A DNA stretch of 26,247 nucleotides from a virus (Duplodnaviria > Caudoviricetes): IMG/VR virus record IMGVR_UViG_3300034071_001139, positions 1-26,247 of that record. The stretch is one strand, 5' to 3'. Made by a program: the position numbers and the translations under genes. The notes below the pieces were generated by a model. The model was not told the DNA's origin and did no database searches. It was given only the letters and a program-made list of their open reading frames with translations. Shown piece after piece: positions 1-26,247 of the stretch. Each line of letters starts with the position of its first letter. The first letter of the stretch is position 1.

Positions 1-451
1 CACACGTTGTTATGTCTACCTTTTTATTGATATTTTTATATATATTAGATACTTTTGAGTATGTTTCTCTTGGTTGATCATACGTGTGAAATAATGTGAT
101 ATTTATCTTTTTAGGATAATAGTCTATATTATTAATAAAATCAATTACCCTTGAAGAATAATCATCATCCATGTCGTTACAATCTATAAAAACATCAAAC
201 GACAATCCAGACTCACGTTTGACCCTGCTTAAATCTGCGACACCGTTGTTCCAACTTGGTTTTCTATAGTAATTGCAGAAAGCATTGATAACATAAAATT
301 CTTTATCATTGTCATAGGCTTCTATGACCTTATCTTGGAATTTAACTATTCTATCAGCCAAGCAGCCAGTTTGCGTCTTACCATCATATGTGGCAAATAC
401 GCACTCTTTGCAACTAGTTTGTAGTGATCGGTCTGGTAGCTTTGATTTCAT
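1..451 (-). CDS. Hypothetical protein with Cys-rich N-terminus (3' partial, runs off window start)
   Basis: Not in the ORF track; translated by hand from ATG at 451: MKSKLPDRSLQTSCKECVFATYDGKTQTGCLADRIVKFQDKVIEAYDNDKEFYVINAFCNYYRKPSW... Open to position 1 and overlaps the end of the upstream gene. Confidence 0.85.
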   Translation of the reverse strand, partial: MKSKLPDRSLQTSCKECVFATYDGKTQTGCLADRIVKFQDKVIEAYDNDKEFYVINAFCNYYRKPSWNNGVADLSRVKRESGLSFDVFIDCNDMDDDYSSRVIDFINNIDYYPKKINITLFHTYDQPRETYSKVSNIYKNINKKVDITTC

Positions 452-842
452 AGTTATGCCCCTTCATAATAACTGACTCTATCTTCAAATTAAGTTGTGA
501 TAATATGCTCAAAATATCAGATACGCTATATACTCCGCGTTTGCTATAAATTAGATTATTATAGTCATTGGTGCTAACCTTTCCACTAATAACATCTTTA
601 CATAGCGATGATAGCTCTAATCCACCCACGATAATATTGCAACCAAATCTCATTTTTTGTGAAATTTTCTGGAAAAACTCAGCTAATAAATTTGCTGGTA
701 TGCTGTCCAGAGCATCTATTGCAACAATGGACTGAGCCGCGTTATCTGGAATTATTCCAAGGTCTATCTTTCCATACAAGATTGGAACAATTTGATGATC
801 TTGTAATACCTTATCTATATTTTCAGTAATATGTATTTTCAT
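414..842 (-). CDS. Hypothetical protein resembling a degenerate class I SAM methyltransferase fold
   Basis: IPDNAAQSIVAIDALDSIP...FFQKISQKMRFGCNIIV parallels the C-terminal half of type-11 methyltransferases (xPDNSxDxIxxxxxLEH...RVLKPGGxLxI). The glycine-rich SAM motif I is absent. ATGA overlap with the upstream GT. Confidence 0.45.
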   Translation of the reverse strand: MKIHITENIDKVLQDHQIVPILYGKIDLGIIPDNAAQSIVAIDALDSIPANLLAEFFQKISQKMRFGCNIIVGGLELSSLCKDVISGKVSTNDYNNLIYSKRGVYSVSDILSILSQLNLKIESVIMKGHNYEIKATRPITTN

Positions 843-1837
843 TTGGTTGACGCCTCATATGTAAAATCAAATAGTTGGTTCCAGTTATTAATAAAATCTT
901 GCTCTGAGAATTTCTCTAAAATAGTTCTTCTAGCATTATCTCCAAGCCTTTTTCTCAAATCATCATTTTCTATAATTAGTTTTAAGTATGATTTTAGCTC
1001 TTCTTCGTCATTAGAAATATATCCATTTTCCCCGTTTGTGATAATTTCTGGAATCATGCACGTTGCTGTTGAAACAACGGCACAGCCACACGACATAGCC
1101 TCAAGCAAAGAGGTTGGTATTGGGCTTAATGTAGAACTATTGAAATATACGCCGCACTGATTATATTCTTGAACTAGTTCGTCGGTTGACGAAGCCGATG
1201 TAGACAAACCCTTTGTGTCTCCTACTAATCTGGTTGGTAAGCCATCAGTGACCCGTTTCCATCCAGAATAATTAAGACAGTAATCTCTATTTACAAAGTC
1301 ATTTGCTACAGTAAGAACATAGCTTGACTTTGGAGAATCTAGCGGTTTAAAAACATTTGTATCTATTCCATGATGAATTACCACTATGTTACGATCAACA
1401 TCCCAAGCTTTCATTGAATACTCAGAAATAAAAATGTTGATATCCCCCAACATGCGCTGCATAGAAGATATATTTTCTTTAGATAAAGTCTGAGGAGTTG
1501 GCAAAGTATGCTCTAGGCATAAAATTGGTAAATGTAAATGTTGATTAATTTGCTGTGCTACTTGAAACTGCCAGAATTTACTCTGCACCAATATCATGTC
1601 GTAATCAATATAGTCACACATATTTTCTTCTGGCAAGATGTAATAATTGGGCGGTGTCGGTAGTTGACTACTATTCCATTTCTTAAACTGTGGCATGTGA
1701 AAAGAATAAAAATTGTGGCCAGTTTTAGCTAACTGAGTTTCATATCGCTCATGCGTTGGAAAAGTGAGTATATTGTACTTTTCTGGCTTTGGCTTGTTGG
1801 CTATATTAATTAATCTTTTAACAGAGTTATTAAGCAT
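839..1837 (-). CDS. Glycosyltransferase, GT-B fold, family 4-like
   Basis: VIHHGIDTNVFKP and SPIPTSLLEAMSCGCAVVST...PEIITNGENGY motifs. Start placed at ATG 1837 because of an AAGGA RBS 8 nt upstream; 1846 is an alternative. Confidence 0.9.
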   Translation of the reverse strand: MLNNSVKRLINIANKPKPEKYNILTFPTHERYETQLAKTGHNFYSFHMPQFKKWNSSQLPTPPNYYILPEENMCDYIDYDMILVQSKFWQFQVAQQINQHLHLPILCLEHTLPTPQTLSKENISSMQRMLGDINIFISEYSMKAWDVDRNIVVIHHGIDTNVFKPLDSPKSSYVLTVANDFVNRDYCLNYSGWKRVTDGLPTRLVGDTKGLSTSASSTDELVQEYNQCGVYFNSSTLSPIPTSLLEAMSCGCAVVSTATCMIPEIITNGENGYISNDEEELKSYLKLIIENDDLRKRLGDNARRTILEKFSEQDFINNWNQLFDFTYEASTK

Positions 1838-2951
1838 ATATGGCATCCTTTATTAAATTACCAACGCTCTCATAACAAAACTTTTGTGCATATTTAATAC
1901 CAGCGGTTCTGTCTATAGAGTCTCTATTTTCATAGTAATACCTCATAGCTTTTTTCATTTCAGACTCGCTTGGGGTAAACCATTCTTCTCTGCCTGTAAA
2001 AATGTCTGAAAAAGCTGGATCAGAATGGTCGCATACAGAATATACTCCATTTATTAAGCTTCCAGTATTCTTGTCCTGTTCGTTGATAAATTCCTTTGGA
2101 CCGCCCTCATTACTGCATATGGGCGTTTTCCCAAAACACATAGCATCAAAAGCTGGTATTGACCACCCCTCTCCATGAGAAGCATTAATAAAGCAATCAC
2201 AGGAAGAATGTAATATATCTATTTCTTCGTTACTAAGTTCGCCGGGAACAATAATTTCCCTATTATACATAGAGACATCATCGTATATTCTTAGTTGTTT
2301 CTTTATCATGTTGCATAAATTAATAACGTGCTTATTTAGATCAACGTCATTTATGCCAAACTTCTTGACTTTTAATACTAGTGTCACAGGCTCAAAATTA
2401 TCAAATTCGCTATAAAAGCAACGAATGATTGATTCTATATTTTTTCTATCATTTAGATCACCAACATAATAGAACTTAAACTTATAGTTATCGTTCATAA
2501 AATTAATTTTACGATCAATAGTCTTATACTTTTCTAGGTTAAAAGCATATGGTATAACCTTAATCTTATTTTCATTTATCCCGTCGTTGGTCAATGCTAA
2601 TTTAAGACTATGATTTGGCACCCATACTTCGTCTACTAATTTAAGGTATATAAGCCAACTAGAATATCTTAATGTATTAGATTCGCCAACAAAGTATGCT
2701 ATATTTTTTTTAAATTTTTGTGTCCCAACTATGTGGTGCGGAAGGACATTCTGTATGCAACAGTCTATATTCTTCAAGTCTTTATTTTCTAACTCTAGAA
2801 TGGTTTTGTCAATTGGGCCACTGTGGTTAGTAAGTTTTATATTTCTACAAACTATGTCTAAACCGACACTATTAGCAGCTAAAATAGAGTTAGTGGTTGC
2901 TTGTGACCACCCACTACCTTCTTTATAATGTCCTATAAATAATGTTTTCAT
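1830..2951 (-). CDS. Glycosyltransferase, GT-B fold, family 4-like
   Basis: DEVWVPN, RKNI and SHGEGWSIPAFDAMCFGKTPI motifs. Start placed at ATG 2951 (ATGA overlap with upstream stop) rather than 2984. Confidence 0.9.
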   Translation of the reverse strand: MKTLFIGHYKEGSGWSQATTNSILAANSVGLDIVCRNIKLTNHSGPIDKTILELENKDLKNIDCCIQNVLPHHIVGTQKFKKNIAYFVGESNTLRYSSWLIYLKLVDEVWVPNHSLKLALTNDGINENKIKVIPYAFNLEKYKTIDRKINFMNDNYKFKFYYVGDLNDRKNIESIIRCFYSEFDNFEPVTLVLKVKKFGINDVDLNKHVINLCNMIKKQLRIYDDVSMYNREIIVPGELSNEEIDILHSSCDCFINASHGEGWSIPAFDAMCFGKTPICSNEGGPKEFINEQDKNTGSLINGVYSVCDHSDPAFSDIFTGREEWFTPSESEMKKAMRYYYENRDSIDRTAGIKYAQKFCYESVGNLIKDAIYA

Positions 2952-4603
2952 TTCTTCACAGCCTGCATTCTTTGTTGTTCCCAAAAATTTCTTCTATTAC
3001 ATAGGCCAGCCATATGATTATAGGCCATAGTAAAATCAAACGGTGTTCTACTTTGCTTACCATCGAACGCTGCGGAGCTTTCATTGAAATACATTCCTCC
3101 GGTGCTGGAAGTTGTGCATTTGTACATTAAGTCTCTTGTTAGCCTTGCTTCCATATAAGAGTTAATCTTATCCGGTTCGCACAATACGTCTGTTATTAAC
3201 CATCTAGCTAATATTTGATGAGATACATTCTCTGGTAAATCTGTCGGCTTTGGCTTTGGGTTAAATATTCTTGGTGGAGACTTCCATCCCAAATGATCTG
3301 GAACAATTTCTACACTATCGAAATAGTTCTCCCAAGCCTTACCGCTTTTATCCCACTGGTAATGCTCTAAAAAGGCTTGTCTAGTATCAAAGCCCATTTT
3401 ATTTCTTATGCTCTCTGGCTTATTAAAAAATTCTAGCAATTTTTGCGCTGCCAATTCATTGTCTGGAACTGCTCTGAAGCATCCAGTTTCTAATTCTTTA
3501 TATAAGGCTTTTGGTTTGATTGGTATGCCTTTTAGATTTCTTACAACGCTTTCCATTGCAGAGTAGTCTGTTGACATTACTGGAACACCACAAGCAGCCG
3601 CTTCTACTTGAGGTAATCCGAAGCCCTCGCAATTAGCATATTGTACATATATATCAAACAGGTTGATTATTTTAGATAAATCTTCGTAATCTACACCATG
3701 CTTAACATTAGAAAGAGTTGCACCATATTTTCCAGTATAAGGAGATTGAGCCACGGCACCCTTAAACAAAGACACAAATGGCTTATTTGTTTGTGGACAT
3801 ATGTATGTAAATAATAACTTGGATGATAGATCGTGCTGATGTAGTAATTCTGGAATGTCCCATCCCAAGTCTGGATAGCTAGTATGACAATAGAGCATAT
3901 ATTTAGAGCTATCTTCTACGGAGTTCAGAAACATTCTAAATGCTTCAAATAGGTCTGGATATAGCTTTCTTCTTTGGTTTCTCATTACCGTTCCAACTAT
4001 TTTCATGTCGGGATCAATACCAAAGCTAGAACGTAAAGCTTTTTTATCCATAGGTCTATATGCTGGATGTGCTGATGGTGGGGAAATTCCTAAATAATTA
4101 ATAGTTCCACCAGATTGTTCTTTTAATACTTCCCCAGCCCATTCTGAGTATGTCAAACAAGCATCTGCCGACTTATATGTTGCTATCCACTGTCTCGCTT
4201 GTGGCTGTGCGTCTACCGTTGGCATGATGCACCATTTATAGAATGGTCGAAATGGTGATCTTTCAGCAAAATCTAACATCCAAAAATCTCGTATGTCGCA
4301 AACAATATCTGGGAAAAAGTCTAGACAAACCGACTCAAACATCAGTTCTCCAAACTGCGCCGTTGGATTGTTAGCGTACTGAGCCTTTTCTTCTTCTGGA
4401 GCGTTATCTGAAGGAACTACGCCGTAAAACTTCCAAGGAATATTAGCGGCCCGTTTATCATTTCTTTCGCCATAAGCCGCCATTTCTGCAAGCTCATATT
4501 TACCAGTACTATGGAGATAATTTAGAATTTCTCTAGTATAGGTAGCGTAACCAGTATTTAGAAAAGTAGCCTCGCTACAGAATAAAATCCTTTTTTTTCT
4601 CAT
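2948..4603 (-). CDS. Glycosyltransferase, GT-B fold, family 4-like, with C-terminal extension
   Basis: N-terminal TGYATYT, VGTVMRNQRRKLYP and EGFGLPQVEAAACGVPV (EX7E) motifs. More than 100 extra residues follow the GT-B core. Confidence 0.92.
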   Translation of the reverse strand: MRKKRILFCSEATFLNTGYATYTREILNYLHSTGKYELAEMAAYGERNDKRAANIPWKFYGVVPSDNAPEEEKAQYANNPTAQFGELMFESVCLDFFPDIVCDIRDFWMLDFAERSPFRPFYKWCIMPTVDAQPQARQWIATYKSADACLTYSEWAGEVLKEQSGGTINYLGISPPSAHPAYRPMDKKALRSSFGIDPDMKIVGTVMRNQRRKLYPDLFEAFRMFLNSVEDSSKYMLYCHTSYPDLGWDIPELLHQHDLSSKLLFTYICPQTNKPFVSLFKGAVAQSPYTGKYGATLSNVKHGVDYEDLSKIINLFDIYVQYANCEGFGLPQVEAAACGVPVMSTDYSAMESVVRNLKGIPIKPKALYKELETGCFRAVPDNELAAQKLLEFFNKPESIRNKMGFDTRQAFLEHYQWDKSGKAWENYFDSVEIVPDHLGWKSPPRIFNPKPKPTDLPENVSHQILARWLITDVLCEPDKINSYMEARLTRDLMYKCTTSSTGGMYFNESSAAFDGKQSRTPFDFTMAYNHMAGLCNRRNFWEQQRMQAVKK

Positions 4604-4605
4604 AA

Positions 4606-4917
4606 TTAATCTTCAAAGTCTTGATGGCAAAAATCAAATTCATTAATACGAAACACTATACTTCTATTATCTTTAGACAGATTTTTAGCAGAAGCATGTA
4701 CGTTAAGCTTTGTGCCTTTTGTGGCATATTTTTCTAGAGTCTCAGCACCGGTATGCCAAGCCTCGCAGTTGAGATATGTGGGAATTCTATTCTTCTCGCC
4801 ACTTTTAGTTTTTCTATACGTATAAACAACCATAACAAATTCGGCTTTGATAACATCGCCAACTTCGGTTATTCTAGGGTTTTCTACCAAATAACCGGTA
4901 AAAGAACATATATTCAT
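4606..4917 (-). CDS. ssb: Single-stranded DNA-binding protein (minimal OB fold)
   Basis: MNICSFTGYLVENP...YLNCEAWHTGAETLEKYATKGTKLNV matches the SSB pattern. Strong AAGGAG RBS and a short acidic end (DFED). Confidence 0.85.
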   Translation of the reverse strand: MNICSFTGYLVENPRITEVGDVIKAEFVMVVYTYRKTKSGEKNRIPTYLNCEAWHTGAETLEKYATKGTKLNVHASAKNLSKDNRSIVFRINEFDFCHQDFED

Positions 4918-4933
4918 TCTAGTCTCCTTGATC

Positions 4934-4945
4934 CTAATATATTAG
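4934..4945. promoter_or_regulatory. 12-bp perfect palindrome CTAATATATTAG upstream of the ssb RBS (possible operator or -10 region)
   Basis: Read directly in one of the few intergenic gaps. It overlaps TGcTAATAT on the minus strand. Function is inferred only. Confidence 0.35.
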
Positions 4946-4970
4946 CAGTAACAAACCAAAAAAACACAAA

Positions 4971-6530
4971 CTAAATTTCATGTATCTGATTGATAACAAA
5001 AGAATTATCATGTTCGGCAACTGAGCCACAAAAGATTAAATTATTACCTTCATATAGAATATACTTATATTTCTCTTTTACTTTTGGAAAGGCTATGACG
5101 CTATCTAGTATGCAAGTGTCATCCTCAATTGTTAAAAATGACATAAGTTGCCCCTTAGATTCTCCCTTTGTAATCTTATAATCGGCCACTCTCTGTACGT
5201 TAGCGACAACGCATAAATCTTTGCCCCTTTTACCATTTATTATTTCTTTACAGGTGGTGTTGGCCGCAGAAGTATCCGCTGTTTCTACCTTTGTCATGCT
5301 CACCGGACAACCCAAAAACTTTACTTCTTGGTCTATTAACCAGCTTGGCTCGTCCTCTAGGTCATACGGTGGGTTAATTAAAAGCTGAATTTCATTCTCT
5401 ATTGCTTGTTTTCTATCAGCTTTACTTGTGCCGCCACCCTCTTTTTTCGTTGGGGCTAAGTCTGTTAAGCACTCTACAAATGTTTTCCACTTTTTGTCTG
5501 AGTACTTTTCTTTGATCCAAGTTTGTTCAGCTTTGGTTAAAACTCTATATATATCGTAATCATATAAAGCCTTATTTCTTGTGATCTTATCTTCAAAATC
5601 TCTAAAAAATCCAACTGATGCTAATGCCTTAAATGCTGTCGAGCTAATCTTTGGGCTTAGATATAGTAATATCTCTAGCCAGTTAAACTTTGTGATGGGC
5701 TTAGATAGTTCAGCTTCTGCTTCTTTAATGGATTCTATTAGCTTGTCGCCCGTCTTGCCCGTCAATGACTTTATATCTTTAATCCCAAAGTAGATTTTAC
5801 CCTTAGTAAAATTGAATTTACTAGCATAGTTTGCCAGTGAAGGGGTCTTGACTTGTATATCGAATAGTTTAGCTTCTGAGATTAATTCGTATGTTTCTCT
5901 CTGTGGGTCTTGTTTTTCTATAGCATGATACAAATATGATAAGAAAAACTCTTGAGTATGGTGGGCTTTATAATATGCGCTCCAATAAGAACATACTGCG
6001 TATGATACGCTATGAGATTTATTGAAGGCATAACGTGATGACTTTTCAATCCATCCGAATATTTGTTCTGCCTCTTCCTTTGTGACTATGTTGACCTTCT
6101 GTGCGCCCTCTATAAATGATTTTTTAACTTCATTCATAAGTGCAGCATTTTTCTTACCAATGGCTTTACGAAGAACGTCAGCCTCTTGAAGATTAAAACC
6201 CGCAATCTTTTGAGCAATACGCATAGATTGCTCTTGATATACAAGAATTCCATATGTAGGCTTTAAGATTTCTTCTAATGACTCATGTAAATAAGTTACT
6301 TCTTCACGACCATGTTTTCTGTCAACATAGTGCTGTGTCATGCTCTTACCATCTACGAAAGCCTTGAGCGTTCCCGGTCTAATGATAGCAATTAAAGCTG
6401 ACAATTCTTCTAGATTTGTTGGTGCTAATTTTTTAGACCAAGACTTACCAAGATTACTTTCTAACTGAAAGATACCCTTTGTTTTGCCTTCTGCAAATAA
6501 CTGCCAAGTTTTTTGATCGTTATATTCCAT
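4971..6530 (-). CDS. dnaE: DNA polymerase III alpha (DnaE-like), C-terminal half (fingers, HhH region, OB fold)
   Basis: TKGIFQLES, IRPG, DRKHGREEVTY, TYGILVYQEQ, ADVLRKAIGKK, YAFNKSHSVSY and the OB-fold MSFLTIEDDT motifs. No intein sequence at the N-terminus. Confidence 0.95.
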   Translation of the reverse strand: MEYNDQKTWQLFAEGKTKGIFQLESNLGKSWSKKLAPTNLEELSALIAIIRPGTLKAFVDGKSMTQHYVDRKHGREEVTYLHESLEEILKPTYGILVYQEQSMRIAQKIAGFNLQEADVLRKAIGKKNAALMNEVKKSFIEGAQKVNIVTKEEAEQIFGWIEKSSRYAFNKSHSVSYAVCSYWSAYYKAHHTQEFFLSYLYHAIEKQDPQRETYELISEAKLFDIQVKTPSLANYASKFNFTKGKIYFGIKDIKSLTGKTGDKLIESIKEAEAELSKPITKFNWLEILLYLSPKISSTAFKALASVGFFRDFEDKITRNKALYDYDIYRVLTKAEQTWIKEKYSDKKWKTFVECLTDLAPTKKEGGGTSKADRKQAIENEIQLLINPPYDLEDEPSWLIDQEVKFLGCPVSMTKVETADTSAANTTCKEIINGKRGKDLCVVANVQRVADYKITKGESKGQLMSFLTIEDDTCILDSVIAFPKVKEKYKYILYEGNNLIFCGSVAEHDNSFVINQIHEI

Positions 6531-6915
6531 ATTTAATGCTTGATACTATTTTATTAAGTGATGATATGAATAAATCTTTGCTGGCTGCCCCTCTACCAAG
6601 ATTTGCAAATCTAGAAGAAATTACAATATTTTCTTTTGTATAGCCAATAGTGTTGTCAATTCTGTCACAACTAATAGCTAAAGGATGCCAGCTAATCAAA
6701 TTGTCTGAAAGATTTAAGTCTATATTTAACCAATAACATTTTCCGTTTTGTTTATAATATTGATCTTTCAAATCTTTCCAGTCTATACTAACTTCTAATG
6801 CATGTTTTCTACCTCTGCTATATGATGTTGTACTTCTTATTATAGTTTCTCTAGAACTAACCTTTATTCTAGACATAAGAGATTTAAATACTTTGGTTTC
6901 AACATCATTTGACAT
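6520..6915 (-). CDS. HNH / His-Me finger-like endonuclease (putative free-standing homing endonuclease)
   Basis: KQNGKCYW...ISCDRIDNTIGYTKENIVISSRFAN fits the SxDRIDxxxGYxxxN...N phage nuclease family. Start placed at ATG 6915 (track starts at 6945). Zn cysteines are partly lost, so activity is uncertain. Confidence 0.7.
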   Translation of the reverse strand: MSNDVETKVFKSLMSRIKVSSRETIIRSTTSYSRGRKHALEVSIDWKDLKDQYYKQNGKCYWLNIDLNLSDNLISWHPLAISCDRIDNTIGYTKENIVISSRFANLGRGAASKDLFISSLNKIVSSIKYGI

Positions 6916-7585
6916 ATAAATTTCCATTGGCAAAAGCCTTGTCAAAGGTAATATTCTGATATACTGACCTGTGTGTTTTTAGTAATTTGATAAAGATATT
7001 AGCAGAATCTTTAACGTCTTGTAGAGCATCGTGTGCATTTTCTTTGCTTAGACCCATTCGTTCTCTTAGTGAGTCCATACTTATAGACTTGATACTTGGA
7101 TCACCCTCTGTCCACGCAAACACATTGTCCATAATATCTATTTTATATACTTTACTAAATAGTTTTTGCTGTTCTCGTTCACTGTCCCAAGGCCCAAATT
7201 CCTTACACAGTCTATTTATAATATGCATATCGAACCCAATAATATTAAAACCAACTGGGATGGGTGCAAAGAATGGTTCTCCCTTCCAATTATACTGATC
7301 TACAAACTTGGTGAATTTATTCCATACCGATTTTAATGACGGTGCCAGCTCTAGCTTTTCTCTTGTTTTACCGGTTATCCTCAAGGCTTCATCTTGAATT
7401 GGATCAAGGCCCGCCGCAATGGCCTTTTCGTCATCCAAGATTGGCTTAATTTCACTATTGAATGTTCCCTTAAGGGTTAAGCTTCGACCATCTAATGCTA
7501 TAGCGGCGATTTGCGTTGGCTGTGTCTTATGTGGATTACGTGATCCTGTCTCCCAATCAAAAATTATATAGTCCCTGTTAGCCAT
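6905..7585 (-). CDS. dnaQ: DEDDh 3'-5' exonuclease (DnaQ / epsilon-like proofreading subunit)
   Basis: ExoI DWETG, ExoII GFNIIGFD and ExoIII HDALQD motifs. TAAGGA RBS 8 nt upstream. Confidence 0.92.
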   Translation of the reverse strand: MANRDYIIFDWETGSRNPHKTQPTQIAAIALDGRSLTLKGTFNSEIKPILDDEKAIAAGLDPIQDEALRITGKTREKLELAPSLKSVWNKFTKFVDQYNWKGEPFFAPIPVGFNIIGFDMHIINRLCKEFGPWDSEREQQKLFSKVYKIDIMDNVFAWTEGDPSIKSISMDSLRERMGLSKENAHDALQDVKDSANIFIKLLKTHRSVYQNITFDKAFANGNLYVK

Positions 7586-9199
7586 TTATTGTTTCCTTAT
7601 CTCTTTAATAAACATTAGTTTGTCCAGCAGAGAAAGTCCCAACACATCAAACTTGACATGCCCAAGACTTTCTAAATCAGACATCTCTAGTCCAGCTATT
7701 TTCTCAGATGAATCACGTTGATCCACCATTGGGCATACGTCTGATAGTTTATATTTTGATATAACCACACCAGCCGCATGTTTTCCCTGTGTTTTAAAAG
7801 TACCCTCAATCTTTATAGCTTGATCAAAGTACTCTGCATAGTCACCATCTAATTTCCCATCCTCGTTGATATAACAAAAGTCTCTAAGCTCATTAGCATT
7901 ATTAATTAATGCCCAACGAATAATAGAACGATCTTCATCATCCATATCTGCTAATTGGTCAGATATTTCTGCTTCATTGGGAATACTCTTTGTTATAGCG
8001 TTCATCTCTGCAAAAGAACAAGCTTCGTTTACGCGAAGAACTTCTTTAATTGCACTACGCCCCTGTAGTCTTCCGAACGTAATCATTTGGCTAACGTGGT
8101 TGTGTCCATACTTATTCTTTAAGTACAGTAGTACTTCATCACGACGCTTTGCTGGAACGTCCATGTCAATATCTGGCAATGAGATATGATCAGCACTATT
8201 TCGTCCAGCATTGTAGAATCTTGAAAACAGTAGATCAAACTCTAGAGGATCAATCTTTGTAATACCAATTAAATATGAGATTAAACATCCAGCAGCAGAA
8301 CCTCTACCGGGACCAGATAGCCACCCTTGATCATTTACATATTGTATAATGTCCTGTACTATCAAAAAATATCCGAATAGATTAGCCCCCTTAATAACAT
8401 CAAATTCTTCCTTAAATCTTTCTAGATATTTCTCTTTGTCTTCTGGTTTAGACACTTTGTTGTTTTCTATTAGTAGATTCTTCCAGCCAACGCGACATAG
8501 TTCTTTTAGATAATCTTCTTCTGTTTCGCCATTTGGGCAGGGAAAAGCTGGAAGCATTGGCTTACTTAGTATATCATATTCTTCACAACTATTAATAATA
8601 GTCTCTACATATTCTTTATTTTTAGATGTTGTGTTTTTTAGAATTGAGTTTACTTGGTCTTTTCCTATAACAAAAAGATCATCATGCGTAAATTGATGTG
8701 CCAATTCCTTTGATATTTCTCCGCTATGCACCAACTTGTTTACCTTGGGCAAAGTGGTCTTTAGTTCAGAGCATAGCAATATTCTATGTAATTTAGCATC
8801 TTCGCTATTGACATAGTAACTTACTGGCATAATATTTGATAGGTCGTTATTGTGTGGAACATTGATAACATTTCCACCACTCAAAACTTTAGACCAAATA
8901 CTTGGAGACACATTGCCATCAGTGTCTAGCGACGATACTAGCCTAATGAGATCGTGCCAACCGTCTTTGTTTTTTGCAAACAGTGTAGAATTATCAAATG
9001 AGCAACCAATGATTGGTTTAATCCCAACCTTTTTACAAGCCTTGTAGAACTTTACGGCACCAGATATGGTTTTATAATCAGCAATTCCACAGGCCGGATA
9101 GCCCTCTTCCTTGCACTTTTGTGCTAGCTCATCCGGCTTTGAAAAACCTTTTAGCAAACTATAGTGGGTGTAATTCCTTAATGGACACCAATTCAACAT
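7586..9199 (-). CDS. dnaE: DNA polymerase III alpha (DnaE-like), N-terminal half (degenerate PHP, palm, thumb)
   Basis: YSLLKG, GIKPIIG, GPGRGSAAG, catalytic PDIDMD, GKHAAGVVI and KFDVLGL motifs. The ORF ends 15 residues after KFDVLGL with no intein. Confidence 0.95.
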   Translation of the reverse strand: MLNWCPLRNYTHYSLLKGFSKPDELAQKCKEEGYPACGIADYKTISGAVKFYKACKKVGIKPIIGCSFDNSTLFAKNKDGWHDLIRLVSSLDTDGNVSPSIWSKVLSGGNVINVPHNNDLSNIMPVSYYVNSEDAKLHRILLCSELKTTLPKVNKLVHSGEISKELAHQFTHDDLFVIGKDQVNSILKNTTSKNKEYVETIINSCEEYDILSKPMLPAFPCPNGETEEDYLKELCRVGWKNLLIENNKVSKPEDKEKYLERFKEEFDVIKGANLFGYFLIVQDIIQYVNDQGWLSGPGRGSAAGCLISYLIGITKIDPLEFDLLFSRFYNAGRNSADHISLPDIDMDVPAKRRDEVLLYLKNKYGHNHVSQMITFGRLQGRSAIKEVLRVNEACSFAEMNAITKSIPNEAEISDQLADMDDEDRSIIRWALINNANELRDFCYINEDGKLDGDYAEYFDQAIKIEGTFKTQGKHAAGVVISKYKLSDVCPMVDQRDSSEKIAGLEMSDLESLGHVKFDVLGLSLLDKLMFIKEIRKQ

Positions 9200-9236
9200 A
9201 TATTTCCTCTATCAAAGTTCCTAAGCAACCTATCCT

Positions 9237-9264
9237 ATTATACCAACAACCAGCCGTTTTGCAA
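9237..9264 (-). promoter_or_regulatory. Sigma70-type promoter upstream of dnaE-N
   Basis: Minus strand TTGCAA-16 bp-TATAAT with extended -10 (TGgTATAAT), in an intergenic gap, followed by a GAGGA RBS. Confidence 0.75.
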
Positions 9265-9267
9265 CTG

Positions 9268-9744
9268 TTAAACTTGAAGCGACAAGAAATCTACCAACCC
9301 CATCTCTTCAATAAGCTTTAGAAAACCTTCATAAAGAATGATGCCTTTTTCACTACCCTGTAGTAGTGGGAGCATGGCATTTGCGGTCATTTCATCACCA
9401 ATGGCCCTAGCAGCAACGATGGTTGCTCTTTCTGCCGCAGATGCTTCACGCACTGAATCTAGATTATATTGGATCATAGCTAGCATATCGTGACGCTTCC
9501 AAGATGGAGGGCTGACTACCAATGGTTGATAGTCTGCATCAAAAAATTCTAATCTTTTCATGTTAATCGATGCGTGTTCTTGTTCTTCTTTCGCATCTGC
9601 TTTGATAATTGCTGCTAGTTTATTGTATCCCCATCGCTCAAGATGTTCTGCTTGTGCGGTTAGCGAAATTGTTTGCTGCCAGTGAATGTTTAGTGATTGC
9701 TTCAATAGATCAATAACTTGTTGATCAATTTTTTCCATGCTCAT
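9268..9744 (-). CDS. Bacterioferritin-like protein with degenerate ferroxidase centre
   Basis: 158 aa and colinear with Bfr: VIDLL, WGYNKL, EEQEHA, RLEF, GD, IEEMGLVDFLSLQ. AGGAG RBS. Confidence 0.85.
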   Translation of the reverse strand: MSMEKIDQQVIDLLKQSLNIHWQQTISLTAQAEHLERWGYNKLAAIIKADAKEEQEHASINMKRLEFFDADYQPLVVSPPSWKRHDMLAMIQYNLDSVREASAAERATIVAARAIGDEMTANAMLPLLQGSEKGIILYEGFLKLIEEMGLVDFLSLQV

Positions 9745-9747
9745 CTC

Positions 9748-9972
9748 CTATTTTTTTGTAGTTTCTTTTCTATGAATTTTAAAAGACTGTTGTAATTTGT
9801 TTACCAAAAATGATCCCGTATGCTCAAAAAAGCAAGGGAAAAAACCGTGAATAATTAATAACAACCCAGCCTCTAAACATATCAGACCATGACCTACCGC
9901 AAACTTAAAGTGTTCACGATAACTCATGTTATTGTCTGATAAATGTCTATTCCATCGTCTTGTTAGTGCCAT
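9748..9972 (-). CDS. Small His-rich hydrophobic protein (DUF6356-like)
   Basis: HLSDNNMSYREHFKFA...LIIHGFFPCFFEHTGS pattern. Start placed at ATG 9972 rather than 10023. Confidence 0.65.
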   Translation of the reverse strand: MALTRRWNRHLSDNNMSYREHFKFAVGHGLICLEAGLLLIIHGFFPCFFEHTGSFLVNKLQQSFKIHRKETTKK

Positions 9973-10035
9973 GCGTGGCGTCACCCTGTAAATAGTGTTT
10001 ATAATTATCACAATTTGCGACAAGTACGCATGTTA

Positions 10036-11064
10036 TCACCAAGATTTACATGCCCAGTAGCGACTTTTCCACTTCGGGCCGGGATTATCACAATTATGTC
10101 TAGCTCTGAAACTCTTACGTCGCTCTGGAATATTTTTCTTGATCTTCATATTAGGATCGCCAAAGCGAACGATAACTACGTTGCCGCTTTCATTCTTTAC
10201 ATATACCGCAAATTTCTTTGGGCCACTTGGTGTTCTAAAAGGTTTATTTAGTTTTACTTTGCGTCCTTGGTATTCTTCTGCTCTACCAATATAGATAAGA
10301 ATCGTGCCGTCTTTTTCATAGTATCCGCGACGGTTGTAAGTATAGATTTCTCCAGTTTTTGGGTCTTTATATTCATAAGAACCTTCTTCCATATCCATTG
10401 TGTCTTCTGTTTCAGATGGTTCCTCTTTCTCATCATCTTCTTCTTCTTCTTTATATTCATCTTCATATTTTCCGGGTTCATAATATTTTACAAAATCATA
10501 AACATTTTGTACATATATTTCTGCCTTGGAAATCATATCTTTTGTCCAATCTTGAAACTCAACTGGTATATTCATTGATTGTAAACTGGCAACTATTTCC
10601 ATTAGCTGATCGTGCATCTTTTGTAGTTGCTCTATTGCCATTTCATTATCGCCACCAGACTGTGCCTTTTTCCAAGACTTGGGGTCTGGACGATCTGGAT
10701 CACCGCGTTTTGCTGGCTTATAATTTTTCCCTTCTCGCTCTTTTTTCTTTCTTATATTTTCCCACAGTCCCGGCTTTTCGGCAGCAATATCAAATTCTTC
10801 AACCTCTTCTTCAAAGTCTACATATTCTGCTTCTGTTGGAATGTATAAATTGTTTTCATCTAATTCTTCTTCATACCCTACAGTTTCAAAGTTTAATCTG
10901 AAATCAGCAGCCTCTACGCAATCGCAATCTGCCGTGGCTTGATCTATACAGATGGCTACTCTCTGTTTTGAGTCTGGGTAATCTTTTTTCATTACCTCGC
11001 TACTCATGCAACGAGAAACAAACTTGGTTTTATCTTCATCTTTTTTTCTGTTGGGAATTGGCAT
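10036..11064 (-). CDS. Modular phage protein with C-terminal DUF6321-like domain
   Basis: Short modules separated by acidic linkers. C-terminus reads YQGRKVKLNKPFRTPSGPKKFAVYVK...FGDPNM...RRKSFRARHNC...RYWACKSW. AGGAG RBS. Confidence 0.75.
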   Translation of the reverse strand: MPIPNRKKDEDKTKFVSRCMSSEVMKKDYPDSKQRVAICIDQATADCDCVEAADFRLNFETVGYEEELDENNLYIPTEAEYVDFEEEVEEFDIAAEKPGLWENIRKKKEREGKNYKPAKRGDPDRPDPKSWKKAQSGGDNEMAIEQLQKMHDQLMEIVASLQSMNIPVEFQDWTKDMISKAEIYVQNVYDFVKYYEPGKYEDEYKEEEEDDEKEEPSETEDTMDMEEGSYEYKDPKTGEIYTYNRRGYYEKDGTILIYIGRAEEYQGRKVKLNKPFRTPSGPKKFAVYVKNESGNVVIVRFGDPNMKIKKNIPERRKSFRARHNCDNPGPKWKSRYWACKSW

Positions 11065-11073
11065 AATTGTCTC

Positions 11074-11928
11074 CTAGTTTAATATTTTTTCGATAGCAGA
11101 TTTTAAAATACTATCTACGCTACCGGCTGGAATTCTTTCTGAAAAGTATTTCTTTATGTCTTGTATCATTTGATGGTTGGGGTCTTTCGTTATTTCTAAC
11201 CATCCAATAAAATAGTTCCAAATTCTATCTTCTAATATTAGTGGGTATTTAACACCATTTGGTCTTCCAAACCTATGGTTCCATCTTAAAGATGGTAGGC
11301 ATATATTTTTGCCTCCCCACTCTTTGAACTTTGCTGCTATATATCCTTCTTCTGCCCCAAATCCTCTAAAGTGTGGATTAATGCCTTTCCAAGCAGACTT
11401 TTCAAATGCTAATAAACCCATACCCTGCATTTCAATTTCAAAGGGATCACCTTTATCATATGCCGCTTTATTGGTTTGCCAAGTACCATACATATCTCCG
11501 CTCCATTTTTGATCAAAATGCGTTGATACATTTATTAAGTCATCATACCACAACGGACCCTGTATCAAGTCTTTGCAGTTTGGATTATTCGCAAAGTGAT
11601 GTATTAGTGATGATATTGCATCTGGCTCTAATAAAACATGGCAATCCATTATTAAAACATATTGACCATCAGCATGGTCTACCGTTTTGTACTTATTAAA
11701 AGAACTAGGAACTTCGTGATATGGAATATACTTTCCTCTCACTTGCTGTTCTATGAACGATTTACAAGATTTACCATGTTCACTAGTCGGATTACCGTCT
11801 AAAAGAACAAACTGAACAGCGTCAGTCTTACATATATCATGGTAAATTCTTAATGACTGAACAGAGAAAAATACTCCATCATAATCATCATGTGTCGCCA
11901 TCGCAATAGTTAGTAATTTATCTGACAT
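11074..11928 (-). CDS. Glycosyltransferase, GT-A fold (GT2 / ppGalNAc-T-like)
   Basis: LTIAMAT, VLLDG, YVLIMDCH (DxH), GMGLLAF and GFGAEEGY...GG...P...NHRF motifs. Confidence 0.85.
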   Translation of the reverse strand: MSDKLLTIAMATHDDYDGVFFSVQSLRIYHDICKTDAVQFVLLDGNPTSEHGKSCKSFIEQQVRGKYIPYHEVPSSFNKYKTVDHADGQYVLIMDCHVLLEPDAISSLIHHFANNPNCKDLIQGPLWYDDLINVSTHFDQKWSGDMYGTWQTNKAAYDKGDPFEIEMQGMGLLAFEKSAWKGINPHFRGFGAEEGYIAAKFKEWGGKNICLPSLRWNHRFGRPNGVKYPLILEDRIWNYFIGWLEITKDPNHQMIQDIKKYFSERIPAGSVDSILKSAIEKILN

Positions 11929-11937
11929 TTTTACCTC

Positions 11938-12957
11938 TTAACCGGGAGCAGAATAAAACCCTATCTCAAAACCGTCTTTGGTGCAATCCTTTATGGTCTG
12001 CTCCATTCCTTTGGTTTTTAAGCTATTCTCTATGTATATACACATGTTTTGGTCGGTTTCGGGCCATTTATGCTTACAATAGTGGCATAATTTGGTGCAT
12101 TTCCAATTATCTCTATTTTGTGAAATAGGTCGTGGAGTGTTGTTATTTTTGATATCTGAAAACTTCTGTTTTAACATGTCCAAAAAGCGTTTTTGGTCAG
12201 ATTTGTCAAAACACATGGAAAATGGGCCACCATCTTTAATAAAAAAGATACTCATTATGGCCTGTTGGTAGTCTGGAAATAGCTTGGAAATTGCATAATT
12301 ATATAGCAATAATTGTGGGTCAGAACATAACTTTTCATAAGTTTTTTCTTCTCCGGTCGCCCAATCTAGACGCCTCCCGGTCTTCCAATCTATAACCTCA
12401 ATAATACCATCTGCTGTTTCTGTTACAAGATCAATAGTCCCCTTAATAGCTAATTGTCCAGCAACCTTTTTGCCATCAACTTCGTACTCATAAAACGCCC
12501 AATCTTCATCGATGGGTATATCAAAGTGTGGCTCTGCCGCTACTATATTTCTATATCTAGGATCAAACTGTCCATCATTATAATTTAATGTGTCCCAAAC
12601 TAGTTTAAGGCAAGTTTCCTTGTCGCCTTTAGTAAAACTATTCTTAGAGTCTTTAGTATAAAAGGTGAAACTCTTTTGTAAGATATCTTCTATTAGCTCT
12701 TTTGTAAATAGTTCTGATTTCTTAATTTTAACATCGCCCAAAGCATCATCATTAATTGTTAATGTAGTTTTCTTTGGATGATCTTGCTGATATTTTTTAA
12801 ACCTAGCCAAAGTCTCCATGACCTTATGAACTATGGTGCCAAGTTCCGCTTTCTTTCCGCTGTCTGGTTGATGACCTAGCACATAGGTTATAAAATACTG
12901 CATTTGGCAGTATGAATAATTATTGTAACTAGAAGATCGTATATAGGTTACTAGCAT
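11938..12957 (-). CDS. PD-(D/E)XK exonuclease, Cas4/AddB-like with probable Fe-S cysteines
   Basis: SSSYNNYSYC, GTIVH, GTIDLV, IDWKTG, QLLLY and C-terminal CTKLCHYC...C. Confidence 0.9.
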   Translation of the reverse strand: MLVTYIRSSSYNNYSYCQMQYFITYVLGHQPDSGKKAELGTIVHKVMETLARFKKYQQDHPKKTTLTINDDALGDVKIKKSELFTKELIEDILQKSFTFYTKDSKNSFTKGDKETCLKLVWDTLNYNDGQFDPRYRNIVAAEPHFDIPIDEDWAFYEYEVDGKKVAGQLAIKGTIDLVTETADGIIEVIDWKTGRRLDWATGEEKTYEKLCSDPQLLLYNYAISKLFPDYQQAIMSIFFIKDGGPFSMCFDKSDQKRFLDMLKQKFSDIKNNNTPRPISQNRDNWKCTKLCHYCKHKWPETDQNMCIYIENSLKTKGMEQTIKDCTKDGFEIGFYSAPG

Positions 12958-12958
12958 A

Positions 12959-13696
12959 TTAACTCCATAGCATGGTGTTTGTTTTCAATGTCTCACACAA
13001 TTCTTCTAGTGCCATATTTTGATTGTCTATAACTAGATCAAATTTATTCCAATCAAACACTTCTTTGTCTAGAGCTTTTTCTGCTTCCGCATCGCTATTA
13101 TAAATATCTCTAGTTAATCTTATTACTACACCGCCCTCTTCTTTAATAGCATCTACTTCGTTTGGAAATCTTACATCGGGAACTATAGCTATTTCTGAAC
13201 CTTCTGTAATAATTTTATTCAGAGAAAATCTAGACCAAGCATCATTTTTAATCTTTCTAATAATCTTTGTGCCAAAATGCTCTAAGAATTCTCTTACGGT
13301 CGGATTTCCAGCCTTCTTGCTACTAAGCGGAATATTCTTCCATTCTAATTCCGTATCCATGTTTTTATCTTCATTTGACCCATAAACATGTTTTGAGTTA
13401 AGGCCGAATAAATTAATAGCCATGTCTTTTAGTGGATCGGCAAAATGATAAACTTTAATATATGGCCATAGTTCCTTTTCGGCGTATTCCACAAATGCGC
13501 CATCTTTTCTAGTAACATCAAAGATGCCATAACCATTCGTGCCGTTAGAATCTTCTGTATTAATGACTAACTGACCTTCTTCGTCTATATAAAAATCATG
13601 AACCATTTGTCTAGTTTTCAACACGCAGCCATTAATATAATTGGCTACAGTATTCTTACCGGCCTGCTTTCTGCCAGATATACCTATGATTTTCAT
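12959..13696 (-). CDS. Deoxynucleoside monophosphate kinase
   Basis: P-loop GISGRKQAGKNT, FADPLK, REFLEHFGT and PDVRFPNE motifs. Confidence 0.9.
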   Translation of the reverse strand: MKIIGISGRKQAGKNTVANYINGCVLKTRQMVHDFYIDEEGQLVINTEDSNGTNGYGIFDVTRKDGAFVEYAEKELWPYIKVYHFADPLKDMAINLFGLNSKHVYGSNEDKNMDTELEWKNIPLSSKKAGNPTVREFLEHFGTKIIRKIKNDAWSRFSLNKIITEGSEIAIVPDVRFPNEVDAIKEEGGVVIRLTRDIYNSDAEAEKALDKEVFDWNKFDLVIDNQNMALEELCETLKTNTMLWS

Positions 13697-14712
13697 ACTT
13701 TTAATCCCTTTATTTGTGGAAATATATTATCTTTGATCTGATCTATTGTCATTTCGCCAACATCTTTTGTGGTAAGTTTTGGAAAACTTAATTTATATGA
13801 TCTGTTGAGTTGACGCTGTAACTGGGTCTTAGCTTCTCTACCAGCTTGATCATTATCTGTTAGTACTATAATATGCGTAACTGGCATTTTATACAGTTTT
13901 GATTCTTGCTCTTTGCTAAGAGTCTTACCAAAAAGACTCATAGCATTATGTATTCCAGCCTCATAAAGTTTCCAAACATCACCCTGTCCCTCTACTAAAA
14001 ATAAATATCCAGTTTCTTCTACGCTCTTAATTGCCCTATGATAGTTATAGAAGAAATCAACCTTATTAAAACCCTTTGGATATAATAAGAATTTAGGTGT
14101 TTTATACTCCTTGATTGATCTTCCAATAAGACCAACCATTATCTCTCCAGAATCATTATGAATTGGGATTACGGCACGGTCATACATTTTAGAGTTTGTA
14201 TTTGAGCAATCCCCGACACCAAAATACTCTAGGGTTTTAGGATTAAATCCTCTTCCAACAAAATATTGTGAAGGACATTGCAGTTGTTCGATTGCAACTG
14301 GTGCATAGTCTTTATGTGTCACTTCCTCATTAAACATTGCCACAAGCGTCTGGAAGTCATTAGGCTGGCTTCCTTCTGGTATGGCTGTTGTGGTAGCCTG
14401 TTTTACGTTAATCAAATCACAGGCCCATCTTAATGCACCACCAAAACCAACGTCTTTACCTTCTTGGTTTGATAATGCCCCACGAATTAATCCAAATATA
14501 TCATTTCTATATTGGTGCTGACAATCTCTAGTCCAACATTTCCATATTCCTTTATCTACAGAAAACGAAAATGCTCTTGGATTATCGCTAGATTCATGAA
14601 CTGGGCAAGTTGAATATATATTATCCCCAAAGACTTCATATTTCATACCAAGCTTAGAGAAAACTAATTCTGCTTTATTATTCAGCGTTTTCTTGATCGT
14701 CTGTAGTTCCAT
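13693..14712 (-). CDS. dnaG: DNA primase (Zn finger + TOPRIM)
   Basis: CPVH...WKCWTRDC zinc finger, RAVIPIH...GR, KFL, VEGQGD and DNDQAG motifs. Confidence 0.92.
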   Translation of the reverse strand: MELQTIKKTLNNKAELVFSKLGMKYEVFGDNIYSTCPVHESSDNPRAFSFSVDKGIWKCWTRDCQHQYRNDIFGLIRGALSNQEGKDVGFGGALRWACDLINVKQATTTAIPEGSQPNDFQTLVAMFNEEVTHKDYAPVAIEQLQCPSQYFVGRGFNPKTLEYFGVGDCSNTNSKMYDRAVIPIHNDSGEIMVGLIGRSIKEYKTPKFLLYPKGFNKVDFFYNYHRAIKSVEETGYLFLVEGQGDVWKLYEAGIHNAMSLFGKTLSKEQESKLYKMPVTHIIVLTDNDQAGREAKTQLQRQLNRSYKLSFPKLTTKDVGEMTIDQIKDNIFPQIKGLKV

Positions 14713-16153
14713 TTATCGCTATCTTTATTAGAGATTCTGAGTCGATTAGTCCCGTATCACCAACGGGCTGATTCTTAAATTCATTACGTGTTTTTAATTC
14801 TTTTAGTTTAGCGTGTGCGCCCTGCATAATCATATTAATATAATCTCCATCATCTAGACCACCACCATGTCGAGCAACGATGGGAACTAATTTTCTATTA
14901 CCAGCATTTGGACCATCTTCTGCTAGTTCTTCTGGAGATTTGATTTTAAAAATTGAGAACGATGTGCATAGCCAAATTAGTCTATCTGAACCGCTTACGG
15001 CGTCAGTGCTTTCCTTTGTGATACCGTCACGGTTTAACTGCACAAAAGACAAGCACGGTATATCTAACTTAACACAAAGGTTGTGTAAAGAAGTAATCTG
15101 AAAACCTAAAGCTTGATACTCTTGAATATTATTTGTGATTGAACTAGATGACATTAACTTAAGATAGTCATATATAATTACGCAGTCATTTGTCTTGCCA
15201 GTATCATCTACTTTTACCTCTTGCACAACCCATCTTTTGATTAGATTTAAAATTTGCTCAAATGGTTTTCCAGCAACGCTTACGTAGGAATATGGGATAT
15301 CTTGTAGTTTTGCAACCGCTTCTTGTACTTTATATAATTTATCCTCATCGTCTACGAATTTACCAGTAGCAATTTCATTGATTGGAACACCGCTCATGTT
15401 TGCTAGTAATCTATTCAAATGGTCTTCTTTGCTCATTTCTGTATCAAGCATCAGAACGGGAATACCGCCCGTTGCAACGTTGAGAGCAACATTGTCTGCA
15501 AATACTGATTTACCAACTTTTGGTCTAGCAGAAACAAGATCAACACACTTTCTTCTTAGGCCACCGCCAATAGCAGTATCATATCTATTGAATCCTGTTG
15601 GTATACCGATAATATCGCACTTATTATCTTGTAGGAATTGAACGTATTCATCAATGCCTTTTCCTATCTTTTCTGGAGTGTCGCCACCGTCATCTTCTCT
15701 GAGGAATTCTGTAACGGGATTTTCTAGAATCTGAATAATTTCATTAATAGACTCAGACCCGGTAACATCATCAATATCTTTATGGATTTTGTGTGTTAAC
15801 TTTTTAATAGACCTAGCAAATTCAAACTTCTTTATTTGAATAGCAAAACTAAATATGTTTTCTTTACTTACTGGAAAATCAAATAGAGACTTGATATATT
15901 TAAGCTCTTGTGGTGTGTTGATGCTCTCCGATAATCCAAGCTGATTGGCGGCAGATAATAACGATGGAATATCTACCTTCTGATCATTTTGTACTACCTT
16001 TTCTACACACTTGTATATAATCTGATTATTAGCATGACCAAAAGATTCATGCGTAATTAAATCTGATATTGCCACATAGCCATCCATACCATGCTGCATT
16101 ATTCCAGCAAGTACTGCACGTTCAGAGCCTATGTCTGTTAGTTTAGTTTCCAT
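14678..16153 (-). CDS. dnaB: Replicative DNA helicase, DnaB-like
   Basis: ERAVLAG, GIPTGF, Walker A ARPKVGKS, TEMS, DYL and VQLNR motifs. Confidence 0.95.
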   Translation of the reverse strand: METKLTDIGSERAVLAGIMQHGMDGYVAISDLITHESFGHANNQIIYKCVEKVVQNDQKVDIPSLLSAANQLGLSESINTPQELKYIKSLFDFPVSKENIFSFAIQIKKFEFARSIKKLTHKIHKDIDDVTGSESINEIIQILENPVTEFLREDDGGDTPEKIGKGIDEYVQFLQDNKCDIIGIPTGFNRYDTAIGGGLRRKCVDLVSARPKVGKSVFADNVALNVATGGIPVLMLDTEMSKEDHLNRLLANMSGVPINEIATGKFVDDEDKLYKVQEAVAKLQDIPYSYVSVAGKPFEQILNLIKRWVVQEVKVDDTGKTNDCVIIYDYLKLMSSSSITNNIQEYQALGFQITSLHNLCVKLDIPCLSFVQLNRDGITKESTDAVSGSDRLIWLCTSFSIFKIKSPEELAEDGPNAGNRKLVPIVARHGGGLDDGDYINMIMQGAHAKLKELKTRNEFKNQPVGDTGLIDSESLIKIAINGTTDDQENAE

Positions 16154-16569
16154 TATTTACCTGTGCATCGACTGCAACGATGGTATTCTCCATAAACATA
16201 TTTTGGGTCTGTCTTAAAAGTTCTACCACAAACACTACATTCTACATCTATTTTTTTATGTGATGGTCTGTTTCGTGGAGTACGTTCACCCTGCGGTGTT
16301 TCAATATCTTTAAACTCTCCAGTATCAACCCAATCGTTCTTTCTAGCTTTCACCGGTTCTCTTCTCCTACTATTAGAAGTATCTGTCTTTCTTACAACGA
16401 AGTTTTCATCCACGGTGACAGGTGGTGGCGTGGATGGCTTTTGTTTCACTTTTGGTGTTTGAGGTTCTTTTTCTTGCTTACTAGCGGTTGACTGTGATAG
16501 TAAAGACTCTACGAGCTTTTTCTTTTGTTCGTCTGATAGTGATGATAAAAATTCATCGAAGTTGTTCAT
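16153..16569 (-). CDS. Hypothetical protein with C-terminal zinc ribbon
   Basis: CSVC...CSRC at the C-terminus, low-complexity middle, overlaps both neighbours. Confidence 0.75.
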   Translation of the reverse strand: MNNFDEFLSSLSDEQKKKLVESLLSQSTASKQEKEPQTPKVKQKPSTPPPVTVDENFVVRKTDTSNSRRREPVKARKNDWVDTGEFKDIETPQGERTPRNRPSHKKIDVECSVCGRTFKTDPKYVYGEYHRCSRCTGK

Positions 16570-17048
16570 TGTCTCTTTCCTTTCTCTAGCAATATATCGG
16601 CTTTTCTTTTTAGTTCGAACACTTTGCCTTCTAATGCTTGAAGTCTACCCTCTGCCACCTGTCGCATATTTTCTAAAGAGGCGGCGTAAGAATTGTTTTG
16701 GGCTAAAATATACTTTTTAGATTCATGCTTTGTGTATTGACCAAATTGTTCTGGATTTCTTACGATCATCTTTTCCATCTCATCATGACACCAAGACAAT
16801 GCGATCTTATTTTTATTGATTTCGTCCTGTATATAAGTAGCATATCCATACAGCAAATAAGCCGCATCGAACGTTTCTTGTTGTGTTAGTTTCTTTAGGC
16901 TATCTAGTGGCAAGTCTGCTACTAACAAAAACTCTTCCTTAAATCCAACAAACTTTGTGTTGGTTATGTTAACATAGTCATTAATACTATTTATATGTTC
17001 AGATATTTTCTCAGACGCCTTTAATACGTTGTCGCCACTCATCATCAC
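16566..17048 (-). CDS. Helical / coiled-coil hypothetical protein (possibly a UvsY-like recombination mediator)
   Basis: All-helical pattern, size, and location near recA. The function is a contextual guess. Confidence 0.55.
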   Translation of the reverse strand: MMMSGDNVLKASEKISEHINSINDYVNITNTKFVGFKEEFLLVADLPLDSLKKLTQQETFDAAYLLYGYATYIQDEINKNKIALSWCHDEMEKMIVRNPEQFGQYTKHESKKYILAQNNSYAASLENMRQVAEGRLQALEGKVFELKRKADILLEKGKRQ

Positions 17049-17433
17049 TTTCTGAATATTTTAGGGTTATTAGCTCAATGTCGTTTAGTTCACACCAACA
17101 TATCTTATCTTCGTCGCGGACTTTTGACTTGATAAAATCTGCTTTACTCTTGTGGAAAAACTCACAGTATTCGTAGTGCTGTTGCCCATGAACCTCAATT
17201 CCCTTTTTAATCGAAGGAATGTAAAAGTCAAGGTACAAAACAGATTTTCTATGAGGCAGTGTGCTTCCCGGTAGTTTTACTTCTTCTAAAATTCTATAAC
17301 TATTGTATATCTCTTTTAATAAATTTCTAGCACGAAGATGGTATTTAGAACGCTTACGTGTGTCATCGTAAAATACATCATACTTAGTAAGATTCCACAC
17401 ATATTCTCTACCGTTTATTCCTACTACCTTCAA
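17011..17433 (-). CDS. Vsr / DUF559-like PD-(D/E)XK endonuclease
   Basis: LYLDFYIP...IEVHGQQHY...RDEDKICWCELNDIELI pattern. Confidence 0.8.
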   Translation of the reverse strand: MKVVGINGREYVWNLTKYDVFYDDTRKRSKYHLRARNLLKEIYNSYRILEEVKLPGSTLPHRKSVLYLDFYIPSIKKGIEVHGQQHYEYCEFFHKSKADFIKSKVRDEDKICWCELNDIELITLKYSESDDEWRQRIKGV

Positions 17434-18530
17434 TTTAGCTCCTTAATCTTATCATAGATAAAATCTGCAATCTTAGGATTTTCATTCAAAAATTCAGCAA
17501 CAGCATTTACGCCTTGAAACTTCAGAGCTTTTTCTATTTCTTCTGGAGTAGACGCATTCTTAGATGATAAGTATTCTTTGATTGTGGCATGGTCTGGGCT
17601 TTCAGAAGCACACGATATGGTATACCAAGCACCAGCAGCCTTAATTAGCCTAAACTCGCAGGCGATTTGAATAATTTCCTGTACTTCATCCACACCAACG
17701 CCATATCTAATCCACCCTTCCGCTGTGCTATTGGGCTTGCCGCCAGCACAGGAAGTCTTTACGTTCCAGTTAGCAATTTGCCCAACGTGTGTGCCAGTAT
17801 CTTTGGGAACTTGCCACTTTCCTCTGTGGGTAATTACCATATTTGTGCCAGCTTGATATTGTAACATATTTCCACAATCTGCCATCTTTTGTGGTGCGTA
17901 TGGAGAACCGCCAGTGTTAGCAATATTGTGCGTGATACATATTAATATAGTCTTGTTCTTCATAAGAGTTCCACTAATTCTCTTAAAAAACATGGATAGT
18001 AGTCTTGGCAGTGCGTTTCTTACGCCTGTTCTGACTTCGCCCTCAAGCTCTACTGCTGGAACCATATTAGATAATGAGTCTGCTATGATTAAACAGCCGG
18101 GATCATTATTAATATAGTACTCAATAATATTTAAAAAGTCCTCTGCGGATAATACTCTTTCGTCTGTGGATTCGACAATTAAAATATCATCTGATCGTAA
18201 GTCTTTAATCCCATCAAAATTATGCTTAGATAATCTACCTTCAGTGTTTAGATAGATAACTCTTTTACCCTTTTTTTGACACTTGGCAGCAAAATGAAGC
18301 GCAGTAGTGGTTTTACCGCTCTTGGGGTCGCCCGTCATGACAACTACCGACCCTTCTCTAATGCCGCCACCAAGAGCAATGTCTAGTGCTGGCGATAAAC
18401 CAACAACCTGTAGATTGTTGATATTTGCTAATACTTCCGTGCCACTTCTAACAACATCGCCATACTTGCTGACAATCGTGTTGCTAACAGCATCCTCTGT
18501 AAACTTACTTGGCTTCTTTACTTTGCTCAT
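17430..18530 (-). CDS. recA: RecA-like recombinase
   Basis: LDIALGGG, Walker A GDPKSGKTT, NTEG, Walker B IIADS, VPAVELEGE and AGAWY motifs. Confidence 0.95.
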   Translation of the reverse strand: MSKVKKPSKFTEDAVSNTIVSKYGDVVRSGTEVLANINNLQVVGLSPALDIALGGGIREGSVVVMTGDPKSGKTTTALHFAAKCQKKGKRVIYLNTEGRLSKHNFDGIKDLRSDDILIVESTDERVLSAEDFLNIIEYYINNDPGCLIIADSLSNMVPAVELEGEVRTGVRNALPRLLSMFFKRISGTLMKNKTILICITHNIANTGGSPYAPQKMADCGNMLQYQAGTNMVITHRGKWQVPKDTGTHVGQIANWNVKTSCAGGKPNSTAEGWIRYGVGVDEVQEIIQIACEFRLIKAAGAWYTISCASESPDHATIKEYLSSKNASTPEEIEKALKFQGVNAVAEFLNENPKIADFIYDKIKELN

Positions 18531-19048
18531 AGGTTCCTCAAATTGTTCATGGTTGTCCTTTTTGTATTATAGCTTTGAGTAGCTCTAGTTTCAAGTCTGG
18601 GTAATTCTTTTTCTTCAACTTCTAGATTTACTTCAATTTTTTTATTAGCTTCTTCAATTTGTTTTTGATGCTTGGCTATTACCTTTTCAGCCTCTGGATT
18701 GACTTTGTATCCTCTGCCATTCTGTATGCCAATGACTAATAGCCTATCAAAATCCTTGGACTTAATAGCACTTAGTATAGCTTCTTCGCTATATTTCTTT
18801 TTCAACTGTATAGCAGCACCATATTGTTTTTTCCATATCCAGTGTAAAGGATCGCCCTTAGTCCAAAATTTATAAGAGGGCTTCCCTAAGTTCAACCTTT
18901 CTGAACGTCGCAAAATAAGATATTCAGCAACATATGCTTCAAATGTACAATATTCACCAGTATGAATATGTTTATATTTATGAGTTTCAGACCACTGCTT
19001 CTGGTAGTCTTTATTAAACAGTTCTGGTTTTGGTTTCTTGGGTTTCAT
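18527..19048 (-). CDS. Hypothetical basic protein
   Basis: 173-aa ORF overlapping both neighbours in the operon; no motif recognised. Confidence 0.75.
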   Translation of the reverse strand: MKPKKPKPELFNKDYQKQWSETHKYKHIHTGEYCTFEAYVAEYLILRRSERLNLGKPSYKFWTKGDPLHWIWKKQYGAAIQLKKKYSEEAILSAIKSKDFDRLLVIGIQNGRGYKVNPEAEKVIAKHQKQIEEANKKIEVNLEVEEKELPRLETRATQSYNTKRTTMNNLRNL

Positions 19049-19460
19049 AATTCAAAATTAGTGCTTCCTTAAAGCAATCTTCAACATCTGTTTCATCTTT
19101 AATTTCTGATACCAACTCTGGCGTAACCCATAGTTCTTTTTTCAATTTAGTCCCATAAAGCTTGCCTATGGTTATGGACTGTCTACTGTTTTCTCCCATC
19201 ATTCCAATAAGAGAGCGTATCAAGTATACACCATCGGTATCCGCCGTGTCAACCTCTACATAATGTGATCGGTATTGCAGGCCCACTTTGATCACTTTTA
19301 ATTTTTGTTTTTGACATATATCTTTAAGCTTTAGCCAAGACTGATGATCTGGTAAATAGTAGTCTATTTCACTTGATAGCGTGGCTCTGATCCAAACCTT
19401 ATATTTGTCTTTTCTATATTCTTGAAGCCACAGGTCATGTGACGTAATTAGGGTTGTCAT
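19014..19460 (-). CDS. Hypothetical protein
   Basis: 148-aa ORF with ATGA overlap to the upstream gene; no motif recognised. Confidence 0.75.
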   Translation of the reverse strand: MTTLITSHDLWLQEYRKDKYKVWIRATLSSEIDYYLPDHQSWLKLKDICQKQKLKVIKVGLQYRSHYVEVDTADTDGVYLIRSLIGMMGENSRQSITIGKLYGTKLKKELWVTPELVSEIKDETDVEDCFKEALILNYETQETKTRTV

Positions 19461-20062
19461 AAAACTCTCTTATATGCTATAAAGTTATCTTGCGTTTTTG
19501 ATTTTTTGTGATTTCCGCTATACATGCACAAAATTTTAAATCCTAAAGGTATATTCTTAGTAAATATTTGTAATTCATTATCTTGAATATCTTCAATGAT
19601 GTAAACACCGCCAACTGATACAAATTTTGATAACACATTTAATGAACACAGCTGATGTTGTGAAATATGAGAACCATCATCTATGATGATATCAAAAGTA
19701 CTAATATTGTTGTCGTTAAAAATCTGGTCAACAGTTGTCATAATAGATTTTACATTAGACTGATCAACAAAATAACATTTTATTCTTGTATCTTCAAATA
19801 AGACAGAGGTATCTATATCTAAGCCATATATGGTAGCTTTTGGGAAAAAATCTCTCCAAGCTTTTAAACTAGCACCCTCTATGTATCCTTGTCCAACAAT
19901 TGGTGCCATAATATTTTTCGTACCTACTCCAATTTCTAACACATTATTTACACTTATTTGCTCTGTAATGGCATAATAATATTTTGAATAAGTATGAAAA
20001 ATACTCTCACATTTATCAGAACCATATTTTTCAAATAGTTCACAAAGCGGTGTTTTTAGCAT
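19457..20062 (-). CDS. Class I SAM-dependent methyltransferase, sugar O-methyltransferase (MycE/TylE)-like
   Basis: YGSDK...HTY, VLEIGV, GASLKAWRDFFP...GLDI, DQS, DIIIDDGSH and GGVYIIED motifs. Start placed at ATG 20062; 20071 is an alternative. Confidence 0.85.
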   Translation of the reverse strand: MLKTPLCELFEKYGSDKCESIFHTYSKYYYAITEQISVNNVLEIGVGTKNIMAPIVGQGYIEGASLKAWRDFFPKATIYGLDIDTSVLFEDTRIKCYFVDQSNVKSIMTTVDQIFNDNNISTFDIIIDDGSHISQHQLCSLNVLSKFVSVGGVYIIEDIQDNELQIFTKNIPLGFKILCMYSGNHKKSKTQDNFIAYKRVL

Positions 20063-20694
20063 ATTGCCCATTGTTTCATTTTTTCTTTTCTGTTGTTCCA
20101 CATCGTGGCGTGTAAGAACCTTCCGGTAATTAAATATTCTTGCTCATTAAATCTAACATCATTTTTATGTACATTAAATTCGTATGGGAGTGATAGGATA
20201 CCATTTTTATAGTCTTGATTTTCTGATATTAATTTAACATTAGCGCCTTGCTCCCACCACTTATGATGAATAAAATCAGTTTGGTTCCATAAGTCTGATA
20301 ATAGAGGTATGGAGCTTTTATTTAATAACCATATACCACAGTTAGGAACATCACCTTCATGTCTATCTTTGTGGATGACAAGTCCTTGCATGAATGTATT
20401 ATCAAAATTTTCACCAATATCCTTATCAAATTTTTTAATGACCACATCGCTATCAACCCATAACGCTATGTCGTAAGACTCTAACAAATACTTAATAATT
20501 GGCACTTTTAACCAAGAGGTTGGCCGATTGCTATTCCAACCTAGTGATGCACATATCTTAGACACTTCTGACAAAGACGGTATAAAAATGTCATAATCGT
20601 GCTGATTGCCGTATCTATAAAAAGATGGTAGAGCTATGGATAGTAAATCAATATAATCTTGTCCAGTTGCAAAACTGACTAATACCTTACTCAT
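20056..20694 (-). CDS. Glycosyltransferase, GT-A fold, GT34 (MNN10-like)
   Basis: WLKV, WVDSDVVI (DxD), NCGIWLL and WWEQGA motifs. Confidence 0.8.
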   Translation of the reverse strand: MSKVLVSFATGQDYIDLLSIALPSFYRYGNQHDYDIFIPSLSEVSKICASLGWNSNRPTSWLKVPIIKYLLESYDIALWVDSDVVIKKFDKDIGENFDNTFMQGLVIHKDRHEGDVPNCGIWLLNKSSIPLLSDLWNQTDFIHHKWWEQGANVKLISENQDYKNGILSLPYEFNVHKNDVRFNEQEYLITGRFLHATMWNNRKEKMKQWAIC

Positions 20695-20700
20695 CTGATT

Positions 20701-21003
20701 TTATTTTTTAGCAGTAGTAATGCAAGATTCGGTTTTGGGTGGTAGTTTTCTCTTTCGAACAACATCCCCCATAGTGGAGGCATTTTCTGTCATTACCACA
20801 GACCCCTTAGTTCTAGCAAACTGATCACTTGTTGTCAATGGCTTTGGTGCAAATTCTTTTTGAGCCTTAGTGACGCACTTTTCAATAGACTTAATGCCAC
20901 GATCTAAATCGGTAGCAATATCGTGTATGTCCTTACCAAGCTTAACATGTTCTTGAATATAAAACACTTCAACCTTGCTTAGTGGTCCTTTTTTATTAGC
21001 CAT
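20701..21003 (-). CDS. Hypothetical protein, possible helix-turn-helix
   Basis: IHDIATDLDRGIKSIEKCV resembles an HTH. AAGGAG RBS. Confidence 0.6.
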   Translation of the reverse strand: MANKKGPLSKVEVFYIQEHVKLGKDIHDIATDLDRGIKSIEKCVTKAQKEFAPKPLTTSDQFARTKGSVVMTENASTMGDVVRKRKLPPKTESCITTAKK

Positions 21004-21337
21004 TGATAAAACTCCTTTGCGCTCTAGTATAATATAGAGAGTTTTTTGTCCTTAGATACATAATATAATAATCAAATGTTTGACGAGATACCTGTTTGAG
21101 TTCTGTTCTTCTCCAAATATCTCTTCTTGCCTCTGGACCCATTGGGTCTAGTGGAATATTGTTATATGTTCTTAATAGATATTGGTGCTGAAACTCGCCC
21201 TTGCCAAGATCAATCTCAAGCGTTTTAGCAAATATCTTATCTTCCTCATCGTTAGTCAAAACGCCCTTTGAATTAAAAAGGTGTTGTACTGACTCTTTCT
21301 CTAGATCGCCCTTGTTAAGCTTTTCAATAAATTTCAT
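20996..21337 (-). CDS. Hypothetical protein
   Basis: 113-aa ORF coupled to both neighbours. Confidence 0.75.
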   Translation of the reverse strand: MKFIEKLNKGDLEKESVQHLFNSKGVLTNDEEDKIFAKTLEIDLGKGEFQHQYLLRTYNNIPLDPMGPEARRDIWRRTELKQVSRQTFDYYIMYLRTKNSLYYTRAQRSFING

Positions 21338-21687
21338 TTTTCACCTGTCATAATGTACTTATTCTTTTGATCCACGGTCATTTTACTGATTTCTTTTTTG
21401 GAAGCACTTCCAAAGATTGACAGTGGAGATTCTTCTTTAGATTTATTTTCAACACCCTTGTGTTCAATTTCAGAACGCTGATAGTGTCCCATCTGTGACC
21501 AATTTTTGTCAGCTATTTGGCCTATAGTTTTTGCGTCTTTCATGAAAGACCCTAACCCACCATATATTACTCTACAGAGGGTGTCCTTTCCACAGTTGGG
21601 ACATTTTACCAAAGCATTGTCTTTTATGGATTGGTATACATCAGTCATTTCATGCGAACAGTTGTCGCACCTATAATCATATAGCAT
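21334..21687 (-). CDS. FmdB-family zinc ribbon protein
   Basis: YDYRCDNC...QSIKD...CPNCGK...RVI pattern. GAGGA RBS. Confidence 0.85.
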   Translation of the reverse strand: MLYDYRCDNCSHEMTDVYQSIKDNALVKCPNCGKDTLCRVIYGGLGSFMKDAKTIGQIADKNWSQMGHYQRSEIEHKGVENKSKEESPLSIFGSASKKEISKMTVDQKNKYIMTGEK

Positions 21688-21693
21688 ATTTCC

Positions 21694-22374
21694 TCAAGAT
21701 TCTAAAGCGTATAAAACAGCCCCTAATATTCCATTTCTTTGAATGTCATGATAATCTAATCCACAAATTCCTATACGATCAATGCCCTTAAGTTTACTTA
21801 AGCAGTAATTTAATCCATTGGTGTCGTATAAATCTGTTTGCTTAGTATCACCATTGATCATGACCTTGGAATGTTCGCCCATGCGTGTTATGAACATCTT
21901 TATTTGTTCAAGTGTGCAGTTTTGAGCTTCGTCTAAAATCATATAAGAGTTATGAAAAGTTGATCCTCTCATGGTTTCTAGAGGCTCAAATCTGATCCTT
22001 CTAGTATTATAATAGAGTCCAAACTTGTCTCTTCCAAGAAAATATTTTAAATTTTCTTCCATTGGCTGAAGATATGGTTTGATTTTATCCCCTAATTCCC
22101 CCGGTAATGACCCTATGTCTTTACCAGTACACACTAGAGGGCGGGTCACTATTATAGTTTCAATCTGATCTTTCAGTAAGTGTTCAGCAGCTATGCCAGC
22201 GGCAATGAAAGATTTGCCCGTTCCAGATGGACCGGTACAAAATGTAATATCGTTCTCTATAATAGAACGTATATATTCTTTCTGATTTTCTGTTTTAGCT
22301 ACTAAAACGTTTGGTTTCGGTTGTGTTTTATTCTTTTTGTTTTTCTTCGGGTTGTTATAGGCCGCTGCTGCCAA
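21694..22374 (-). CDS. phoH: PhoH-family ATPase
   Basis: GPSGTGKS, TRP, GSLPG, MRGSTF, ILDEAQN, TRMG and GDTKQTD motifs. TTG start as sequenced (see finding at 22378). Confidence 0.95.
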   Translation of the reverse strand: MAAAAYNNPKKNKKNKTQPKPNVLVAKTENQKEYIRSIIENDITFCTGPSGTGKSFIAAGIAAEHLLKDQIETIIVTRPLVCTGKDIGSLPGELGDKIKPYLQPMEENLKYFLGRDKFGLYYNTRRIRFEPLETMRGSTFHNSYMILDEAQNCTLEQIKMFITRMGEHSKVMINGDTKQTDLYDTNGLNYCLSKLKGIDRIGICGLDYHDIQRNGILGAVLYALES

Positions 22375-22813
22375 AGCGATTTTCTCCTCGTTGCGAGGAA
22401 CCTAACGTCGCATGGACCTCCAATTTTACGCGAGGAACCTCTTGGAATATAATCTGAGCGATTCTATCCCCGATATGTACTACAACATTCTCATCAGAAG
22501 TGTTATAAAGACATACCATTATCTCTCCTCTATATCCACAATCCACCACGCCCGCCAAAACATCTATGCCTTGTTTAACTGATAAGCCCGATCTGGGCCA
22601 TATTAAACCAGCCATGTGTTCTGGCATCTCTAGTGCTATCCCAGTGCTGACAGTCTTGCGTTGTTTTGATGGAATGACGGTTTCTACAGTTGAATATAAA
22701 TCACAACCGGCGTCATTCATATTAGCCTTAGTGGGAATCTTGGCTAGCTCATTTAATAATGAGACTTTAATTACATCATAATCAATATCCCAGCGATCTT
22801 CATAAATTGTCAT
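22355..22813 (-). CDS. dut: Trimeric dUTPase
   Basis: AGCDL, PRSGL, GVVDCGYRGE, GDRIAQ and RGENRFGSSG (motifs I-V). Confidence 0.95.
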   Translation of the reverse strand: MTIYEDRWDIDYDVIKVSLLNELAKIPTKANMNDAGCDLYSTVETVIPSKQRKTVSTGIALEMPEHMAGLIWPRSGLSVKQGIDVLAGVVDCGYRGEIMVCLYNTSDENVVVHIGDRIAQIIFQEVPRVKLEVHATLGSSQRGENRFGSSGL

Positions 22814-23889
22814 ATTTCCATTCCTCCAAGGTCCATGTCCTCTAAATCGTTTTTGCTAGCACCAATTTTATATGAAGTAATTTCATGTTCTTGTGGTGCT
22901 ACCTGTACGGACTCACTATTCATCCACGGGTCAGTCCATCCCGATATTGGATTTTTACATCCCTTGTCATATGGTAAACCAATGTTTTTCCTTCTGGTCA
23001 TACATAGCCAATCTACATAATCTGCCATTACCTTGTCATTTAAACCAATTATAGAGCCATCTTTAAAAAGATATTCTGACCAAGCTTTTTCTTCTGCTGC
23101 CGCTGATTCAAACATGCGGACAGCATCTTCTTCACATTCTTCTGCTATCTTTACGAACCCCTCGTCAGGATTGTTTCGAAGAATTTTAATAATCTCTTGA
23201 GTATTATATAAGTGCAGAGCTTCATCACGCTTAATAAGTTTAATGATATCGGCATTGCCAATCATTTTCTTATTTTCAGCGAACGCAAAAGCACAGATAA
23301 ATGATACATAAAAACGCACCGCTTCTAGAATGTTAACGCTAATAAGAGTTAGGTAAATCTGCTTTTTAATATCTTTAAGCTTGCCGGAATGTCCTATCTC
23401 TCGTAAAGCGTTATACTCTTTGATCGCTACGTTGGCTCGTTTTAAAATTTCTTTATCTGTTAGGCAACTATCTAATATTTCACTAGGATTACTATAGACA
23501 TTTTTAATAATATATGTGTAGCTATAGCTGTGAATTTGTTCGAAGAATTGCCATACGTTCATGCAGGCTTCTAATTCTGGATTAGAAACGTATTCGGTTA
23601 GTGTTGGAACGCCACGACAAATGACGCTATCCATCATTGTTTGATATTTTAAATTTGAAGTAAAGATGAAACGCTCATTCTCTGACATAATATCGTCATT
23701 CTTGAAATCATTTCTATCTTTTTTTAATTCAATTTCTTCTGGACGCCAAAAGAATTCAAGTTGCTTCTTATAAAGATCAAAAAATACTGGGTACTTAAAT
23801 TTATCATATCTTTGTAGAGATAAATCTTCGCCCAAAAAAAGTGGCTGGGCTAAATAGTCAACGTTATTTTTATTTAATATTGTTTTCAT
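22810..23889 (-). CDS. nrdB: Ribonucleotide reductase class Ia beta subunit
   Basis: FFWRPEE, DSV, EQIHSYSY (radical Tyr), EAVRFY, RDEALH and EITSY motifs. Start placed at ATG 23889 after a GAGG RBS. Confidence 0.95.
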   Translation of the reverse strand: MKTILNKNNVDYLAQPLFLGEDLSLQRYDKFKYPVFFDLYKKQLEFFWRPEEIELKKDRNDFKNDDIMSENERFIFTSNLKYQTMMDSVICRGVPTLTEYVSNPELEACMNVWQFFEQIHSYSYTYIIKNVYSNPSEILDSCLTDKEILKRANVAIKEYNALREIGHSGKLKDIKKQIYLTLISVNILEAVRFYVSFICAFAFAENKKMIGNADIIKLIKRDEALHLYNTQEIIKILRNNPDEGFVKIAEECEEDAVRMFESAAAEEKAWSEYLFKDGSIIGLNDKVMADYVDWLCMTRRKNIGLPYDKGCKNPISGWTDPWMNSESVQVAPQEHEITSYKIGASKNDLEDMDLGGMEI

Positions 23890-23903
23890 AAGATAATACC
23901 TCT

Positions 23904-24953
23904 TTATATTGCACACGATCCAGATTCGCAATCAGATGACTTTTCTGTTTGACCATCACCGTCAGGAGTATTGCAATAATAAAAGTTCTTTACGCCATAT
24001 TTATACCCATAAATCTGATCTTTTATCAAAATACTCAAGGGTATATTGCCTTCTGGATAGTGGGAATAATTATAATATAGATTCACGCTAATACTCATAT
24101 CTACGAATTTTTGTAGTACCGCACAAATATTTAGGATAGCCTTATTATCGGGCATTTCCCACGCTAGAGTATAGTAATTCTTGCGTGACATATAATTTGG
24201 CACTAGCTGCTTTAGAACGCCATTCTTAGCCTTCTTGTAAGACATTAGGTTCCTGACAGGCTCAATACCATTTGTGCTGTTCTGGATCACGCTAGACGAT
24301 TCACAGGGCATAATAGCAGTCAACGTAGAATGTCTTAGCCCGTGTGTTTTTATTCTTTCTCGCAACCCTTCCCAATCCATAGTATACTCTGGCTTAACCA
24401 GTTCGTCAACTGTTTTTTTATACCAATCTATTGGCAGTAATCCCTGCCCATATTTAGTCTCTTGGAATTTTGCACATGGCCCCTTGATATGTGCCAATTT
24501 GCATGACTCATTCAGTAGATGCCACTGAATCTTTTCCATCATTTCGTGGACAAGCTTGGGCGTTTCTGGATCGTCATATTTCAATTTATTCTTAGCTAAA
24601 TATGCTGCAAAATTAGTGATCCCTATTCCAAGCGATCTTCTGTTCTTGGTAAAGTTCTCGCCAGCCGCCACCGGATAGTCTTGATAATCTATAATAGACT
24701 CCAGAGTTCTAACGGCGACAGAACACGCTTTCTCAATATCTTTATCATCTTCAATTTCTAGCAAGTTTAGTGCTGACAAAATACAAATACCAATCTCGCC
24801 CTCTTTATCATCAATAGAAGAAATCGGAGTAGTTGGGTGAATAATTTCTTGGCAATTATGTACTAAAATACCATTAGCATAGAAGTTATTATTATTTGCT
24901 ACTGTGATATCAAAAACGTCGGATCGTTCATTTATTTTTTGGATTTTTAGCAT
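23904..24953 (-). CDS. nrdA: Ribonucleotide reductase alpha subunit, C-terminal part, fused to split-intein IntC
   Basis: After 33 aa of IntC: CQEI (radical Cys and Glu), GICIL, RRSLGIG, GLRHSTLTAIMP, FYY and terminal CESGSCAI. Own AAGGA RBS. Confidence 0.95.
   Translation of the reverse strand: MLKIQKINERSDVFDITVANNNNFYANGILVHNCQEIIHPTTPISSIDDKEGEIGICILSALNLLEIEDDKDIEKACSVAVRTLESIIDYQDYPVAAGENFTKNRRSLGIGITNFAAYLAKNKLKYDDPETPKLVHEMMEKIQWHLLNESCKLAHIKGPCAKFQETKYGQGLLPIDWYKKTVDELVKPEYTMDWEGLRERIKTHGLRHSTLTAIMPCESSSVIQNSTNGIEPVRNLMSYKKAKNGVLKQLVPNYMSRKNYYTLAWEMPDNKAILNICAVLQKFVDMSISVNLYYNYSHYPEGNIPLSILIKDQIYGYKYGVKNFYYCNTPDGDGQTEKSSDCESGSCAI
24855..24953 (-). other. Split intein C-fragment (IntC, 33 aa)
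   Basis: MLKIQKINERSDVFDITVANNNNFYANGILVHN|C: block F (VFDITV...NFYANG) and block G (VHN followed by Cys+1). Confidence 0.95.
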
Positions 24954-25611
24954 GTTTGTCCTTTAATGTTTTACTTATTTTTTCGTTATATTCTTTTTTA
25001 TATCGCTCATTGTATGAAAGCTTAAAAGAATCTTCAGTGTGTGGTATATTTAGGTCATTAAGCCTTGATTTCAATGCTCTGATGAAATTTTTATAACCGC
25101 CACCAAATCTAAATTTTGTGTAACTAACTGGTAGCTTGTTGTTTTTGCAATATTTGAACCAAGCCACCCGTATTAACTTATTATTATTATCCTTGTAAAA
25201 CTCTACTGCTTTTTCTAAGATTTCTTCATTTGTTATTGACCTAGAGTTTGGATTATCAAGACCCTGTGTTCTTTTTTGTATTGATTTTTTCCATGCCTCT
25301 AGCTTGTGATCTGGAACAGACCATCCTCCAACTCCACCATATGTTTCATTATACCCATTTTTAATTGTGTCTAATTCAGTAATATAATACTGCTCTTTTA
25401 GAAGTGCCTCGTCCTTGTTTTCTGATGAATATAAGATTTCAATAGTAATATTTTCAATGCCATAAAGCCTAATGGCTCGATATAAATGAGAATCTATTCC
25501 GTAACTAGCATTGGTGTAATGCTTGTGAATTCTATTTATTACTCCTTGACCAGTAAATCCTACATATTTTTTATTTGTGTCTTTGAATGTTAAACAGTAT
25601 ATTTCGTACAT
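24928..25611 (-). CDS. Free-standing GIY-YIG homing endonuclease
   Basis: EIY...YVG, conserved R, LYRAIRLYG, catalytic E (KEQYYI) and GYN motifs, plus a C-terminal DNA-binding-like region (TNEEIL...RFG). AGGAG RBS. Confidence 0.92.
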   Translation of the reverse strand: MYEIYCLTFKDTNKKYVGFTGQGVINRIHKHYTNASYGIDSHLYRAIRLYGIENITIEILYSSENKDEALLKEQYYITELDTIKNGYNETYGGVGGWSVPDHKLEAWKKSIQKRTQGLDNPNSRSITNEEILEKAVEFYKDNNNKLIRVAWFKYCKNNKLPVSYTKFRFGGGYKNFIRALKSRLNDLNIPHTEDSFKLSYNERYKKEYNEKISKTLKDKHAKNPKNK

Positions 25612-25612
25612 T

Positions 25613-25650
25613 TCTTAGCTCCTAAGATGAATGATCTCTATCTTAGTATA
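25613..25650 (-). promoter_or_regulatory. -10-like TATACT plus alternative hairpins overlapping the endonuclease RBS
   Basis: Minus strand reads TATA-CTAAGAT-agagatcattc-ATCTTAG-gag-CTAAGA-a-ATG. The central arm is complementary to both flanking arms. No recognisable -35. Confidence 0.55.
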
Positions 25651-25665
25651 CACAGAAATCTTACA

Positions 25666-26247
25666 TCATGGTATAATATCTAATTCATCATTTTCTTCTA
25701 GATTTTTTGCTTCTACGTATCCGCGATTTTTTGTAAATATCTTATGCTCTGGCGTACACCTAATAGTGAATCCAGAATCCATGTCTTCTATCTGGATTAA
25801 TTCTGCGTCTTCGCCTGTTAATGCGCTATCTGATACCTTTTCATATGAAATAACAGAAGAGTCTATATTTTTAGATAGAACCATTATTTCCTTTCCGGCT
25901 TTGAATATATCGTCTAGTTCTGACAATGGTATTAATACCTTTTTGCCATCAACAATTGCGTCAACCTTAGTGTCTCCGGTGAGACATAAATTACTCATAT
26001 AAACTGGAACAAGCCAAGAGCCATGCTCGTTAGCGTTGTCAATATTCATAACATATATTCTACCAGTTTCTAGTCTTTCTTTGGCAAAAATTTCTGCCAA
26101 CTTTCTAGCACTAATCTTTTTCTTCATCTTGACATGTCTACTATTTTCATACTTTTCGTACAGCCTTTTAAAGTCATCGTTGTTGTTCATGGAGCTATAC
26201 AATCCACCGGTTTCTTCTGGACTAAACAAAGTAATATCTTCGTTCTT
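25666..26247 (-). CDS. nrdA: Ribonucleotide reductase alpha subunit, N-terminal part (5' partial), fused to split-intein IntN
   Basis: Frame is open to the window edge (KNEDITLFSPEE...). ERLETGRIY and VYMSNL are followed by intein sequence and a TGA stop. Confidence 0.95.
   Translation of the reverse strand, partial: KNEDITLFSPEETGGLYSSMNNNDDFKRLYEKYENSRHVKMKKKISARKLAEIFAKERLETGRIYVMNIDNANEHGSWLVPVYMSNLCLTGDTKVDAIVDGKKVLIPLSELDDIFKAGKEIMVLSKNIDSSVISYEKVSDSALTGEDAELIQIEDMDSGFTIRCTPEHKIFTKNRGYVEAKNLEENDELDIIP
25669..25986 (-). other. Split intein N-fragment (IntN, 106 aa)
   Basis: Block A CLTGDTKV, block B IRCTPEHKIFT, then RGYVEAKNLEENDEL and stop. Confidence 0.95.

Follow-up and report, generated by a model that had tools for sequence, protein, structure and literature searches.

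A split-intein cassette with its own GIY-YIG endonuclease gene at the catalytic cysteine codon of a freshwater phage nrdA, and its empty allele

The interrupted nrdA locus

The DNA analysed here, called the window below, is a stretch of 26,247 nt from an uncultured phage. One end of it holds an nrdA gene in two pieces; its parts, and the nrdB gene after it, lie on the minus strand. The first reading frame, NrdA-N plus IntN (26247..25666), is open at its 5' end, where the gene passes the window edge; some 340 codons at the start of nrdA-N, the C225-equivalent codon among them, fall beyond it. The last 87 codons of the NrdA N-extein (25987..26247) end in VYMSNL, of which the last two residues are the N437-L438 equivalents, and lead in frame into IntN (25666..25986), with 106 codons (25986-25669) and a TGA stop (25668-25666). 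A 54-nt spacer follows (25609..25665 with the start codon of the next gene), and then the gene of a free-standing GIY-YIG endonuclease of 227 residues (24928..25611). The second reading frame (24953..23904) begins with IntC, 33 residues (24855..24953), and continues in frame into the NrdA C-extein, 316 residues from Cys+1 (23904..24854). The split falls between motifs N4 and C2, the IntN stop and the IntC start are 712 nt apart, and the two NrdA pieces are same-strand ORFs in their original order, as expected of a fractured gene. The whole mobile cassette, 1132 nt (24855..25986), is exactly the segment missing from the empty allele described below.

The gene for the class Ia small subunit, nrdB (22810..23889), lies directly downstream of nrdA-C, and together with the nearby genes for dUTPase, PhoH, recombinase, helicase, primase and DnaE it marks the region as a phage replication module. 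Three complete relatives have genomes of 161-173 kb, and the sequencing runs with matches are mostly lake and freshwater metagenomes, with no RNA data set among those listed. When a cultured close relative of the phage was sought with DnaE-C, none was found, the best match being at 29%.

Both tails at the break are recognizable intein halves by the curated NCBIfam models, with 31.9 bits for intein_Nterm (TIGR01445, cut-off 24.5) and 39.4 bits for intein_Cterm (TIGR01443, cut-off 15.6). The residues of a class 1 splicing set can be read directly: C1, T78-x-x-H81, the block-F D15, H32-N33 and Cys+1. IntN has the form CLTGD...TPEH...DIIP and a stop, where block B reads T78-P-E-H81 with C77 just before it; IntC has the form M...VFDITV...VHN, followed by CQEIIHP of NrdA-C. 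IntN has 12 K/R versus 23 D/E, and IntC has 3 K/R and 3 D/E. The dN/dS values of the intein halves are 0.04-0.12, a sign of purifying selection. The original prediction, made from the letters and their ORFs, was of a naturally split intein at the catalytic cysteine of NrdA with an independent GIY-YIG gene between the halves and all canonical splicing residues present; the ORFs, the intein models and PF01541 agree with it, and each of those residues is there.

The SNLCxE motif carries the thiyl-radical cysteine of class I ribonucleotide reductase (RNR), C439 in E. coli. In the alignment to E. coli R1 the C-extein spans 439-761 end to end (E 9.5e-94), Cys+1 aligns with residue 439, and the insertion point is thus directly N-terminal to the C439 equivalent. 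The proposal that the radical cysteine doubles as the +1 nucleophile is borne out by this alignment, as far as residue correspondence goes. All E. coli catalytic positions within the window are conserved, and the C-extein keeps the equivalents of E441, C462, Y730-Y731 and the C-terminal cysteine pair. A split at L438/C439 therefore leaves N437 on one chain, with C439, E441, C462, Y730-Y731 and the cysteine pair on the other. Neither nrdA half has a stop or a frameshift, and the dN/dS of the C-extein is about 0.03 against L016, a related locus that carries the same kind of cassette. Does the phage need this enzyme? In each of three complete relatives nrdA occurs once and nrdD is missing, which makes it probable that the RNR encoded by the phage relies on splicing. 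It is plausible that phage RNR needs trans-splicing, as was originally suggested for dNTP supply, though host RNR could still provide dNTPs.

The spacer folds into a predicted hairpin of -14.1 kcal/mol, in which 3 of the 5 bases of an AGGAG ribosome-binding site (25623-25619) are paired, as is part of the ATG. Evaluated on 60 nt the hairpin has a z of -2.1 (12 of 500 shuffles as low), and on a 91-nt window a z of -1.3 (18 of 200 as low). Eight other spacers were folded; z is below -2.3 in six, and two (L123 and L139) have no hairpin. Support for a hairpin upstream of the endonuclease start is modest. The T4-type late promoter TATAAATA is absent from the spacer; it is present in L074 and in the cultured phage TG1. 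At the other end, the 3' end of the endonuclease gene overlaps the IntC start by 26 nt and contains, read directly from the sequence, AAAGGA (24959..24964), a Shine-Dalgarno-like site for IntC-nrdA-C located 5 nt before the IntC ATG. In the related locus L002 the endonuclease gene is mostly deleted; the last ~50 codons stay, so that IntN now ends at a stop read in a different frame and the IntC start is preserved. This is the pattern expected if the 3' end of the endonuclease gene holds the IntC start signal. A scan for sigma-70 promoters gave 6 sites versus 7.1 expected, and no terminator was found. A candidate phage promoter motif in the spacer, GTGTATW, could not be established, with 4 matches in the window versus 8.1 expected; five related records together gave 16 matches versus 7 control matches.

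Empty alleles and movement of the cassette

Could the split be an artefact of assembly? Eight of 24 listed sequencing runs, designated X1 to X8, were compared with the window; X5 and X6 are from the same study. An X6 contig covers 24565-26103 without a gap, and contigs from X5 and X3 bridge either end of the cassette. An X1 contig is identical to the window over 24798-25981, and X1 may be the source sample. At the related loci L001 and L016 the stop, the spacer and the frames are as in the window. The split is not an assembly error. In particular, the contigs of other studies keep IntN, endonuclease and IntC in separate frames, free of gaps, rather than as the one contiguous ORF against which the prediction was to be checked.

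The same runs contain the uninterrupted gene. In four of the eight (X1, X2, X4 and X8) a contig joins 24855 to 25994, skipping 1138 nt and carrying six other letters in their place; a join with six replacement letters makes the cassette 1132 nt. The empty allele still encodes SNLC, by synonymous codons. Run X1 has both forms side by side, the empty contig at a depth of 8.2 and the filled one at 5.9. The N-extein of the window is 93-94% identical to intein-free alleles. More broadly, of 110 viral loci with similarity to the N half the best 80 were read: SNL-CQE is unbroken in 69 and contains an intein in 11, and seven of those 11 carriers are near-copies of one allele. Among high-scoring matches from Synechococcus ACG-2014d, nrdA was uninterrupted in the one record examined.

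What do the carriers say about the history of the cassette? Between the window and L001 the synonymous p-distance is 0.15 for IntN, 0.20 for the endonuclease and 0.25 for IntC, versus 0.73 for the N-extein, 0.82 for the C-extein and 0.75 for nrdB; pooled, the cassette stands at 0.19 and the exteins at 0.80 (Fisher p 3e-42). Identity with L001 extends only ~15 nt into each extein. For the X6 contig the differences listed number 37 across 290 nt of C-extein and 3 across the adjoining 387 nt of cassette, and near the cassette ends similarity to L001 and X6 drops within ~15 nt to a few tens of nt. A C-extein tree of 53 rows, 6 carriers and 47 empty alleles, requires 5 changes for the 6 carriers, at least three of them forced by strong branches. 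The carriers cluster no more than in shuffles (95 of 500 as low), and for both L002 and L004 the sister, with 100% support, is an empty allele. Such sequence comparisons argue for recent lateral movement of the cassette, an addition to the original prediction, which had dealt with the split itself. The patchy tree might also come from repeated precise loss. A different case is L016, where the synonymous p-distance from the window is 0.20 in the C-extein, 0.20-0.26 in the cassette and 0.64 in nrdB. Because this shared tract passes beyond the intein, ordinary recombination or shared descent fits equally; the tract is consistent with long co-conversion or with plain recombination.

The endonuclease, the intein family and known systems

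The window endonuclease resembles the intron-encoded enzymes I-TevI and I-BmoI in its residues and in the predicted fold of its catalytic domain, and is unlike them in having a helical C-terminal domain for which only middling TetR-type matches were obtained. It matches PF01541 at E 7.5e-6, which passes the Pfam cut-off. Its catalytic set, Y5, Y16, R27, H31, E73 and N88, is intact, does not vary among four homologues, the most distant of them at 31% identity, and corresponds to the critical set of I-BmoI, Y6, Y17, R27, H31, E74 and N87 (PMC2853131). In a structure model built from a 4-row alignment (mean pLDDT 67.5) the best match is the I-TevI catalytic domain (1LN0; Z 9.2, rmsd 2.3, 88 aligned residues). 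Residues ~121-198 are predicted to form a helical domain (pLDDT ~50-89) with TetR-type helix-turn-helix matches at Z 5-6, and this domain is probably DNA-binding. No Pfam family covers the C-terminal part, for which an ESM Atlas search returned unnamed clusters only, all below 0.8, and a PDB sequence search with the endonuclease gave no match.

A scan with the single endonuclease sequence gave 2 loci, and one with an alignment gave 277, of which the best 80 were taken. Within these best 80, 57 match at least 170 endonuclease residues, and 56 of the 57 lie within an nrdA split intein, with both halves visible in 52 and a contig end cutting the other 4; the lone near-full-length homologue outside nrdA is L183 (E 3e-13). 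The 56 span hosts that are 42-80% identical in the N-extein. Only one of the 23 shorter matches among the best 80 is in nrdA. With a dN/dS of about 0.07, indicating purifying selection, the endonuclease looks alive and, from these sequences, tied to the nrdA site.

The intein itself belongs to a large family. From 136 loci, 8 of which were removed for a missing part, 77 distinct intein pairs were obtained, a few of them in class II or other RNR hosts. Sixty-three are split with a gap of at least 400 nt, 10 are split with a shorter gap, which is too short for an endonuclease, and 4 are contiguous; in the contiguous allele L084 only a short linker separates N4 and C2. The terminal Asn and Cys+1 are conserved in 77 of 77 pairs, the block-F Asp in 76 and the penultimate His in 74; conservation of C1 and TxxH is partly built in by the way the loci were selected. 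The genes between the halves are, by eye, of GIY-YIG, HNH and Vsr-like types.

RNR is a common intein host (Dwivedi 2013; Novikova 2016), and the class of element described here is known, as the original prediction held. Dassa et al. (2009; PMC2677866) describe fractured genes of this layout, and they do so at this very site, the commonest insertion point of RNR inteins in their account, with seven loci, NrdA-1 to NrdA-7. The window shares with these the host enzyme, the insertion point and the one-strand order of host-N plus IntN, spacer, endonuclease, and IntC plus host-C. Its 26-nt overlap and 33-residue IntC fall within their ranges (6-69 nt and 33-54 residues), its endonuclease is of one of the two types they report between the halves, GIY-YIG or Vsr-like, and a hairpin before the endonuclease, present in their loci, is predicted here with modest support. 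It differs in having a 54-nt spacer (theirs are 27-51 nt) and in lacking TATAAATA in the predicted hairpin, a late promoter and optional feature that they report in 10 of 15 hairpins (PMC2677866). It also differs in coming from uncultured freshwater phages whose DnaE polymerase is split rather than from a cyanophage-like host, and in having an empty allele in the same samples. The contiguous, fractured and endonuclease-lost forms found at this one site appear, by their sequences, to be the stages predicted by the 2009 model.

The closest described relative is NrdA-2. A hand count against Fig. S1 of Dassa et al. gives ~51 of 106 residues identical in IntN (~48%) and ~21 of 34 in IntC (~62%), which supports the resemblance named in the original prediction. 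The two are of the same allelic family, and the trans-splicing data belong to NrdA-2. Pinto et al. (2020; PMC7090010) find that NrdA-2 trans-splices and place it in an orthogonal matrix, outside five inteins called 'exceptionally fast'; paired with its own N half, the C2 half of NrdA-2 reached ~16,000-19,000 units, and with the other N halves compared it stayed at <350. The idea that the window pair might be a new fast or orthogonal ligation reagent is not supported, given that NrdA-2 stands outside the five fastest, that at least 77 distinct relatives exist, and that cross-reaction with NrdA-2 is possible at ~48%/62% identity. The sole solved structure matched by IntN alone is NrdJ-1 (PDB 8UBS, 9OMB; E 3e-14, ~34 of 87 identical), which differs in its class II host, in an insertion one residue further downstream and in Ser+1.

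Trans-splicing, homing and the alternatives

How might the pieces work together? We favor, at a probability of roughly 0.88, a reading in which a 1132-nt cassette sits between the L438 and C439 codons, trans-splicing likely rejoins NrdA, and the endonuclease likely homes the cassette into empty alleles. By the chemistry of class 1 inteins, IntN and IntC would associate, C1 would perform an N-S shift aided by T78 and H81, and Cys+1, later the radical cysteine, would accept the N-extein by transthioesterification. N33 would then cyclise, and an S-N shift would restore SNL-CQEI. On the DNA side, to judge from GIY-YIG biology, the helical C-terminal domain would bind the empty site and the N-terminal domain would nick both strands nearby during co-infection, and the cassette would be copied in the course of repair. 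The start signal for IntC-nrdA-C would come from the 3'-terminal part of the endonuclease gene, and the 5' hairpin would probably damp the translation of the endonuclease.

Split-intein halves bind tightly whether they splice or not. Might the two halves be docking tails that hold the NrdA pieces together in the absence of splicing? A precedent for an unspliced enzyme exists in nrdA-a / mobE / nrdA-b of phage Aeh1, where a two-chain NrdA works when assembled non-covalently by tails (Crona et al., PMC3045599). Like the window, Aeh1 has a phage nrdA broken by a free-standing endonuclease gene that overlaps the downstream half; unlike it, Aeh1 as described has no intein, an HNH enzyme and another break point. 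In Aeh1 the break separates two barrel strands and lies between C431 and the C462 equivalent; in the window it falls inside the N437-L438-C439 loop, where, on the alignment to E. coli R1, a 139-residue insert would occupy the catalytic centre. Further, the tails in the window are not of the Aeh1 type, both being intein halves above the curated cut-offs; each splicing residue is kept by 74 to 77 of the 77 pairs; and NrdA-2 splices. Docking in place of splicing thus seems very unlikely. A broken nrdA might instead be a decaying pseudogene in a phage that relies on host RNR: Dassa et al. argue that the host can supply the function of a broken phage gene (PMC2677866), and degenerate phage nrdA genes have been reported. 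Here, however, the frames are open, the C-extein has the low dN/dS given above, the catalytic positions are kept, and nrdB is intact and adjacent, which makes decay highly improbable. It is scarcely credible that the gap is removed at the RNA level or bypassed by ribosomes, or that the split is a misassembled contiguous intein. Contiguous mini-inteins do occur at this site (4 of the 77 pairs), and bypassing is named as an alternative by Dassa et al. (PMC2677866); but the gap-free contigs of other studies show the same frames, the stop and frames recur in L001 and L016, the gap is 712 nt, and IntC is preceded by a Shine-Dalgarno-like site and begins with an ATG of its own.

A more searching question is whether the endonuclease homes. 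Splicing might be real and homing not, with ordinary recombination moving the cassette, or with an enzyme that cuts elsewhere, like the T4 seg endonucleases. The tract shared with L016, which covers the whole C-extein, is in keeping with this, as is the persistence of the 10 distinct pairs whose gap is below 400 nt. We think it fairly unlikely, as the endonuclease is under purifying selection with its catalytic residues intact, as 56 of the 57 long homologues among the best 80 of 277 loci sit at one site in diverse hosts, and as similarity to L001 and X6 ends so close to the cassette. Homing of the cassette by its endonuclease accordingly seems to us likely. Gosselin (2025, bioRxiv) presents sequence evidence that inteins still pass from phage to phage when their endonucleases are out of frame, so that such mobility is not altogether new either. 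What is added here, at a site known for such genes since 2009, is the matched empty allele and the signal of mobility. The filled and empty alleles from the same samples define the likely endonuclease target, and so make homing of a split-intein cassette directly testable; our literature search found no experimental test of it.

A bolder view is that the cassette, as a composite selfish element, has been caught partway through its spread in a single lake phage population and has also become a gate on RNR, and with it on dNTP synthesis, through conditional trans-splicing. The gate is suggested because C1, the nearly invariant C77 and Cys+1 must be reduced for splicing. If it were true, oxidative or metal stress would keep RNR as two inactive precursors, to be released later. 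We regard the combination as quite unlikely. With empty alleles coexisting, the phage manages without a regulatory gate, and the gate half of the view gets no support here.

For intein engineers the 77 distinct pairs are a pool to screen, in which the window pair is not marked as special. Cultured carriers are also at hand in two phages that share the layout, Yersinia phage vB_YenM_TG1 (KP202158) and Klebsiella phage KP13-7 (OP617745), whose feature tables, where shown, carry no intein label. TG1 has the split layout in nrdA at the same insertion site as the window, and differs in having an HNH gene between the halves. KP13-7 is like the window in its nrdA layout and in a GIY-YIG gene that has, by eye, the motifs of the window's subfamily; it differs in that the split is one residue downstream and in that it carries a second split intein.

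Split nrdA genes in cultured phages and variant carriers

Two cultured phages carry nrdA genes broken by split inteins. In Yersinia phage vB_YenM_TG1 (L115:1708-5355), the split intein encloses an HNH gene at an insertion site identical to that of the window, and has a hairpin with TATAAATA; the intein is unlabelled in the phage's feature table. The nrdA of Klebsiella phage KP13-7 is in four pieces (L116:1029-6303), most of them annotated as hypothetical. The early portion of the gene holds an HNH-type insert. A split intein of the GIY-YIG kind follows one residue past the radical cysteine (SNLC|C), and another, this one carrying an HNH-type gene, is found close to the C-terminal part. Variation is also seen among the other carriers, the related loci with an nrdA split intein. 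The allele of L003-L009 has an IntC that terminates in Ser-Asn instead of His-Asn, and one carrier (L146:3259-5652) has a second interruption, of about 1.5 kb, in its C-extein, the downstream NrdA part, near residue 185.

Endonuclease genes inside the split inteins

What becomes of the endonuclease gene within these split inteins? The carrier L002 is an intermediate of endonuclease loss. At L002:460-620 only about 150 nt of the endonuclease 3' end remains, the rest having been deleted; this remnant provides a new IntN stop, in a different frame, and retains the IntC start. A second carrier, L083, looks similar, but with a Vsr-like remnant. In three further loci (L209, L214 and L261), the intein halves enclose HNH-type endonucleases that align with the window's GIY-YIG protein over its residues 112-219, and this sequence match suggests that nucleases of different types at the same site have exchanged one targeting domain.

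Other genes of the window and the spacer motif

The DnaE polymerase is also encoded by two genes, of 537 aa and 519 aa (window 4971-9199, minus strand), which flank a gene for a DnaQ-like exonuclease. No intein motifs were seen in either DnaE piece, and a two-gene DnaE is a feature of the whole phage group, as in the related locus L279, with consecutive ORFs of 541, 226 and 514 aa. Between the exonuclease gene and dnaE-C is a 141-aa endonuclease gene (window 6520-6945, minus strand) matching PHROG 3322, endonuclease VII-like. It is an optional insert, since no counterpart was found in the five relatives searched (5/5), and the related phage records G003, G004 and G005 show a clean absence of the stretch.

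Two minus-strand ORFs with HNH or homing-endonuclease PHROG matches (window 16153-17433) are flanked by recombinase and helicase genes, and three glycosyltransferase genes lie at window 839-4603. The spacer between the IntN stop and the endonuclease start contains the motif GTGTATA...ATAG (window 25647-25653, minus strand). The motif recurs in the spacers of the related loci L004 and L120, and, judged by sequence, may be a promoter of the window's phage group.
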